A DNA stretch of 64,000 nt from Desulfotignum sp. (GTDB taxonomy: Bacteria; Desulfobacterota; Desulfobacteria; Desulfobacterales; Desulfobacteraceae): positions 2,601 through 66,600 of the forward strand of contig JBFLKI010000154.1 of NCBI GenBank assembly GCA_040883135.1. Reading direction: 5' to 3'. Below the pieces are notes generated by a model that worked only from the letters and a program-made list of their open reading frames with translations, had not been told where the DNA came from and did not search any database. The translations under genes and the position numbers were made by a program. Positions 1-64,000 of this stretch are shown piece after piece; within the stretch, counting starts at the first letter, position 1; each line of letters starts with the position of its first letter.

Positions 1-249
1 TTTCCCAGGGATGCGGAAACCCGCACCGATTATTACAAACACCTGGGTTTTTACGCCTATAAAAAATCGTTTCTAGACCGGTTCGTCTCCTTGCCCACAA
101 GCCGGTGCGAAGCCGTTGAAAAACTGGAGCAGCTGCGGGCACTCGAGCACGGATTCCCCATCCATGTGGTGATCACGGCATTTGATTCCCCGGAAATCGA
201 TGTGCCCGATGACATCCAACGGGTGGAAAAGGCGCTGCGGCAATGCTGA
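1..249 (+). CDS. kdsB: 3-deoxy-manno-octulosonate cytidylyltransferase (CMP-Kdo synthetase), C-terminal fragment; the 5' end lies outside the window
   Basis: Frame 1 reads ...HLGFYAYKKSFLDRFVSLPTSRCEAVEKLEQLRALEHGFPIHVVITAFDSPEIDVPDDIQRVEKALRQC*, which matches the conserved KdsB C-terminus (LEQLR..., VDTPEDL-like motif). The stop TGA is at 247-249. It is absent from the ORF track because it is open at the window edge. Confidence 0.85.
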   Translation, partial: FPRDAETRTDYYKHLGFYAYKKSFLDRFVSLPTSRCEAVEKLEQLRALEHGFPIHVVITAFDSPEIDVPDDIQRVEKALRQC

Positions 250-1412
250 ATCCGTCTCACTCCCATTATAAAATCATTCATACCACTTGTCACACCCAGT
301 GGGGCGGACTGGAAAAACGCATTTTCAACGAAGCGGTATGGATGAGGAACCAGGGTCATCAGATTATCATCATTGCCCCCAGAGAATCTCCACTGTTCAA
401 ACGAGCCAAAAAACAAGGATTCCATGTCTATGCCATTTCGTTTTCCCGAATTGGATTTATCGCTGATTACCGGACTCTGGTCCGAATCTTTCAAAATGAA
501 CTGCCCGATATCGTCAACACCCATGGCAACAGCGATACCAAAATTGCGCTACCGGCAGCCGAAAAAACAAAGGTTCCCTGCCGGATAATATCCCGCCACA
601 TCAGTGCGCATGTGAAAAATTCCTGGTACAACCGCCTGTTATACAAACGATTGTGCCACTATGTGTTTACCACCGCGGATTATACCACACGGCATTTGCA
701 AACGCTTTTCAATCTCAAAGACACACAGGTTTTTTCCATTCCCAGCGGAATTCTTCCGCCAGACACCCTGCCTTCCAGGGAATCCGCCAGAAAAAATCTG
801 GCTGAAGCGCTTGGATGCCCCTCAGATACAAGGTTTTTGGGATTTGTGGGCCGCCTATCCGAAGACAAGGGTGTAGCCACCCTGGTCCAGGCATTCCAAC
901 AGCTATCGCGTCATCTTCCCCATCACCTCGTACTGGTGGGAGACGGCCCGGATGCTTACCGGGACCGGCTGGAAAAAATGGGCCGGGATTCAGATACCCG
1001 CTCCCGGATACATTTTACAGGATTCATGGATGATGTCTGGTCTGTTTACCGGGCTCTGGACTGCAAGGTGCTGGCCTCTGAAAACATCAACGGCATCCCA
1101 TTTGAAGGGGTGCCCCAGGCGTTGCTGGAAGCCATGTATTGTGAGTGTCCGGTCATCGGCTCGAGAACCGGGGGCATACCCGATATCATAGACCATGACA
1201 CAACCGGACTTCTTTTCAGCGACAATGATGCGAATGAACTCTCCGAGATGATTTTACAGACGCTACGTGACACTGATGCCGCACAAAAGCGGGCAAAAAC
1301 CGCCAAAGAAACGGTTGAAAAAGATCATACCATCGACGCCATGGGCAAAAAAATTCTAAAGATATACCACCTTCATCACCTGTGGCATGGCAATGTCTTT
1401 GCCGGTGACTGA
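243..1412 (+). CDS. Glycosyltransferase family 4 (group 1), probably LPS core
   Basis: 389-aa ORF with a GT4-type N-terminus (KIIHTTCHTQWGGLEKRIFNEAVWMRNQGHQIIIIAP) and a C-terminal E(x7)E-type region (FEGVPQALLEAMYCECPVIGSRTGGIPDII). Its ATG overlaps the kdsB stop (ATGCTGA). Confidence 0.85.
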   Translation: MLNPSHSHYKIIHTTCHTQWGGLEKRIFNEAVWMRNQGHQIIIIAPRESPLFKRAKKQGFHVYAISFSRIGFIADYRTLVRIFQNELPDIVNTHGNSDTKIALPAAEKTKVPCRIISRHISAHVKNSWYNRLLYKRLCHYVFTTADYTTRHLQTLFNLKDTQVFSIPSGILPPDTLPSRESARKNLAEALGCPSDTRFLGFVGRLSEDKGVATLVQAFQQLSRHLPHHLVLVGDGPDAYRDRLEKMGRDSDTRSRIHFTGFMDDVWSVYRALDCKVLASENINGIPFEGVPQALLEAMYCECPVIGSRTGGIPDIIDHDTTGLLFSDNDANELSEMILQTLRDTDAAQKRAKTAKETVEKDHTIDAMGKKILKIYHLHHLWHGNVFAGD

Positions 1413-1659
1413 CGGTGTTCGTCTTTGCCGGACATCTCATGGTTTTTGCAAGAACACCTGCATTTCCTGAAATCCATGATGGCCGTTCTGCCCGGGTTTC
1501 TGTGCCGTCAATGCTGGCTGATTTGCAGGTTCCACTCCCTTCCTGCCAGCCATAAAAAGACAAACGCACCGCTGGAACATCCGGCAGTTTAAGCTGCGGA
1601 ACATCTGTTTTCATCAACCGACCGATGGGACAATGATCCAGACATTTTTGCGTTTTCAT
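1216..1659 (-). CDS. Hypothetical small Cys-containing protein; reality and 3' end uncertain
   Basis: The ATG at 1659 lies 6 nt after the stop of the upstream GT2 gene (1666-1668). The N-terminus is MKTQKCLDHCPIGRL... and I recognise no family. Its last ~65 codons overlap the convergent GT4 gene. Confidence 0.25.
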   Translation of the reverse strand: MKTQKCLDHCPIGRLMKTDVPQLKLPDVPAVRLSFYGWQEGSGTCKSASIDGTETRAERPSWISGNAGVLAKTMRCPAKTNTVSHRQRHCHATGDEGGISLEFFCPWRRWYDLFQPFLWRFLPAFVRHQCHVASVKSSRRVHSHHCR

Positions 1660-1665
1660 GACAGG

Positions 1666-2457
1666 TCAATTTTCCGGCGGCCGGATACCTGTCAAGGATT
1701 CCAGACCTTTTGATTTGAAATGACATTTGGCATACTTGTAAAACGTGCCTTCAAAATTTCCCAGGGCTATGATAAAGCCCGGCCATCCGTCCAAAAAGCC
1801 CAGTTTGAGCACATACAGAGAAAATGCAGACCACAGGCCGTGCATCAGGGCGCCGAACATGCCCGGTCGACGGCCGGATTCATACATCTTTCGGGCCCCC
1901 AGAGTGGAATATCGGTTGGCTTTGTGAATGACCTCCTCCAGATTTTTGAACGGTACCTGATAAATATAGGAAGTTAACGTCCCGCAGGGTTTTTCACTGA
2001 TCACTTCGTAACGCTCGTGAACCGCATCATTCATGAATGTCAGAGCCCTTTTACGGAACAGCTGGGGCTGGCGGAAATCCGGATAAAACCCTCCATATCG
2101 GATCCATTTTCCCATGAAATAGTTGCGCCGGGGCACATAATAGGCATCCTTGCTGTCCGGATCCATGATGATCTGGCGGATTTCCTCTTCAGCGGAACGG
2201 GTGCAGCGTTCATCCGAATCCAGACTAAAAATCCAGTCATGGGTACAGGCGGCCATGGCCTTGTTCCGCAGATCCCCGAATCCTGAAAACGCAATCTGCA
2301 CTAGCCGTGCTCCGAGATTCTCGGCAATGGCGGCCGTTGCATCGGTGCTGAATGAATCGGCCACCACGATCTCATCCGCCCATGCCACACTCTGAATGGC
2401 ATCCTTGATTTTATCTTCCTCGTTATACGCGATAATGTAAACAGACAGTTTTGGCAT
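1666..2457 (-). CDS. Glycosyltransferase family 2 (LPS core type)
   Basis: 263 aa with a GT2 N-terminus, LSVYIIAYNEEDKIKDAIQSVAWADEIVVADSFSTD...SLDSDE (DxD-type). Confidence 0.85.
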   Translation of the reverse strand: MPKLSVYIIAYNEEDKIKDAIQSVAWADEIVVADSFSTDATAAIAENLGARLVQIAFSGFGDLRNKAMAACTHDWIFSLDSDERCTRSAEEEIRQIIMDPDSKDAYYVPRRNYFMGKWIRYGGFYPDFRQPQLFRKRALTFMNDAVHERYEVISEKPCGTLTSYIYQVPFKNLEEVIHKANRYSTLGARKMYESGRRPGMFGALMHGLWSAFSLYVLKLGFLDGWPGFIIALGNFEGTFYKYAKCHFKSKGLESLTGIRPPEN

Positions 2458-2460
2458 AAA

Positions 2461-3303
2461 TCACCCGGTCCTGTTTTCAGATGAATTCAAATGAGAGGGT
2501 GTGGTGTTCATCTCCAGACTGTTCAGCCCGTTTTTGCACACGTGAGAACCTGCCGCCATGGATTGTTCCAGCAACCGGTCATTGTCAGCCAGACGGGTCC
2601 GGGGATTTTCCGGGTGCCACAGATGATAGCATACCGCCCGGAAAGGGTGCTCCTTACGGACCAGGCCATATTTGAACAGGCGGACGACAAATTCGGAATC
2701 TTCCCGGCCCCAGCCCGTGAAATCGTGGTTGAATCCGTTCACCGCAATCACATCCGCCTTGAAAATCCCCATATTGCAGCTTCGGATGCCTGACAACCGA
2801 TGGCCTTTTTTCAGACTCGGGAAAAACGGGATCCGAAAAATATGGTGGGCATTACCGAGGCGGCCGGCCAGGGTTTGACACACTAGACGGCCGAAAGAAA
2901 AGCAATCTGTTTTGTCAAACGCCGGAGTCGACTTCCCGTCCACCAATACCCGTTTCCCCTGAAAAAAACAGCCTGATTCCGCCAGATCCAGGTGATCCGA
3001 GACAAAATACCTGTCCGGAATACAATCACCATCCAGAAATACCAGGTAATCACCCGCGGAGGCTGCAACCGCCCTGTTCCTCGCCCGGGCCGCACGAAAC
3101 CCCAGATCCTTCTGCCAGATATGAAAAAATGCCGGACCGGACCGGTTTTCAAAGCTTCCCAAAAGGGTCCGGGTCTTTGGACCGGACCCGTCATCCGCCA
3201 CCAGGATCTCATCGGGCAGCCGGGTCTGGGCATAGAGCGCCTCCAGCACTTTTTTCAATGCATCCGGACGGTTATAGGTGGTGACGATCACGGACAGTTT
3301 CAT
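2461..3303 (-). CDS. Glycosyltransferase family 2 with a galactosyltransferase-like C-terminal region
   Basis: 280 aa: KLSVIVTTYNRPDALKKVLEALYAQT...ILVADDGS...FLDGDC...GWGREDSEF. It overlaps the upstream gene by 4 nt. Confidence 0.85.
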   Translation of the reverse strand: MKLSVIVTTYNRPDALKKVLEALYAQTRLPDEILVADDGSGPKTRTLLGSFENRSGPAFFHIWQKDLGFRAARARNRAVAASAGDYLVFLDGDCIPDRYFVSDHLDLAESGCFFQGKRVLVDGKSTPAFDKTDCFSFGRLVCQTLAGRLGNAHHIFRIPFFPSLKKGHRLSGIRSCNMGIFKADVIAVNGFNHDFTGWGREDSEFVVRLFKYGLVRKEHPFRAVCYHLWHPENPRTRLADNDRLLEQSMAAGSHVCKNGLNSLEMNTTPSHLNSSENRTG

Positions 3304-4316
3304 TTTTCCCCCGTTTTTTTTCGGATGGCGTCATGCACCTGGTCCACTGACAGGTCTTTCATGCATCTGAAATCATACCGGGTACAGGGATGTTTTGCAT
3401 AGCAGGGGGCACAGGACAGCGCCAGCTGAATCACGGTGTGAATATCCCCGTAGGGTCCGGTACGAACCGGATTGGCCGGGCCGAATATGGCAAACACCGG
3501 AATGTTCAATGCAGCGGCCAGGTGCATGGGACCGGTGTCGTTGCAAACAAAAAATGCAGCCCGCCTGATCACGGGAATCAGTTCCTTGAGCCGGGTCTTC
3601 CCGGCAATGGAGCAGGCGCTTCCCTTTGAATGGGCCACCACAATATCGGCAACACCCGCTTCATTGGCCGATGCGATGATCACGCTGGGCAGGCGCAGGC
3701 GGGACGCCAGTTCCCCGAATTTTTCCGCCGGCCACTGATTGGCCGGCTTACCGGCAGCCGGGGCCATGACCACATATTTTTCAGGAAGGGTCTGTAAAAT
3801 TTCCGGATCCGGATCATGGGGGGGCAGTGGATATGCAATTTCCTGCCTGGCACATCCCATGAAGCGGGCGATCTCCAGATACCGGTCAATGGCATGGATA
3901 TCCATGCTGCCGTGAATCTTGTGGGTATAAAAAAATGGACTGCCTTCATCTGATTCTTTGAACCCCAGTCGGATCGGTGCCTGGGAAAACCAGGTGATCA
4001 CCCCGGACCGGAACAGCCCGGACAGGTCAATCGCCACATCATATCCCGCCTGTTTCAGGTTTTTTCTGAGCGCCACGATTTCCTTGACCGTGTCTCCCAG
4101 GCAGGACCATTTTTTCCACTGATCTTTGTTAATGACCCACAGGGTATGAATCATGGGATGGTCTTCCAGAAAGGTATGCAGTCCGTGGGCCACCACCCAG
4201 TCCACCTGAGCGTGGGGAAACGTTGTTTTGACAGCGTAAAGAAACGGCAGGGAATGAATGATGTCTCCAAACGCACTGGGTTTGACGATCAGAATTTTTT
4301 GAATGGATGAAAACAG
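3300..4316 (-). CDS. ADP-heptose:LPS heptosyltransferase (GT9), probably with a non-ATG/GTG/TTG start
   Basis: GT9 body (...NDTGPMHLAAALNIPVFAIFGP...). The family's N-terminal motif QKILIVKPSAFGDIIHSLPFLYAVK is encoded in frame upstream of the track start (GTG 4205). No ATG, GTG or TTG is available in that stretch. AAGGAG at 4325-4330 sits 8 nt before an in-frame CTG at 4314-4316. Confidence 0.8.
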   Translation of the reverse strand: MFSSIQKILIVKPSAFGDIIHSLPFLYAVKTTFPHAQVDWVVAHGLHTFLEDHPMIHTLWVINKDQWKKWSCLGDTVKEIVALRKNLKQAGYDVAIDLSGLFRSGVITWFSQAPIRLGFKESDEGSPFFYTHKIHGSMDIHAIDRYLEIARFMGCARQEIAYPLPPHDPDPEILQTLPEKYVVMAPAAGKPANQWPAEKFGELASRLRLPSVIIASANEAGVADIVVAHSKGSACSIAGKTRLKELIPVIRRAAFFVCNDTGPMHLAAALNIPVFAIFGPANPVRTGPYGDIHTVIQLALSCAPCYAKHPCTRYDFRCMKDLSVDQVHDAIRKKTGEK

Positions 4317-4335
4317 GTTTATTTCTCCTTGAATT

Positions 4336-5394
4336 TCAGGACCCGGCCCTTGTATTCAGCAGCCGGCAGCAGGTGTCAAAAACCATGTCCACGGTGATGC
4401 GGTCCATACATGCATGGTCGGTGGGGCACTCGTCCTTTAAGCAGGGGGCACAGGAGACCGGTACCCGGATCATGCGGCTGACCGGGCTGTCCGGGGAGGT
4501 AGCCACCGGATCGGTGGAGCCGATCACCGCCACCTGGGGAATATGGAGCGCCGCAGCCGCGTGCATGAGGCCCGAATCATTGGTCACAAACAGATCACAC
4601 CGGTGTATCAGTGCAAACGCCTGACCCAGTCCGGTATTGCCTGCCAGATTCACACAACAGCCCGGTGCCATGGCAGCGATCTGTTCACCCAGATCATGAT
4701 CGCCAGGTCCACCGAAAATCAGAATCTTTGTGTCAAAGGTATCTGCCAGGCGACGGCACAGGGCCGCATATCGATCGGGGAACCAGCGTTTGGCAGTGCC
4801 GCCGGTGGCGCCGGGGTTGATACCCAGCACCCGATCCCTCCGGTTTTGTTTGATGCCCGACAGCAGAACATCGGCCCTTTTCTGATCGGCCCGGGAAATA
4901 TACAGATCCATGTCCCGGCCATCAATTGCCATCCCGGCACCTCTCAGAATCCCCAGATAATAATCGATGAGATGGGTCTTTTTCAGCGCCGGATCCAGAG
5001 GGATGGCCGGCCTGAGCAGCAGGGTTCTGGCATCGGTGTTGTACCCCACCCGTAAGGGGACTTTTGCCAGAAACACCAGCAGGGCCGCTTCAAAGGCATT
5101 CTGCATGAGAATGGCCAGATCGAACCGCCGGCGCCGGATATCCTTTGCCAGACGCAGGGTTCCCATCCCCATTTTATGGCGTCCCGCATGGTCATACACC
5201 ATGATCTCGTCCACATGGGGATTGGATGCATATACCGGGATCACCCAGGGTTTGGCCAGCACCGTGATATGCGCTTCCGGAAAATTTTTGCGTACGGCCC
5301 GGATCACCGGCGTGGTCATGACGGCGTCTCCCACCCAGTTGGCGGCCCGGATCAGAATCCGTCGGCAGGATTGATTGGATATCTGTTTCTTCAT
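4336..5394 (-). CDS. ADP-heptose:LPS heptosyltransferase (GT9)
   Basis: From Met55 of the track ORF it reads MKKQISNQSCRRILIRAANWVGDAVMTTPVIRAV...VTNDSGLMHAAAALHIPQVAVIGSTDP. The 54-aa upstream extension overlaps the lpxL-like gene and has a Pro/Gly/Arg-rich composition, so it was trimmed. Confidence 0.85.
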   Translation of the reverse strand: MKKQISNQSCRRILIRAANWVGDAVMTTPVIRAVRKNFPEAHITVLAKPWVIPVYASNPHVDEIMVYDHAGRHKMGMGTLRLAKDIRRRRFDLAILMQNAFEAALLVFLAKVPLRVGYNTDARTLLLRPAIPLDPALKKTHLIDYYLGILRGAGMAIDGRDMDLYISRADQKRADVLLSGIKQNRRDRVLGINPGATGGTAKRWFPDRYAALCRRLADTFDTKILIFGGPGDHDLGEQIAAMAPGCCVNLAGNTGLGQAFALIHRCDLFVTNDSGLMHAAAALHIPQVAVIGSTDPVATSPDSPVSRMIRVPVSCAPCLKDECPTDHACMDRITVDMVFDTCCRLLNTRAGS

Positions 5395-5404
5395 TATTTT
5401 CAGT

Positions 5405-6313
5405 TCAGGACCGGGCTTTGGTTTCGGGCCACACACACCAGGGTTTGGTCTTCCACCGGTTGTGCACCCAGAAATACTGGTCCGGACACTGGCGGACCAT
5501 GGTTTCCACCGCCGTGGTGAACCGCTGGGTATTGGTTTCGATGTCCGTGATGACATCCCCTGTGACCGTCACAGGCACCTCCGGCAGAAACCGGATGATA
5601 AACCGGCGGCCATACCGGATGGTATACATGGGCACCACCGGGGCCCCTGTTTTCATGGCCAGTTTAGCCAGGCCGCTGTTGGTACAGGCCGGCCGTCCGA
5701 AAAAACGGACAAACACACCTTTGTACCAGTCAACGTTCTGATCGATCAGGGTGCCCACCACCCCGCCCCGGGCCAGGATCTCTTCCAGTTTTTTTGACGC
5801 GCCCCGCATCGGGATCATGATCACCCCGAACCGCTGTCTGATTTTTCTTATCAGCCGTTCCAAAGGAACAAAGTCCAGCTTCCTGTAGATGGCGTATCCT
5901 TTCAACCCGGTACCTTCAATGGCAGGAATCAACATCTCAAAATTGCCCATATGACAGGTGATCACCAGGACGCCTTTTCCTTTTGCATGGGCGGCTTTCA
6001 CATGCGCCAGGCCTTCAATCGAAAAATGAGACAGGAACCGGGATTTGGAGAGCCGGGTCGACCAGGCCACTTCAAACAGCATGGCCGCGATATTTACGAA
6101 TGCCTGCCGGGCTGTTTGTTCAATCTTCTCTTCAGGCCATTCCCGGCCAAAGGCATAGGTCAGATTGTCAAGGGTGATCTCACGATGGCGTTTGTCCATC
6201 CGAAACCAGATTTGTCCAAGTGCGTTGGCAAGAAGATCTGCCAGCGGAACCGGTATTTTCCCCATCAAAAAAACCAGCTGCGTCAACAGCCGGTATATCT
6301 GTTCATCTCTCAT
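5405..6313 (-). CDS. lpxL: Lipid A biosynthesis (Kdo2-lipid IVA) late acyltransferase, LpxL/HtrB/MsbB family
   Basis: HX4E catalytic motif (ITCHMGNFEM) with family-typical layout and context between lpxK and the heptosyltransferases. The start was moved to ATG 6313 (MRDEQIYRLL...), 13 nt after the lpxK stop. Confidence 0.75.
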   Translation of the reverse strand: MRDEQIYRLLTQLVFLMGKIPVPLADLLANALGQIWFRMDKRHREITLDNLTYAFGREWPEEKIEQTARQAFVNIAAMLFEVAWSTRLSKSRFLSHFSIEGLAHVKAAHAKGKGVLVITCHMGNFEMLIPAIEGTGLKGYAIYRKLDFVPLERLIRKIRQRFGVIMIPMRGASKKLEEILARGGVVGTLIDQNVDWYKGVFVRFFGRPACTNSGLAKLAMKTGAPVVPMYTIRYGRRFIIRFLPEVPVTVTGDVITDIETNTQRFTTAVETMVRQCPDQYFWVHNRWKTKPWCVWPETKARS

Positions 6314-6326
6314 CGCTTCTGACGTT

Positions 6327-7469
6327 TCATATCTGAATAACGGTTTCAACCAACCGGCGAAACCCGGATTCACTGTCAAGTGACAGGCTGATCCCGACAA
6401 CCGCCAGGTCCATGGGCCAGACAATTGTTTTTTCCAGCCTGACCCGGTCTTTCTCTGTGGTCACCAGCATGTCCGCGTTCAGGGCCAGTGCCCTTTGCTG
6501 TATCTGTAAAACATCCGCCCTCTTATACCGGTAATGATCCGAAAATTCAAGATGATCCAGGATATTGGCCCCAAGATGCCGGATCGTGCGGTAAAACGTT
6601 CGATTGTCTGCGATACCGGAAAAAAGGACCACGGAAACACCTTGAAACCAGTCAAGCGCTGTCGTTTTCTTGGAATTTCCCCAGATCAGACCATGCCTGG
6701 TTTCCTTCCGGGAGCCCGACGGGTCGATCCCGGCCAGAAACGGGTGATGCCGGGCGAAGAACACCGGCAGATCCGGCGAAGCACCAGAAACCCAGTGAGA
6801 TTTTTTCATGGCGTTTTCAGGACACCTTGTCAGAATCACTGCATCGGCCCGGGCCAGGGCCGGTATTGGGGGTTCCCTTAGGCGGCCTGCCGGCAGAAGC
6901 CGGCCGTTTCCCAGAGGAGAGTCATGATCCATCAAAACCAGATCCAGGTCCCTTTTCAACCGCACATGCTGGAACCCGTCATCCAGTATCACCACATCCA
7001 CCTTCAACCGTTCCAGGGCCAGGCATCCGGCCTGGTATCGGTCCCTGCCCACCACCACGGGAAACCGTTTCAGGGACGCCATCATATACGGCTCATCGCC
7101 GGCCTGCCGGGCATCCAGAAACAGACGGGAGCCATCGCCCACAACGGCAGCCGTCTTCTCAAGCGTTCCCTTGTATCCCCGGCTAATGACCACCGGATGT
7201 TTTCCCATTTGATGCAACAGGTCTGCCAGGTATACAGCCATAGGGGTTTTTCCGGTGCCGCCGGCCGTGATATTACCGATGGAAATCACCGGACAGGGAA
7301 GCGTTTTCCGGCGAAACCGCCCCGTGTCATACCCTTTGTTTCTAAATGCCACCCCGGCCCCATATCCCAGGGACACCGCCTTGAGAAGGGTGTCAAAAGA
7401 GAGAAACGGAACAGGTCCCTGCCGTTGGGATGCCTGGATGATTTTTTTTTCAAGTGATTTGAGCATCAT
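6327..7469 (-). CDS. lpxK: Tetraacyldisaccharide 4'-kinase
   Basis: P-loop in the LpxK context (VISIGNITAGGTGKTPMAVYLADLL), 380 aa. It overlaps waaA by 4 nt. Confidence 0.9.
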   Translation of the reverse strand: MMLKSLEKKIIQASQRQGPVPFLSFDTLLKAVSLGYGAGVAFRNKGYDTGRFRRKTLPCPVISIGNITAGGTGKTPMAVYLADLLHQMGKHPVVISRGYKGTLEKTAAVVGDGSRLFLDARQAGDEPYMMASLKRFPVVVGRDRYQAGCLALERLKVDVVILDDGFQHVRLKRDLDLVLMDHDSPLGNGRLLPAGRLREPPIPALARADAVILTRCPENAMKKSHWVSGASPDLPVFFARHHPFLAGIDPSGSRKETRHGLIWGNSKKTTALDWFQGVSVVLFSGIADNRTFYRTIRHLGANILDHLEFSDHYRYKRADVLQIQQRALALNADMLVTTEKDRVRLEKTIVWPMDLAVVGISLSLDSESGFRRLVETVIQI

Positions 7470-8779
7470 CTTTTTCCGATTTCAAGCTGCGACAGAACTG
7501 ACAGGGTGCGCCCCACAGCCCCGGCATTTTCCTGAAACACGGCAAAGGCATTGTGTCCCATATCCGCAGCCCGGTCCGGCCGGGTGAGCAGATCCGTCAG
7601 ATGACGGGTCAGTGATCCGGTATCCTTCACTTGGCAGGCCCCTTTCCGGGCCGTCAGCAGGGCGGCCACTTCCGCAAAATCTTCCATATGAGGACCAAAC
7701 AGAACGGGTTTTTCAAACATGACCGGCTCCAGGGGATTGTGCCCACCGCACGGGACCAGAGACCCACCGATAAAGGCCACGTCACAAACGGCATAGGCTT
7801 TTGCCAATACACCAAGGCAATCCAGGAGCATGACTTCTGCATCTTTGGGCCGATTCCGGGTGGTGGAAAGCAATACAGATCTCCCCCCTTTTTTGAAAAT
7901 TTCTTCAGCCACCCGGGCACACCGGGACGGATCTCTGGGCGCAATCAGCAGTTTCAGGTCAGGCACCCGCTTTCGTACCTGCTGAAAAACCTCCCACAAC
8001 AGGGATTCTTCGCCTGGATGGGTGGATCCGGCGATCCACAGCCGGTGGATTTCTGTAATGTGAAACCATTTTTCAAGGTCGCTTCTCTCCGTGTCATTCA
8101 GGGTTTTTAACGGCTGATCAAACTTAATATTTCCGGCCACAACCAGCCGGAATTCAGGGACCCCCAGGGCATTAAACCGTTCCAGATCCCGACGGGTCTG
8201 CACCAGGACATGGGTCAGCCTGGAAAAAAACAGGGCCGTTGCCGGCCCCAGCCGGCGGTACCCGTCAAACGCCCGGCGCGACAACCGGGCATTGACCAGA
8301 ACCACGGGAATATTCTTCCGGGCCATGGCATAGAGAAATCCGGGCCAGAGGTCAGTTTCCACCAGGCAGACCCATGCCGGATCAATCCGGCGCCGGACCC
8401 TGGCCACGGCCCAGGGCAGATCAAAGGGGAAATAGGCCAGTTGGGAGACCAGGGGCGAATCAGCCCGATAAAACAGGGTGCGGGCCATATCGTACCCGGT
8501 CCGTGTAGATGCCGTGAAAACGATCGGTGTCTCCGGAAAAAGCGCATGCACGGCCGTAACCAGCGGCAGGGCGGATTGGACCTCTCCCAGGGAAAGGGCA
8601 TGAATCCAGATCGGTTTTCGGGGACCGGTCCGCTGTTTAATCCCGGTACACCATCCCAGACGCTGCAACAGATTGGCCCGTCTTTTTTCGGAAACCAGCC
8701 AGAGAAACGGCAGCAGTGGCAGCACCAGAATGAATCCGGTCGTAATCAGAATGTAATAACACCATATCATGAGGCTCAT
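7466..8779 (-). CDS. waaA: 3-deoxy-D-manno-octulosonic acid (Kdo) transferase
   Basis: 437 aa with an N-terminal TM segment and the WIHALSLGEVQSALPLV motif typical of KdtA/WaaA. Confidence 0.9.
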   Translation of the reverse strand: MSLMIWCYYILITTGFILVLPLLPFLWLVSEKRRANLLQRLGWCTGIKQRTGPRKPIWIHALSLGEVQSALPLVTAVHALFPETPIVFTASTRTGYDMARTLFYRADSPLVSQLAYFPFDLPWAVARVRRRIDPAWVCLVETDLWPGFLYAMARKNIPVVLVNARLSRRAFDGYRRLGPATALFFSRLTHVLVQTRRDLERFNALGVPEFRLVVAGNIKFDQPLKTLNDTERSDLEKWFHITEIHRLWIAGSTHPGEESLLWEVFQQVRKRVPDLKLLIAPRDPSRCARVAEEIFKKGGRSVLLSTTRNRPKDAEVMLLDCLGVLAKAYAVCDVAFIGGSLVPCGGHNPLEPVMFEKPVLFGPHMEDFAEVAALLTARKGACQVKDTGSLTRHLTDLLTRPDRAADMGHNAFAVFQENAGAVGRTLSVLSQLEIGKR

Positions 8780-9852
8780 TCCGTGTTGATCAGAAAAATA
8801 ATGCCGCCGGCCAGGAAAAACGCATTGGCCACCCAGGGTGCCAACTGTGCCGGCAGCACCCCGGCATACCCCATGGACAAACAGATGCCGTAAATCACCC
8901 AGTAAAAAAAGGAAATCACTACCCCCAAGCCCACAGCGGCGGGCAGGTTCGTTCCGGCAAACGAACGCATTCCGGCAGCGGCACCGGTCAGGGCCATGAT
9001 GACACAGATGAATGGAAACGCTATCTTGCCGTACATGTCCACCTCATAAGTGGTGGCATCATACCCTTCACCCCGGACCTTGTCTACATAGTCCTTTAAT
9101 TCGAAGAACCCCATTTCATCGGATTTTTTCACCCATTGACCCAGGTCTTCGGGCACTACCCCCAGATCGGCCAGCGTCATGTCCGACTGGGTCACATCAT
9201 AGTCATCAGTCTCCGGGTTATAGGTTTGGACGACCACCTCCTCCAGTAGCCACTGGTCCAATTCATATCTGCCGGAACGGGCATCGATGCGGGATATCAG
9301 AAAAAAATCATCGTCCAGTGTGGTGGCGCAAACGCCGGCCACGGTTTTCCGGACCGGGTCAAAAAAACGGATATGTACCAGTCGGTTGGCAGACCGAATC
9401 CAGAGATTATTTCGGTTCTGGGTCATCTGATTCTGTTTCCGGATCTCATACTGACGAATATCATTGGATTTGGCCATGGACAGCGGTACCAAAGATTCTC
9501 CCAGGATAAACATCACTCCGGCCAGTACCAGACTGACTCCCACAGCAGGTTTCACCAGAAAGTACACGGAGATCCCCGATGATTTCACCGCGGTGAGCTC
9601 ATTGTTCCGGTTCATCAGTCCAAACACGGTGATGGCAGCCAGAAGAATGGCGGCCGGGGTCAGCTGGACAAACATGAACGGCAGCTTGAGAACCACATAC
9701 CAGAAAGCATGGATCAGCGAAATATCGGACTCAAGAAACTTGTCCATACGCGACAAATAGTCGATGACCACGAACAACGCCATGATCAGGGCCTGGATCA
9801 CGCCGAAAAACTTGAAAAACTCCCTGAGCCAGTATCTATGCAGGCAGGTCAT
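8776..9852 (-). CDS. lptG: LPS export ABC permease LptG (YjgP/YjgQ family)
   Basis: 358 aa with the YjgP/YjgQ architecture: TM bundle, periplasmic beta-jellyroll insert, then C-terminal TMs. It follows lptF directly. Confidence 0.85.
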   Translation of the reverse strand: MTCLHRYWLREFFKFFGVIQALIMALFVVIDYLSRMDKFLESDISLIHAFWYVVLKLPFMFVQLTPAAILLAAITVFGLMNRNNELTAVKSSGISVYFLVKPAVGVSLVLAGVMFILGESLVPLSMAKSNDIRQYEIRKQNQMTQNRNNLWIRSANRLVHIRFFDPVRKTVAGVCATTLDDDFFLISRIDARSGRYELDQWLLEEVVVQTYNPETDDYDVTQSDMTLADLGVVPEDLGQWVKKSDEMGFFELKDYVDKVRGEGYDATTYEVDMYGKIAFPFICVIMALTGAAAGMRSFAGTNLPAAVGLGVVISFFYWVIYGICLSMGYAGVLPAQLAPWVANAFFLAGGIIFLINTE

Positions 9853-11044
9853 GGCGCATCAGTTTTGTATACAAATATTTGAGCCAAACCCCGGCCTTTG
9901 CCAAAAATTTCGGCAACCTGACCGGATTTTCATCGGCATTGCGTTTGAGCAGATACCCTCCTGTCCCGGCCATGACCAGGTTGGGAATCCACATGCCGAA
10001 AACCGGAGGAAACCGGCCGGTTTCTCCGGCAGACCACCCGGCAGCCAGAAACATATAATAAACCACCAGAAAAAAAACACCCAGGCCCAGTCCGGAAGAT
10101 CGACCTGTCACCAGAGACTGAGCCCCGAGAGGAAAGGCCAGCAATCCCAGGAAAAGGCAGGCAAACGGTACGGAAAATTTTTCATGCAGCACCATCTTTG
10201 CCTCGCTCATTTTTTTATCATCCGCCTTACCGGCACGGATAAAATTCATCAGTTCCCGGAGGCTGTATTCATCAAGATCCTTTTGGATATTTTTGTCTCC
10301 ACCCTGCTGAATCCGGGCCAGATCGATATTGATATCATAATGTCCGAACCGGATATTGGACACCTCTTTTTTTTCGATGTCCACCTGGTTGATCATGCCG
10401 TTGTATAGCCGGATGGTATACATGTTTCTGTTCTGTGACAGAATCAGGCGGCCTTGCGGGGCAATTGAGATCCGGGTCATGCCCTTGACGGTTCTGTCTT
10501 CGATGAATACATCGGTCAGATCTCTGGTTTTCAGATCCACCTGGGACACATAGATCATGATATCTTCCAGCCGGGTGTTGAACTGCCGTTCCTCCAGGGC
10601 CAGATCCATACTGGAACGGGCCAGTTCCAGCGTTTTCTCTGTGACGGACAGCTTTCCCCAGGGTACGGCGAACACGGTAATGAAAAGAGTCACCCCGGTG
10701 CCCAGCAAACAGAAAATCAGTACCGGGGGAAGCAGCCGGTAAAGGGACAGGCCCGCGCCTTTGACTGCGGTCATTTCATTTTCCACGGACATGCGCACAA
10801 AAATCAGCAGCACGGCAATCATCACGGACATGGGAATGGTGAATTCCAGAAACCGGGGCAGGGTATATAAGATCATCAGCAGCACGGCAATCACATCTGC
10901 ATTGTAATTGACCACCAGATTCATGATTTCCGGAATCCGGGTCATCAGAAACACAAAGGTCAGAAAACACAGACTGATTCCGAACGGCGGAAAAAATTCT
11001 CTGAAGATATACCGGTTTATAGTGGTAGAGGCACGCATATGCAC
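9836..11044 (-). CDS. lptF: LPS export ABC permease LptF (YjgP/YjgQ family)
   Basis: 402 aa, starting INRYIFREFFPPFGISLCFLTFVFL..., with the same architecture as LptG. It is the first gene of the minus-strand envelope operon. Confidence 0.85.
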   Translation of the reverse strand: MHMRASTTINRYIFREFFPPFGISLCFLTFVFLMTRIPEIMNLVVNYNADVIAVLLMILYTLPRFLEFTIPMSVMIAVLLIFVRMSVENEMTAVKGAGLSLYRLLPPVLIFCLLGTGVTLFITVFAVPWGKLSVTEKTLELARSSMDLALEERQFNTRLEDIMIYVSQVDLKTRDLTDVFIEDRTVKGMTRISIAPQGRLILSQNRNMYTIRLYNGMINQVDIEKKEVSNIRFGHYDINIDLARIQQGGDKNIQKDLDEYSLRELMNFIRAGKADDKKMSEAKMVLHEKFSVPFACLFLGLLAFPLGAQSLVTGRSSGLGLGVFFLVVYYMFLAAGWSAGETGRFPPVFGMWIPNLVMAGTGGYLLKRNADENPVRLPKFLAKAGVWLKYLYTKLMRHDLPA

Positions 11045-11118
11045 TGTAATTATAAGTTTGGTTTTCCGGTGTCAAGGCAAGATGCAGTTTCGGGTTTTCA
11101 AACCCGGTTTTTCATGGT

Positions 11119-11784
11119 ATGAAACCGGTCATGAACTGCATCATCATTGCCGGCGGCAGACTGAATCCGGTCCGGACCCGGTCCTGGTCCCGTCAGATCC
11201 AGACCCTGCTGAAAACAGCGGATCTGATTATCGCCGCTGACAGCGGTGCCGGGCACATGAAAAAAACCGGATTCCTGCCCCATGTGATTGTCGGGGATCT
11301 GGATTCCATCGACCCGGACACGCTGGCTTTTTTCCGGAAAAACCAGGTACCGGTTCAGTCCCACCCCAGCCGAAAGAACAGGACCGATATGGCACTTTGC
11401 GTGGACTACGCAATGTCCCAAGGTGCCACCCACATGACCATGCTGGCCGCCACCGGCACCCGGCTGGATCATACACTGGCAAATATTCTGCTGCTGATGC
11501 CTCTGGCGGATGCGGGTATTGCAGCCAGAATCATAGATGAAAAAAATGAGATTTGTGTGGTGAAAGATCGGGTGGAGCTGACTGGAAACCCCGGAGATCT
11601 GGTGTCTCTGATTCCCTTGACCCCCACGGTCCAGGGGGTCACCCTCAAAGGGCTGTCCTATCCACTCGAAAATCATACCCTGAAAATGGGAACCACTCTG
11701 GGGATCAGCAATTTTTTTTCAGCCTCTTGTGCACAAATTTTTATCCGGTCTGGCACACTCCTTGTGGTACGATCCATGGATTGA
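11119..11784 (+). CDS. thiN: Thiamine pyrophosphokinase
   Basis: 221 aa: IIAGG...IIAADSGAGHM...VIVGDLDSI...KNRTDMALCVDYA...ATGTRLDHTLANI, the TPK catalytic and thiamine-binding pattern. Confidence 0.8.
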   Translation: MKPVMNCIIIAGGRLNPVRTRSWSRQIQTLLKTADLIIAADSGAGHMKKTGFLPHVIVGDLDSIDPDTLAFFRKNQVPVQSHPSRKNRTDMALCVDYAMSQGATHMTMLAATGTRLDHTLANILLLMPLADAGIAARIIDEKNEICVVKDRVELTGNPGDLVSLIPLTPTVQGVTLKGLSYPLENHTLKMGTTLGISNFFSASCAQIFIRSGTLLVVRSMD

Positions 11785-11787
11785 AAC

Positions 11788-11820
11788 AAAAAAGGTGTGC
11801 GGTTACCCGCACACCTTTTT
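11788..11820. terminator. Bidirectional rho-independent terminator between the convergent thiN and hesB-like genes
   Basis: AAAAAAGGTGTGCGG-TTAC-CCGCACACCTTTTT is a perfect GC-rich stem flanked by an A-run and a T-run, so it can act on either strand. Confidence 0.7.
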
Positions 11821-11841
11821 GGTATCCTTATATATCTAGGA

Positions 11842-12150
11842 TTAATCGCACGACCCGGAACATCCGCCGCACCCGGGTGCGCCGAGATCCATGTTGGAAT
11901 CCAGGTGAAACCCCATGCCCGTAAAGTCAATTTTGATCCGTTCCGCTTTCTCCATGAAATCTTTGTCCACAACAAATTTGTGTCCTTTCACGTCAAAGCT
12001 GTCATCCGAATTTTTAGGCTCATCCAGAGCCATGGCCAGAGAAGGTCCCCCTCAGCCGCCGGAATTTAGAAAAATTCGAATCGGAGTCGGTTCTTTCCCC
12101 TGAAAATAATTGTCGATCTGCTCTTTTGCAGGATCTGTAAGTTCAATCAT
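11842..12150 (-). CDS. HesB-like selenoprotein (102 codons) with an in-frame UGA (Sec) at 12052-12054
   Basis: Reading from ATG 12150 (RBS TAAGGAGAG upstream) gives MIELTDPAKEQIDNYFQGKEPTPIRIFLNSGG-U-GGPSLAMALDEPKNSDDSFDVKGHKFVVDKDFMEKAERIKIDFTGMGFHLDSNMDLGAPGCGGCSGSCD*. The track reports only the 63 aa after the TGA. The frame is continuous and has a HesB/IscA-like layout. Confidence 0.8.
12017..12031 (-). promoter_or_regulatory. Candidate bacterial SECIS hairpin core downstream of the UGA
   Basis: In the mRNA, GGCUC-UGGAU-GAGCC starts 20 nt after the UGA and its apical loop contains GG. The fold has not been evaluated computationally. Confidence 0.4.
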
Positions 12151-12347
12151 TGCTAATCTCTCCTTATGGTTTGATGAATTCAGGTTATGCCTGCCTGAAT
12201 AGTTATTATTTTAATCACCGTGTCCGGGCCTGTCAATGTTTAGACGTGTTTGTTTTCCCGTTTTTCTGAATCCCCTTGCAAATTACAGGGATTTCTGCAA
12301 AGAATAATTTAAAATTATAATTTTAACATGCCGGCGGGAATGACGCA

Positions 12348-13364
12348 ATGAAAATACTTGTCACCGGCGGGGCCGGATATATTGGCAGCCACACCTGTGT
12401 GGCGCTTCTGAACCAGGGCCATGACGTGGTGGTGGTGGACAATCTGTGCAACAGCTCCGAGGTTTCTATAAACCGGGTAAGGGAAATCACCGGCAGACCC
12501 CTTGATTTTTTCAAAGTGTCCCTGCTGGACAACGAGGGGCTCACCCGGATTTTTTCCCGGCACCGGCCAGATGCAGTGATCCATTTTGCCGGACTCAAAG
12601 CAGTGGGAGAATCCACAGCCATTCCGCTGACGTATTTTCACAACAATGTCACCGGCACATTGAATCTGCTGTCGGTCATGGCTGAATCCGGCGTAAAAAA
12701 AATCCTTTTTTCCTCCTCCGCCACGGTGTATGGAGAACCAGACACCCTGCCCATCAAGGAAGATTTCCCTCTGTCCGTTACCAACCCATACGGCCGGACC
12801 AAACTGATGATCGAGCAGATCCTTCAGGATCTCTTCTTGTCTGATCCAACATGGCACATAGCCCTGCTGCGTTATTTCAATCCGGTGGGGGCCCATCCCA
12901 GCGGCCTGATTGGAGAGGACCCTCTGGGGATTCCCAACAATCTGGTTCCCTACATCGCCCGGGTGGCCATTGGTGCACTTGATTCGGTTCAGGTGTTCGG
13001 CAATGATTATGACACTCCGGACGGCACCGGCATCCGGGATTACATTCATGTGTCCGATCTGGCGGAAGGCCATGTGAAAACCCTGCCCAAACTGACGGCC
13101 GAGCCCGGTGTTCTGATCTACAACCTGGGCACCGGCAGAGGATATTCCGTGCTTGAAATGATCCAGGGATTTGAACGCGCCTGCGGCCGTCCCATCCCCT
13201 ATCAAATCGTTTCCCGGCGGCCCGGGGACATCGGGGCCTGCTGGGCAGACCCGGACAGGGCGAGAAAAGAACTGGGATGGCATGCAAAAAGATCTTTGGA
13301 CGACATGTGCGCAGACACCTGGCGATGGCAGCGGAAAAACCCACATGGTTATGACCGGTTATAG
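12348..13364 (+). CDS. galE: UDP-glucose 4-epimerase
   Basis: 338 aa: MKILVTGGAGYIGSHTCVALL..., SSSATVYG, a YxxxK-type region, and end-to-end similarity to GalE. Confidence 0.9.
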   Translation: MKILVTGGAGYIGSHTCVALLNQGHDVVVVDNLCNSSEVSINRVREITGRPLDFFKVSLLDNEGLTRIFSRHRPDAVIHFAGLKAVGESTAIPLTYFHNNVTGTLNLLSVMAESGVKKILFSSSATVYGEPDTLPIKEDFPLSVTNPYGRTKLMIEQILQDLFLSDPTWHIALLRYFNPVGAHPSGLIGEDPLGIPNNLVPYIARVAIGALDSVQVFGNDYDTPDGTGIRDYIHVSDLAEGHVKTLPKLTAEPGVLIYNLGTGRGYSVLEMIQGFERACGRPIPYQIVSRRPGDIGACWADPDRARKELGWHAKRSLDDMCADTWRWQRKNPHGYDRL

Positions 13365-14154
13365 CCTCGCCCCGCAAGATCCCGTCCAGGTGGCCATCGG
13401 TGCCCGGCTCAGAAACTGCCCCCGGATCGATACGATGGGATTCCGGCCCAATTTTTCCGATTATACTTTCGACCAGCAGCAGCGGCTCTTATCAGCCCCT
13501 CGAATCCTCTATCCCACCGCTTTCTATGCCGGTTTGTTCAATGCCATGGGAAAACCCACATTCCCCAGTTTTCACACCTACACCTTTGCCATGGACAAAA
13601 TCCGGCAAACCGCTATATTTCAGATGCAGGGCATTCCACACCCTATCACCCGGATTTTTTACGGCCCCCGCCAGAAACAGAACATCGGGGCCCTGTTTCC
13701 TTTTCCGTTTGTCGCCAAGATTCCCCGGGGATCCGCCCGGGGCAACGGGGTTTTTCTTATCCGTGATCAGGCGGAGTTGTCTGCGTATCTGGCCCGAAAA
13801 CACCCGGCCTATATCCAGGAATACCTGCCCATAGACCGCGACATCCGAGTGATCATCATCGGGAAAAACGTGGCGCTGGCATACTGGCGGATAGCCCCGA
13901 AAGGAAGGTTCATGACCAACATTTCCCAGGGTGGGCGGATCTGTTTTGATCCGGTACCGGCAAAGGCCCTGGAACTGGCACTGTCAACCGCCGACAAATG
14001 CGGCTGGGATGATGTGGGCATCGATATTGTGGAATTCCGGGGCCGGTTTCTGGTGCTGGAAGGAAACATGAAATACGGCACCAAAGGTTTTCAGAAAGCG
14101 GGAATCAACTACAAACAGATGCTGTGTGACAAGATTCTCACCGGCGAAATCTGA
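13345..14154 (+). CDS. ATP-grasp domain protein (RimK-like ligase)
   Basis: VAKIPRGSARGNGVFLI...YIQEYLPIDRDIRVIIIG...GIDIVEFRGRFLVLEGN is the ATP-grasp pattern. The start was moved to ATG 13345. The track's upstream 58 aa lie inside galE in another frame. Confidence 0.75.
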   Translation: MVMTGYSLAPQDPVQVAIGARLRNCPRIDTMGFRPNFSDYTFDQQQRLLSAPRILYPTAFYAGLFNAMGKPTFPSFHTYTFAMDKIRQTAIFQMQGIPHPITRIFYGPRQKQNIGALFPFPFVAKIPRGSARGNGVFLIRDQAELSAYLARKHPAYIQEYLPIDRDIRVIIIGKNVALAYWRIAPKGRFMTNISQGGRICFDPVPAKALELALSTADKCGWDDVGIDIVEFRGRFLVLEGNMKYGTKGFQKAGINYKQMLCDKILTGEI

Positions 14155-14214
14155 CCTGCCGGTAAGAGAGATCTTTTGTTCAGAATTCCGGTTGGCCGGG
14201 TTATCCGGGCTCAG

Positions 14215-14775
14215 CTACAGCAACCCGGCATCTGCCTCGTCCTTCTCCCATTCAGACACATAGTCGTGAACAGCGGCATACCTGGCATTTCCCCGGGGTT
14301 TCAACAGCACATACCCCATCGCATCCAGATGATTCTCCAGAAGATCGAAGAATGCGGCAGCCACCTGCTGAACGTCATCTCCGGGAACCGGAAACGCATT
14401 CATCCGGTCCGTCACCATCCGGGTCAGGTGTCCTTCAGGAACAAAAAAATCACACTTCACATGGTTCCATTCCTCGGGAAACGGCTGGATTTTCCATGGA
14501 ATCAGGTGCTCGGGCCGCAGAACCCGGGGGTTTTTGGGGTTGAACTCCGACCGGACAATCTTTGTTTTTCCCGAAGAAAATCCCGTCAATTCCTCGAGCA
14601 CATCCCGGGCCGTATGCCCGAATATCCATTCCTCGGGCGCCAGAAGGACCGGGGGATATTCCGCACTGGTCAACGCGAATTCAAATGGTCCGCTTTCTTT
14701 CCAGAACCGCTTGAAATCTGATGAATGGGGCAGAATTCGTCTGATCACCGACATATCTGTTTTTTGCTTGATCAT
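14215..14775 (-). CDS. Hypothetical protein (no family recognised)
   Basis: 186 aa from ATG 14775 (MIKQKTDMSVIRRILPHSSDFKRFWKE...). The longer track ORF would overlap the birA start and promoter, so it was trimmed. Confidence 0.55.
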   Translation of the reverse strand: MIKQKTDMSVIRRILPHSSDFKRFWKESGPFEFALTSAEYPPVLLAPEEWIFGHTARDVLEELTGFSSGKTKIVRSEFNPKNPRVLRPEHLIPWKIQPFPEEWNHVKCDFFVPEGHLTRMVTDRMNAFPVPGDDVQQVAAAFFDLLENHLDAMGYVLLKPRGNARYAAVHDYVSEWEKDEADAGLL

Positions 14776-14874
14776 GGTCTTCCGCTTATAAACCAGATAA
14801 GGTTCCGATTCAAGAAAAACCGCATAAAAAAACGATATCCACACATATATTCTCTTGACCGGCAACCGGTTTTC

Positions 14875-14905
14875 TGTTAACCATTCAATCCTATCATGGT
14901 TAACC
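14875..14905 (+). promoter_or_regulatory. BirA operator-like inverted repeat, TGTTAACC-N15-GGTTAACC
   Basis: The half-sites at 14875-14882 and 14898-14905 match 7 of 8 positions as a palindrome. The right half overlaps the birA ATG (14896). TTGACC at 14855-14860 lies upstream. Confidence 0.55.
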
Positions 14906-15843
14906 AGGCATCCCATACCCGACAGATCATTCTGGAACGGTTCTACAGAGCGAAACACGTCACCGTTTCCGGGGTTCAGCTCAGTGAAGAGACCGGAATC
15001 TCCCGGGTGGCGGTCTGGAAGCACATTCAGGCCCTGAAAAAAGAGGGATTCAACATCCAGTCCAGCCCGAAAGGGTATTTTCTGGCAGATCCGGACAACC
15101 TGCTGTTGCCCACCTGTTTTGAGGCCCCTTTATCCGAAAGGCTCCATTATTTTCCACAGGTGACCACCACCATGGACAAAGCCAGGGAACTGGCCCGAAA
15201 AGGTGCACCCCATTTCAGCTGTGTGCTGGCGGAACACCAGACAAACGGGCGGGGACGGCTCAATCGGAAATGGGAATCAGGCCCGGGCGGTCTGTGGATT
15301 ACCCTGATTCTGACCCCGGACATCCCGGCGGCCCTGGCCTATCTGTACAATTTTGCCGCTTCCCTGACCCTGTCCTTGACACTGGAAGGCCTTTTCGGAC
15401 TGGATGTCCGGGTCAAATGGCCCAATGATCTGCTGCTGCAGGGAAAAAAGCTGGCAGGCCTGTTGTCGGAAATGGAAACCCGGGCCGACATGATCCGGTA
15501 CCTGCTGGTGGGGATCGGACTCAATGTCAACAATGATCCGTCTTCTGAATCTTTTGCAGCCACCTCCCTTCAAAGGGTACTGGGCAGGCCGGTATCCAGA
15601 AAAGAAATTCTGACACAGTTTATGCAGCAATTTGCCGACAGGATCCGTCACCTGGATGCCACCGGCATCATGACAGCATGGAAACAGCGCACCAGCACCA
15701 TCGGCACCCGGGTCCGGGTGGAAACCCGGCATCAGATCATTGAAGGCCTGGCCACAAATGTGGATGAGGCCGGCACCCTGTGGGTGAAGGATGCAGGCAA
15801 TCAGATCCATGCCATTATTTACGGCGACTGTTTTCACACCTGA
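14896..15843 (+). CDS. birA: Bifunctional biotin-[acetyl-CoA-carboxylase] ligase and biotin operon repressor
   Basis: N-terminal wHTH (LSEETGISRVAVWKHIQALKKEGFNI), then the ligase motifs HQTNGRGRLNRKWES and KWPNDLLLQGKKLAGLL. Confidence 0.9.
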   Translation: MVNQASHTRQIILERFYRAKHVTVSGVQLSEETGISRVAVWKHIQALKKEGFNIQSSPKGYFLADPDNLLLPTCFEAPLSERLHYFPQVTTTMDKARELARKGAPHFSCVLAEHQTNGRGRLNRKWESGPGGLWITLILTPDIPAALAYLYNFAASLTLSLTLEGLFGLDVRVKWPNDLLLQGKKLAGLLSEMETRADMIRYLLVGIGLNVNNDPSSESFAATSLQRVLGRPVSRKEILTQFMQQFADRIRHLDATGIMTAWKQRTSTIGTRVRVETRHQIIEGLATNVDEAGTLWVKDAGNQIHAIIYGDCFHT

Positions 15844-15853
15844 AAGGAATTTG

Positions 15854-16387
15854 ATGATGGATCAGATGGACACTTTGCGGCCCATGGTTCATGCGGCACT
15901 GTTCGTGGCCTTGATATCCATGGGTGCGTTCATCGCCATTCCCATCGGACCGGTCCCCATTGTGCTTCAGAACATGTTCGTCCTGCTGGCGGGCCTGATT
16001 CTGGGGCCTGCCTGGGGCACGGGGTGTGTGGCGGTGTATCTGCTGGTGGGCATGGCCGGACTGCCGGTGTTTGCCGGCGGCACATCCGGTATCGGCAAAC
16101 TGTTTGGCCCCACGGGTGGTTATCTGCTGGGATACCTGCCCGCCGTCCTGGTGACCGGGGCGGTGTCCCGGTTTCTGGGGAAAACAGTGTTCCGGGACGT
16201 TCTGGCCATGCTCGCCGGTTCCATCGTCCTTTACGGCATCGGGGTGCCGTGGCTGAAGCTGGCTTTTTCCCTGTCCTGGGGCCAGGCCGTGGCCATGGGG
16301 ATGGCCCCGTTTCTTTTGGGGGATGCCCTCAAAATCGCGGCTGCCGTGGTCATTGCCGGAAAAATCCGCCCGTTAATCAAGGAATGA
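15854..16387 (+). CDS. bioY: Biotin ECF transporter S component
   Basis: BioY hallmarks: AIPIGPVPIVLQNMFVLLAGLILGP...GGYLLGYL. The start was moved to ATG 15854, after the birA stop, with AAAGGAA upstream. Confidence 0.85.
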   Translation: MMDQMDTLRPMVHAALFVALISMGAFIAIPIGPVPIVLQNMFVLLAGLILGPAWGTGCVAVYLLVGMAGLPVFAGGTSGIGKLFGPTGGYLLGYLPAVLVTGAVSRFLGKTVFRDVLAMLAGSIVLYGIGVPWLKLAFSLSWGQAVAMGMAPFLLGDALKIAAAVVIAGKIRPLIKE

Positions 16388-16393
16388 TCCATC

Positions 16394-17149
16394 ATGCCGG
16401 ACCCGATTCTGGAAATCGATCACCTGACCCATGAATTTGCCGGCGGTGCGGGGATTCATGATATCAGCTTCCAGATTTTTCCCGGGGAGTTCATCCTCCT
16501 GGCCGGTCCCAACGGATCCGGGAAAACCACGCTCATCCGTCATCTCAATGCCCTGGAACGCCCGTCTTCAGGAAATATACGGCTCAACGGCCGGCCGGTC
16601 ACAGAAAACCTGATACTCACCCGTAAAACCATCGGCATGGTGTTCCAGGATGCCGACACCCAGATCGTGGGCGATACCGTGTCAGATGAGGTGGCATTCG
16701 GACTGGAAAACCTGAACACGCCCCGGCCACAAATCCGTGAAAAAGTGGATCAGGCCCTGACACGCTTGACGCTGTCCCATCTCAAAGACCGGAACCCTGC
16801 CACCCTGTCCGGCGGTGAAAAACGCCGGCTGGCCATTGCCGGCATCCTGGTCATGGATCCGAAAATCATCATACTGGACGAACCTTTCGCCAACCTGGAC
16901 CACCCCGCCTCCCAGGACCTGATCAAAACCATCTGCCGGCTCAACCGGGAGGGACATACCATCATCTTGGCGACCCATGACGTGGAAGATGTCATCTTTC
17001 TGGCCTCCCGAATGCTCATCATGGACCTTCAAGGCTGTCTGATTCAGGACAGCCGTCCCGGCGACCTGCTGGGATGCCTGGAAAGGTTCGGCATCAGAGA
17101 ACCTTGTTTTTCCCGCATGGGATATACCTTTCCCCCATGGCAGACCTGA
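16394..17149 (+). CDS. ECF transporter ATPase (BioM/EcfA/CbiO type)
   Basis: Walker A GPNGSGKTT, signature LSGGEKRRLAIA, Walker B IIILDEP. Confidence 0.85.
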   Translation: MPDPILEIDHLTHEFAGGAGIHDISFQIFPGEFILLAGPNGSGKTTLIRHLNALERPSSGNIRLNGRPVTENLILTRKTIGMVFQDADTQIVGDTVSDEVAFGLENLNTPRPQIREKVDQALTRLTLSHLKDRNPATLSGGEKRRLAIAGILVMDPKIIILDEPFANLDHPASQDLIKTICRLNREGHTIILATHDVEDVIFLASRMLIMDLQGCLIQDSRPGDLLGCLERFGIREPCFSRMGYTFPPWQT

Positions 17150-17964
17150 CCCTGTTTTCCTTCCGGGCCGGCGCCACACCCCTGCATGCCCTGGATGTTC
17201 GGATCAAGACCGTTCTGGTCTGCATGCTGAGCATGACATTGTTTTTTGCCGAATTCAGTGCCTGCCTGGCCTGTTTTCTGGTGGTCTATCCTCTGATCCG
17301 CAGCCAGGACATGACGCTTTTTACCCTGTTGATCCGGTTGAAAGGATTTGTTTTGCTTTTATCCCTCATGGCTGCCGCCAGGGCGGTTACCGTGCCTGGT
17401 GATCCGATATGGTCCTTTTTCGATATTGAGATCACCCGGCAGGGACTGGCCCAGGGAAGCCTGGTGGCAACCAGGTTTTTTCTGGTCATGGTGATCGGTA
17501 TGCTCTTTGCCGTCACCACACGGCCGGCTGATCTCAAAAGCGCAGCCCAATGGTTCTTGGCTCCGGTTCCCTTTATCCCGGAAAAACGGGTAGGCCTCAT
17601 GATCAGCCTGTTTCTGCGTTTTTTCCCCCTGATTCTGTCACAGGCCGGACAAACCGCGGATGCCGTCAATTCCCGGTGCGGCAGTTTTCGAAAAAACCCG
17701 GTGCGCCGGATTCGGTTTCTCTCGCTGCCTTTGCTGAGAAAAACCGTCATGGCCGCAGACCACCTGAGCCTGGCCATGACTGCCCGCTGTTACACCGAAA
17801 AAAGGACGGATCCCGAATTCGAGCCCGGCGGAAAAGAACGGATTTTCCTGATGGCCGGAGCCGGCCTCTGCCTGGGAATGATCCTTTTGTCCCGGGAGTC
17901 CTTCTGGATGATATTTTGGTCATCTGTGAAATTTGTGGTTGATCCGGTCAATGATTTGTTGTAG
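17137..17964 (+). CDS. ECF transporter transmembrane T component (BioN/EcfT/CbiQ type)
   Basis: A polytopic protein that starts MADLTLFSFRAGATPLHALDVRIK (the typical EcfT N-terminus) and has an Arg-rich coupling-helix region. It overlaps the ATPase gene by 13 nt. Confidence 0.8.
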   Translation: MADLTLFSFRAGATPLHALDVRIKTVLVCMLSMTLFFAEFSACLACFLVVYPLIRSQDMTLFTLLIRLKGFVLLLSLMAAARAVTVPGDPIWSFFDIEITRQGLAQGSLVATRFFLVMVIGMLFAVTTRPADLKSAAQWFLAPVPFIPEKRVGLMISLFLRFFPLILSQAGQTADAVNSRCGSFRKNPVRRIRFLSLPLLRKTVMAADHLSLAMTARCYTEKRTDPEFEPGGKERIFLMAGAGLCLGMILLSRESFWMIFWSSVKFVVDPVNDLL

Positions 17965-18046
17965 AGTCAACGGCTACGATAAATTATCATTACTTTTATG
18001 AATGACCTGATTTAATAATGCGGGCAGTATAAAGGAGGCATTCCTT

Positions 18047-18628
18047 ATGATCATGACACCCAACAGATCACCCGCTAGCGGCCCAACCGTGCTGGATCTG
18101 CGGGGAAGACAGTCTGTCCGGGCGACATTCAAGCTGTCCCAGAAAGCCATCGATGCCATCGGACTTGTGGCGGTTCACATGGGCATCAAGCAGAAATCTC
18201 TGTTTGACCATATCATAGAAGATATGGATGCCATGGAAAAGCTGGCCCGATCCATCCGGCTGCCCCAGTTTGAAAAAATCCCCCGCCGCCAGAAAACCTA
18301 TGTCATGAGCCGCCGGACCGTGGATGCCCTCAGTGAAGTGTCCAAGGCCTTTGACATGCCCCGGGATGCCCTGGTGGAATATGCAGTCCATAAACTGGAA
18401 TCCGTGATTCAAAGTGAAAAACACCGCCATGAAGAGCGCAAGAAACTGGCCGCCGATGTGATGGCCCATTTTGACAGAGGAGAACAGCTGTACCGGTCCG
18501 TCACCCGGAACCTGGGCAAGGATGACCCGTTCAGCCGGCATCTGCGCAAATCGGTTCTAGCGGCCCGAAAAACAGCGGAAGATCTCCAGGCATTTCTGAA
18601 TAAAAGCCGGGTTCTGGAAGATTTTTAA
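18047..18628 (+). CDS. Hypothetical protein with two tandem ribbon-helix-helix-like modules and a charged C-terminal helix
   Basis: Internal repeat: RATFKLSQKAIDAIGLVAVHMGIKQKSLFDHIIEDM versus KTYVMSRRTVDALSEVSKAFDMPRDALVEYAVHKLE. Both follow a beta-alpha-alpha pattern. RBS AAGGAGG lies upstream, and the ORF is followed 17 nt later by the ABC ATPase gene. Confidence 0.6.
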   Translation: MIMTPNRSPASGPTVLDLRGRQSVRATFKLSQKAIDAIGLVAVHMGIKQKSLFDHIIEDMDAMEKLARSIRLPQFEKIPRRQKTYVMSRRTVDALSEVSKAFDMPRDALVEYAVHKLESVIQSEKHRHEERKKLAADVMAHFDRGEQLYRSVTRNLGKDDPFSRHLRKSVLAARKTAEDLQAFLNKSRVLEDF

Positions 18629-18645
18629 CCAAGGAGGTTGTTGCA

Positions 18646-19590
18646 TTGATTGAGATTCAAGACCTGACCAAATACTACAATGATTTGTGTGCGGTGGACC
18701 ACATCAGTCTGTCGGTCCGGCCCGGAGAAATTTTAGGACTCCTGGGTCCTAACGGTGCGGGCAAAACCACCACGCTCCGAATGCTCACCGGATTTTTCAA
18801 GCCTACGTCCGGACATATATCGGTTAAGGACCTTCACATGCCCGAAGATACCCTGAAAATTAAATCCATGATAGGATATCTGCCGGAATCCGCCCCATTG
18901 TACCACAACATGCTGGTGTATGATTACCTGACCTATGTGGCCCGGCTCAAAGGATTGACCGACCCGGCACGGCAAAACGAACAGTTTCATACCTTAGCGG
19001 ATCTATGCGGGTTGTCCGACATCATGCACAAACCCATCGCCACCCTGTCCAAAGGACTCAAACAACGGGTGGGACTGGCCCATGCCATGATGACGGATCC
19101 GGAAATCCTGGTACTGGATGAACCCACCTCCGGTCTGGACCCCAACCAAATCGCAGAGATACGAACGATCATCAGACGGATCGGCAGGGAAAAAACCATC
19201 ATCTTTTCTACCCATATTCTCAGCGAGGCGGAAGCCACCTGCGACCGCATCGTGATCATCAACAACGGTAAAGTGGTGGCGGATGATACCACGGCCCGGC
19301 TCAAGCAGGGTGCGCTTCAGGAAAATCTGATCCGCCTGGCCCTGAAAGGGCCGGATATGAAAACCGCCCGTCAGCTTCTGGCGGATATGGATCCGACCCT
19401 GTCCGTCAACGCCCTGCCCCCTGACTCGGAAAACCTGGTACGCTTTGAAATCCAGAGCCCGCCTGACCGGGATGTTCGGCCGGACATCTATCTAAAAATC
19501 AGGGAAACCGACTGGATTATCATGGAACTAGCCAAAGAGACCCAGGCACTTGAACACATATTTCAGAAACTGACCCGGGAGGACGCCTGA
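18646..19590 (+). CDS. ABC transporter ATP-binding protein (ABC-2 / GldA-like)
   Basis: TTG start. Walker A GPNGAGKTT, signature LSKGLKQRVGLA, Walker B ILVLDEPTSGLD. Confidence 0.9.
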   Translation: MIEIQDLTKYYNDLCAVDHISLSVRPGEILGLLGPNGAGKTTTLRMLTGFFKPTSGHISVKDLHMPEDTLKIKSMIGYLPESAPLYHNMLVYDYLTYVARLKGLTDPARQNEQFHTLADLCGLSDIMHKPIATLSKGLKQRVGLAHAMMTDPEILVLDEPTSGLDPNQIAEIRTIIRRIGREKTIIFSTHILSEAEATCDRIVIINNGKVVADDTTARLKQGALQENLIRLALKGPDMKTARQLLADMDPTLSVNALPPDSENLVRFEIQSPPDRDVRPDIYLKIRETDWIIMELAKETQALEHIFQKLTREDA

Positions 19591-19592
19591 TC

Positions 19593-20297
19593 ATGTCACA
19601 AATCAAAATCATTGCATTGAAAGAGTTCAAGGATTATTTCATATCCCCCATTGCCTACATTGTGATCGCCCTGTTTCTCATCGTGACCGGATGGTTTTTC
19701 TTCTCCACCTTTTTCATATACAGCCGGGCGGACCTGCGGGATTTTTTCGCACTTTTGCCCATGACGTTCTCATTTTTTGTCCCTGCCATCACCATGCGCC
19801 TCTTTGCGGAAGAAAAGAACGTGGGGTCCTATGAAACCCTGTTGACCCTGCCGATATCATTTGGCCACATCGCTTTGGGGAAATTTATTGCCGCCACGAT
19901 GTTCACCTGTACCATGCTGGTGCCCACGGTGTCCTATCCGGTGTTCATCTCCTTTATCGGGGATCTGGACTGGGGTCCGGTGGCCGGGGGATATATCGGG
20001 GCCATGTTTCTGGCGGGTGCCTACTGCGCCATAGGGTTGTTTGCATCAGCATTGACCCGCAACCAGATCATCGCATTCATTATCGGATGTGCACTGTGCT
20101 TCACGCTGACCATCATCAACCGGATGCTGTTTTTCATGCCTCCCAAAATTGTGGCACTCATCGAATATCTCGGGGCCAATTCCCATTTTGCCAATTTTTC
20201 AAAAGGGGTCCTGGATACCCGGGACATCATCTATTTCCTCAGCCTGATATCCATTTTTCTCTTTTCCACCCATCTGGTGATGCAGGAAAAAAACTAA
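19593..20297 (+). CDS. ABC-2 type permease (GldF-like)
   Basis: A 234-aa polytopic membrane protein that directly follows the ATPase gene, with a 2-nt gap. Confidence 0.8.
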   Translation: MSQIKIIALKEFKDYFISPIAYIVIALFLIVTGWFFFSTFFIYSRADLRDFFALLPMTFSFFVPAITMRLFAEEKNVGSYETLLTLPISFGHIALGKFIAATMFTCTMLVPTVSYPVFISFIGDLDWGPVAGGYIGAMFLAGAYCAIGLFASALTRNQIIAFIIGCALCFTLTIINRMLFFMPPKIVALIEYLGANSHFANFSKGVLDTRDIIYFLSLISIFLFSTHLVMQEKN

Positions 20298-20306
20298 GGA
20301 GACGTC

Positions 20307-22517
20307 ATGGGAGTTTTCAAAGAAAATTATATCAAATTTATATTATATATGGCTGTCATCATTCTGGTGAACCTGGCCGGACTGACGCTTTTTTTCAGAG
20401 CCGATTTGACAGTCAACAAAATCTTTTCTCTGTCCGAAGCCAGTAAAAAAGCGGCCGCCACCCTGTCTGAACCCTTGAGCATCAAGGTGTTTTTTTCCAA
20501 AAACCTGCCAGCCCCCCACAACAATACAGAACGGTACCTCAAGGATCTGCTGGATGAATACGCAGCCAGGGCCGGCCGCCTGTTCAACTACCAGTTCTAC
20601 AATGTTTCCTCCGAAGAAGGGGATTTGAGCGCCAAGGCCGTGGAGAACCGGGAACTGGCCAAAAGTTACGGCATCTCTCCCATCCAGATACGAATCATGG
20701 AAAATGATGAGCTTAAATTTCAGAATGTCTACATGGGCATGGTGCTCATCCATGGGGATCTCATCGAGAAAATCAATGCCGTCACCTCCACGGATGGTCT
20801 GGAATACCGGTTGACCACCGCCATCCAGAAACTCAACAACAAGGTCTCGGCCCTGCTGCGTCTGGAAGACCCCATCGAGGCCACCCTGTATTTATCTTCT
20901 TCCCTGGACGACATCGCCCCGCTGATCGGACTCAATGACCTGCCGGATCTGAAAAATACCGTGAAAAAGACCATTGACGGCATCAACGCCAAAAGCCGGA
21001 ACATACTGTCGTTCACCCACCGGGACATCACCGACAAACAGACCCTGACCGACATCGGAAAAAAATACGACCTGATGGCCCTCTCCTGGCCGGATATTCC
21101 GAAAAACGGCATTCAAGCCGGTCAAGGGGCGGCCGGACTGGTGCTGACCTATCAGGAGCAGTCGGCCAGCCTGCCGCTCATCAGTGCTGTTGATCTGCCC
21201 ATCATCGGCACCACCTATCAGATGGCGGATCCGGAAACACTGGAACAGGATATCCTGGACATCATGGAAAAAATGATCGGCATCAACCAGGACATCGGTT
21301 ATCTGGCGGATCACGGCACCCCGACCCTGGGTCCGGACCGCATGGCCATGATGCAGGGCGGATCCGGGGGCGGTATGGAGGTGTTCAACGACCTGGTGTC
21401 CGACCGGTACAACATCCGACAGATCGCTCTCAAAGACCAGACGATTCCCGACGGTCTCAACTGCCTCATTATTGCCAAACCCACGGAACCGTTTTCCGAT
21501 TATGCGCTGTTCCAGATCGATCAGGCGTTGATGAAAGGGACCAATATCGCATTTTTCAGTGATGCGTTCAATGAAATAGCCCCCCGGGGCGGCATGGGCA
21601 TGCCCCAGTACATCCCCCTGGATACGGGGCTGGAAAAACTGCTGGCCCATTACGGCATCACCATGACACCGGCATATGTGATGGACAAATCCGCCTACAA
21701 ACACCAGCCCCGGGAAGGGGGGGAGCAGGTGATCTATTTCGCACCCATGCTCAAGGAAGATACCATCAACAACTCGCCCTCTTTCATGCACAATATCAAA
21801 GGCATCATCACCATGCAGGCCTCTCCGCTGTCCCTGGTGACGGACAGCACGGCATCCGGCGATGTGACCGCCACCCGGCTCTTAAGCAGTTCAAAGGAAT
21901 CCTGGCTCATGGAAGGCAATATCAACCTGAATCCCATGTTCATCTCACCGCCTGAATCAGCCCATGAAATGGACAGTTATGATCTCGCCTGGCTGCTGGA
22001 AGGAACCTTTACCAGCTATTTCAAAGACAAGCCCATTCCTGAAAAAGAAACCGGGGAGACCGATATTGAAAAATCCGTTGAGACCGCAGTTGATGGTTCT
22101 GAAACAGCCGCGCCCGTGAAAACAGATCAAAATGCCTCCGATCCGGTACCCCCGGCAGACTCCCCGGAAGTGATTGCGGAAAACCGGATGCTGGAAACCT
22201 CCCGTCCGGCCAAAATATTCGTGCTGGGGTGTTCCCAGATGCTGATGGACAACATGCTGGACCCGGAAGGCCGGACCACCAATGCGACATTTATTTTAAA
22301 CGCCATCGACCATTTGAACGGCAATGACGAGATTGCCGCCATGCGGAGCAAACAGCAGACGCTCAACCCACTTGCCGACACCTCCCCCATGATCCGGGGC
22401 GTGATCAAGTCCCTGAACATCGCTGGATTGCCCTTACTGGTATTTGTGTTCGGCCTGATCGTCTGGGCGGCCGGAAACGCCCGGCGGAAAAGAATTGCCA
22501 ATCAGTTCAAATCATAA
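20307..22517 (+). CDS. GldG-like ABC transporter auxiliary protein
   Basis: 736 aa with an N-terminal TM, a large extracytoplasmic body and a C-terminal TM (GLPLLVFVFGLIVWAAG). Its architecture and its position after the GldA/GldF-like genes fit the GldG family. Confidence 0.75.
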   Translation: MGVFKENYIKFILYMAVIILVNLAGLTLFFRADLTVNKIFSLSEASKKAAATLSEPLSIKVFFSKNLPAPHNNTERYLKDLLDEYAARAGRLFNYQFYNVSSEEGDLSAKAVENRELAKSYGISPIQIRIMENDELKFQNVYMGMVLIHGDLIEKINAVTSTDGLEYRLTTAIQKLNNKVSALLRLEDPIEATLYLSSSLDDIAPLIGLNDLPDLKNTVKKTIDGINAKSRNILSFTHRDITDKQTLTDIGKKYDLMALSWPDIPKNGIQAGQGAAGLVLTYQEQSASLPLISAVDLPIIGTTYQMADPETLEQDILDIMEKMIGINQDIGYLADHGTPTLGPDRMAMMQGGSGGGMEVFNDLVSDRYNIRQIALKDQTIPDGLNCLIIAKPTEPFSDYALFQIDQALMKGTNIAFFSDAFNEIAPRGGMGMPQYIPLDTGLEKLLAHYGITMTPAYVMDKSAYKHQPREGGEQVIYFAPMLKEDTINNSPSFMHNIKGIITMQASPLSLVTDSTASGDVTATRLLSSSKESWLMEGNINLNPMFISPPESAHEMDSYDLAWLLEGTFTSYFKDKPIPEKETGETDIEKSVETAVDGSETAAPVKTDQNASDPVPPADSPEVIAENRMLETSRPAKIFVLGCSQMLMDNMLDPEGRTTNATFILNAIDHLNGNDEIAAMRSKQQTLNPLADTSPMIRGVIKSLNIAGLPLLVFVFGLIVWAAGNARRKRIANQFKS

Positions 22518-22530
22518 AGGACATGCTGCC

Positions 22531-23484
22531 ATGAAAAAAGAATATCTTATTCTGATATTGATCATTGCGGCTCTGGCCGGTTATCTGGCTCTGAACAAAG
22601 AAAACCGGAATCATTATACCCTGCCGGACCCGCCGACCGTGGACACGGAAGAAATCAACCGTCTGACCGTGAAAAAAACAGAGCAGACACTGGATTTCAT
22701 TCGTACGGAATCCGGGTGGGTAGTGACAACACAATCGTATCCGGCAGACAGCACCGCCGTACGGCAGATGCTGGATGTCATTTCCGGGCTGACCCTGTCC
22801 GCGCTGGTCTCCGAAAAACAGGATGTCATCCGGTATGAACTCGACGATGCCCATCGTCTGGCCGTGACCGCCTTTAAGGGAGAGACCCCGGTTCTGTCGT
22901 TTAAAATCGGCAAAACCGCCCCCACTTTCAACCATACCTATGTGATGCTGGAAAATGACCCCAACATATATCAGGCAAATGACAGTTTCCGGTCCCATTT
23001 CAACAAATCCCTGGATGAATTCAGAGACCGGCGGGTGCTGACATTCCAGGAAGACCATATCAAGGCCATCACCATTAAAACCCCTGAAAAGGAGGTGGTT
23101 CTCACCGCCCGGGAGCCGGCAGACGATGATACCCGGGACCCAGAACCGGTTTTCAGTTACACGGACGGCACCTCTCCGGACCCGAAAACCTTATTAGACC
23201 TGCTGAATTCCCTGTCCGACCTTACCTGTGAGCGGTTCTTGCCGGATATGGATGCCGCCGGCATGGAATCATCGTCCCCGATTCTGATCATCCTCCTTGA
23301 AAACGATTCCACAAAGGTGCTGAAACTGTTCGAGCAAAACGGGGACGAACCGGTGCCGGCCACTTCCTCCATGAATGACCAGGTTTTTCTCCTGGAAAGC
23401 TATGTGGCTGAAGATATTATATCCTATGCCCATGACCTGGCCGGACTCACCCCTGAGGAAACAAAGGACCCGGCCAGCCCGTGA
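22531..23484 (+). CDS. DUF4340-like protein (signal anchor plus repeated beta-rich body)
   Basis: Starts MKKEYLILILIIAALAGYLAL.... Its position directly after gldG is typical for DUF4340. The family assignment is from memory of that architecture and needs an HMM check. Confidence 0.6.
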   Translation: MKKEYLILILIIAALAGYLALNKENRNHYTLPDPPTVDTEEINRLTVKKTEQTLDFIRTESGWVVTTQSYPADSTAVRQMLDVISGLTLSALVSEKQDVIRYELDDAHRLAVTAFKGETPVLSFKIGKTAPTFNHTYVMLENDPNIYQANDSFRSHFNKSLDEFRDRRVLTFQEDHIKAITIKTPEKEVVLTAREPADDDTRDPEPVFSYTDGTSPDPKTLLDLLNSLSDLTCERFLPDMDAAGMESSSPILIILLENDSTKVLKLFEQNGDEPVPATSSMNDQVFLLESYVAEDIISYAHDLAGLTPEETKDPASP

Positions 23485-24212
23485 ACCGGATTTTCAAATG
23501 GATATATCAACCTTATAAATGGCTGGTGGTCATTCCTTTCATGGTGACCATCACCCTGGTTCTGGGACTGATCTGCATTTTTGTGGGCGCTTTTTTTCCC
23601 CAGGATGCCACCAATACCCTCGCCGTCCTGTGGTCCCGTCTGGCCTGCGGTATTGTTCCTGTCAAAGTGACACTGACCGGCAGAAAGAATTACACGCCGG
23701 GACGGTCCTACGTGGTGGTGGCCAACCACCTGTCCATGGTGGACATCCCGGTTGTTCACGGGTTTATCGGGCTTCATATCAAATGGGTCATGAAACAGGA
23801 ATTGAGAAAAATTCCGGTTTTCGGTATTGCCTGCCATTATCTGGGGTGTATATTCGTTGACCGGTCTCATCACCAGGCGGCCATTGACTCCATCCGCAAA
23901 GCCCGGAAACGGATGTCTTCAAAAGCATCTGTTCTATTTTTTGCCGAAGGCACCCGGAGCCGGGACGGACAGGTGCAACCTTTCAAAAAAGGCGCGTTCG
24001 TGTTTGCCAGGGAAACCGGGCTGCCGGTGCTGCCGGTCACCATCAAAAAAACCCACGAAGTGTTGCCGCCGGACTCCCTGGACCTGGTTCCCGGCCCGGT
24101 GGAAATTATCGTGCACCGACCCGTATACATCCTACCCGGTGAAGCCGCTCCACTGGAAGACACCATCAACGCCGTCCGTTCCACCATTGCCGCCCCCCTT
24201 TCCACCGGATAG
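23481..24212 (+). CDS. plsC: 1-acyl-sn-glycerol-3-phosphate acyltransferase family protein
   Basis: HX4D block (VVANHLSMVDIP) and FAEGTRS block. GTG start in a GTGA overlap with the upstream stop. Confidence 0.85.
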   Translation: MNRIFKWIYQPYKWLVVIPFMVTITLVLGLICIFVGAFFPQDATNTLAVLWSRLACGIVPVKVTLTGRKNYTPGRSYVVVANHLSMVDIPVVHGFIGLHIKWVMKQELRKIPVFGIACHYLGCIFVDRSHHQAAIDSIRKARKRMSSKASVLFFAEGTRSRDGQVQPFKKGAFVFARETGLPVLPVTIKKTHEVLPPDSLDLVPGPVEIIVHRPVYILPGEAAPLEDTINAVRSTIAAPLSTG

Positions 24213-24358
24213 CGTCAGGCCCGCCACATAGCCTCCACCTCTCTCCACTTCTGAACCCACTTTCCTTTTCATCGTCTTTTTATCTCTATTTTATTGAAAA
24301 TAAAATACATCTGTTTTAATACACCTGTTATTTTTTTTGCAATTGATCCATTTTTTAC

Positions 24359-24387
24359 TTGACTTCTGTCCAATTTTTCGCAAGATT
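24359..24387 (+). promoter_or_regulatory. Candidate sigma70-type promoter of the dcw cluster (Pmra)
   Basis: TTGACT (24359-24364), a 17-nt spacer, then AAGATT (24382-24387). It sits ~60 nt upstream of the mraZ GTG. Confidence 0.4.
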
Positions 24388-24411
24388 GTGCCAAATGGTG
24401 GAGGAAAGTGG
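24388..24411 (+). promoter_or_regulatory. Three direct GTG(C/G) repeats at exact 10-bp spacing; candidate MraZ operator
   Basis: GTGC 24388-24391, GTGG 24398-24401 and GTGG 24408-24411, immediately downstream of the putative -10. Confidence 0.45.
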
Positions 24412-24446
24412 ATTTTTTACCCAAATCAGGGGAGTAGGCAAAACAC

Positions 24447-24890
24447 GTGTTTCGATCAAGCTCCTTTCATACCATCGACCCTAAGGGCAGAATTATCGTT
24501 CCAGCAAGGTTCCGGGACGTTCTCAAGGCTGATGAGGAAGAATACGGGGTGGTGGTGTCCATCAAGGACAAATGCCTGTATGCTTACACCTTCGGTGAAT
24601 GGAAGCAGCTGGAGAAAAAAATCCTGGCCGCCAAAAGTGCGGCCATGGAAAAATTCAAACGGTTTTTCCTGGGCAATGCCTGCCCGTTGAAATGTGACAA
24701 ACAGGACCGAATTTTGATTCCCCCCAGCCTGCGCACCTATGCAGGAATTGAAAAGGACATTGTCCTGGTGGGGGTTTTGGACCGGTTCGAAATCTGGGCC
24801 CGGGAACGGTGGGATCAGGAAAACCTGAAAATGGAGCAGGAACTTGAGAAAGAGGACGTAAGAGAGGAAATCGCTTCTTTAGGGCTGTAG
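24447..24890 (+). CDS. mraZ: Transcriptional regulator MraZ
   Basis: GTG start. MFRSSSFHTIDPKGRIIVPARFRDVL... with the second DxxxR-type SpoVT/AbrB repeat (CDKQDRILIPPSLR). Confidence 0.95.
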   Translation: MFRSSSFHTIDPKGRIIVPARFRDVLKADEEEYGVVVSIKDKCLYAYTFGEWKQLEKKILAAKSAAMEKFKRFFLGNACPLKCDKQDRILIPPSLRTYAGIEKDIVLVGVLDRFEIWARERWDQENLKMEQELEKEDVREEIASLGL

Positions 24891-24892
24891 CC

Positions 24893-25831
24893 ATGGGATT
24901 TGATCACACGAGCGTAATGCCGGCGGAGATCTTAGCGTACCAGAACCTGAAACCCGGAGACATCTGTGTGGACGGCACTCTGGGCGGAGCCGGCCATGCC
25001 CGGTCGACCTTGAAGGCGATTCTCCCGGGCGGACTGCTCATCGGGATCGATCAGGATCCGGATGCCATTTCCCACGCACGAGATCTGCTGGATCCGTTCA
25101 AACAACACATCATCCTGGTCCATGACAATTTTTCGAATCTGCCGGCCATTTTAGATGAGTATGATATCGACCATGTCAACACCATTGTGCTGGATCTGGG
25201 ATTTTCTTTCAACCAGATCACCCGGGCACACCGCGGATTCAGTTTCAACCGGGACGAACCTTTGGACATGCGGATGGATACCAGACAGAACATGACCGCT
25301 GACATTATTGTGAACACCTTTTCCCAGAACGCTCTGGCCGACCTGTTTTTCTCCTTTGGGGAAGAGAGATTTTCCCGCCGGATTGCCAAAGCCATTGTCC
25401 GGGAACGGATTGTGCAGCCTTTGAAGACCACCCGGCAATTGACTGACATCGTTCTGGATACCATCCCCGGATCACAGGCGGCCGGATCAAAAATCCATCC
25501 AGCCACTAGGATTTTCCAGGCGTTGCGCATTGCCGTGAACAGGGAACTGGATCATCTCACCCGGTTCATGGAACAGCTACCGGATCTGTTGGTCAAAGGC
25601 GGCCGGGTCTGTATCATCAGCTTTCACTCTCTGGAGGACCGCATTGTCAAACAGCATCTGAAAACCTTTGAATCCGGATGCACCTGTCCCAAAACCCTGC
25701 CCCAGTGCGTGTGCCACAAAAAACCGGTCATGAGATCACTTGTAAAAAAACCCGTGACACCCACACCCCGGGAGGTGGTCGCCAACCCCATGGCCCGAAG
25801 CGCCCGGCTCCGAGTGGCGGAAAGGCTGTGA
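24893..25831 (+). CDS. rsmH: 16S rRNA (cytosine1402-N4)-methyltransferase
   Basis: HTSVMPAEIL...DGTLGGAGHA...DLGFSFNQ...SFHSLEDRIVK. Confidence 0.95.
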   Translation: MGFDHTSVMPAEILAYQNLKPGDICVDGTLGGAGHARSTLKAILPGGLLIGIDQDPDAISHARDLLDPFKQHIILVHDNFSNLPAILDEYDIDHVNTIVLDLGFSFNQITRAHRGFSFNRDEPLDMRMDTRQNMTADIIVNTFSQNALADLFFSFGEERFSRRIAKAIVRERIVQPLKTTRQLTDIVLDTIPGSQAAGSKIHPATRIFQALRIAVNRELDHLTRFMEQLPDLLVKGGRVCIISFHSLEDRIVKQHLKTFESGCTCPKTLPQCVCHKKPVMRSLVKKPVTPTPREVVANPMARSARLRVAERL

Positions 25832-25832
25832 C

Positions 25833-26111
25833 ATGAATAACTCCGCGTTAAAATGGATGCTGATCCTCTCTGTTCTGTTCGGAGAACTGCTGCTCCATAC
25901 CTGGGTCCGCACCGGGGCCACCCAGTCAACCCTGGAAATATCTCAGGCCCAATCCCGGTTGTCAGACCTTTTGTCCTATCAAAAAGAACTCACCCTGGAA
26001 CGGGACCGTCTGAAATCGGACAACCGAATCATTGCCATTGGCCGCTCCCAGCTGGGTCTGACCGAAGAAGTGTTCAACCAGACCATTTTTCTTGGAAAGG
26101 ATATGGATTGA
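25833..26111 (+). CDS. ftsL: Cell division protein FtsL-like
   Basis: 92 aa with a single TM followed by a coiled coil. It sits in the canonical position between rsmH and ftsI, and its stop overlaps the ftsI ATG (TGATG). Confidence 0.7.
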   Translation: MNNSALKWMLILSVLFGELLLHTWVRTGATQSTLEISQAQSRLSDLLSYQKELTLERDRLKSDNRIIAIGRSQLGLTEEVFNQTIFLGKDMD

Positions 26112-27844
26112 TGGCTTCCCGAACCCCCGACAAAATCACCCGCCGGATCCGGTTTGTCCAGATTGTTCTGGTGCTCATTCTGACGGGGCTGGGGGTCAAA
26201 TCCTTTGATATTCAGATTCTCAAGGCCGGAGAATATGCCAAACGGGCGGAAAACGGGTATTCCCGGCATCTGACCATCAAGGGGGAACGCGGCCGGATCT
26301 TGGATCGGCACTGGAACAAACTGGGGGCCACCCTGGACGCCGTGAACGTCACCGCAGACCCGTCCCGCATCGAAGCCCCGGTGAAAACCGCCCGGGCACT
26401 GGCACCCCTTCTGGAAAAGACCCCGGAAGACCTGATCGAAAATTTTTCCAGAAAAAGTCGATACGCCCTGATTGCGGAAAACATCTCTCCGGATATGGCA
26501 CGGCAGGTGCGGATGCTGAAAATGCCAGGCATCTATTTCCAGAAAAGTTTCAAACGGTTTTATCCCAACCGGGAGCTGGCGGCCCAGGTCATCGGGTTTA
26601 CCGGAAAAGAGGATGTCGGACTGGAAGGTCTGGAATTAAAATACAATGAAGTTCTGGAAGGCCACTCCGTCACTGTCCGGGTCCGCCGGGACGGCACCGG
26701 CCGGATCCTGGACATCGACAGAAAAAAGCAGGCGGAACTGCGGGGCAACGATATTGTATTGACGCTGGACAAGAAGATTCAGCTTTTCACTGAAACCGCA
26801 CTGGAGGAAACAGTCCGGAAACATCAGGCAAAATCCGGCATGGCTCTGGTCATGCACCCTGCCACCGGCGAACTGCTGGCCATGGCCCATTTCCCCCGGT
26901 TCAACCCCAACAATTACAATGAATTCAACCCGACTCTGTTTCGCAACCGGGCGGTCACGGATGCCTTCGAACCGGGCTCCACCATGAAGGTGTTCACGGC
27001 AGCGGCAGCTCTGGAACAGGGGATGACACCGAATTCCATCTTTTTTTGTGAAAATGGCCGGTACCGCATCGGCAGATATACGATCCGGGATACCCATCCC
27101 CATGACTGGCTCACCATCGACCATATCATTGCCTATTCCAGCAATATCGGTGCGGCCAAAATCGCAGAAACATTAGGCAAAAATGCCTTGCATGACTGTT
27201 TGACTCGGTTTGGATTCGGAGACAGAACACTGGTGGAATGCCCGGGTGAAATCACGGGAAGTCTGATGCCGCCGCAACGATGGACCAGGATCGACACCGG
27301 TGCCATTTCCTTTGGCCAGGGCATCTCCGTATCCGCCATCCAGCTAATCACCGGCATCAGCGCCATCGCCAACAACGGTCTGGTCATGAAACCCATGCTG
27401 GTGAAACAGATTGTTTCCAACACAGGGGAAGATCTCCAGGTGTTTCATCCCACCGCGGTGCGCCAGGCAATCACCCCTCGGACGGCGGCCCGGATCAAAC
27501 ATATGATGGCTCTGGCGGTCCAGGAGAAAGGGACCGGCACCAAGGCCGCTCTGGCAGGATACGACGTGTGCGGGAAAACCGGGACCGCCCAGAAAGTGAT
27601 CCCAGGACAAAAAGGATATGCCAAGAATATCTATACATCGGTGTTTGCCGGTTTCGCTCCCCTTCAGAACCCCCAGCTGGCCGTGCTGGTGGTGGTGGAC
27701 GAACCCCGGAACAAATATTACGGCGGAGATGTGGCGGCACCGGCATTCAAATCCATTCTGGCTCAGTCCTTCAACTATCTGAGTATCCCCCCGGCCGACG
27801 GCAATATGGTGGCCGCAGTCACGGATAAGGGAGAGGCCCTATGA
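26111..27844 (+). CDS. ftsI: Peptidoglycan D,D-transpeptidase FtsI (PBP3)
   Basis: From ATG 26111 (MASRTPDKITRRIRFVQIVLVLIL...). Motifs STMK (GSTMKVF), SSN (YSSNIG) and KTG (CGKTGTAQK). The track's 86-aa N-terminal extension is the ftsL region read in another frame. Confidence 0.9.
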   Translation: MASRTPDKITRRIRFVQIVLVLILTGLGVKSFDIQILKAGEYAKRAENGYSRHLTIKGERGRILDRHWNKLGATLDAVNVTADPSRIEAPVKTARALAPLLEKTPEDLIENFSRKSRYALIAENISPDMARQVRMLKMPGIYFQKSFKRFYPNRELAAQVIGFTGKEDVGLEGLELKYNEVLEGHSVTVRVRRDGTGRILDIDRKKQAELRGNDIVLTLDKKIQLFTETALEETVRKHQAKSGMALVMHPATGELLAMAHFPRFNPNNYNEFNPTLFRNRAVTDAFEPGSTMKVFTAAAALEQGMTPNSIFFCENGRYRIGRYTIRDTHPHDWLTIDHIIAYSSNIGAAKIAETLGKNALHDCLTRFGFGDRTLVECPGEITGSLMPPQRWTRIDTGAISFGQGISVSAIQLITGISAIANNGLVMKPMLVKQIVSNTGEDLQVFHPTAVRQAITPRTAARIKHMMALAVQEKGTGTKAALAGYDVCGKTGTAQKVIPGQKGYAKNIYTSVFAGFAPLQNPQLAVLVVVDEPRNKYYGGDVAAPAFKSILAQSFNYLSIPPADGNMVAAVTDKGEAL

Positions 27845-30800
27845 AACTTTCCGAATTGCTGCGCAACATCGCTCTTGTCCCGCCGCAGACAGACGGAGAG
27901 ATCACCGGCATCCAGACCCGTGCCCAGAACATCCGGACCGGGCAGCTGTTTTTGGCCATCAAGGGGAATACGGCCGATGGTCACGACTTTATCCGCACAG
28001 CCTTGGACAGAGGGGCTGCTGCCGTGGTGGCCCAGTATAACCCGGAAGATCTGGACCGGGTCATTCTGGTGGACAATTCCCGCCGGTCCGCCGGAATCAT
28101 TGCGGCCAGGTTCTACGGCAATCCGTCCGAAGACCTTTTTCTGATGGGCGTGACCGGCACCAACGGAAAAACCACGATCACCTATCTACTCGAACAGATG
28201 TTTCTGGCTGCCGGTCATCGCTGCGGGGTCATGGGCACCATCAATATCCGATACGACGGAAGAATTGTAGATACGCCCACCACCACACCGGACGCCCTTA
28301 CAATCCAGAAAACACTGGCTCGAATGAAACAGGCCGGTATCACCCATGTCATCATGGAGGTGTCCTCCCATGGTCTGGATCAGTTCCGGGTAGACGGATG
28401 CCGTTTCGATCTGGGAATTTTCACCAACCTGACCCAGGACCACCTGGATTATCACCCGGACATGGCCGCCTATTACCAGTGTAAAAAACGGTTTTTTACC
28501 GACTTCTTGATGCCTTCGGTCCATCAAAAATCCGCTTCAGCCGTCATCAACATTGATGATCCCTGGGGTGTCCGGCTGGCAGAAGAACTGGATTTTCCGG
28601 TCATCCGCGTCAGCGCCGTAAATCTGAAAGACGGCAGCAATCCTGACGTTTTTGCCCGGGATATCATGGATTCCATCCAGGGGATTGCCGGCCGTATCTG
28701 TCTGGGAAGGGACACCATCGCTTTTTCCTCCCCCCTTACCGGCCGGTTCAATCTGGAAAACATTCTGTGCGCAGCCGGTGCGGCCCATGGTTCAGGCATC
28801 GCTTCGATTCATATTCGACAGGGACTGGCATCCTGCACCGGCGTCCCCGGCCGTCTGGAAAAAGTGGCCAATGCCATGAACCGGTATCTGTTTGTGGATT
28901 ACGCCCACACACCCAACGCCCTGGAATCAGTACTCAAAACTCTGAAACAGCGGGCTACCCGCCGGTTGATCACGGTATTCGGATGCGGCGGAGACCGGGA
29001 CCGCACCAAACGTCCCTTGATGGGAAAAATCGCCTGTCGTTACAGTGATGTGACCATTGTCACATCAGACAACCCAAGGTCTGAAGATCCGGATCAGATC
29101 ATCCGGGATATTCTGGCAGGCATCCGTGAAACCAATGCGCCGGTAAATCCATGGCCTGAAATATTCGACAGCGACAAAACCCCTGGATATGCAGACTTTA
29201 CCGGAGTGATCCATCATACGGACCGAAACCGCGCCCTGTCCCTGGCCGTCCGGATTTCCAGACCCGGGGATATCATTCTGGCAGCCGGAAAAGGTCATGA
29301 AACCTACCAGATCACCCGAGACGGCACCCGTCATTTCGATGACAGAGAACATTTATCGGGTGCCTGCAAAAACATGGCTGCACAACGTGTTCCCATCCCC
29401 TGGATCCAAAGCGATATCACCGCAGCCATCGGCGTCTCTCCGGTCATGGATACCCTGAACGCTTCCCGGGTGTTCAAAGGTGTCAGCACCGATTCCAGGA
29501 CCATTCAGGCCGATGACCTTTTTGTGGCGCTGGTTGGAGAAACCTTTGACGGCCACCGGTTTGTTCCGAATCTGGCAGAACGGGGTATTCAGGGGTTTGT
29601 GGTGAAATCCGGCACCTGTGTCAGCTTAAAAGAGGAAACCACCGGCCCTGTCTCAGAACCGGGACGGGTGGTATTTGAAGTCTTTGATACCCTGACAGCG
29701 CTGGGCCTTCTGGGTCATCATCAACGGATGCGATCGGGCGCCAAAGTGCTGGCCATTACCGGCTCCAACGGAAAAACGTCCACCCGGCGCATGGCGCAGA
29801 CCATTTTTCAGACCAAGTTTGACACTCTGGCCACCCAAAAAAACTTCAACAACGAGATCGGGGTCCCCAAAACCCTGCTGACACTGTCAAATGCCCATGA
29901 ATGGGCCGTGGTCGAGATGGGCATGAACCAGCCCGGTGAAATGGCGCGGTTATCCCGCATTGCCTGTCCGGATATCGCCATTGTCACCAACACCACCGGG
30001 GCCCATTTGGAAGGATTGAAAACCGCAGAAAATGTGGCCCGGGAGAAGGCCTGCATATTCGACCATGCCGTCCGGGGGGGCGTGGCCGTCATTTTCAAGG
30101 ACGACCCCAGGGCCCATATTCTAAGGGACCGGGCAAAGAACACCCCCGGCATCGACCGTATCCTCACTTTTGGAAATGATGATTCGGCAGACGTATATGC
30201 CTCCGAGATCCGGCCTGAAGGCGGCATGATTCGTTTTCTGGGCCACATTCAAGGACAAACGGCCCGTTTTCATCTGCATTCTCCAGCCCGGTTCATGGTG
30301 GTCAACGCCCTGGCCGCGCTGACCGCTGCCGCTGCCGCCGGCATCCCCATTCCCGCCATGCAGGCGGGCCTGGCCGCATTTACTCCGGTGTCAGGACGGA
30401 TGCAGATCCAGACATTGCCCAGCGGCGTTCATCTGATCAACGACACCTATAACGCCAACCCCGCGTCAGTAACGCAGGCATTGAAAACCCTGGCCGAGCT
30501 GGCGGCCGCACCGGAAAATTTTGGAACCGGCCGCACCCTGGCAATTCTTGGAGACATGCTGGAACTGGGTCCCGACAGTAAACAGCACCACCGGCAGGTG
30601 GGCAAAACCGCAGCAACGCTGGGAATTACCCGGCTGTATCTGTTCGGCCCGCTGAGCCGCCACACCATGGCGGGCGCCCTGGAGGGAGGCATGGCCGAAG
30701 ATTGTTTGTTTCACGGCACCAAACAGGAAATCGCCGACCAGATTCCGGGGGATGTTCGTCCCGGCGACTGGGTCCTGGTGAAAGGCTCACGGAGCATGGC

Positions 30801-30870
30801 CATGGAAACCATTGTTGAACAATGGAAAACTGAGATAACAGGCTCTTTGCAGGAAACGGGAAGGGATTGA
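27841..30870 (+). CDS. murE-murF: Fused MurE-MurF: UDP-MurNAc-tripeptide synthetase plus UDP-MurNAc-pentapeptide synthetase in one 1009-aa ORF
   Basis: Two complete Mur ligase modules, each with its own P-loop: GVTGTNGKTTITYL (MurE part, with DNPRSEDP) and ITGSNGKTSTRRM (MurF part). There is no stop codon between them. An in-frame ATG at 29374 (Met512) sits where a separate murF would start. Confidence 0.9.
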   Translation: MKLSELLRNIALVPPQTDGEITGIQTRAQNIRTGQLFLAIKGNTADGHDFIRTALDRGAAAVVAQYNPEDLDRVILVDNSRRSAGIIAARFYGNPSEDLFLMGVTGTNGKTTITYLLEQMFLAAGHRCGVMGTINIRYDGRIVDTPTTTPDALTIQKTLARMKQAGITHVIMEVSSHGLDQFRVDGCRFDLGIFTNLTQDHLDYHPDMAAYYQCKKRFFTDFLMPSVHQKSASAVINIDDPWGVRLAEELDFPVIRVSAVNLKDGSNPDVFARDIMDSIQGIAGRICLGRDTIAFSSPLTGRFNLENILCAAGAAHGSGIASIHIRQGLASCTGVPGRLEKVANAMNRYLFVDYAHTPNALESVLKTLKQRATRRLITVFGCGGDRDRTKRPLMGKIACRYSDVTIVTSDNPRSEDPDQIIRDILAGIRETNAPVNPWPEIFDSDKTPGYADFTGVIHHTDRNRALSLAVRISRPGDIILAAGKGHETYQITRDGTRHFDDREHLSGACKNMAAQRVPIPWIQSDITAAIGVSPVMDTLNASRVFKGVSTDSRTIQADDLFVALVGETFDGHRFVPNLAERGIQGFVVKSGTCVSLKEETTGPVSEPGRVVFEVFDTLTALGLLGHHQRMRSGAKVLAITGSNGKTSTRRMAQTIFQTKFDTLATQKNFNNEIGVPKTLLTLSNAHEWAVVEMGMNQPGEMARLSRIACPDIAIVTNTTGAHLEGLKTAENVAREKACIFDHAVRGGVAVIFKDDPRAHILRDRAKNTPGIDRILTFGNDDSADVYASEIRPEGGMIRFLGHIQGQTARFHLHSPARFMVVNALAALTAAAAAGIPIPAMQAGLAAFTPVSGRMQIQTLPSGVHLINDTYNANPASVTQALKTLAELAAAPENFGTGRTLAILGDMLELGPDSKQHHRQVGKTAATLGITRLYLFGPLSRHTMAGALEGGMAEDCLFHGTKQEIADQIPGDVRPGDWVLVKGSRSMAMETIVEQWKTEITGSLQETGRD

Positions 30871-30873
30871 TAC

Positions 30874-31953
30874 ATGTTTTATGAATTTTTGTATCCGCTG
30901 CATGACCAGTTGTCCTTTCTCAATATCTTCCGGTATATCACTTTCCGGACAATTTACGGCGGGTTGACCGCGTTTCTGATCTGTTTTTTTCTGGGACCCC
31001 GGGTGATCCGGAAGCTGGCCGCCCTGCAGATCGGCCAGGTGATCCAGACGGACGGTCCCCAGACCCATCTGGGCAAGCAGGGGACTCCCACCATGGGAGG
31101 CATTCTGATTCTGTTTTCCGTGTTCACGGCCACCCTTCTCTGGGGCAACCTGACCAACCACTATATTTTTATTTTAATGCTCACTCTCCTGCTGTTCGGG
31201 GCCATCGGATTTGTGGATGATTTTCTCATGCAGATCAAAAAAAGAAACATGGGATTCACGGCCAAAGGCAAATTCATTATCCAGATCGTCTTCGGACTGC
31301 TGATCAGCCTGCTCATTTTTCTAAGCCCGGATTTTACCACTACCCTGACCGTACCGTTTTTCAAGGATTTTTCACCGGATCTGGGCATCTGGTATATTCC
31401 GTTCGCCTGCCTGGTCATCGTGGGGGCCTCCAACGCCGTGAACCTGACCGACGGGCTGGATGGACTGGCCATCGGCCCGGTGATCGTGGCATCGGTCACC
31501 TATATGTTTTTTGCCTATGTGGCCGGACATATCCAGATTGCCGAATACCTGCATGTCCGCCATATCACATCCGCCGGTGAGATTTCCGTGATCTGTGGTG
31601 TTCTGGCAGGTGCGGGCATGGGATTTTTATGGTTCAATGCCCATCCGGCCCAGATCTTCATGGGGGATTCCGGATCCCTGCCTTTAGGTGCGATCCTGGG
31701 CGCCATTGCCGTGGTGGTGAAACAGGAAATTCTGCTGCTCATTGTGGGGGGGCTGTTTGTGATCGAAGCGTTGTCCGTGATCATCCAGGTGGGTTATTTC
31801 AAGCTGAGCAAAGGAAAGCGGATCTTCAGAATGGCGCCGCTGCACCACCATTTTGAACTCAAAGGCTGGCATGAATCCAAGGTCATTGTCCGGTTCTGGA
31901 TCATTGCCATCACCCTGGCCGTTTTATCTCTGGGCACACTGAAAATAAGGTGA
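30874..31953 (+). CDS. mraY: Phospho-N-acetylmuramoyl-pentapeptide transferase
   Basis: 359 aa: GTPTMGG, NAVNLTDGLDGLA, HHHFE motifs. Confidence 0.95.
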   Translation: MFYEFLYPLHDQLSFLNIFRYITFRTIYGGLTAFLICFFLGPRVIRKLAALQIGQVIQTDGPQTHLGKQGTPTMGGILILFSVFTATLLWGNLTNHYIFILMLTLLLFGAIGFVDDFLMQIKKRNMGFTAKGKFIIQIVFGLLISLLIFLSPDFTTTLTVPFFKDFSPDLGIWYIPFACLVIVGASNAVNLTDGLDGLAIGPVIVASVTYMFFAYVAGHIQIAEYLHVRHITSAGEISVICGVLAGAGMGFLWFNAHPAQIFMGDSGSLPLGAILGAIAVVVKQEILLLIVGGLFVIEALSVIIQVGYFKLSKGKRIFRMAPLHHHFELKGWHESKVIVRFWIIAITLAVLSLGTLKIR

Positions 31954-31960
31954 CGAAACC

Positions 31961-33337
31961 ATGCACTTACCCCGGACATCTTACATACTGATCTGCGGCC
32001 TGGGGAGATCCGGGCTCTCCACGGCCCGGTTTCTGGCGGCCGAGGGATATCAGATCAAAGCCACGGACAAAGATGCCGCCAGAAAAGTTCATGAACCTGA
32101 ACTGCATCATCTGGGTATCGACACCCAGATCGGATATCACGATACCGAAACCTTTGTCCGGGCCGGAGCTATTGTGGTGAGTCCGGGCATTCCCCTGACC
32201 ATGCCGTATCTGATGCAGGCAAAGGCCGCGGGCGTGCCCCTGGTCGGAGACCTGGATATCTTTACCTTTTACAACAAGACCCCGGTGGTGGCCATCACCG
32301 GCACCAACGGCAAAACCACGGTCACCACCTTGATCCGGGACATGCTCGAGGCTTCCGGCATATCCACGTTCATGGGCGGCAACATCGGCACCCCCCTGGT
32401 GGACTGCCTGATGACCGGATCAACGACACAGGTGGTGGTGGCGGAAATCTCCAGTTTCCAGCTGGATCTGGCCCGTCATTTCAAACCCGAGATCGCCGTG
32501 CTGCTCAACATATCTCCGGATCACCTGGACCGGTATGTAGGGATGGATGATTACTGCCGGTCCAAATGGTCGATTTTCAAAAACCAGACATCGGTCCATA
32601 CCGCCATTGTCAATGCGAACCTGATTGGCGACTGTCAAATCCCGTTTCGACCGGCGTCCCGGGTTTTGGAATTTTCCGCTGACCCCGACGCCCGGATTCA
32701 TCAGGGTGCCAGAATAATAGACCAGACCATTTTTCTGAATTTGCCGGAATCGCCCGCCGGCCATTCCACATCCATCGACTGTCAAACCCTGGTCAGAATC
32801 CCCGGCATCCATAACCTGGAAAATATTGCCGCCGCAGCGTTGGCCGCCTTGTGCGCCGGCGGAAATGTCACAGGAATTATTCAGGCGGTCAGGACATTTG
32901 ACGGACTGCCTCACCGCCTGACGTTTGTCGCGGAAATCGATGGGATTCAATTTTACAATGATTCCAAAGCCACCAACACGGATGCGGTGATTCGGGCATT
33001 GAACTGCTTCACAAAACCGGTGGTTCTGATTCTGGGGGGCCGGGAAAAAGATACGGATTTCACCCTGCTGCGACCGGCCCTCGAACCGGTCAGACAGATC
33101 ATTGCCATGGGCGAGGCAGCTGATCACATTCATGACCTGTTTTCCCAAAACTTCCGGTTGAAACGGGTCCCAGACATGAAAACCGCCGTAACCCAGGCCC
33201 ATGCCGCAGCGCAGCCCGGCGACATAGTGCTGCTGTCTCCGGCCTGTGCCAGTTTTGACATGTTTGAGAATTACGCGGCCCGGGGAGATGCTTTTACTCG
33301 CCATGTAAGGGAACTGGAGATGAGACACCATGGATAA
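31961..33337 (+). CDS. murD: UDP-N-acetylmuramoylalanine--D-glutamate ligase
   Basis: 458 aa with ITGTNGKTTVTTL and the canonical dcw position. Confidence 0.9.
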   Translation: MHLPRTSYILICGLGRSGLSTARFLAAEGYQIKATDKDAARKVHEPELHHLGIDTQIGYHDTETFVRAGAIVVSPGIPLTMPYLMQAKAAGVPLVGDLDIFTFYNKTPVVAITGTNGKTTVTTLIRDMLEASGISTFMGGNIGTPLVDCLMTGSTTQVVVAEISSFQLDLARHFKPEIAVLLNISPDHLDRYVGMDDYCRSKWSIFKNQTSVHTAIVNANLIGDCQIPFRPASRVLEFSADPDARIHQGARIIDQTIFLNLPESPAGHSTSIDCQTLVRIPGIHNLENIAAAALAALCAGGNVTGIIQAVRTFDGLPHRLTFVAEIDGIQFYNDSKATNTDAVIRALNCFTKPVVLILGGREKDTDFTLLRPALEPVRQIIAMGEAADHIHDLFSQNFRLKRVPDMKTAVTQAHAAAQPGDIVLLSPACASFDMFENYAARGDAFTRHVRELEMRHHG

Positions 33338-34466
33338 CCCCCGGTCTGTGCATCCGATTTTAAAGGAACGGCTTCTGCTGTTTCCGGCACTGATGCTGTG
33401 CGGCATCGGTATTGTAATGGTTTATTCCGCATCGTCCGCCATTTCAATGCAGACTCACAACACCCTGTTCTATTTCCTTCAACGCCAGATCATATTTTTT
33501 TGCATCAGCTTAGGCGTGCTGCTCGTGGCGGCCTCGTTTCCTTACCGGTTTTATAACAAACTGGCATATATCATTCTGTTCATCGCCCTGATCTGTCTGA
33601 CCGCGGTTCTCATCCCGGGTGTGGGTATTGAAGCCAACGGAGCCCACCGGTGGTTGGATCTGGGCATGATCCGGTTCCAGCCCGCGGAATTTGCCAAACT
33701 GGCCCTGATTCTGTTTTTAGGCTACAGCCTGGCCAAAAAACAGCCCATGATCACCGATTTCTCCGTGGGATTCATGCCCCATCTCCTGATTTTGGCCCTG
33801 TTTTCAGTACTGATAATTTTTCAACCCGATTTCGGCACCATCGTGGTGTTGGGACTGATCTGCTGGGGCATGATGTTTGTGGCCGGGGTCAGAATCTGGC
33901 ATCTGCTGACCCCGCTGCCCGTAATCATTCCATTGATTTACTTTCTGGTTTTCAAAGTGGAATACCGGCTCACCCGGATTATGACCTTCCTGGACCCCTG
34001 GGAAGATCCTTACAATGCCGGATACCAGATCACCCATTCTCTGAAAGCCTTCGGGTCCGGCGGCCTGTTCGGACAGGGCATCGGTCTGGGCATGCAGAAG
34101 ATGCATTACCTGCCCGAACCTCACACTGACTTTATTTTCTCCATCATCGGCGAAGAGCTGGGTTTGATCGGCGTTCTGGCCATATTGACCCTGTACGGTA
34201 TCATTCTGGCCCGGGGCTGCCGCATCGCCAGAAATGCCGACTCCGTGTTCGGAGCCATTACCGCTGCCGGTCTCACCCTGTACCTGGGAATCCAGATCAT
34301 TATCAATACGGGCGTGTCATTGAGCGTGTTTCCCACCAAAGGACTTACCCTGCCCTTCATCAGTTACGGCGGCACCTCTCTGATCATCAACATGGCGGTG
34401 ATGGGCATACTGATGAATATCGGTGCGACTTGTTCCGCCCCGTCCGAAAAGGGGGTCCGATCATGA
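33330..34466 (+). CDS. ftsW: Peptidoglycan glycosyltransferase / lipid II flippase FtsW (SEDS family)
   Basis: 378-aa polytopic protein: RWLDLGMIRFQPAEFAKL, PEPHTDFIFSIIGEELG. Confidence 0.9.
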   Translation: MDNPRSVHPILKERLLLFPALMLCGIGIVMVYSASSAISMQTHNTLFYFLQRQIIFFCISLGVLLVAASFPYRFYNKLAYIILFIALICLTAVLIPGVGIEANGAHRWLDLGMIRFQPAEFAKLALILFLGYSLAKKQPMITDFSVGFMPHLLILALFSVLIIFQPDFGTIVVLGLICWGMMFVAGVRIWHLLTPLPVIIPLIYFLVFKVEYRLTRIMTFLDPWEDPYNAGYQITHSLKAFGSGGLFGQGIGLGMQKMHYLPEPHTDFIFSIIGEELGLIGVLAILTLYGIILARGCRIARNADSVFGAITAAGLTLYLGIQIIINTGVSLSVFPTKGLTLPFISYGGTSLIINMAVMGILMNIGATCSAPSEKGVRS

Positions 34467-35563
34467 CCGACCGCTTCCAGGTGATTATCGCCGGCGGGAA
34501 AACAGGGGGGCACCTGTTCCCCGGTATTGCCGTGGCCCAGGCCCTTCGACGGAGGGATCCATCGGTCCGGATTCTGTTTGTGGGCACGAACACCCCGTTT
34601 GAAAAAAAGACATTGAACGCCTACGGGTTTGATCATACCCCCATCTTTTCCCGGCCACTCAAAGGCCGGTCCCTGTTTCAAAAACTGACCGGAACCGCAG
34701 CCATTCTGGTGTCTCTGATTCAGTCGCTCTGGATCGTATGGCGGTTCAAACCGGATTTCGTCCTCGGTGTGGGCGGATATTCTTCCTTTGCCGTGGTTCT
34801 ATCCGCCTGGATGCTCCGAATACCCACCGCCATTCAGGAACAGAACGCATTTCCCGGAATAACCAACCGCATGCTGGCACGATTGAGTACCGTCATCTTT
34901 ACGGCCTTCGATACCACCCGTGGGTTCAGCGAAAACCCCAAAACACACCTGACCGGAAACCCGGTCCGGGAACAGGGACCCGTGTTTCAAACTCAGGAAA
35001 CCGGTGAATCAGACATTAGTTCAGCCGATTTTGTTCTTCTGGTCACCGGCGGCAGCCAGGGGGCATCCAGCATCAACCGGGCCGTGGTGGACATGGCCGC
35101 CCGCATGACCGACCTTGAGGACCTGTTCATCCTGTTTCAGACCGGCACCGGACATGACGCCGCAATCAGAGACACATTGCAGTCTCTGGGGATCCGGGCA
35201 AGGGTTCAGCCTTTTTTTCCCGACATGCCTGCACTGATGGAACGCTCGGACCTGGTGATATGCCGGGCCGGCGCCGGTACATTGTCCGAACTGGCGGTCA
35301 AAGGGGTGCCGGCCATCCTGGTTCCCTATCCCCATGCAGCGGATGACCACCAGACGCACAACGCCAGATCCGTGGCCGATCACGGTGCGGCCCTGGTCAT
35401 TGCCGACACGCAATTGTCCGGCAACGGTCTTTATCGGATGGTCATGGATCTGAAATCAGATCCTCAACAGCTGAACCGGATGGCCGAGGCCATGGCGAAG
35501 CTGGCAAAACCAGATGCCGCGGATCGGATTGCGGTCCATATTTTACAGGCAAAGGAGTCATGA
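34463..35563 (+). CDS. murG: UDP-GlcNAc:undecaprenyl-PP-MurNAc-pentapeptide GlcNAc transferase
   Basis: From ATG 34463, in an ATGA overlap with the ftsW stop. IIAGGKTGGHLFPGIAVA...RAGAGTLSELA. Confidence 0.9.
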   Translation: MTDRFQVIIAGGKTGGHLFPGIAVAQALRRRDPSVRILFVGTNTPFEKKTLNAYGFDHTPIFSRPLKGRSLFQKLTGTAAILVSLIQSLWIVWRFKPDFVLGVGGYSSFAVVLSAWMLRIPTAIQEQNAFPGITNRMLARLSTVIFTAFDTTRGFSENPKTHLTGNPVREQGPVFQTQETGESDISSADFVLLVTGGSQGASSINRAVVDMAARMTDLEDLFILFQTGTGHDAAIRDTLQSLGIRARVQPFFPDMPALMERSDLVICRAGAGTLSELAVKGVPAILVPYPHAADDHQTHNARSVADHGAALVIADTQLSGNGLYRMVMDLKSDPQQLNRMAEAMAKLAKPDAADRIAVHILQAKES

Positions 35564-35566
35564 CCC

Positions 35567-36934
35567 GTGTATCAGACTGATTATCACATCCATTTTGTGG
35601 GGATCGGCGGCATCGGCATGAGCGGTATTGCCGAACTGCTCATCAATTTAGGCTATACCGTATCCGGATCCGACCTGAAACTGTCCCCCATCACCCGGCG
35701 GCTGGCGGACAAAGGTGCAACCATCTTCAAGGGGCACAGCAAGAAACAGGTGGAAGGCGCCGATGTCCTTGTGACCTCTTCCGCCATTTCCGATGAAAAT
35801 CCGGAAGTGATTCAGGCAAAGATCCAGGGGATTCCCATCATTCCCAGGGCGGCCATGCTGGCGGAACTCATGCGCATCAAATATGCCATTGCCGTGTCCG
35901 GTGCCCACGGCAAAACCTCCACCACGGCCATGATCGCCCAGATTCTCAACACCGGCGGACTGGACCCCACCGTGATCATCGGAGGGCTGCTCATGGGCCT
36001 GGACACCAATGCCCTCCACGGGCAGGGAGATTTCATTGTGGCGGAAGCCGACGAAAGCGACGGCTCGTTTCTTCAGTACACACCCGCCATAGCTGCTGTG
36101 ACCAACATTGATCTGGAACATCTGGATTTTTACAAAGACATCGAGGACATCAAAAACAAATTCGTTCAGTTCATCAATTCCGTGCCGTTTTACGGGGTGG
36201 CCATTCTCTGCTTAGACAATGAACATATCCAGGACATTCTGCCCCGGATCAGGGTCCGGCATACGACCTTCGGTCTGTCTGCCCAGGCCGATCTCCAGGC
36301 CCGAAAGATCCGGTTTGAAAACGGTCGAAGCCGGTTCACTGTCAACCGGGGAAACCGGGAACTCGGAGAAATCGTTCTCAATCTGGCCGGCCAGCACAAT
36401 ATTCTGAATGCCCTTGCCGGAATTGCCACAGGCCTGGAACTCCAACTTCCCTTTGAGGTGGTCAAGCAGGCCCTGGAAGAAATCAAGGGGGTCCGGCGCC
36501 GCCTGGAAATCAAGGGGGAGAAAAAACAGATCCTGGTCATGGATGATTACGGACATCATCCCACAGAGATTACGGCCACATTGAATGCCGTGCGTGAGAG
36601 TTTTGTTGGCCGGCGCCTGGTGGTGGTGTTCCAGCCCCATCGGTATACCCGGACCCGGGCGTTGTTCAATGAATTTACCCGGGCCTTCTACCAGTCGGAT
36701 GTCCTGATCCTGGTTCCCATCTATGCGGCCAGTGAAATCCCCATTCCACAGGTGGATTCCCGGCAACTGTGCCGGGGCATTCAGAATCACGGCCATAAAG
36801 ATGTGTCCTTTGCCCCGGATTTTACCCAGGCATTGTCCATGGTCACCCACAAACTCAAACCCAATGATCTGGTGCTTACCCTGGGAGCCGGGGATATCCA
36901 CATCCTGGGTGAACAACTGCTGGAGATTCTGTAA
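35567..36934 (+). CDS. murC: UDP-N-acetylmuramate--L-alanine ligase
   Basis: GTG start. HFVGIGGIGMSGIAELL...VSGAHGKTSTTAM. Confidence 0.9.
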   Translation: MYQTDYHIHFVGIGGIGMSGIAELLINLGYTVSGSDLKLSPITRRLADKGATIFKGHSKKQVEGADVLVTSSAISDENPEVIQAKIQGIPIIPRAAMLAELMRIKYAIAVSGAHGKTSTTAMIAQILNTGGLDPTVIIGGLLMGLDTNALHGQGDFIVAEADESDGSFLQYTPAIAAVTNIDLEHLDFYKDIEDIKNKFVQFINSVPFYGVAILCLDNEHIQDILPRIRVRHTTFGLSAQADLQARKIRFENGRSRFTVNRGNRELGEIVLNLAGQHNILNALAGIATGLELQLPFEVVKQALEEIKGVRRRLEIKGEKKQILVMDDYGHHPTEITATLNAVRESFVGRRLVVVFQPHRYTRTRALFNEFTRAFYQSDVLILVPIYAASEIPIPQVDSRQLCRGIQNHGHKDVSFAPDFTQALSMVTHKLKPNDLVLTLGAGDIHILGEQLLEIL

Positions 36935-36940
36935 ATTCCC

Positions 36941-37873
36941 ATGACACCCCATCCCGGCATAAACAAGCTGCTGCAGACCTTTGATCTGGCCGCTGACGTT
37001 CCCATGGCAATCCATACGCGTCTGAAGGTGGGGGGACCAGCGGATCTTCTGGCGCAACCCGGAACCCGGGAAGAGCTGATTGACCTGATCAAGGCTGCCC
37101 GCAGCGCGTCCGTGCCCGTTACCATCGTGGGGGGCGGGTGCAACCTGCTGGTATCGGATCAGGGTGTCCGGGGGCTGGTCGTGGTGACCACACGGCTGAA
37201 ATCCGGTATCCGGGTTGAAACCATCTCTGACAAAGAGGTTCGTCTTTTCATGGAAGCGGGGGAACGACTCTCCACGGTCTGCAGTCATGCGGTCCGTCAG
37301 GGCCTGACCGGTCTGGAATTCTGTGCCGGAATCCCAGGAACAATGGGCGGCGCCGTGATCATGAATGCAGGCACAGGCGATCAGGGAATCGGCAGACGGG
37401 TTCACAGCCTGGACGTACTGAACCTGACCACCCTGGATGTCTGCACCCTGAAAAAGGAAGCGCTTGACTTTTGCTACCGCCGCCTGAATCTGAAAAACCG
37501 TCTGATCCTGGGAATCACACTGGCCCTTGCGCCGGGAGAACCCTCCCAAATCATGCAGACTTACAACGATATTCTCACCCGCAAGCAGAATACCCAGCCC
37601 ATGGATCTGCCCAGTGCGGGCTGTTTTTTCAAAAATCCCGATCCGGATCATCCGGCCGGGAAGCTGATACAAGACGCGGGGCTCAAGGGCAAAACGATCC
37701 GGGGCGCACAGGTATCCCCTGTTCATGCCAACTATATCGTTAATCTCGGCCATGCCACCTGCAAGGATATTCTGGCACTCAAAGAACATATTCAAAAGCA
37801 GGTCTGGGACCGATACAGCATCGTTCTTGAAACTGAAGTCATATCAACAGGAGATGGAATGAAAAATGAATGA
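36941..37873 (+). CDS. murB: UDP-N-acetylenolpyruvoylglucosamine reductase
   Basis: 310 aa with an FAD-binding domain (VGGPADLL...VTIVGGGCNLLV) and the C-terminal SAGCFFKNP motif. Confidence 0.9.
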   Translation: MTPHPGINKLLQTFDLAADVPMAIHTRLKVGGPADLLAQPGTREELIDLIKAARSASVPVTIVGGGCNLLVSDQGVRGLVVVTTRLKSGIRVETISDKEVRLFMEAGERLSTVCSHAVRQGLTGLEFCAGIPGTMGGAVIMNAGTGDQGIGRRVHSLDVLNLTTLDVCTLKKEALDFCYRRLNLKNRLILGITLALAPGEPSQIMQTYNDILTRKQNTQPMDLPSAGCFFKNPDPDHPAGKLIQDAGLKGKTIRGAQVSPVHANYIVNLGHATCKDILALKEHIQKQVWDRYSIVLETEVISTGDGMKNE

Positions 37874-38741
37874 GAAAACTCTGTCCAACCGGCACAAGGA
37901 ACCGGACGAAAAAACACCGTCCTCGGAAAAAGCCGCTGAAACGTCATTTTTTTCCAGTGTGCTGAAACTCGTTTTGATTCTCTCCGTTTTCAGCGTGTCT
38001 GTCTTGTTTGTCCATGATCTTGTCGTGCAAAGCCCGTTTTTCACGGTTCGTGAGATTACCATCCAGGGAGAAAACCGGGTGAAAAAACAGGAGATCTTGG
38101 ACCTGGCGGATCTTTCCCGGCCGGCCAATATTTTCCGGGTCAATGTGCCGGCCATGGAAAAAAAGATCGCCTCCCACCCCTGGATTGCGGCTGCCACGGT
38201 CCACCGGTCTCTGTTCTCCACACTGAAAATTGTCGTGGAAGAACAGCACCCACTGGCCATCGTCCGGATTGGGAATTTTCCCGACATGATCATCAACCGC
38301 CAGGGGGTGCCGTTCAAAGCCTATGAACCGGAAACGGATCAGGATGTCACACTTCCGGTGATCACGGGTCTGGACCTGACCGGCAGCGAAAACTTCTACC
38401 ACTTTGAAGGACCATTGTTCAACGCGGTGCTGGACCTTCTACAAAGTCAGTATCAAAACAACATCATTTCCATCCATGGAGATGATCTCATTGGCATTAC
38501 CATCCGGGCTACCGGACTGTTTAACCCGTCCCTGGTACCTGAAACCACGGCACTGCCCATCTGTCTGGGATTTGACGACTACGAACACAAACTGGTCAAG
38601 GCCCGTCAGATCAGCCAGTACATTCAAGCCAATATTCCCGGAAAAACCATAAGTGCCATGGACCTGTTCGAAATGGACACGGTCTTTGTGACAACCGCAC
38701 CGATGGCTGCCATGCAAGCCAATATTGAAAAGGGGGTCTGA
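37866..38741 (+). CDS. ftsQ: Cell division protein FtsQ (POTRA-containing)
   Basis: 291 aa with an N-terminal TM then a POTRA-like segment (FTVREITIQGENRVKKQEILDL). Canonical position. Confidence 0.8.
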   Translation: MNEKTLSNRHKEPDEKTPSSEKAAETSFFSSVLKLVLILSVFSVSVLFVHDLVVQSPFFTVREITIQGENRVKKQEILDLADLSRPANIFRVNVPAMEKKIASHPWIAAATVHRSLFSTLKIVVEEQHPLAIVRIGNFPDMIINRQGVPFKAYEPETDQDVTLPVITGLDLTGSENFYHFEGPLFNAVLDLLQSQYQNNIISIHGDDLIGITIRATGLFNPSLVPETTALPICLGFDDYEHKLVKARQISQYIQANIPGKTISAMDLFEMDTVFVTTAPMAAMQANIEKGV

Positions 38742-38743
38742 TT

Positions 38744-39970
38744 TTGCAGGTGAATGAAAAAATAATCGTGGGCCTGGATATCGGAACCACCAAAATCTGT
38801 GCCGTGGTGGGAGAAGTCTTGGAAGATGAAATCAATATTATCGGTGTCGGCTCCCATCCGTCCACCGGGCTGCGGAAAGGGTCGGTGGTAAATATCGAAT
38901 CCACGGTGGATGCGATCCAGAAAGCGGTCCAGGAGGCGGAACTCATGGCAGGATGTGATATCTCCTCAGTCTATGTGGGGATTGCCGGCAACCATGTCAA
39001 AGGATTCAACAGCCACGGGATCATCGCCATCAAAGGCCGTGAAATCACCCAGAATGATGTGGACCGGGTGGTCGATGCCGCCAAAGCCGTGGCCATCCCG
39101 GCGGACCAGGAAATTCTCCATGTAATCCCCCAGGAGTTCATCGTGGATGACATGACCTCCATCCAGAACCCGGTGGGCATGACCGCGATCCGTCTGGAAG
39201 CAAAGATACATATCGTCACCGGTGCGGTCTCTTCCGCCAGAAATCTGGTCAAATGCTGCAACAAGGCCGGGCTGGAGGTATGTGATATCGTGCTCTCTTC
39301 GCTGGCATCCGGTCAGGCGGTACTGAGCGCCGAAGAAAAAGAACTCGGCTGTCTGGTGGCGGATATCGGCGGAGGAATCACCGATCTGGCTTTGTTCAAA
39401 GACAACAATCTCAAGTTTATTTATGAGTTGACCGTCGGGGGTCTCAATCTCACCAATGATATCTCCATCGGCTTGAGAACCCCGCTGCCGGAAGCGGAAA
39501 AGATCAAAATCGATCACGGCACCTGCCTTCCGGAACATATCAAAAACGGGGCCACCATCGAAGTGCCGGCCGTCGGCGGTCGTTCTCCCAAACGGCTGTC
39601 CAGAGGAATCCTGGCGGAAATTCTGGAACCCCGGGTGGAAGAGATTTTTTCTCTTCTCAAAAAAGAACTGTTTTCCAATGGACTGGAAAATGCGTTTCCG
39701 GCCGGATTTGTCCTCACCGGCGGCAGTGTGGTCATGGACGGCACCACAGAGATAGCTGAATCAGTATTCAATGTGCCGGTAAGGGTCGGAGAACCTGATA
39801 AAATCGGGGGGTTGAAAGACATCGTCAAAAAACCGGCCTATGCCACCAGTGTGGGGCTGGTCATCTTCGGATCCACGGCCACCTGCGACCTGCCTGAATC
39901 AGCGCCGGTAAAAGCCGGTATGGGGCCCGTTATCACGCGAATGAAGCAATGGTTTAAAGATATTATATAA
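38744..39970 (+). CDS. ftsA: Cell division protein FtsA
   Basis: TTG start. Actin-fold motifs (IVGLDIGTTKICAVV, DIGGGITDL) and a C-terminal amphipathic helix (ITRMKQWFKDII). Confidence 0.9.
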   Translation: MQVNEKIIVGLDIGTTKICAVVGEVLEDEINIIGVGSHPSTGLRKGSVVNIESTVDAIQKAVQEAELMAGCDISSVYVGIAGNHVKGFNSHGIIAIKGREITQNDVDRVVDAAKAVAIPADQEILHVIPQEFIVDDMTSIQNPVGMTAIRLEAKIHIVTGAVSSARNLVKCCNKAGLEVCDIVLSSLASGQAVLSAEEKELGCLVADIGGGITDLALFKDNNLKFIYELTVGGLNLTNDISIGLRTPLPEAEKIKIDHGTCLPEHIKNGATIEVPAVGGRSPKRLSRGILAEILEPRVEEIFSLLKKELFSNGLENAFPAGFVLTGGSVVMDGTTEIAESVFNVPVRVGEPDKIGGLKDIVKKPAYATSVGLVIFGSTATCDLPESAPVKAGMGPVITRMKQWFKDII

Positions 39971-39986
39971 ACAACAACATCGGGAG

Positions 39987-41282
39987 GTGGACATGAATTT
40001 TTCCTATGTGGAAAACAAGACATCAGCAAAAATCAAGGTAATCGGTGTGGGTGGTGCCGGCGGCAACGCGGTCAACAACATGATCAACGCCAATCTGCAG
40101 GGCGTGAAATTCATCGTGGCAAATACCGACGCCCAGGCCCTTGAAACATCCAATGCGGAAATCAAGATTCAGCTGGGCAAATCCCTGACCGAAGGGCTGG
40201 GGGCCGGGGCAGATCCGAATACCGGCAGAGAGGCGGCCCTGGAAAGCATCGATGAAATCCGGGAAGCCCTGGAAGGCAGCCATATGGTGTTCATCACAGC
40301 CGGATTCGGGGGTGGGACCGGCACCGGCGCGGCGCCGGTGATCGCGGAAGTATGCAAGGAACTGGGAATTCTTACCGTTGCCGTGGCATCCAAACCGTTT
40401 TCCTTTGAAGGGAAAAAACGGGAACGCCAGGCCCTGGACGGGCTGGACAAACTGCACGGTATCACCGATACGGTCATTACCATTCCCAATGACCGGCTCA
40501 GGGGAATCGCCCCGAAAGGAGCGAGAATGGTGGACATGTTCATCAAAGCCGATGAAATTCTTCACCATTCCGTCAAGGGCATCACCGACCTGATCATGAT
40601 GCCCGGTCATGTGAACCTGGACTTTGCCGATGTCAAGACCACCATGCAGAAAGCGGGCAAGGCCCTGATGGGCATCGGCATTGCTTCCGGTGAAAACCGG
40701 GCCACGGAAGCCGCGGAAAAAGCCATTTCCCATCCGCTGCTGGAGGATATCTCCATTTCCGGTGCCAAAGGGGTGCTCATGAACATCACCTCCTCTTCGG
40801 ATCTGACTTTAGACGAGATGACCGAGGCCTCTGACAGAATCTATCAGGAAGTAGGGGATGATGCTGAGATCATCTGGGGACAGACTTTTGATGAAACCCT
40901 GGGGGATGAAATACGGATCACGGTCATTGCCACGGGCATCGGTGCCAAGGAGCCGGAACTGGCCCCAAACATGCACCGGCTGGAACCTTCCGCATCACAG
41001 CCCCTGGCAGCGGGATTTGACAGCCAGGCTGCCCGGAATCCCGCACCCGGTCAGATCCGGACGGCCGCTGCTGAGTATAATACCGGCATCCCCATCGCCA
41101 GAGGCCGTCTGAGGACCCCGACCGAAGAGGAACTGGCCACCTGGAACGAATTCGACAATCCGGTCCGGGTCACCCATAAGCGGGTGGTGAACGGAGAAGA
41201 GATCCCTTCATCCTGGAATGAAACAGCGTTTGACAATGACAACCTGGAAGTGCCCACTTTTTTGAGAAGAAAAGCGGACTGA
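39987..41282 (+). CDS. ftsZ: Cell division GTPase FtsZ
   Basis: GVGGAGGNAVN, the GGGTGTGAAPV tubulin signature, and the C-terminal peptide DNLEVPTFLRRKAD. Confidence 0.97.
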   Translation: MDMNFSYVENKTSAKIKVIGVGGAGGNAVNNMINANLQGVKFIVANTDAQALETSNAEIKIQLGKSLTEGLGAGADPNTGREAALESIDEIREALEGSHMVFITAGFGGGTGTGAAPVIAEVCKELGILTVAVASKPFSFEGKKRERQALDGLDKLHGITDTVITIPNDRLRGIAPKGARMVDMFIKADEILHHSVKGITDLIMMPGHVNLDFADVKTTMQKAGKALMGIGIASGENRATEAAEKAISHPLLEDISISGAKGVLMNITSSSDLTLDEMTEASDRIYQEVGDDAEIIWGQTFDETLGDEIRITVIATGIGAKEPELAPNMHRLEPSASQPLAAGFDSQAARNPAPGQIRTAAAEYNTGIPIARGRLRTPTEEELATWNEFDNPVRVTHKRVVNGEEIPSSWNETAFDNDNLEVPTFLRRKAD

Positions 41283-41286
41283 TCCA

Positions 41287-43005
41287 TTGCGGGAGACATC
41301 CAGACCGGATTTCCAAAATCCTCTGACTGAAAGAGGCGTGATTGTAAAACAGGGAAAGGGATTGACCCGGGTGGCCCTGGTCTATCCCAACACCTATAAA
41401 GCCGGAATGTCCAACCTGGGATTCCAGCGGGTTTACCACCTGATCAATCAGGAACCGGGCATCGCCTGTGAACGGGTCTTTCTGCCGGATCCCGGACAGA
41501 AGGATTCAGCGGTGGTCAGCTGTGAGAGCGGGCAGCCGCTGGACCGGTTTAACATGATTGTGTTTTCCGTTTCCTTTGAAAACGATTTTTTTCATCTGGT
41601 TCATTTGCTGAAAAAAGCAGCCATCCCGCCGCGGTCATCAGATCGAAGCCACCTCCACCCGCTGGTGGCCGCAGGCGGGATCGCCTGTTTCCTCAACCCG
41701 GAACCCATTGCCCCATTTATGGATTTTTTTCTGCTGGGGGAAGCGGAATGTCTGTTAACCGATTTTTTCCGTCTGTTTCACCAATACTCGGAACGGGGCG
41801 ATCTGCTGGCATCTCTGGAAACCCATCTGACGGGCGCCTATGTGCCTGCCCGGCATCCGCCCTTTCCCAAAAAAAAAATACCGATACGCTTTTTAGACAA
41901 CCTTGATCATGTCCGGACACATACCTGTGTGTTGAGTTCACAGACGGCGTTCAGAGACAAATATCTGGTGGAAATCCTCAAAGGCTGTCCCCATGGCTGC
42001 CGGTTCTGCACTGCCGGGTTTATTTACCGCCCGCCCCGCATCTATCCCAAAGAAAATGTCTGTCGATCCATGGACAATGCGAAAGGAAACACCCGGAAAA
42101 TCGGACTGGTGAGTTCCGCCATCCTGGATCATCCGGATATTGCAGACATCTGCCGATATGGGACACAACAGGGGTTTTCTCTGTCGTTTTCCTCCCTGAG
42201 AGCCGATAAACTCGATGATGCCATGGTCGAACTGCTGAGCCGGTCCGGGGTCAAAACCGCCACCATCGCGCCGGAAGCCGGATCAGAACGGATGCGGCGT
42301 GTTATTAACAAGAAAATGACGCAAACCGATATTTTTTATGCCGTGGAAAAACTGGTGGCAAAAAACATCCTCAATCTGCGGCTTTATTTCATGATCGGCC
42401 TGCCTTTTGAAACCGATGCCGATGTCCAGGCCATTGTCAATCTGACCCGGGAAATCAAGGAACGTTTTCTGACTGTTTCAAGAAAAAAAAACCGGATGGG
42501 TACCATCACCCTGAGTATCAACATATTCATTCCCAAGCCGGCCACACCTTTTCAGTGGGCTGCGCTGACAGATGACCGCACATTGAAACACCGAATCGAG
42601 ATCATCCGGCAGGGTCTGAAACAGACCCCGAACGTTGTTTTTAACACACCGTCGCTTAAAACTGCCAAAACCAGCACCCTGCTCTCTTTAGGGGACCGGA
42701 ACACGGCGGATGTGATCGAAACGGCAGTTGACCAAGGATGGGCCTATGCGTTCAGGCATCATGCCGACCACTGCCGGCAGATCATTTACACCGAAAAAAA
42801 GGTGCCGGATATTTCCAAACCCAATAAATCAGGCATCGGTCTTTTCCGGGAAGCATTGCCCTGGCACTTTCTGGATTCCGGAATTTCTCAAAATTTTCTG
42901 GCAAAGGAATGGCACCGGGCTCAAATGGAAAAACAATCCCCGGCCTGTCCCATGATCAACTGCCGGGAGTGCCGGATTTGTTCAAATGATGACATCTTCC
43001 AATAA
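41287..43005 (+). CDS. B12-binding-domain radical SAM protein, uncharacterised family (TIGR03960-like from memory)
   Basis: CPHGCRFC (CxxxCxxC) motif, an N-terminal RVALVYPNTYKAGMSNLGFQRVYHLIN block, and a C-terminal Cys cluster CPMINCRECRIC. The exact start is uncertain; the track uses TTG 41287, 4 nt after the ftsZ stop. Confidence 0.85.
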   Translation: MRETSRPDFQNPLTERGVIVKQGKGLTRVALVYPNTYKAGMSNLGFQRVYHLINQEPGIACERVFLPDPGQKDSAVVSCESGQPLDRFNMIVFSVSFENDFFHLVHLLKKAAIPPRSSDRSHLHPLVAAGGIACFLNPEPIAPFMDFFLLGEAECLLTDFFRLFHQYSERGDLLASLETHLTGAYVPARHPPFPKKKIPIRFLDNLDHVRTHTCVLSSQTAFRDKYLVEILKGCPHGCRFCTAGFIYRPPRIYPKENVCRSMDNAKGNTRKIGLVSSAILDHPDIADICRYGTQQGFSLSFSSLRADKLDDAMVELLSRSGVKTATIAPEAGSERMRRVINKKMTQTDIFYAVEKLVAKNILNLRLYFMIGLPFETDADVQAIVNLTREIKERFLTVSRKKNRMGTITLSINIFIPKPATPFQWAALTDDRTLKHRIEIIRQGLKQTPNVVFNTPSLKTAKTSTLLSLGDRNTADVIETAVDQGWAYAFRHHADHCRQIIYTEKKVPDISKPNKSGIGLFREALPWHFLDSGISQNFLAKEWHRAQMEKQSPACPMINCRECRICSNDDIFQ

Positions 43006-43079
43006 AGGTTTTAATTTTTCTTGACGAACCCTCAGAAATATGGTTTAGCTGTAGAAACATTAACGGAGAGACTCAAAAA

Positions 43080-43154
43080 ATGAATTACAGCAGCACAGAC
43101 AGATCCTATTTTTATTTCTGGTATTTTTATACGGATCTGCCTGGGCCGTTGTAA
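43080..43154 (+). CDS. Candidate leader peptide MNYSSTDRSYFYFWYFYTDLPGPL (24 aa) with 8 consecutive aromatic codons
   Basis: GGAGAG at 43065-43070 lies 9 nt before ATG 43080. Codons 43107-43130 read TAT TTT TAT TTC TGG TAT TTT TAT. The stop TAA is at 43152-43154, with a terminator 25 nt downstream and a DAHP synthase gene after it. Confidence 0.6.
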   Translation: MNYSSTDRSYFYFWYFYTDLPGPL

Positions 43155-43176
43155 CAGTTTTTCCATAAAACCAACC

Positions 43177-43220
43177 AAAGCCGCAGGCAGAGATACCGCC
43201 TGCGGCTTTGGTATTTTTCA
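43177..43220 (+). terminator. Rho-independent terminator (attenuator) between the leader ORF and DAHP synthase
   Basis: AAAGCCGCAGGC (43177-43188), a 9-nt loop, GCCTGCGGCTTT (43198-43209), then GGTATTTTT. The core is 9 GC-rich bp. It ends 42 nt before the aro gene ATG. Confidence 0.65.
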
Positions 43221-43261
43221 GCTGAGGGCGGCACACCTTTTGACCTGCAAAGGAAACCGCC

Positions 43262-44299
43262 ATGAAAAAAACCTTTGACATCCATGTAAAAAAATTCGAC
43301 CCCCTCATTTCACCATCAGACATGAAACAGTCCCTGCCATTGACGGATGCGGCAGTTCACACGGTTGTTTCCGGCAGAAAACAGGTAGTGGACATCCTGT
43401 CGGGAAAAGATGACCGACTGCTGGTCATAGCCGGGCCGTGTTCCATCCATGACCCGGAAGCGGCCCTGGAGTTCGCTGATAAACTCAAGACACTGCGCCT
43501 GGAAGTGTCTGATAAAATCAATTTGATCATGCGGGTATATTTTGAGAAACCCCGGACCACCGTGGGATGGAAGGGCCTGATCAATGATCCGTTTCTGGAT
43601 TCGTCCTACAATGTCAATGCCGGTCTGCAGACCGCCAGACAGCTGCTCATCGATATCAATGACTCCGGTCTGCCTACAGCCACGGAAATCCTGGATCCTA
43701 TCACCCCGCAGTACATTGCCGGACTGCTGACCTGGGTGGCTGTCGGGGCCCGCACCACGGAATCACAGACCCACCGGGAAATGGCATCCGGGCTGTCCAT
43801 GCCCGTGGGGTTCAAAAACAGTACAGACGGCCGTATTACGGCGGCGGTCAATGCCATACAGGCGGCCGGGGCACCCCAGCATTTTCTGGGTATCGACCCG
43901 GACGGCCGGTCCGCCGTGGTCTCCACCACGGGCAACCCATACTGCCACCTGGTTCTGCGGGGGGGCGCCACCCCGAATTACGACCCGGTTTCCGTGGGAC
44001 GTGCCCAGGCCTTTCTCAGGCAGAAGCACCTGCCGGACCGCCTCATCATCGATTGCTCCCATGACAATTCGGGCCAGAGACACACCGGTCAGGCCTTTGT
44101 GTTCAAAAGTGCGCTGGATCAACGCCTTGAAGGCAATTCAGGCATCATGGGGTTGATGCTGGAAAGCAACCTGTTTGAAGGCCGCCAGAACTGCCCGGGG
44201 GACGGGTGTGCGCTTAAATACGGAGTGTCCATCACCGACGAATGCATTTCATGGCAGACCACCGAACAGTTGATCCGGTGTGCATACAACCGTCTGTAG
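43262..44299 (+). CDS. aroG: 3-deoxy-7-phosphoheptulonate (DAHP) synthase, class I (AroF/G/H type; isozyme specificity not resolvable by eye)
   Basis: 345 aa: LLVIAGPCSIHDPEAALEFA...KPRTTVGWKGLINDP...IDCSHDNS. Confidence 0.9.
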   Translation: MKKTFDIHVKKFDPLISPSDMKQSLPLTDAAVHTVVSGRKQVVDILSGKDDRLLVIAGPCSIHDPEAALEFADKLKTLRLEVSDKINLIMRVYFEKPRTTVGWKGLINDPFLDSSYNVNAGLQTARQLLIDINDSGLPTATEILDPITPQYIAGLLTWVAVGARTTESQTHREMASGLSMPVGFKNSTDGRITAAVNAIQAAGAPQHFLGIDPDGRSAVVSTTGNPYCHLVLRGGATPNYDPVSVGRAQAFLRQKHLPDRLIIDCSHDNSGQRHTGQAFVFKSALDQRLEGNSGIMGLMLESNLFEGRQNCPGDGCALKYGVSITDECISWQTTEQLIRCAYNRL

Positions 44300-44313
44300 C
44301 CGGTTTCCACCAT

Positions 44314-45501
44314 TCAATCACCATTGGATGCCGATTTCAACTGTCCGGTGATGCACTGCACCAGCATCAAGGAAACAAAACTCAGCCCGGCCCCTGCCAG
44401 AAAAGGGATCCGGTAGTCCACCAGCCAGAGAAGGCCGCCCAACGCGGGCAGCACCACTGCGGCGACATGGTTGATGGTGAACCCCATGGCCATGCTGGGA
44501 GCAATATCCCGGGGGTCTGCAAGTTTCTGGAAAAAGGTGTTGATGGCAATGGCGAAATTGAAAAACATATGGTCCAGGATATATAGACCTCCGGCCAGAA
44601 CCCGGGAATCCACCAGAGCATAGGCGATGAAAATGGCAATCAGTGACAGATACTCCAGGCTCAGCATCCTGCGTTCCCCGAAACGAACGATGCATCTGCC
44701 GATAAAAGGGCTCAAAAAATAATTGATGCCGTTATTGATAAAAAACAGGACGGCAATGCCCTGGACCGTGTATTCAAACTTTTTGACCAGCAGAAACACG
44801 GCAAAGGCCATGAAGATCTGCCGGCGCGCTCCGGCCATAAAAGTCAGTGCATAGTACAGCCAGTATCGCTTTTTGAAGATCAGTTTTTTGTGCTGGGGAA
44901 TCATATCCGCTGATGCAGGGTTTCTGGAAAACGCCCACAGGCCGACTCCGGCCACCAGAACGCCAAACACCAAATAAAGCTGGGAAAAGGAAAGAAACAT
45001 CACCAAAATGAACACCAGCACCCCGGTGAACATACTGCTGAGGGCTGCATAGCTTCTCAGTTTTCCAAATACCGCCGGGGCCACGGATTTGTCAAAATAC
45101 TGCAATCCCAGGGATTGGTAGGTGGTCTCATAATAATGGAACCCGAAACTCATTACCAGGGTCGTGAGGATCAGCCCGACAAAGCTGGGGAGCATCCCTG
45201 TGGCGGCCAGCCCGACACCCAGGAGCAGCACCGACAGGGCCGAAAGCCGGTGTTCCTTGAGCACCAGAAGCACGTAGACCACCAGCAGGGCCAGAAATCC
45301 GGGAATTTCCCGGACCGACTGAATCACCCCCACATGCTGACCTTCCAAGTGAACCACTTTCACCGCAAAATTGTCAAACAGGGTCTGCCACACGTGCAGC
45401 CCACCGGAAACCGTGATGGTGAGCACCATCAGATAGATATACATGGGGTTGTGGATCAAAGATCGTTTCATTTGCCGCTCCGGCTCTCTTTGTTGCTGCA
45501 T
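44314..45501 (-). CDS. MFS-type transporter (substrate unknown)
   Basis: A ~395-aa polytopic protein with two six-helix halves. No specific subfamily recognised. The start could be Met11 (45471). Confidence 0.65.
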   Translation of the reverse strand: MQQQREPERQMKRSLIHNPMYIYLMVLTITVSGGLHVWQTLFDNFAVKVVHLEGQHVGVIQSVREIPGFLALLVVYVLLVLKEHRLSALSVLLLGVGLAATGMLPSFVGLILTTLVMSFGFHYYETTYQSLGLQYFDKSVAPAVFGKLRSYAALSSMFTGVLVFILVMFLSFSQLYLVFGVLVAGVGLWAFSRNPASADMIPQHKKLIFKKRYWLYYALTFMAGARRQIFMAFAVFLLVKKFEYTVQGIAVLFFINNGINYFLSPFIGRCIVRFGERRMLSLEYLSLIAIFIAYALVDSRVLAGGLYILDHMFFNFAIAINTFFQKLADPRDIAPSMAMGFTINHVAAVVLPALGGLLWLVDYRIPFLAGAGLSFVSLMLVQCITGQLKSASNGD

Positions 45502-45568
45502 CGGTTTTTCTGAAAGAAAGTTACTATGCCAACAAACTGGGTCGATCTGTCAAGCGAAAAAATCTGAA

Positions 45569-45597
45569 TTTACAAGTGTTCAACGGTCTTGTATGAT
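45569..45597 (+). promoter_or_regulatory. Candidate sigma70 promoter for the SLC13 permease gene
   Basis: TTTACA (45569-45574), a 17-nt spacer, TATGAT (45592-45597). It lies 25 nt upstream of the ATG. Confidence 0.4.
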
Positions 45598-45622
45598 CTG
45601 CGGATTATGGAGTGTGTGAATC

Positions 45623-47974
45623 ATGGGTTTTGACGTCATTGTCTTATTGGGTATCGTTCTCGGGGCATTTGTCCTGTTTATCGGCGGCTGGCTCCGGGTA
45701 GACCTGGTGGGATTGTTGGTGCTGTCCGCACTGGCATTGACCGGACTGGTCACGCCTGCCGAAGCCATGGCCGGTTTCAGCAGCCCTGCCGTGGTCACTG
45801 TCTGGGCATTGTTCATCATTACCGCCGGCCTGACCCGCACCGGCATCGCCCATCAGCTGGGCCAGCCGCTGCAGCAGCTGGCCCATGGCAAAGAAATTAC
45901 GCTCATGATGGCATTGATGATTTTTGCCAGCCTGCTGTCCGCCCTGATCAATACGGTGACGGTAGCCGCCATTCTGCTTCCTTCCACCATGGAGCTGGCC
46001 CGACGCAGCGGATATCCGCCTTCCAGACTGCTCATGCCGCTGTCTTTGGGTTGCCTGCTGGGCGGGCCCTTCACCAGCATCTCAACTCCACCCAATATCC
46101 TGGCCACCGATGCCCTGCGCGGTCATGGCCTGGAACCGTTCGCCATATTCGATTTTACACCCATCACCGGGGCTGTTGTGGCAACCGGCATCGTGTTTAT
46201 GATCCTGATAGGACGGCACCTGCTGCCCAGCCGGTCCGGGGATGACCAAGCGGGGAAGCACAAAGCCATTGGGGCCTCTTATCAGCTGGATACCCATATC
46301 TTCACCACCCGCATTCCGAAAGATTCCCCGCTTCAGGGCCGGACCCTCACGGAAAGTCGCCTGGGTTCCGCTCTTTACCTGACAGTACTGGCCATCCGGC
46401 GGAAAGGGGTGATGATACTTGCCCCGGGGCCCGATCAAATCCTGGAACCGGAAGATGTGCTGATCGTCCACGGGAGCCCGGATCATCTCCAGCGTATCCA
46501 TGCCAGCCAGCATTTGCAGATCGAATCGTCCGATCAGATCCGGGACCTGGCATCCCAGCATCTGTTCACCGCCGGGGCAGTGATTCATGAGACATCCCCC
46601 CTGGCCGGTATCCGTCTTTTGGACAGCGGGCTGCGCCGGGAACATCGGATTCATGTGATGGCCCTGTACACTCAGGACCAACAACCGGTCAAGGACCTTC
46701 GCAACCATCGGCTGACTCCTGGTGATTATCTGATATTGCAGGGTGAAAAACAGTCCCTGGAAGCCTTGTCCAAAAAACAGGTGGTGGCTCAACTGCGTTT
46801 CCAGGTATCTGAAAAGTCAGGTTTGTCAACAGATGAACAAATGGAACTGCTGCCGGTACGGGTCCCGGACGGATCGGTCCTGGCGGGTCATGACCTGATC
46901 GAAAGCCGGCTGGGAAACGCATTCGGCCTGACCGTTGCCGGCATTGTCCGGGATTCGGACATGACCTGGATGCCCTCTCCCCATGAAAAAATCCAGCCGG
47001 GAGATCTGCTGCTGCTTCAGGGATCTTTCCATGACCTGGAGGTCTTGCAGGGGCTGCAGGACCTGTATATCACCGAGCAGTCCTGCCGGCTGTCCGAGGA
47101 GCTGGAATCCCAGCAGATCGGAACCACCGAAGTACTGCTCTCACCCCGCACCACCCTTGCCGGAAGAACTCTTGCCAGCCTGATGTTCAGAGAACGTTAC
47201 GGCATCAGCGTTTTGGCGGTCTGGCAAAAAGGCCGGGCATTTCGCTCCGGACTTCAGGACCTGCCGCTTCAGTTCGGGGACGCCCTGCTGGTGTACGGTC
47301 AGCGCCGGAACCTGGAGGCCCTGGCCCGGGACCCGGATTTTCTGGTACTGGATGAGACCGCCGCCCAGGCCCCCCGCCTGGAAAAAGCGAAAATCGCCGT
47401 CGTCATCATGCTGGCGGTCATTCTCAGCGCTATTTCAGGTCTGATCCCCATTTCCATTGCCGCCATGGCCGGGGCCACATTCATGGTTCTTGCCGGATGC
47501 CTGAGCATGGAGGAAGCCTACCGGGCCATTGAATGGAAAGTGGTGTTTCTCATTGCCGCCATGCTGCCCTTAGGTGCTGCCATTGAAAACACCGGGGTCG
47601 CCCAGATGGGAGCATCCGCTCTGATTGCGGCCGTGGGTGACATGGGGCCACGGTGGGTGGTGGCGTCCCTGTTCTCCATCACCGTGCTGGGCACCCAGAT
47701 CATCCCCACAGCCGCCCTAGTGGTGCTCATGGCCCCGGTGGCCCTGAGCGCTTCCGCCACGCTGGGCATTTCCCCGCATCTGCTGATGATGACCGTGGCC
47801 ATGTCCGCATCCTCCAGTTTTGCCAGCCCGTTGTCCCACCCGGCCAACCTGCTGGTCATGGGCCCGGGCGGATACCGGTTCATGGACTATGTCAAAGTCG
47901 GGGTTCCGATCACGCTTCTTTCTATGGCTGTATGCGTGGCGCTGCTGCCGATCTTGTGGCCCCCATATCCATAA
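45623..47974 (+). CDS. SLC13/DASS-family permease with four central TrkA-C (RCK_C) domains
   Basis: N- and C-terminal transporter halves flank four ~70-aa repeats. Each has the L(A/Q)G(R/H)xL...G...LxxGDxLxxxG pattern (e.g. SPLQGRTLTESRLG...EPEDVLIVHGS; TTLAGRTLASLMFRERYG...QFGDALLVYGQ). Confidence 0.85.
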   Translation: MGFDVIVLLGIVLGAFVLFIGGWLRVDLVGLLVLSALALTGLVTPAEAMAGFSSPAVVTVWALFIITAGLTRTGIAHQLGQPLQQLAHGKEITLMMALMIFASLLSALINTVTVAAILLPSTMELARRSGYPPSRLLMPLSLGCLLGGPFTSISTPPNILATDALRGHGLEPFAIFDFTPITGAVVATGIVFMILIGRHLLPSRSGDDQAGKHKAIGASYQLDTHIFTTRIPKDSPLQGRTLTESRLGSALYLTVLAIRRKGVMILAPGPDQILEPEDVLIVHGSPDHLQRIHASQHLQIESSDQIRDLASQHLFTAGAVIHETSPLAGIRLLDSGLRREHRIHVMALYTQDQQPVKDLRNHRLTPGDYLILQGEKQSLEALSKKQVVAQLRFQVSEKSGLSTDEQMELLPVRVPDGSVLAGHDLIESRLGNAFGLTVAGIVRDSDMTWMPSPHEKIQPGDLLLLQGSFHDLEVLQGLQDLYITEQSCRLSEELESQQIGTTEVLLSPRTTLAGRTLASLMFRERYGISVLAVWQKGRAFRSGLQDLPLQFGDALLVYGQRRNLEALARDPDFLVLDETAAQAPRLEKAKIAVVIMLAVILSAISGLIPISIAAMAGATFMVLAGCLSMEEAYRAIEWKVVFLIAAMLPLGAAIENTGVAQMGASALIAAVGDMGPRWVVASLFSITVLGTQIIPTAALVVLMAPVALSASATLGISPHLLMMTVAMSASSSFASPLSHPANLLVMGPGGYRFMDYVKVGVPITLLSMAVCVALLPILWPPYP

Positions 47975-48956
47975 ACGGATCCATCATCGTCAGGCTTCGC
48001 CAAAACAGATTCCCGTCATTCGGTCCAATGCCGGCTTCCCTGCCTGTGGCAGAAATAAAATCCCCGGGCGGATCGACAGCAAACCCCATTTTGAGTCCGG
48101 AAAAGGGATGCCGGAACCCGATTTGCCATGCATGGAGCATCTGCCGGGAGCAACGCTGCGCTGTTTTTCTGTTTCTGCGGAACTGATAGGTCTGATCCCC
48201 TAAAAGCGGAAAACCCATGTCATAAAAATGCACCCGGATCTGATGCGTCCGGCCGGTATACAGACGAACTCGGACCAGACAGGCATTTTCGAACCGCTGA
48301 ATCACCTGCCAGACCGTCCTTGCCGGCCTGCCGGCATCCGGGTTGACACTCATCCGCTTTCGGTCCTTAGGATGGCGGCTGATGGGACGGTCGATCTCCC
48401 CGGATACGGCCAGATCCGATCCGGTGACCAGGGCCAGATAGATTTTCTCCACCCGGTGATACTTGAATTCCTTTTGCAGAAATTTCAGGCTGTGGTCGGT
48501 TCTGGCCGCCAGGAGCAGTCCACTGGTGTCCTTGTCCAGCCGGTGAACGATGCCCGGGCGGGTTGGATCGTCACCCACCTGTCGGATATCCGGAAAACCG
48601 TGGACCAGACGGTTCACCAGGGTATTTTCACAACGACCCGCCCCGGGATGAACCACCAGGCCGGGTGGCTTGTTCACTACCACGATATGGGAATCCGCAT
48701 GGACCACATCCAGAGACCGTGGATCGGATTTCACCGTTATTTCCCCATCCTCCGATAAAATTTCCCCTGTTACCTGATCCCCTTTTTTCGTCCGGTATCC
48801 CGGACGTTTTTGCAGTCCGGAAATCCGGACATCTCCCCTGCTGACGGCCGTGGCAGCCATGGATCTTGAACAGTCCGGCACAGACTGGGAAACGACCACA
48901 TCCAGACGCTGTCCCGCAAAAGACGAAGAAACGGTAAAATCGATTTTCATGCGCAC
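47922..48956 (-). CDS. rluD: 23S rRNA pseudouridine synthase, RluA family (RluD-like) with an S4 domain
   Basis: HRLDKDTSGLLLAART catalytic motif and an N-terminal S4-like region. The C-terminal ~35 aa form an unconserved-looking tail that overlaps the convergent SLC13 gene by 53 nt. Confidence 0.85.
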   Translation of the reverse strand: MRMKIDFTVSSSFAGQRLDVVVSQSVPDCSRSMAATAVSRGDVRISGLQKRPGYRTKKGDQVTGEILSEDGEITVKSDPRSLDVVHADSHIVVVNKPPGLVVHPGAGRCENTLVNRLVHGFPDIRQVGDDPTRPGIVHRLDKDTSGLLLAARTDHSLKFLQKEFKYHRVEKIYLALVTGSDLAVSGEIDRPISRHPKDRKRMSVNPDAGRPARTVWQVIQRFENACLVRVRLYTGRTHQIRVHFYDMGFPLLGDQTYQFRRNRKTAQRCSRQMLHAWQIGFRHPFSGLKMGFAVDPPGDFISATGREAGIGPNDGNLFWRSLTMMDPFMDMGATRSAAAPRIQP

Positions 48957-48997
48957 CTAAAAACAAAACCGACGGGGAGAAACGTCCGCCCGTCGGT
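48957..48997 (-). terminator. Rho-independent terminator after carD
   Basis: On the minus strand, CCGACGGG-(12 nt)-CCCGTCGG is followed by TTTTGTTTTT. Confidence 0.6.
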
Positions 48998-49023
48998 CTT
49001 CAGTTCACAAATGGGTTTTTAAC

Positions 49024-49557
49024 TTATTGAAACAGGTTTTCAATTTCCTTGATCATGGACATTTCATCAATGTCCTTTGCCGTGGACAATTCCTGCACCA
49101 GCAGGTTCTGTGCCGTATCTAAAAGCTTGCGTTCACCAAATGACAAATCTTTTTCCAGCTTGAGCTGAAACAGATCCCGGAACACTTCCGCAACATCATA
49201 TATGGACCCGGTCTTGATCTTGTCCATGTATTCCCTGTACCGGCGGTTCCAGGTCTGATTGTCCCCATTCTGAGCCTTTTCCTGCATCACTTTGTACACC
49301 TGGGGAATCTCGTTCTCCGGAATCACCTCCCGCAACCCCACGGATTCAACATTGGAGGTCGGAATCATTATTACCATGCCGTTTTCCACAATTTTCATCA
49401 TGTAAAAATTCAAGGTATCACCGTTGATCTCCTTGCTTTCAATGGACTCGATACAGCCCACGCCATGTGCCGGATAAACAGCCAGATCCCCTTTTACAAA
49501 TTCTTTTTTGGTTGATATGCTCGCCTTAGCCTTTGATTTACCGGATTTTTCACCCAT
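49024..49557 (-). CDS. carD: CarD/CdnL-family RNA polymerase-binding transcription factor
   Basis: FVKGDLAVYPAHGVGCIESIESKEINGDTLNFYMMKI... matches CarD_CdnL_TRCF. A candidate promoter lies upstream: TTGACA (rc of 49626-49631), 18 nt, TATACA (rc of 49602-49607). Confidence 0.9.
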   Translation of the reverse strand: MGEKSGKSKAKASISTKKEFVKGDLAVYPAHGVGCIESIESKEINGDTLNFYMMKIVENGMVIMIPTSNVESVGLREVIPENEIPQVYKVMQEKAQNGDNQTWNRRYREYMDKIKTGSIYDVAEVFRDLFQLKLEKDLSFGERKLLDTAQNLLVQELSTAKDIDEMSMIKEIENLFQ

Positions 49558-49663
49558 TGGATAACTTACCTCGATATATTTACAATTTGCCTATTCTTTA
49601 ATGTATACCCACAATATAACAAGATTGTCAATATAAATTTCATGAATCCAGCTTCGAACGCTT

Positions 49664-50245
49664 TCAGGATCGGGCATTCACCTGATTCATGGCCCGGATC
49701 GCCCCGCGTGAAATAATGAGCTCACATGCCTGTGCCGCATCCAGAATCACTTTGTCCAGTCCGGCCTGTTCTTCAGAGGTAAAGCGCCCCAGAACATGCC
49801 CGGTGACCCGGGTCTGGGTGCCGGGATGACCGACGCCAACCCGAACCCGGATAAAATTCCTGGTGCCAAAGGCATCTTCAATGGACCTGATCCCGTTGTG
49901 TCCACCGGATCCGCGGTCCTGTACGATTTTAATGACACCAAAAGGAAGGTCCATGTCATCATGAACCACGATCATGTCGGAGACTGGAATTTTGAAATAG
50001 GCGGTGAGTTGCCGGAGAGGGAATCCGCTCCGGTTCATATAGGAAAGGGGTTTGACCAGGAACACATCCCGGCCGTAAAGGGTTGTTCGGGTATAGGCTG
50101 CGTCAAAACGGGTCTTGCTGAAATCGGTTTTTGCTTTTTTGGCAATGAACTCAACTACCAGAAAACCGATGTTGTGACGGGTCCGGGAATAGGTCTCCCC
50201 AGGGTTTCCCAGACCCGCCAATAATTTGAAATGCGTGGATGACAT
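49664..50245 (-). CDS. pth: Peptidyl-tRNA hydrolase
   Basis: LLAGLGNPGETYSRTRHNIGF...GGHNGIRSI. Confidence 0.95.
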   Translation of the reverse strand: MSSTHFKLLAGLGNPGETYSRTRHNIGFLVVEFIAKKAKTDFSKTRFDAAYTRTTLYGRDVFLVKPLSYMNRSGFPLRQLTAYFKIPVSDMIVVHDDMDLPFGVIKIVQDRGSGGHNGIRSIEDAFGTRNFIRVRVGVGHPGTQTRVTGHVLGRFTSEEQAGLDKVILDAAQACELIISRGAIRAMNQVNARS

Positions 50246-50259
50246 GATCCACCAGCACG

Positions 50260-50937
50260 CTATTCAGCGGGTTCAGCAGGCGTATCCTCTGCCGTCTCTG
50301 CCATTTCCTCTTCATCCAGAAGTTCGTCTTCTTCGGTGATTTCTTCCTCTTCACCCGCATCCGGCGGAATCACGGTGATCATGGTGAAATTGGTTTCATG
50401 GGGAATCTGGACGGCATCGCCCAGATCGATGTCTTCCACATGAATCGCATCCCCGATGTCCAGATCAGAGACATCGATTTCAATCTTTTCAGGCGTATCG
50501 GCCGGTTTGCAGATCACTTCCAGTTCCCTGCGGATGATCTGGAGCATTCCACCGCCGTCCTTGACCCCTATACTCGTCCCGATTATCTCTACCGGAACTT
50601 GAACCGTTACCTGGGTATCCATATCGATCTGCTGAAAATCCGCATGCAGGTATTCAATACCGAAAGGATCCATCTGCAATTCCTTGAGCATGACCACCTG
50701 GGTCTGTGGGTCGTCGCCCTGAATTTTCAGGTTCAGGAAAAGACCGGAAATCCCTCGGTCCCGAACAATTTTATCGAATTCTGCGGTGTCCAGACTGACC
50801 ATCATCGGGGTCATTTTGGTTCCGTAGACCACCCCGGGAATCATTTTTTCCCGACGGATTCTTCTGGCCGCACCTTTGCCACTGATCTTTCTCTGGGTGG
50901 CGTTCAATTTAACTAGCTCCACTGTATTTCCCTCCAT
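50260..50937 (-). CDS. rplY: 50S ribosomal protein L25 / general stress protein Ctc
   Basis: 225 aa with an L25/Ctc N-terminal domain (RKISGKGAARRIRREKMIPGVVYG) and an acidic C-terminal tail. Confidence 0.9.
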   Translation of the reverse strand: MEGNTVELVKLNATQRKISGKGAARRIRREKMIPGVVYGTKMTPMMVSLDTAEFDKIVRDRGISGLFLNLKIQGDDPQTQVVMLKELQMDPFGIEYLHADFQQIDMDTQVTVQVPVEIIGTSIGVKDGGGMLQIIRRELEVICKPADTPEKIEIDVSDLDIGDAIHVEDIDLGDAVQIPHETNFTMITVIPPDAGEEEEITEEDELLDEEEMAETAEDTPAEPAE

Positions 50938-51010
50938 AGCCGTTGTTTCTGATGTAACCGTCAGTCACAGACAGCGTGTTAATAACCATAAACAATTATG
51001 ATAAAACGGT

Positions 51011-51949
51011 TCAAATAAACAAAGAATTCACTGAGTCTCCCCTGTAGGAGCGCATGATGGCTTCACCTACCAGTTTTGCAATGGAAAGGGTTTTAATCTT
51101 TTCACATTGCTGCGCTTCAGGTGACAGGGGGACGGTGTCCGTGGCAACCAGGGTATTGAGTGATGATCGGGTGATCCGGTCGATGGCCGGCCCGGACAGC
51201 ACTGGATGGGTGCAGTAGGCATGAACCTGACGGGCCCCTTTTTCACGTATCACGCTGGCCGCTTCAGTCAGAGTGCCGGCCGTATCCACCATGTCATCTA
51301 TGACAATGGCAATTTTATCTTTCACATCACCAATAATGGCCATAGCCCGGGCCTGATTGGGTGCGCTCCGACGCTTGTCCACGATCGCCAGGCTGCAATG
51401 GAGCCGTTTGGCATAGGCCCGGGCACGTTCCACACCGCCGGCGTCCGGAGACACCACCACCAAATTTTCAGGGTACCGTGTCTTGATATCATCGATGATG
51501 ATGGGGGCCGCATACAGATTGTCCACAGGCACACTGAAAAACCCCTGAATCTGACCGGCATGCAGGTCCATGGTGATCACGCGGTCCACCCCGGTGTTTT
51601 CCAGAAGATCCGCCACCATTTTAGCGGAAATCGGCACCCGGGGCGCCACTTTTTTGTCCTGGCGGGCATACCCGAAATAAGGAATCACTGCAGTGATCCG
51701 GCTGGCGGACGAGCGTTTGAACGCGTCAATCAACAGAAGCAGTTCCACCAGATGATCATTCACCGGATTGCAGGTGGATTGAATCACATAAATTTCCTGC
51801 TTCCTGACATTTTCATGAATTTCAACCTGGATTTCACCGTCACTGAAGCGATTGACTTTCATTTTTCCCAAAGGTTTTGCAAGATATTCAGAAATCCGAT
51901 CGCACAGCAGCGGATTTGAATTACCAGCAAATATTGACAGCCCACTCAT
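51011..51949 (-). CDS. prs: Ribose-phosphate pyrophosphokinase
   Basis: FSDGEIQVEI...VIPYFGYARQDKK...VSPDAGGVERA...DDMVDTAGT. Confidence 0.95.
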   Translation of the reverse strand: MSGLSIFAGNSNPLLCDRISEYLAKPLGKMKVNRFSDGEIQVEIHENVRKQEIYVIQSTCNPVNDHLVELLLLIDAFKRSSASRITAVIPYFGYARQDKKVAPRVPISAKMVADLLENTGVDRVITMDLHAGQIQGFFSVPVDNLYAAPIIIDDIKTRYPENLVVVSPDAGGVERARAYAKRLHCSLAIVDKRRSAPNQARAMAIIGDVKDKIAIVIDDMVDTAGTLTEAASVIREKGARQVHAYCTHPVLSGPAIDRITRSSLNTLVATDTVPLSPEAQQCEKIKTLSIAKLVGEAIMRSYRGDSVNSLFI

Positions 51950-51982
51950 AGCAAATCTCTTTAATTTCTATCATTCCTAAAT

Positions 51983-52057
51983 TGGCTGGGGCGAGAGGAT
52001 TCGAACCTCTGAATGCAGGGATCAAAACCCTGTGTCTTGCCACTTGACGACGCCCCA
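51983..52057 (-). tRNA. tRNA-Gln (anticodon UUG), CCA encoded
   Basis: The reverse complement is TGGGGCGTCGTCAAGTGGCAAGACACAGGGTTTTGATCCCTGCATTCAGAGGTTCGAATCCTCTCGCCCCAGCCA. It folds with a 7-bp acceptor stem (TGGGGCG/CGCCCCA), an anticodon stem CAGGG/CCCTG with loop TTTTGAT, and a T arm AGAGG-TTCGAAT-CCTCT. Confidence 0.95.
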
Positions 52058-52073
52058 GGACGGCTTGTCTGTA

Positions 52074-52961
52074 TCACGTATGTTGAAACACAGTCAGAAA
52101 CACCTGCCTGTTTTTCCAGGCCCGATGCTTACGAAGCAGCTCATACGCCTGGACCGCATTTTTTTTATCCGAAAAAAGCGAAAACAACGATCCGCCGCTT
52201 CCTGACATGGTCACCGGCTTCTGCAGCAGATATGCCATTTCATCCCTGGCAACCTTTATTTCCGGATACAATCTGAAAGAGGCTGCTTCCAGATCATTGT
52301 GCAAATAAGGCCGTACATCAACATCCTGTCCCGTGGACAAAATATTTGAAGCCGATTCTATAGTATATTTCCCCTGAGATGTCAAACAAAAATCATGGTC
52401 CTGATACACGCTGGCAGTGGAAGCAGCAATCCCTGGATCACACAGCACCACGTGTCGAGGGTGCAGCCTCGGCACCCGGGTCAGCTGGTCTCCCACCCCG
52501 GTGGCCAGTGCGGGTCTCCCATACAGAAAAAACGGCACATCCGCGCCCAGTTGCCTTCCCATTTCCATCAGTTCCTTGCAGGAAAACAGATCATGACACC
52601 GGGCATTCAACGTCGACAGCACTGTGGCGGCATTGCTGCTGCCGCCGCCAAGTCCTCCGCCCACAGGAATGTTCTTTTTGATATCAATGGTGACGCCCGG
52701 CACAGAAATATTTTTTTTTTGATCTTCACAGGCCCGGAAAAACAGTGTGGCCGCCCGGTACGCGAGATTGGTTTCGTCCTCCGGGACCAGGGGATGATTG
52801 CAGGTGACCTCAACCCCGGCACCCTGGAACGTGAACGTCATCACATCGGCCAGCTGGATTGTTGTCATCAGGGTAAACAGGTCATGATACCCGTCCGGCC
52901 GTTTGCCGGTGACATACAGAAACAGATTGATCTTGGCAAACGATGTCGAAGACTGGATCAC
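52074..52961 (-). CDS. ispE: 4-diphosphocytidyl-2-C-methyl-D-erythritol kinase
   Basis: AKINLFLYVTGKRPDGYHDL...IPVGGGLGGGSSNAA (GHMP kinase motif). Confidence 0.9.
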   Translation of the reverse strand: MIQSSTSFAKINLFLYVTGKRPDGYHDLFTLMTTIQLADVMTFTFQGAGVEVTCNHPLVPEDETNLAYRAATLFFRACEDQKKNISVPGVTIDIKKNIPVGGGLGGGSSNAATVLSTLNARCHDLFSCKELMEMGRQLGADVPFFLYGRPALATGVGDQLTRVPRLHPRHVVLCDPGIAASTASVYQDHDFCLTSQGKYTIESASNILSTGQDVDVRPYLHNDLEAASFRLYPEIKVARDEMAYLLQKPVTMSGSGGSLFSLFSDKKNAVQAYELLRKHRAWKNRQVFLTVFQHT

Positions 52962-53284
52962 CCCTTTGCCTCTACATAGGCCATCCGGATTTCACTGAGA
53001 AGCGCCCGCATCAGGTTTTCTTCATCCTTGTTCAGATTGCCTTTTGTTTTTTCCGAAAGCATGGCCATCATGTCGATGGTGTACTTGGCCATCGTCAGAT
53101 CCTTTTTGATCTCGCCCGAAGAAGGATCTTCCACTTTTCCCAGCTGAACCAGACCGGATGAATAAATGGACAGAATAAAACTGGAAAATGCCACTTTGGG
53201 CAATGCATTTTTACGGGCGGCTTCTTGGTTTGCCTCAGCCGCTTTCTTTGCCGCTTCCATGATAAACCCTTTTTCTTCAGGCAT
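52958..53284 (-). CDS. DUF1844-like small protein
   Basis: FSSFILSIYSSGLVQLGKVEDPSSGEIKKDLTMAKYTIDMMAMLSEKTKGNL...EIRMAYV matches my recollection of DUF1844. The start chosen is ATG 53284, in an ATGCCTGA overlap with the upstream stop. ATG 53299 or 53323 are also possible. Confidence 0.65.
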   Translation of the reverse strand: MPEEKGFIMEAAKKAAEANQEAARKNALPKVAFSSFILSIYSSGLVQLGKVEDPSSGEIKKDLTMAKYTIDMMAMLSEKTKGNLNKDEENLMRALLSEIRMAYVEAKG

Positions 53285-55433
53285 CTGACGATCCTCCATT
53301 ACATTGGTTTTGGGGTGTGTCATCCAGCCGGATTATGATATCGGCCACGGTTGTTTTCTTTCCTGCCTCGTGGACAAAAAGCGGATTGATATCCAGCTCC
53401 CGGATCACGGGATGATCATCCACCAGGGCCTTCAATGATACAATGTTTTTTTCGATCTCTTCAATATCGGACGGGGCTTCCCCGCGCAATCCCTTGAGGA
53501 TAGGGTATCCTCTGATGCTTTTTACCATTCTCCGTGCCACGTTCCGTCCCATGGGAGACAGTCGGAACGCCACATCCTTATAGACTTCCACAAAAATGCC
53601 TCCCAGCCCGAACATCACGGCATGACCGAACACCGGATCATATGTCACGCCCAAAATAACCTCCTTGCCGGCAGGGGCCATCTGCTGCACCAGCACACCT
53701 TCCAGATGGGCTTTCGGATTATACTTTTTCACATTTTCCATGATCTGTTCAAAGGCGGCTTTAACGGCCTTATCATTTTCCAGACGGACCTTGACGCCCC
53801 CGGCATCAGACTTGTGCAGAATCTGGGAGGAGACGATTTTCATCACCACCGGATACCCCAATTTTTGAGCTATCTGCAAGGCCTCATCCGCTGTTCTCGC
53901 CAGTTCCATGGGAAGGATGTTGAAGCCGTAACATTTGAGGATCTCGTTTCCGTCCAGTTCGCCTAAGACATACCGGCCCTGGGACAGATATTGTTCTATG
54001 ATCCTGCCTGCTTTTTCCTTATCATATATCAGGTTATACGGCGGCAGAATTTTTCTGAACAGCCATTTCATCCCATCCCGCAACGCGCCCAGGGATCTTG
54101 CCGCACTTTCGGGAAACTGGTAGACAGGGACCTTGTGCTTCTGAAGCAGTTTGACACCGTCAGACACATCCACGATCCCCATGAAGGCGCACAGAATCGG
54201 CTTGATGGTATTTTCAGCGATTCTGACAATGGATTCAGCCGTGCCGATGGCATCGGTCATGGACTGGGGCGTGAGGATGATCAACACGGCATCCACCCCC
54301 CGGTCGGCCAGTACCGTGGCCAGGGTGTTTTCATACCGGTCTTTGGCGGCATCCCCGATCACATCCACAGGATTGTGAAAATTGGCGGTGGCCGGCAGGT
54401 ATTTTTTCAGTTCCGTGATGGTCTCTTCGGAAAAAGTGGCCAGTTTCAACCCGGACTGTTCACTCATGTCTGTGGCGATAATGCCGGGCCCCCCGGCATT
54501 GGTGACAATGGCCACATGATCACCGGTGGGATATTTGTTGCCGGCAAACGCCTGAGCGTAGTCAAACAGCTGGTTCACGGTCTTGCACCGCAGAATGCCG
54601 GCCATGCTGAACAGCCCGTCATAGATCACATCCGAGCCGGCCAGGGCCCCGGTATGGGAGGCGGCGGCCCGGGCGCCGGCAGCCGAAGATCCGGACTTGA
54701 TGGCGATCACATGGGTCGGGTTGGTGCCGGAGGTCATCTTTCGGACTTCGGTGATGAATTCGTCGGCGCTGCGGCTCAGTTCCTCCATGTAGATCATCAC
54801 CACATCCGTGTCCGGATCCTTGTGATAGTACCGCAGCAGATCCAGCTCATCCACATCCGCCTTGTTGCCGATGGAGATGAATTTGGAGAACCCGAATCCC
54901 TTGTCCGCCGCATAATCAAGCACCGCCGTGCACAGGGCCCCGCTCTGGGAGATGAACGACACATTGCCCGGTTCCGGCATGCGGGCGGAAAAACTGGCAT
55001 TCAACGACACTTTGGGGGACGGATTGATAACTCCCAGACAGTTGGGTCCCACCAGACGGACACCGGCTTTTTTGCACAGGACCTTGATCTGTTTTTCAAT
55101 CTCCGCGCCTCCGCCTCCGACCTCCTTGAATCCGGCGGAAACAATGACGATGCCCTTGATTCCTTTGGCGATGCATTCCTGAACCGATGTCAGTGCCGCT
55201 TTCGGCGGCAGGATGATCATGGCCAGGTCGATGGGATCCGGAATATTGGTGATACTGGTGTAACATTTCACACTGAGAACGGACCGGGCCTTGGGATTGA
55301 CCGGATACAGTGTGCCTTTGTATCCGTTCGATAAAATATTGGCAAAAATATCGTGCCCTACCTTTCCCTTCTGGGTGGAAGCACCGACTACAGCGATGGT
55401 TTCGGGTGCAAAAATGGCATCCAGCTTATCCAC
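53277..55433 (-). CDS. Acetyl-CoA synthetase (ADP/NDP-forming), fused alpha-beta type
   Basis: 718 aa, GTG start. It has a CoA-binding N-terminus (PETIAVVGASTQKGKVGHDIFANIL), a succinyl-CoA-synthetase-like ligase domain (with ...ASHTGALAG), and a C-terminal ATP-grasp. Confidence 0.85.
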   Translation of the reverse strand: MDKLDAIFAPETIAVVGASTQKGKVGHDIFANILSNGYKGTLYPVNPKARSVLSVKCYTSITNIPDPIDLAMIILPPKAALTSVQECIAKGIKGIVIVSAGFKEVGGGGAEIEKQIKVLCKKAGVRLVGPNCLGVINPSPKVSLNASFSARMPEPGNVSFISQSGALCTAVLDYAADKGFGFSKFISIGNKADVDELDLLRYYHKDPDTDVVMIYMEELSRSADEFITEVRKMTSGTNPTHVIAIKSGSSAAGARAAASHTGALAGSDVIYDGLFSMAGILRCKTVNQLFDYAQAFAGNKYPTGDHVAIVTNAGGPGIIATDMSEQSGLKLATFSEETITELKKYLPATANFHNPVDVIGDAAKDRYENTLATVLADRGVDAVLIILTPQSMTDAIGTAESIVRIAENTIKPILCAFMGIVDVSDGVKLLQKHKVPVYQFPESAARSLGALRDGMKWLFRKILPPYNLIYDKEKAGRIIEQYLSQGRYVLGELDGNEILKCYGFNILPMELARTADEALQIAQKLGYPVVMKIVSSQILHKSDAGGVKVRLENDKAVKAAFEQIMENVKKYNPKAHLEGVLVQQMAPAGKEVILGVTYDPVFGHAVMFGLGGIFVEVYKDVAFRLSPMGRNVARRMVKSIRGYPILKGLRGEAPSDIEEIEKNIVSLKALVDDHPVIRELDINPLFVHEAGKKTTVADIIIRLDDTPQNQCNGGSSDA

Positions 55434-55481
55434 GGATCCCCCTTTTTCGTATATTATTTTCGGCCCGGCAGAAGCAAATCC

Positions 55482-55522
55482 GGGGCCAGGCTTGAATGAA
55501 TCGCAATGCCAAGCCTGGCCCC
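55482..55522 (-). other. 13-bp perfect-stem hairpin between folD and the ADP-forming acetyl-CoA synthetase gene
   Basis: GGGGCCAGGCTTG (55482-55494), a 15-nt loop, CAAGCCTGGCCCC (55510-55522). No clean U-tract follows on the minus strand. Confidence 0.5.
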
Positions 55523-55552
55523 GTGCTTATTCCGTTTGAATCAAATGGGTGA

Positions 55553-56449
55553 TCAGGACATTCCCAGACTCAGCTTGGCGGACCTGAGCGTATTTTTCAT
55601 GAGCATGGCAATGGTCATGGGGCCGACGCCGCCCGGAACCGGGGTGATCTTTCCCGCGATCTCCTTGGCCGCATCAAAATCCACGTCCCCTTTGAGAATG
55701 GCCTTGCCGGTTTTTTCATTCATGCCCACCCGGTTGACCCCCACATCGATGACCGTGGAGCCGGGTTTGATCCATTCCGGTTTCACCAGATCCGGTACAC
55801 CGGCCGCCACAATCAGGATATCGGCCCGTTTGCAGTGGGCTGCCAGATCTTTGGTCCGGGTGTGAACGATGGTCACGGTGGCGTTGGCACCCACCCCCTT
55901 CTGGGCCATCATCATGGCAATGGGTTTTCCCACGATATTGGAACGGCCCACCACCACCACTTCAGCGCCGGAGGTTTCCGTGCCGGACCGCACGATCATC
56001 TCCTGAATACCGGCCGGGGTGCAGGGCAGAAATTTGACTTCATCCCCGCCGATCATGAGCCGACCCACGTTCACCGGATGGAACGCATCCACATCCTTGT
56101 CCGGATTGATGGCGTTGAGCACTTTCTTGTCATCGATGTGCTTGGGCAAGGGCAGCTGCACCAGAATCCCGTGGATATCGGGGTCATTGTTGTATTTGTC
56201 GATCAGCGCGAGCAGGTCTTTTTCGGAAATATCATCGGGTTGATCATCCTGAATTTCGTGGAATCCACAGCTGATGGCGGTTTTGACTTTCAGGGTCACA
56301 TAGCTCACCGATGCCGGCGACGATCCCACCAGAATGGTGACAAGTCCCGGAACTTTGCCGTGTTTCTCTTTCATCTGGTCCACTTCTTCCTTGATCTCGG
56401 CAAGAATCGTTTTCCTGATCTCGGTTCCACTGATAATTTCTGCAGTCAT
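55553..56449 (-). CDS. folD: Bifunctional 5,10-methylene-THF dehydrogenase / 5,10-methenyl-THF cyclohydrolase
   Basis: From ATG 56449, with AGGAGA upstream. PGLVTILVGSSPASVSYV...GILVQLPLP...VVVGRSNIVGKP...PVPGGVGPMT. Confidence 0.95.
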   Translation of the reverse strand: MTAEIISGTEIRKTILAEIKEEVDQMKEKHGKVPGLVTILVGSSPASVSYVTLKVKTAISCGFHEIQDDQPDDISEKDLLALIDKYNNDPDIHGILVQLPLPKHIDDKKVLNAINPDKDVDAFHPVNVGRLMIGGDEVKFLPCTPAGIQEMIVRSGTETSGAEVVVVGRSNIVGKPIAMMMAQKGVGANATVTIVHTRTKDLAAHCKRADILIVAAGVPDLVKPEWIKPGSTVIDVGVNRVGMNEKTGKAILKGDVDFDAAKEIAGKITPVPGGVGPMTIAMLMKNTLRSAKLSLGMS

Positions 56450-56481
56450 ATTTTTTTCTCCTGGAATTTGTTTGAGTTTGC

Positions 56482-56527
56482 CTGCAACCGGATCACCATG
56501 CACAGGCGCGCAGCTCACCGGTTGCAG
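56482..56527 (-). other. 10-bp stem hairpin in the fhs-folD spacer
   Basis: CTGCAACCGG (56482-56491) pairs with CCGGTTGCAG (56518-56527) across a 26-nt loop. Confidence 0.45.
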
Positions 56528-56551
56528 AATTCAGACTGAACTTAAAAGGAT

Positions 56552-58327
56552 TTAGAATACACCCTCGACTTTTCCGGTTTCCACATCCACATCCACCCGT
56601 TTGAACGCGGGGTTGGATCCGGTTCCCGGCATCAGACTGATGGCACCGGCCACGGGTACGATAAATCCGGCACCGCCATAGGTCAGGACCTCACGGATGG
56701 TCAGGCGCCATCCCTTGGGCACGCCTTTGAGGGCCGGATTGTCAGACAGGGACAGATGGGTTTTCACCATGCACATACCCAGTCCGGCCAGCTCAGGATC
56801 CGCCTGGATTCTGGCAAGGGATCTTTCCGCATCAGCCGAATAATCCACGCCGTCCGCGCCGTACACTTCCTTGGCAATGAGTTCGATGCGCTGTTTGATG
56901 GGCATGTCCAGCTCATACAGGAATTTGAATTCGGTTTTTTCTTCACATGCCTCGATGACGGCTTCAGCAAATTCAATGGCACCCTCGCCCCCTTTTTCCC
57001 AGTGACGGGACAAGGCCACTCTGGCACCTTCGGCTTCACACAGTTCCCGGACCTTGGCGATTTCCGGATCCGTGTCGGTGTAAAATGCATTGATGCAGAC
57101 CACCGGGGAGATACCGGCTTTTCTGACGTTTCTGATGTGATGGATCAGGTTGTCACACCCTTTGGCCACCCATTCCACGTTTTCGGTGGAATATTCTACA
57201 GGCATGGGTTTGCCCGGTACCGGCACGGGGGCGCCGCCATGGCATTTCAGAGCCCGGATGGTGGCCACGACCACGGCGCAGTCCGGTTTGAGCCCTGAAT
57301 ACCGGCATTTGAGGTTCCAGAATTTCTCAAACCCGATGTCCGCACCGAATCCGGATTCGGTCACATGGTAATCCGCCAGTTTCAACCCGACCTTGTCGGC
57401 AATGATGGAGCTCTGGCCGATGGCGATATTGGCGAACGGTCCGGCATGAACGATGACCGGCTGGCCTTCCAGGGTCTGCATGAGAGACGGATTGAGGGCA
57501 TCCACCATCCAGGCGGTCATGGCGCCGGCCACCTGCAGGTCTTCGGTGGTCACGGGTTTGCCTTTTTTGTCATACGCCACAACGATTTTACCCATTCTTT
57601 CCCGCATGTCCTTGAGATCCGTGGCCAGGGACAGAATGGCCATGACTTCAGAAGATACGGCAATGCCGAACTTGGATTTCATCATGAACCCGTCAGCCTT
57701 GCCGTTGACGCCGTCGATGCCGATGATAATGTTTCTCAGGGCCTGGCAGCAGAAGTCGATGACCCAGCCCATCTCCACGTTGGTGGGATCGATGTCCAGG
57801 CGCTTCATGCCGGACAGTCTTTCCAGCTGCTCGTCGGTGTAGTTTCTTTCATGCTGCATCCGGGAGGTCAGGGCCACCATGGCCAGGTTGTGGGCATTCA
57901 TGATGGCATTGATGTCACCGGTGAACCCTAAAGAAAACGGGGTCAAAGGAATGCACTGGGCCAGCCCGCCACCGGCGGCCGATCCCTTGATGTTCATGGT
58001 AGGTCCGCCGGATGGCTGACGGATGGCGGCACATACGTTTTTACCCAGTTTTCCAAGACCCTGGACCAACCCCATGGAAGAGGTGGATTTTCCCTCTCCC
58101 AGGGGGGTGGGGGAAATGGCTGTGACGTCGATATATTTGCCGTTGGGTTTGTCTTTCAGGCGCGCCATCACTTTTTTGAAATCGATTTTGCCGATGTAGT
58201 GGCCCTGGGGCAACAGTTCTTCTTCAGTCAATCCCAGTTTTTCAGCGATTTCATAAATTTTCAGCATGGATTTTTCAGCATCCTGTGCAATTTCCCAGTC
58301 CTGGTGTTTGGTTGGATCTAATGCCAT
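56552..58327 (-). CDS. fhs: Formate--tetrahydrofolate ligase
   Basis: 591 aa: [23 protein letters not shown]..., with end-to-end FTHFS similarity. RBS AAAGGAG. Confidence 0.97.
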
Positions 58328-58778
58328 GGTTCACTCCTTTGTTGAATTTGGACTCTGATCGAGCCGATGATAAAATAATGATATAAAAACAAAGCGTTAT
58401 GCTTTTTGTCCTCTTCACCTGACGATTCTGTATGTCTGTCAATGTAACTAACTATATAAATCAACATAAAAAATCAACAGGTTTTCGCGATATACCGCCC
58501 TTTTTCAAAATGCCTGGGACAAAAATCATATGTTTTTTTTAAAAAAAATCAATATTTTTATAATAAATCATTGTTTTTCATTAAAAATATTTGATTGAAT
58601 GATGAAATACCTGTTTTTGTAAGACAATCAAGACAGTTCTTCATCGGTTTCCTACAATTGCTATTTAATAATTAAATCCGATTCAATCTTATTTGGTCAA
58701 ATATGCTCTTCTCTCAACCATTTGAAATAAAATAAGATTTATTCCATAAGGACCCTGTTCAATAAATTCACTCATCTA

Positions 58779-58806
58779 TTGACAAAAAAGGGTACAAATT
58801 ATAAAT
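58779..58806 (+). promoter_or_regulatory. Candidate sigma70 promoter for the acsD-CODH-acsB operon
   Basis: TTGACA (58779-58784) followed at 15-17 nt by the overlapping -10 candidates TATAAA / ATAAAT / TAAATC (58800-58807). This would give a ~180-nt leader. Confidence 0.4.
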
Positions 58807-58995
58807 CATATGCTGTTATCAATATTTCAAACCTTGCAACATGGGGTCTGGTGAATGAAGAGACAATGCATAAACGTCAGTCGATCAAAAGAAATTGTCA
58901 CTGACGTTCACCTGTTTCCATTCCATATATTGTCACACCGTTTCAAGCTTAATTCCTTCCAACTCATAACCATCTTTAAATTTTAGGAGGTACAC

Positions 58996-60549
58996 GTGGG
59001 ATTCGAAATAACCAAAGAAACCTATGCCGGCGCCATTAAAAGCATCACCATTGGAAAAGGTGACGGTTCAGTGACTGTCGGCGGCCAGAGCAGCTATCCG
59101 TTTTACCGGTTCGAGGGGGAGATGCCCAACAAGCCCATCATTGCCATGGAAATCTGGGACATGGAACCCGAAGACTGGCCGGAAGCCGCCAAAGCACCTT
59201 TCAAGGAGGTCCTGGGTGATCCCGTGGCCTGGGCCAAAAAATGTGTGAATGAATACAATGCCCAGGCCATTGTGCTTCAGCTCAAAAGCACGGATCCCAA
59301 CGACAAGGATGCCAGTGCGGATGATGCAGCGCAGACTGTCAAAAAAGTCAGCGAAGCCATTGATGTCCCTTTGATTGTCTGGGGCTGTGCCGTACCAGCC
59401 AAGGATTCGGATGTCCTCAAAAAAATCAGCGAGGTGTGTGATGGTCACAACCTGGTTCTGGGCCCTGTGGAGGAAAAAAACCACAAGGCGATCGGAGCCG
59501 CGGCCATGGGGTACGGACACACCATCATCTCCTCTTCTCCCATTGACGTCAACCTGGCCAAACAGGTGAACATTCTGCTGGAAAACCTGGGCGTGTCCCT
59601 GGACAAGGTCATTGTGGATCCCACCACCGGCGGTCTGGGATACGGCCTTGAATACTCCTACTCCGTCATGGAGCGCCTGACCCAGGCCGCCATGACCCAG
59701 GGGGATGACAAACTTCAGAACCCCATGATCAACAATCTGGGCAACGAAGTCTGGAAATGCAAGGAAGCCAAGCAGCCGGTGGAGGAAGCCCCCGAACTGG
59801 GTGATCCGGAACGCCGGGCCATTCTCATGGAAGCGGTGGGCGCGGTATCCTATCTCATGTCCGGTTCCAGCATTCTGATCATGCGGCACCCGGAATCCAT
59901 CAGACTGGTCAAAGCGTTCATCGATCTGGTATATGCAGGTGGATCTGCCATGGAGATCGGTCCCGTCACCAAGCAGCTGGATGATGTGGAAATCGATTTT
60001 GCAGCCATGTCGCCTGAACCGGATCTGACAATTGCCGAAGAAGAAAAGAAAGCCCCGGCCAAAAAAGCCGCCCCTGAGAAAAAGGAAGCACCCAAACCGG
60101 CGGCCGCGGCTCCCAAGGCGGAGACCAAACCGGCCCCTGCGACGGAGGCCAAACCGGCCTCGGCAGCGGATGCCAAACCTGAACCGGCGGCTGCAGATCC
60201 GGAAGCCGATGCCAAGGCCAAAGCGGAAGCGGAAGCCAAGGCCAAAGCCGATGCTGAAGCCAAAGCCAAGGCAGACGCCGAAGCCAAGGCCAAAGCGGAA
60301 GCGGAAGCCAAAGCAAAGGCCGAAGCCGAAGAAAAAGCCAAAATTGAAGCCGATAAAAAAGCCTTGAAAGACGCCGCTTCCAAACGGGAAGCGGACGAGC
60401 AGGCATTGAGAGACAAACGGGCTGCTGAAATGGCCAAACACAAAAAAGAAGCCGCACCGAAAGAAGCGGTACCCATGACCGCTGCCAAGGAACAGAAAAA
60501 TATGCTTGACAGCATTGTTGAAAACCTGAACTGGATTCACCGCCGGTAA
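58996..60549 (+). CDS. acsD: Corrinoid iron-sulfur protein small subunit (AcsD / CdhD-type) with a ~180-aa low-complexity C-terminal extension
   Basis: GTG start after AGGAGG. The core (aa 1 to ~335) resembles AcsD/CdhD (ITIGKGDGSVTVGGQSSYPFYRFEG...IVDPTTGGLGYGLEYSYSVMERL). The tail is Pro/Ala/Lys-rich, then (AKAKAEAE)n, then a charged helix, and ends NMLDSIVENLNWIHRR. Confidence 0.85.
   Translation: MGFEITKETYAGAIKSITIGKGDGSVTVGGQSSYPFYRFEGEMPNKPIIAMEIWDMEPEDWPEAAKAPFKEVLGDPVAWAKKCVNEYNAQAIVLQLKSTDPNDKDASADDAAQTVKKVSEAIDVPLIVWGCAVPAKDSDVLKKISEVCDGHNLVLGPVEEKNHKAIGAAAMGYGHTIISSSPIDVNLAKQVNILLENLGVSLDKVIVDPTTGGLGYGLEYSYSVMERLTQAAMTQGDDKLQNPMINNLGNEVWKCKEAKQPVEEAPELGDPERRAILMEAVGAVSYLMSGSSILIMRHPESIRLVKAFIDLVYAGGSAMEIGPVTKQLDDVEIDFAAMSPEPDLTIAEEEKKAPAKKAAPEKKEAPKPAAAAPKAETKPAPATEAKPASAADAKPEPAAADPEADAKAKAEAEAKAKADAEAKAKADAEAKAKAEAEAKAKAEAEEKAKIEADKKALKDAASKREADEQALRDKRAAEMAKHKKEAAPKEAVPMTAAKEQKNMLDSIVENLNWIHRR
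60211..60354 (+). repeat. In-frame 24-bp tandem repeat array (5 good units plus 1 degenerate) inside acsD
   Basis: Units start at 60211, 60235, 60259, 60283, 60307 and 60331. Units 1 and 4 are identical (GCCAAGGCCAAAGCGGAAGCGGAA). Each encodes AKAKA(E/D)AE. Confidence 0.9.
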
Positions 60550-60655
60550 ATTCATCCGTAATTACGGTGTTTTTCCGGCCTTACTTAAAATAGGGATTCG
60601 GAACACCTTAAATATAATTTGACAGACCATACTATAACTAGAGGAGGAACCTCTG

Positions 60656-62683
60656 ATGGCAGAAGTAACGAAAGCGAAAGCAGCCAAAGAACCAAAACTG
60701 GCTGATCCCATTGAAGCATCATATGAAGTATCCACCCAGGAAATGATCGAGCGCTCTCACAAATTGGGGGTTGAGACCATTTTTGACCGGGCTGTGGCCA
60801 TGAAGCCCTGCAACATCGGTATCCAGGGCATCTGCTGTAAAAACTGCGCCATGGGTCCCTGCCGGCTGCCGTTGCCCAAGGGCGGCATCGAAGGTGAAGA
60901 CACCCGAAAAGGACTGTGCGGCGCCACACCCAACACCATTGCGGCCAGAAACTTTGCCAGAATGGTGGCGGCCGGCGCAGCAGCCCACTCCGACCATGGC
61001 CGTTGCGTGGCAGAAGTGTTCATGTCTGCCGCCAAAAAAGAAACCGAGGCATATAAGATCAAGGATACCCAGAAACTGCTGGCCATTGCACCCCATCTGG
61101 GCGTCGCGGTCACGGTTGAGGAAGACGGAGAAACCAAAGACAGAGATATCGATGAAATCGCCCTGGAAGTGGCCGAAGTGGCCCTCAATGAATGGGGCAA
61201 GGCGGACGGCGAGCTGCTGTATCTCAAACGTGCACCCCAGCCGCTTCAGGACAAATGGGAAAAGCAGGGGGTTAAACCCAGAAACATTGACAGAGAGATC
61301 GTTGAAATCATGCACCGCACCCACATGGGCGTGGACCAGGACTATAAAAACCTGATCAAGCAGTGCACCCGGTGTTCTCTGGCAGACGGATGGGGCGGCT
61401 CCATGCTGGCCACCGATCTGCAGGACGTGCTGTTCGGCACCCCCACCCCGCTGCAGTCTGAAGCCAACCTGGGCATCATGAAAGAAGACCATGTCAACAT
61501 CATTGTCCACGGTCATGAACCGGTCCTGTCAGAGATGATCGTGGCCGTGTCCCAGTCCGAGGAGATGGTCAATTACGCCAAGGAAAAGGGCGCCGCCGGC
61601 ATTCAGCTGGGCGGTATCTGCTGTACGGCCAACGAAATCCTCCAGAGACACGGCGTTCCACCGGCAGGCAACTTCCTCCAGCAGGAACTGGCCATCATCA
61701 CCGGGGCCTGCGATGCCATGGTGGTGGACATCCAGTGCGTGATGCAGAATCTGGCCAATGTGGCAAAATGCTTCCATACCAAGCTCATCACCACCCACCC
61801 CATTGCCAGGATGGAGCAGGACAATGTCGTTCATATCGAATTCAATGAACACTATGCACTGGAAGATGCCAAACGCATCGTGAAGATGGCCATCGACAAC
61901 TTCAAGAATCGGGGATCCGATATCATGATTCCCCGGCACAAAGCCACCCAGATCGCAGGTTTCGGCGTGGAATCCATCCAGTATCATCTGGGGGGCACTT
62001 TCCGGGGCACCTACTACACCCTCAATGACAACATCATCAACGGCCGTATCCGTGGTGTGGCTGGCGTGGTGGGGTGCAACAACGCCCGGTCCCGTCACAA
62101 TGAAATGCATGTCAAGGTATTGAAAGAGCTGATCAAAAACGATGTTCTGGTCCTTACAACAGGCTGCGACGGCATCACCGCCGCCATCCACGGCCTGCTC
62201 ACCCCGGAAGCGGCACAGGTCTATTGCGGTCCGGGTCTGGCTGAAATCTGTGAAACCGTGGGCATTCCACCGGTTCTGCATCTGGGTTCCTGCGTGGACA
62301 ACTCCAGAATCCTGCTGGCAGCCACCGAGGTGGTCAAGGCAGGCGGTCTGGGCAATGATCTGTCTGATCTGCCAGTTGCGGGATCCGCGCCTGAATGGAT
62401 GAGTGAAAAAGCCATTTCCATTGGCCAGTATTTTGTCACCTCCGGTGTTTACACCGTATTTGGGGGCACTCTGCCCACGTCCGGTGCGCCGGTTTTCCAT
62501 GATTACATTTCCAAGGAACTGGAAAAAATCTATGGCGGCAAATGGGATGTGGAAGCTGATCCCATCAAACATGCCCATCTGATGATCGCCCATATCGACA
62601 AAAAGAGAAAAGCTTTAGGTATCGACAAGGCGAGAGAACGGGTGCTCATGGATATGGCGGATCGTCAAAAACTGGAAGCTTAA
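60656..62683 (+). CDS. acsA: Anaerobic carbon monoxide dehydrogenase catalytic subunit (AcsA/CooS type)
   Basis: 675 aa. N-terminal Cys clusters (CNIGIQGICCKNCAMGPCRL; GLCGA) and C-cluster ligand regions (HGHEP..., GICCTANE, GSCVDNSR). Confidence 0.95.
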   Translation: MAEVTKAKAAKEPKLADPIEASYEVSTQEMIERSHKLGVETIFDRAVAMKPCNIGIQGICCKNCAMGPCRLPLPKGGIEGEDTRKGLCGATPNTIAARNFARMVAAGAAAHSDHGRCVAEVFMSAAKKETEAYKIKDTQKLLAIAPHLGVAVTVEEDGETKDRDIDEIALEVAEVALNEWGKADGELLYLKRAPQPLQDKWEKQGVKPRNIDREIVEIMHRTHMGVDQDYKNLIKQCTRCSLADGWGGSMLATDLQDVLFGTPTPLQSEANLGIMKEDHVNIIVHGHEPVLSEMIVAVSQSEEMVNYAKEKGAAGIQLGGICCTANEILQRHGVPPAGNFLQQELAIITGACDAMVVDIQCVMQNLANVAKCFHTKLITTHPIARMEQDNVVHIEFNEHYALEDAKRIVKMAIDNFKNRGSDIMIPRHKATQIAGFGVESIQYHLGGTFRGTYYTLNDNIINGRIRGVAGVVGCNNARSRHNEMHVKVLKELIKNDVLVLTTGCDGITAAIHGLLTPEAAQVYCGPGLAEICETVGIPPVLHLGSCVDNSRILLAATEVVKAGGLGNDLSDLPVAGSAPEWMSEKAISIGQYFVTSGVYTVFGGTLPTSGAPVFHDYISKELEKIYGGKWDVEADPIKHAHLMIAHIDKKRKALGIDKARERVLMDMADRQKLEA

Positions 62684-62744
62684 TTGATACGGCCAAATGA
62701 ACCTGTAATTACAATAAATCCTCAACGAAGGAGGAAGAAGGAAT

Positions 62745-64000
62745 ATGTCTAAATTAATCGCATTTGCTGCCATTCAGGGTGGCTACAAAGTGGTTGCACA
62801 GGTGGAAGGTGAACTGGAAAAAGCCCTTCAGACCTATGATGCCAGCACCAAAATCGGATTTCCCAACACCGCGTATTTTCTGCCGGTCATCTATTCTCTG
62901 ACCGGGTTGAAATGTGAAACCGTAGAAGATCTGAAAAAACCCATGGAATTTGCCAGAAAACTGCTGCCGCCCCATATCAAGCTGAAAAACTGGCTTCCGT
63001 ATCTGGGCCCCCTCCTGGATGCCGGTATGGCCGGTATCATCTCTTATGAAGTGAAAGAGGCCCTGCGGTATCTCAATGATCCGGATTTCTACATTGCCCA
63101 GGAAGACCCGGATGTGGAAAACGGCAAAATATGGGTGGGTGCGGCGGATGACACCATTCTGCGGAAACGCGGGGTGGAATTTGTGGACGGCTCCGCCCCC
63201 GGTTTTGCCGCCATGGTGGGCGCGGCCCCCAACAAAGAGATCGCCAAGATGATCGTGGAAGACTATCAAAAACGGTCTCTGTATATCTTCTGTGCCGCCA
63301 ACCACAACGGCAAAACCCTGATCCAGCAGTGCCTGGATGCGGGTATGCAGATCGGGTGGAACACCCGTATCGTGCCGTTCGGTCCGGATATCTCCTCGGC
63401 CGTGTTTGCGTTAGGGTTCGCCAACAGAGCGGCCATGGCATTCGGCGGGGTTCAGCCCGGTGACTACAAAAAGATCCTGAAATACAACAAAGACCGTGTT
63501 TTCGCCTTTGTCAACGCCCTGGGGGATGTGGGAACCGAATGGGGTGTGGCCGCAGCCGGCTGTGTCAACTGGGGATTCCCCACCATTGCAGACACGGAAA
63601 TCCCGGAAATTCTGCCCACCGGTATCTGTACCTATGAGCATGTGGTGGCCCCGGTGGCCCATGAAGACATGGTCCAGAAATCCGTGGAAGTCAGAGGGCT
63701 CAAGGTCCAGGTGTCTGAAATCGATATTCCCTGCGCATTCGGTCCGGCCTACGAAGGAGAGCGGGTTCGCGGCGCTGATCTCTACGCCCAGTGCGGCGGC
63801 GGCAAGACCCAATGCACCGAGCTGGTGAAAATGGCGGACATGAACAAGATCGAAGACGGCAAGGTCGAAATCGTCGGACCGGATATCGACGGTATCAAAG
63901 AAGGCGAGACCTTCCACCTGGGAATTTTCGTCCAGATTGCGGGCCGGGAATTCCAGGAGGATTTCGAGCCCATCATGGAACGTCAGATCCATCATCTGAT
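62745..64000 (+). CDS. acsB: CO-methylating acetyl-CoA synthase (AcsB), N-terminal ~418 aa; continues beyond the window
   Basis: ATG 62745 after GAAGGAGGAAG. MSKLIAFAAIQGG...GFPNTAYFLPVIYSLTG...FGPAYEGERVRGADLY...GKVEIVGPDIDGIKEG...FEPIMERQIHH aligns with my memory of Moorella AcsB (GYPDTAYYLPVI..., FGPAFEGESIRKGDMY..., GKIEVIGPDID..., LERRIHD). It is absent from the ORF track because no stop falls inside the window. Confidence 0.9.
   Translation, partial: MSKLIAFAAIQGGYKVVAQVEGELEKALQTYDASTKIGFPNTAYFLPVIYSLTGLKCETVEDLKKPMEFARKLLPPHIKLKNWLPYLGPLLDAGMAGIISYEVKEALRYLNDPDFYIAQEDPDVENGKIWVGAADDTILRKRGVEFVDGSAPGFAAMVGAAPNKEIAKMIVEDYQKRSLYIFCAANHNGKTLIQQCLDAGMQIGWNTRIVPFGPDISSAVFALGFANRAAMAFGGVQPGDYKKILKYNKDRVFAFVNALGDVGTEWGVAAAGCVNWGFPTIADTEIPEILPTGICTYEHVVAPVAHEDMVQKSVEVRGLKVQVSEIDIPCAFGPAYEGERVRGADLYAQCGGGKTQCTELVKMADMNKIEDGKVEIVGPDIDGIKEGETFHLGIFVQIAGREFQEDFEPIMERQIHHL

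What the first reader, a model, noticed from the sequence alone, without database searches (positions are those of the whole stretch)
43060..43261. Leader peptide with eight consecutive aromatic codons (YFYFWYFY) and terminator/antiterminator hairpins upstream of DAHP synthase
**Seen in the sequence:**
- A 24-codon ORF at 43080-43154 with an SD-like GGAGAG 9 nt upstream. Codons 10-17 are Tyr-Phe-Tyr-Phe-Trp-Tyr-Phe-Tyr.
- CAGATCC (43100-43106) is perfectly complementary to GGATCTG (43133-43139). This stem brackets the aromatic codon run almost exactly.
- GCCTGGGC (43139-43146) can pair with the 5' arm of the terminator, GCCGCAGGC (43180-43188), giving 8 bp with one bulged G.
- The terminator itself (43177-43209 plus a T-rich tail to 43220) ends 42 nt before the DAHP synthase ATG.

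**Inference:**
- This is the layout of a classical ribosome-mediated attenuator. A ribosome that reaches the stop at 43152 would cover the antiterminator strand and let the terminator form. A ribosome stalled in the aromatic run would leave that strand free.
- Known aromatic leaders (pheL, trpL, pheST) are enriched for one amino acid. A mixed Tyr/Phe/Trp run controlling the first common step of the pathway would integrate all three end products in one RNA.
- I am not aware of this arrangement being described for this lineage.
Basis: partly seen in the sequence, partly recalled or inferred. Interest (0 to 1): 0.75.

Follow-up and report, generated by a model that had tools for sequence, protein, structure and literature searches.

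The report
Aromatic leader-peptide attenuator before DAHP synthase
A short upstream reading frame packed with eight tyrosine, phenylalanine and tryptophan codons, plus switchable RNA hairpins, most likely lets this sulfate-reducer-type bacterium turn on the first enzyme of aromatic amino acid synthesis when those amino acids run short; it is real and conserved, but it is a well-known kind of switch.

Summary
Window 43080-43154 encodes MNYSSTDRSYFYFWYFYTDLPGPL*. It has an SD 9 nt upstream and a -30.5 kcal/mol terminator hairpin downstream, followed by a class I-alpha DAHP synthase (43262-44299).

This is not chance:
- The same 23-27 codon leader, terminator and promoter -35 box sit directly upstream of DAHP synthase in 24 loci. 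These come from Desulfobacterales-type genomes and metagenomes with otherwise unrelated neighbours.
- The reading frame is conserved: 77% aromatic codons in frame, against 23-28% out of frame.
- All three alternative pairings hold across relatives. The antiterminator pairs in 86% of cells, against 27-48% when slid, with compensatory changes.
- Folding with a modelled ribosome gives the classical logic. No ribosome, or a ribosome at the stop codon, leaves the terminator arm free. A stall at the early aromatic codons lets the antiterminator form.

The best explanation is a ribosome-mediated transcription attenuator that senses Tyr/Phe (and here Trp) tRNA charging.

Mixed Phe/Tyr leaders before DAHP synthase are already known: aroR-aroF in Corynebacterium (tested), uORF-13 in Firmicutes and uORFC-13-1 in Acholeplasma. 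This family is not in Rfam 15, and I found no paper describing it.

Verdict: a new member of a known kind, of moderate interest.

The parts
43021..43049 (+). Putative promoter: -35 TTGACG (43021-43026), 17-nt spacer, -10-like TTTAGC (43044-43049) preceded by TG at 43041-43042
   Evidence: TTGAC is invariant in 10/10 aligned relatives at the same distance from the leader start. The tool's strict sigma-70 scan did not call it. The transcription start is inferred, not shown.
43065..43070 (+). Shine-Dalgarno of the leader ORF (GGAGAG), 9 nt before the ATG
   Evidence: An SD-like AAGGA/GGAG lies a few to about 15 nt upstream of the chosen start codon in most relatives. In the MFE fold, 43065-43073 pairs with 43156-43164.
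43080..43154 (+). Leader peptide ORF, MNYSSTDRSYFYFWYFYTDLPGPL*
   Evidence: Conserved as a 23-27 codon ORF in 23 relatives. The frame is always open, while the other frames are interrupted in 15 and 10 of 23.
43107..43130 (+). Run of eight aromatic codons (TAT TTT TAT TTC TGG TAT TTT TAT): the proposed sensing codons
   Evidence: Longest such run in the window. Across the family, 77% of codons are aromatic in frame 0 against 23% and 28% in the other frames.
43085..43106 (+). Region 1: 5' arm of the anti-antiterminator helix (1:2)
   Evidence: MFE of 43083-43156 is -23.8 kcal/mol, z -4.6. The core pairs (A1 columns 35-42 with 91-98) are conserved.
43133..43154 (+). Region 2: 3' arm of 1:2. Positions 43136-43146 (UCUGCCUGGGC) form the antiterminator strand. 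The region also encodes the conserved L-P of the peptide and ends at the stop codon.
   Evidence: Covariation.
43174..43188 (+). Region 3: 5' arm of the terminator. Positions 43180-43191 pair alternatively with region 2 (G43183 bulged).
   Evidence: The 2:3 pairing is 86% paired across relatives against 27-48% when slid, with 6 pairs changed on both sides.
43198..43218 (+). Region 4: 3' arm of the terminator (43198-43212), then A and UUUUU (43214-43218)
   Evidence: Hairpin -30.5 kcal/mol, z -7.8. The 3:4 pairing is 93% paired across relatives, with 5 pairs changed on both sides.
43227..43261 (+). Hairpin enclosing the DAHP synthase SD (AAGGA 43250-43254), with its 3' arm abutting the ATG. A possible secondary, translational layer; weakly supported.
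   Evidence: -12.9 kcal/mol, z -1.7. The outer stem covaries in L001-L004. With 2:3 enforced, region 4 pairs with its 5' arm. AUG accessibility rises from 0.47 to 0.91 while SD accessibility is unchanged.
43262..44299 (+). Regulated gene: class I-alpha 3-deoxy-7-phosphoheptulonate (DAHP) synthase, apparently monocistronic (a convergent MFS gene lies at 44314-45501)
   Evidence: Pfam PF00793, 3e-85. NCBIfam TIGR00034 aroFGH and NF009395, both above their cut-offs.

Best explanation
This is a ribosome-mediated (leader-peptide) transcription attenuator for the DAHP synthase gene.

**Proposed sequence of events**
- A promoter around 43021-43049 starts a transcript whose first ~165 nt hold a 24-codon ORF.
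- *Aromatic tRNAs well charged:* the ribosome runs to the stop codon (43152-43154) and covers region 2. If no ribosome is engaged, region 1 pairs with region 2 instead. Either way region 3 is free to pair with region 4. The terminator (43174-43212 plus U tract) forms and transcription stops before the gene.
- *Tyr-, Phe- or Trp-tRNA scarce:* the ribosome stalls in the early part of the aromatic run (43107 onward) and covers region 1. Region 2 (43136-43146) then pairs with the just-made region 3 (43180-43191) before region 4 emerges. The terminator is pre-empted and RNA polymerase reads into the gene.

**Shown here**
- The sequence elements and their energies.
- Conservation and covariation of the elements.
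- Conservation of the reading frame.
- Exclusive linkage to DAHP synthase.

**Inferred**
- The promoter and transcription start.
- Actual termination and ribosome stalling.
- The response to amino acid supply, and which of the three amino acids matters in vivo.
For: **Anatomy in the window**
- ORF, SD, terminator and the three alternative helices, at -23.8, -21.5 and -30.5 kcal/mol.

**Ribosome-mask folding of the transcript lacking region 4**
- No ribosome gives the 1:2 helix.
- A-site at codons 2-13 gives the 11-bp antiterminator.
- A-site at W14 or later, or at the stop codon, gives no antiterminator.

**Conservation**
- 23-27 codon aromatic-run leaders, nearly all with an SD-like motif upstream of the chosen start and all followed by a terminator, sit upstream of DAHP synthase in Desulfobacterales-type loci from two collections.
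- A covariance model recovers all 22 training sequences. It also finds two loci not used to build it, L099 (76 bits) and L090 (52 bits), all directly upstream of the gene.

**Covariation**
- 3:4 is 93% paired against 32-61% when slid.
- 2:3 is 86% against 27-48%, with 6 of 10 pairs changed on both sides.
- 2:3 gives the same result on a model-based alignment whose model did not contain that helix.
- The 1:2 core is conserved.
- G-U pairs in these helices would be A-C mismatches on the other strand, so the plus-strand RNA is the functional form.

**Coding signal**
- 77% aromatic codons in frame against 23% and 28% out of frame. Phe, Tyr and Trp interchange freely while the residue class is kept.

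**Linkage**
- Upstream neighbours differ in every locus examined, and none has the window's radical SAM, FtsZ or MFS genes. A conserved -35 TTGAC lies between the neighbour and the leader.

**Precedent**
- An experimentally tested attenuator of the same logic controls aroF in C. glutamicum (PMC11802643, PMC4046766).
Against: - There are no transcript or expression data for this organism.
- At equilibrium, with region 4 present, the terminator wins at every modelled ribosome position in the window. Antitermination must therefore be kinetic, as it is in the trp leader (my knowledge of that system).
- In the footprint model, stalls at the last four aromatic codons (W14-Y17) do not favour the antiterminator.
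- The window's U tract is interrupted, and the plus-strand hairpin was not called by the consensus terminator scan.
- The 1:2 helix carries an A-C mismatch (A43099 opposite C43140) shared by several relatives.
- Sequence conservation of regions 1-3 is high, so much of the support is conservation rather than independent compensatory change.
- Some close DAHP synthase loci (L008, L009, L013) have no leader.
Confidence: 0.85

Rival explanations
1. The hairpin-plus-terminator is a ligand-, protein- or tRNA-sensing RNA switch (a riboswitch, or a TRAP- or T-box-like system). The short ORF is incidental to a U-rich loop.
For: - There is a sub-threshold match to the trpB riboswitch-candidate motif RF04312, which has the same overall layout (39.6 bits).
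- The aromatic run sits in the loop of P1, where a ligand or protein site could also lie.
Against: - The trpB score is below the gathering threshold of 59, and none of 11 relatives gave any trpB match at E up to 1.
- No T-box or other Rfam family matches.
- The loop varies in nucleotide sequence while keeping the aromatic residue class in one frame. An SD-like motif, start codon, stop position and ORF length of 23-27 codons are conserved. An RNA-only sensor does not predict this.
Confidence: 0.05
2. The leader is translated and senses aromatic supply, but its main output is not intrinsic termination. Instead it acts through translation initiation of the DAHP synthase, Rho-dependent termination or mRNA stability.
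For: - A hairpin encloses the gene's SD and abuts its ATG, and its outer stem covaries in the four closest relatives.
- With the antiterminator enforced, region 4 pairs with this hairpin's 5' arm and AUG accessibility rises from 0.47 to 0.91.
- The window's U tract is imperfect.
Against: - A strong G+C-rich hairpin followed by a U run is present in every family member, usually with a perfect U tract.
- SD accessibility itself does not change in the model.
- The SD hairpin is weak (z -1.7) and absent from more distant family members.
Confidence: 0.06
3. The ORF is an independent small-protein gene (a hydrophobic or aromatic peptide) with its own terminator, and has no regulatory link to the downstream gene.
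For: - It is a conserved, translatable ORF with an SD and a conserved C-terminal G-L-P-x-x-R motif.
- Some leader peptides are known to act in trans (peTrpL, PMC7298713).
Against: - It is found only directly upstream of DAHP synthase, whatever the other neighbours.
- The conserved C-terminal residues coincide with region 2 of the RNA (CUG CCU), which covaries with region 3.
- No separate promoter for the DAHP synthase is evident in the 43 nt after the terminator.
Confidence: 0.03

Closest known systems
aroR-aroF attenuator of Corynebacterium glutamicum (Neshat et al. 2014, as described in PMC11802643; leader first noted in PMC4046766)
   Same: - A leader peptide upstream of a DAHP synthase gene, with mixed aromatic regulatory codons (Phe-Tyr-Phe).
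- Ribosome stalling raises transcription of the gene.
   Different: - Actinobacterial, with only three regulatory codons and no Trp. Only Phe limitation was reported to be effective.
- The leader here has eight consecutive codons including Trp (seven to ten aromatic codons in relatives).
[quoted passage not shown] 2019, PMC6429828, supplementary text)
   Same: - A short ORF whose aromatic codons (F-Y-F) lie in the loop of hairpin P1, followed by a terminator.
- About half of the examples lie upstream of aroF DAHP synthase.
- Predicted to work like the trp attenuator.
   Different: - Found in Firmicutes and environmental sequences; predicted only.
- Short F-Y-F core, also associated with tyrA and other shikimate genes.
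- The family here was found only before a class I-alpha DAHP synthase in Desulfobacterales-type genomes.
uORFC-13-1 motif of Acholeplasma (PMC8632094)
   Same: A uORF immediately upstream of a terminator and of aroF, proposed to sense the speed of Phe incorporation.
   Different: - Restricted to Acholeplasma, with 24 representatives.
- The regulatory signal is a U run coding for at least one Phe, not a long mixed Tyr/Phe/Trp run.
Classical enterobacterial leaders trpL, pheL and pheM (Yanofsky model; my knowledge, and PMC3082878 for pheL)
   Same: - A four-segment 1:2 / 2:3 / 3:4 design.
- Regulatory codons placed so that a stalled ribosome masks region 1.
- A stop codon placed so that a terminating ribosome masks region 2.
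- A terminator more stable than the antiterminator.
   Different: - They control terminal-branch operons or the Phe-tRNA synthetase, not the common first step.
- Their runs are dominated by one amino acid.
- No Rfam leader family matches here apart from His_leader at 27 bits against a gathering score of 49.
Salmonella/E. coli his leader (multi-hairpin relay A:B, C:D, E:F versus B:C, D:E; my knowledge)
   Same: In many relatives of this element, a chain of alternative pairings passes the ribosome's position on to a distal terminator.
   Different: - In those relatives both 3:4 and 5:6 are terminators with U tracts.
- The window itself has only one terminator.

Membership tests
Ribosome-mediated (leader-peptide) transcription attenuators | Short translatable ORF (SD plus start codon) between the promoter and the regulated gene | tested here: met
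   ORF 43080-43154 with GGAGAG 9 nt upstream. ORF and start codon conserved in 23 relatives, most with an SD-like motif. Conserved -35 box upstream.
Ribosome-mediated (leader-peptide) transcription attenuators | Cluster of codons for the end product(s) of the regulated pathway | tested here: met
   YFYFWYFY in the window. Relatives carry 7-10 aromatic residues per leader, frame-specific at 77% against 23% and 28%.
Ribosome-mediated (leader-peptide) transcription attenuators | Intrinsic terminator between the leader ORF and the regulated gene | tested here: met
   -30.5 kcal/mol hairpin plus U run, present in all relatives with covariation. Caveats: the U tract is interrupted in the window, and the plus strand was not called by the simple scan.
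Ribosome-mediated (leader-peptide) transcription attenuators | Mutually exclusive antiterminator (2:3) and anti-antiterminator (1:2), positioned so that a stalled ribosome frees region 2 and a terminating ribosome covers it | tested here: met
   Energies. Ribosome-mask folding. Covariation and conservation. The stop codon lies 6 nt after the antiterminator strand.
Ribosome-mediated (leader-peptide) transcription attenuators | A prematurely terminated leader transcript, with read-through that responds to charged-tRNA supply | not testable with these tools
   Needs Term-seq, northern blots or reporter assays in a Desulfobacteraceae host or a heterologous system.
Rfam RF04312 trpB motif (riboswitch candidate of Firmicutes and Fusobacteria) | Covariance-model score at or above the gathering threshold (59 bits) | tested here: not met
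   39.6 bits in the window. No trpB match at E up to 1 in 11 relatives. The described phyla also differ (PMC11109978).
Rfam amino-acid leader families (His_leader RF00514, and other leader families in Rfam 15) | Covariance-model score at or above the gathering threshold | tested here: not met
   His_leader scores 27 bits against 49. No other leader family is listed at E up to 10. Nothing apart from a tRNA reaches a gathering score in the whole window.
aroR (Actinobacteria), uORF-13 (Firmicutes) and uORFC-13-1 (Acholeplasma) DAHP synthase attenuators | Sequence or structure homology to those published alignments | not testable with these tools
   Their alignments are not in the libraries on hand. 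Only the architecture (aromatic codons in the P1 loop, a terminator, aroF downstream) can be compared, and it matches (PMC6429828 supplement, PMC8632094, PMC4046766).

The most novel reading that the evidence does not exclude
The leader may be a multi-input, multi-output attenuator.

**Inputs.** One run of codons reads the charging of Tyr-, Phe- and Trp-tRNA together to set flux into the whole shikimate pathway. Lineages appear to re-tune the codon mix: L010 has only Tyr, L007 and L011 are Phe-dominant, and Trp is optional.

**Outputs.** The ribosome's position may be relayed through a chain of alternative helices to more than one output:
- two tandem terminators in many relatives (1:2 / 2:3 / 3:4 / 4:5 / 5:6);
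- in this genome, a hairpin next to the gene's start codon that would add a translational layer.
Probability: 0.25. Interest if true: 0.55.

Novelty: new member of a known kind. Interest (0 to 1): 0.4.

Why it matters
- **Regulation in an unstudied group.** It gives a concrete, testable account of how Desulfobacterales-type bacteria control entry into aromatic amino acid synthesis. I know of no genetic work on this regulation in the group.
- **A missing RNA family.** It adds a well-supported cis-regulatory RNA family that is absent from Rfam 15. There are 24 loci, and a working covariance model was built here.
- **Convergence.** Leader-peptide attenuation of DAHP synthase now appears in a fourth major lineage. 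This suggests repeated convergence on the same solution.
- **Possible applications.** The unusually long, mixed aromatic run, and the coupled tandem terminators in relatives, could serve as compact sensors of aromatic tRNA charging.
- **Limits.** It does not overturn anything known about attenuation.

Tried and rejected
1. **Equilibrium folding with the full terminator present**. The terminator wins at every ribosome position in the window, so this cannot model the switch. I replaced it with folding of the transcript lacking region 4.
2. **Membership of the trpB motif RF04312.** Rejected: the score is below threshold and is not reproduced in relatives.
3. **'The hairpin is just the terminator of the upstream radical SAM gene.'** Rejected: upstream neighbours differ in every locus, many are divergent, and a conserved -35 box lies in between.
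4. **A second copy of the element in the 64-kb window.** None was found; the only extra hit is the minus-strand reflection of the terminator.
5. **Identifying the source genome through the exact DAHP synthase sequence.** It is not on record. The nearest relative is a Desulfotignum sp. MAG at 81% protein identity.
6. **SD-hairpin relay in the window.** SD accessibility does not change and only the AUG opens, so I kept it as a weak side observation.
7. **Literature searches for a description in Desulfobacterota.** Nothing was found. The library lacks most subscription-journal papers, for example the Russian comparative-genomics surveys of attenuators, so absence is not proof.
8. **Minus-strand ORFs overlapping the region** (43060-43323, 43127-43285, 43032-43178). 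Not pursued, because the G-U pairs in the conserved helices mark the plus strand as the functional RNA.
Full report
**1. The observation**

- Window 43080-43154 is an ATG-initiated ORF of 24 sense codons, MNYSSTDRSYFYFWYFYTDLPGPL*, with GGAGAG 9 nt upstream.
- Codons 10-17 (43107-43130) are Tyr-Phe-Tyr-Phe-Trp-Tyr-Phe-Tyr.
- The whole 43060-43261 segment folds to -73.9 kcal/mol, against -45.7 ± 4.2 for dinucleotide shuffles (z -6.8).
- The downstream gene, 43262-44299, is a class I-alpha DAHP synthase (PF00793 at 3e-85; TIGR00034 aroFGH and NF009395 above cut-off).
- It is followed by a convergent MFS gene, so the unit is leader plus one gene. The upstream genes are FtsZ and a radical SAM protein on the same strand.

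- **1:2:** CAGATCC/GGATCTG is the inner part of a 19-bp imperfect helix, 43085-43106 with 43133-43154 (-23.8 kcal/mol).
- **2:3:** the antiterminator is 11 bp, UCUGCCUGGGC 43136-43146 with GCC(G)CAGGCAGA 43180-43191 (-21.5 kcal/mol for the segment).
- **3:4:** the terminator is 43174-43188 with 43198-43212 (-30.5 kcal/mol, z -7.8), followed by A and five U.

The consensus scan flagged this hairpin only on the minus strand.

The 8-codon run is the longest aromatic run in any frame of the window. A run of 8 or more appeared in only 1 of 200 order-2 Markov simulations.

**2. Relatives**

Scanning one genome per species and the metagenome collection with the DAHP synthase gave 160 loci.
- The closest are Desulfobacteraceae: a Desulfotignum sp. 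MAG at 81%, a Desulfobacteraceae MAG at 73%, Desulfobacter at 72% and Desulfobacula at 68%. The exact protein is not on record.
- A script that looked for aromatic-rich short ORFs in the 450 nt upstream found them in almost all loci whose enzyme is at least ~54-57% identical to the query.
- After choosing the proximal start codon, the leaders are 23-27 codons long. Nearly all have an SD-like AAGGA or GGAG upstream of the chosen start codon.
- Every one is followed by a G+C-rich hairpin and a U run.
- The peptides read M-x(5-8)-[7-10 aromatic residues]-x(1-3)-G-L-P-x-x-R*.
- The C-terminal L-P is the translation of CUG CCU, the core of RNA region 2. That conservation is therefore explained by the RNA.

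A covariance model built from 22 sequences recovers all of them at 69-129 bits.
- It also finds two loci not used to build it: L099 at 76 bits, and L090 at 52 bits (cut by the contig end).
- It finds nothing else in 863 kb except minus-strand reflections of the terminators.
- There is no second copy in the window.

The upstream neighbours are different in every locus examined: BCAA permease, DUF3360, HD-domain protein, GlnRS, AAA ATPase, 2-hydroxyacid dehydrogenase, acyl-CoA dehydrogenase and TPR protein.
- None of the 22 family loci has the window's radical SAM, FtsZ or MFS genes.
- A TTGAC -35 box is invariant in 10 of 10 aligned relatives, about 55 nt before the leader start. It is followed 17 nt later by a TG-n-TTTAAG-like -10.
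- The element is thus a self-contained promoter-leader-terminator cassette tied to DAHP synthase.

**3. Tests of the structure**

*On the MAFFT alignment A1:*

| Helix | Cells paired | When 3' partner is slid 1-3 columns | Pairs changed on both sides |
|---|---|---|---|
| Terminator (3:4) | 93% | 32-61% | 5 |
| Antiterminator (2:3) | 86% | 27-48% | 6 of 10 |
| 1:2, all 22 pairs | 62% | 34-41% | 15 of 22 |

- In 2:3, L007 and L011 change UCUG/CAGA to UUUG/UAAA.
- The eight core pairs of 1:2 (CAGGCAGA with UCUGCCUG) are paired in most sequences.

*On the model-based alignment A3:* the model contained only 1:2 and 3:4. The antiterminator again gives 86.5% against 27-48%.

*Strand:* several pairs alternate between G-C and G-U (for example G98 with C or U at column 146, 11 against 9). 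On the opposite strand these would be mismatches, so the plus-strand RNA is the functional molecule.

*Caveat:* regions 1-3 are strongly conserved in sequence. Much of this support is therefore conservation, and the shuffle control is not a probability.

**4. Tests of the coding signal**

In the ten most aromatic codons of each of 23 leaders, 77% are aromatic in the ORF frame, against 23% and 28% in the other frames.
- The ORF frame is open in all 23. The other frames are interrupted in 15 and 10.
- Phe, Tyr and Trp interchange freely between relatives while the residue class is kept. This is what selection on decoding predicts, and it is not what a nucleotide motif predicts.
- Tyr is the commonest residue, then Phe.
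- Trp is absent in 7 of 23 leaders, which carry Arg, Cys, Gly or another aromatic residue in or near that part of the run.
- L010 has seven Tyr and no Phe or Trp. L007 and L011 are Phe-dominant.
- U-ending codons are strongly preferred: TAT 78 against TAC 13, and TTT 60 against TTC 10. In the window's long ORFs the U-ending fractions are 58% and 54%.

**5. Mechanism**

I folded the transcript truncated before region 4 and forced a 29-nt footprint to be unpaired.
- With no ribosome, the window forms 1:2 (-34.7 kcal/mol including an outer helix that pairs the leader SD, 43065-43073, with 43156-43164).
- With the A site anywhere from codon 2 to codon 13, it forms the 11-bp antiterminator.
- With the A site at W14 or later, or at the stop codon, it forms no antiterminator. 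The footprint then starts to cover region 2, and the 5' part of region 1 is released.
- With region 4 present, the terminator wins at equilibrium at every position. The choice must therefore be kinetic, as in the trp leader, where 3:4 is also the most stable helix (my knowledge of that system).

This is the classical logic: charged tRNA leads to termination, and stalling in the run leads to read-through. I rate this explanation at 0.85. What is missing is any transcript or expression measurement.

**6. Comparison with what is known**

Rfam 15 has no family for this element.
- The only near hits are the trpB motif RF04312 (39.6 bits against a gathering score of 59) and His_leader (27 against 49).
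- None of 11 relatives gave any trpB match at E up to 1.
- The trpB motif is a Firmicutes/Fusobacteria riboswitch candidate with a hairpin-plus-terminator layout. Its authors say it might itself be an attenuator (PMC11109978).

The kind of element, however, is known.
- **C. glutamicum aroR:** a Phe-Tyr-Phe leader before aroF. Transcription rises when ribosomes stall under Phe limitation (PMC4046766, PMC11802643).
- **Firmicutes uORF-13:** F-Y-F in the loop of P1 followed by a terminator. About half of its 336 examples lie before aroF (PMC6429828, supplementary text).
- **Acholeplasma uORFC-13-1:** a uORF upstream of aroF and a terminator (PMC8632094).
- **E. coli aroF:** attenuation was hypothesised in 1980 (cited in PMC2659441 and PMC8632094).

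What is new here:
- the lineage;
- the length of the run (eight consecutive codons, and up to nine or ten aromatic residues in relatives);
- the inclusion of Trp;
- in relatives, the second terminator (section 7).

I found no paper describing this family. The library omits most subscription journals, so absence is not proof.

**7. Side observations**

*Second terminator in relatives.*
- Twelve relatives carry a second terminator about 15 nt after the first.
- The 3' arm and U tail of the first are complementary to the A run and 5' arm of the second. This gives 4:5 hairpins of -13 to -23 kcal/mol.
- In equilibrium models of L029, L085 and L088, both terminators switch off together when the ribosome is placed on the early aromatic codons. 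Both return when it is placed at the stop codon.
- The two terminators resemble each other, so part of this complementarity may simply reflect duplication.

*SD-enclosing hairpin in the window.*
- The window and its four closest relatives lack the second terminator. They have instead a hairpin that encloses the DAHP synthase SD and abuts the ATG, with a covarying outer stem.
- With the antiterminator enforced, region 4 pairs with this hairpin's 5' arm. The AUG becomes more accessible (0.47 to 0.91) but the SD does not. The evidence is weak.

*Other lineages.* Aromatic-rich short ORFs followed by terminators also precede DAHP synthase in Chloroflexi-type loci (L063/L075, L068/L076) and in L091 and L137. 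The model does not recognise them, or does so only marginally.

**8. Verdict**

The finding is real and functionally interpretable. It is very probably a ribosome-mediated attenuator of DAHP synthase that responds to aromatic aminoacyl-tRNA supply.
- It is a new, lineage-specific member of a known kind, not a new principle.
- Interest is 0.4. It is a solid, well-conserved regulatory RNA family, missing from Rfam, in a poorly studied group.
- A specialist would not be surprised by it.

Noticed in passing
L005 408-475, L029 2885-2948, L085 1376-1447, L088 1328-1396; also L007, L011, L012, L082, L084, L086, L087, L099: Twelve relatives carry a second intrinsic terminator about 15 nt after the first. 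The first terminator's 3' arm plus U tail pairs with the A run plus 5' arm of the second (-13 to -23 kcal/mol). In three loci the equilibrium model switches both terminators off and on together with ribosome position. This looks like a six-segment relay controlling two terminators.
   Followed up: partly
window 43227-43261: A hairpin (GGCGG...CCGCC) encloses the DAHP synthase SD and ends at the ATG. Its outer stem covaries in L001-L004 (GGCUUU/AAAGCC, GACAA/UUGUC, GGCGGU/ACUGCC). Its 5' arm can pair with the freed terminator 3' arm. The modelled effect is on AUG accessibility, not SD accessibility.
   Followed up: partly
window 43065-43073 with 43156-43164: In the MFE fold the leader's own SD (GGAGAGACU) pairs with AGUUUUUCC just after the leader stop codon. 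This would block re-initiation on completed leader RNA. Conservation was not tested systematically.
   Followed up: no
window 43096-43217: A sub-threshold match to the Rfam trpB motif RF04312 (39.6 bits, gathering score 59), sharing ACAGAU...AUCUG..GGC and the hairpin-plus-terminator layout. None of 11 relatives gave a trpB match. The motif's authors could not exclude that trpB is itself a classic attenuator.
   Followed up: yes
L063 2755-2886, L075 2741-2872, L068 2692-2848, L076 2768-2924, L091 1292-1405, L137 1207-1326: Other aromatic-rich short ORFs followed by terminators lie upstream of class I DAHP synthase in Chloroflexi/Dehalococcoidia-type and unassigned contigs (for example GYCYYFFTGCLP and GYYRPFWFYAYRR). 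They are not recognised by model R1, or only marginally. They may be distant relatives or independent inventions.
   Followed up: partly
leaders of 23 loci (window 43107-43130): There is a strong preference for U-ending aromatic codons in the leaders: TAT 78 against TAC 13, and TTT 60 against TTC 10. In the window's long ORFs TAT is 58% and TTT is 54%. The bias could keep the loop unstructured or slow decoding. Unexplained.
   Followed up: partly
L010 2842-2919; L007 2352-2432; L011 1670-1747: The codon mix differs by lineage. L010 has seven Tyr and no Phe or Trp. L007 and L011 have six Phe and one or two Tyr, and a different C-terminal half. This suggests lineage-specific tuning of which amino acid is sensed.
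   Followed up: no
window 43099 opposite 43140: An A-C mismatch sits in the middle of the 1:2 helix (CAGACAGA against UCUGCCUG). It is shared by L001, L002, L004, L012 and L086. L010 and L092 instead have a compensated A-U at this position. It may tune the stability of the anti-antiterminator.
   Followed up: no
window 10060-10077 (minus strand): The second-longest aromatic codon run in the window (FFFWWF). I did not check whether it lies inside a gene.
   Followed up: no
L008, L009, L013 (upstream of position 3001): Three DAHP synthase loci of similar protein identity (54-60%) have no aromatic leader. The element is therefore frequent in this clade of enzymes but not universal.
   Followed up: partly
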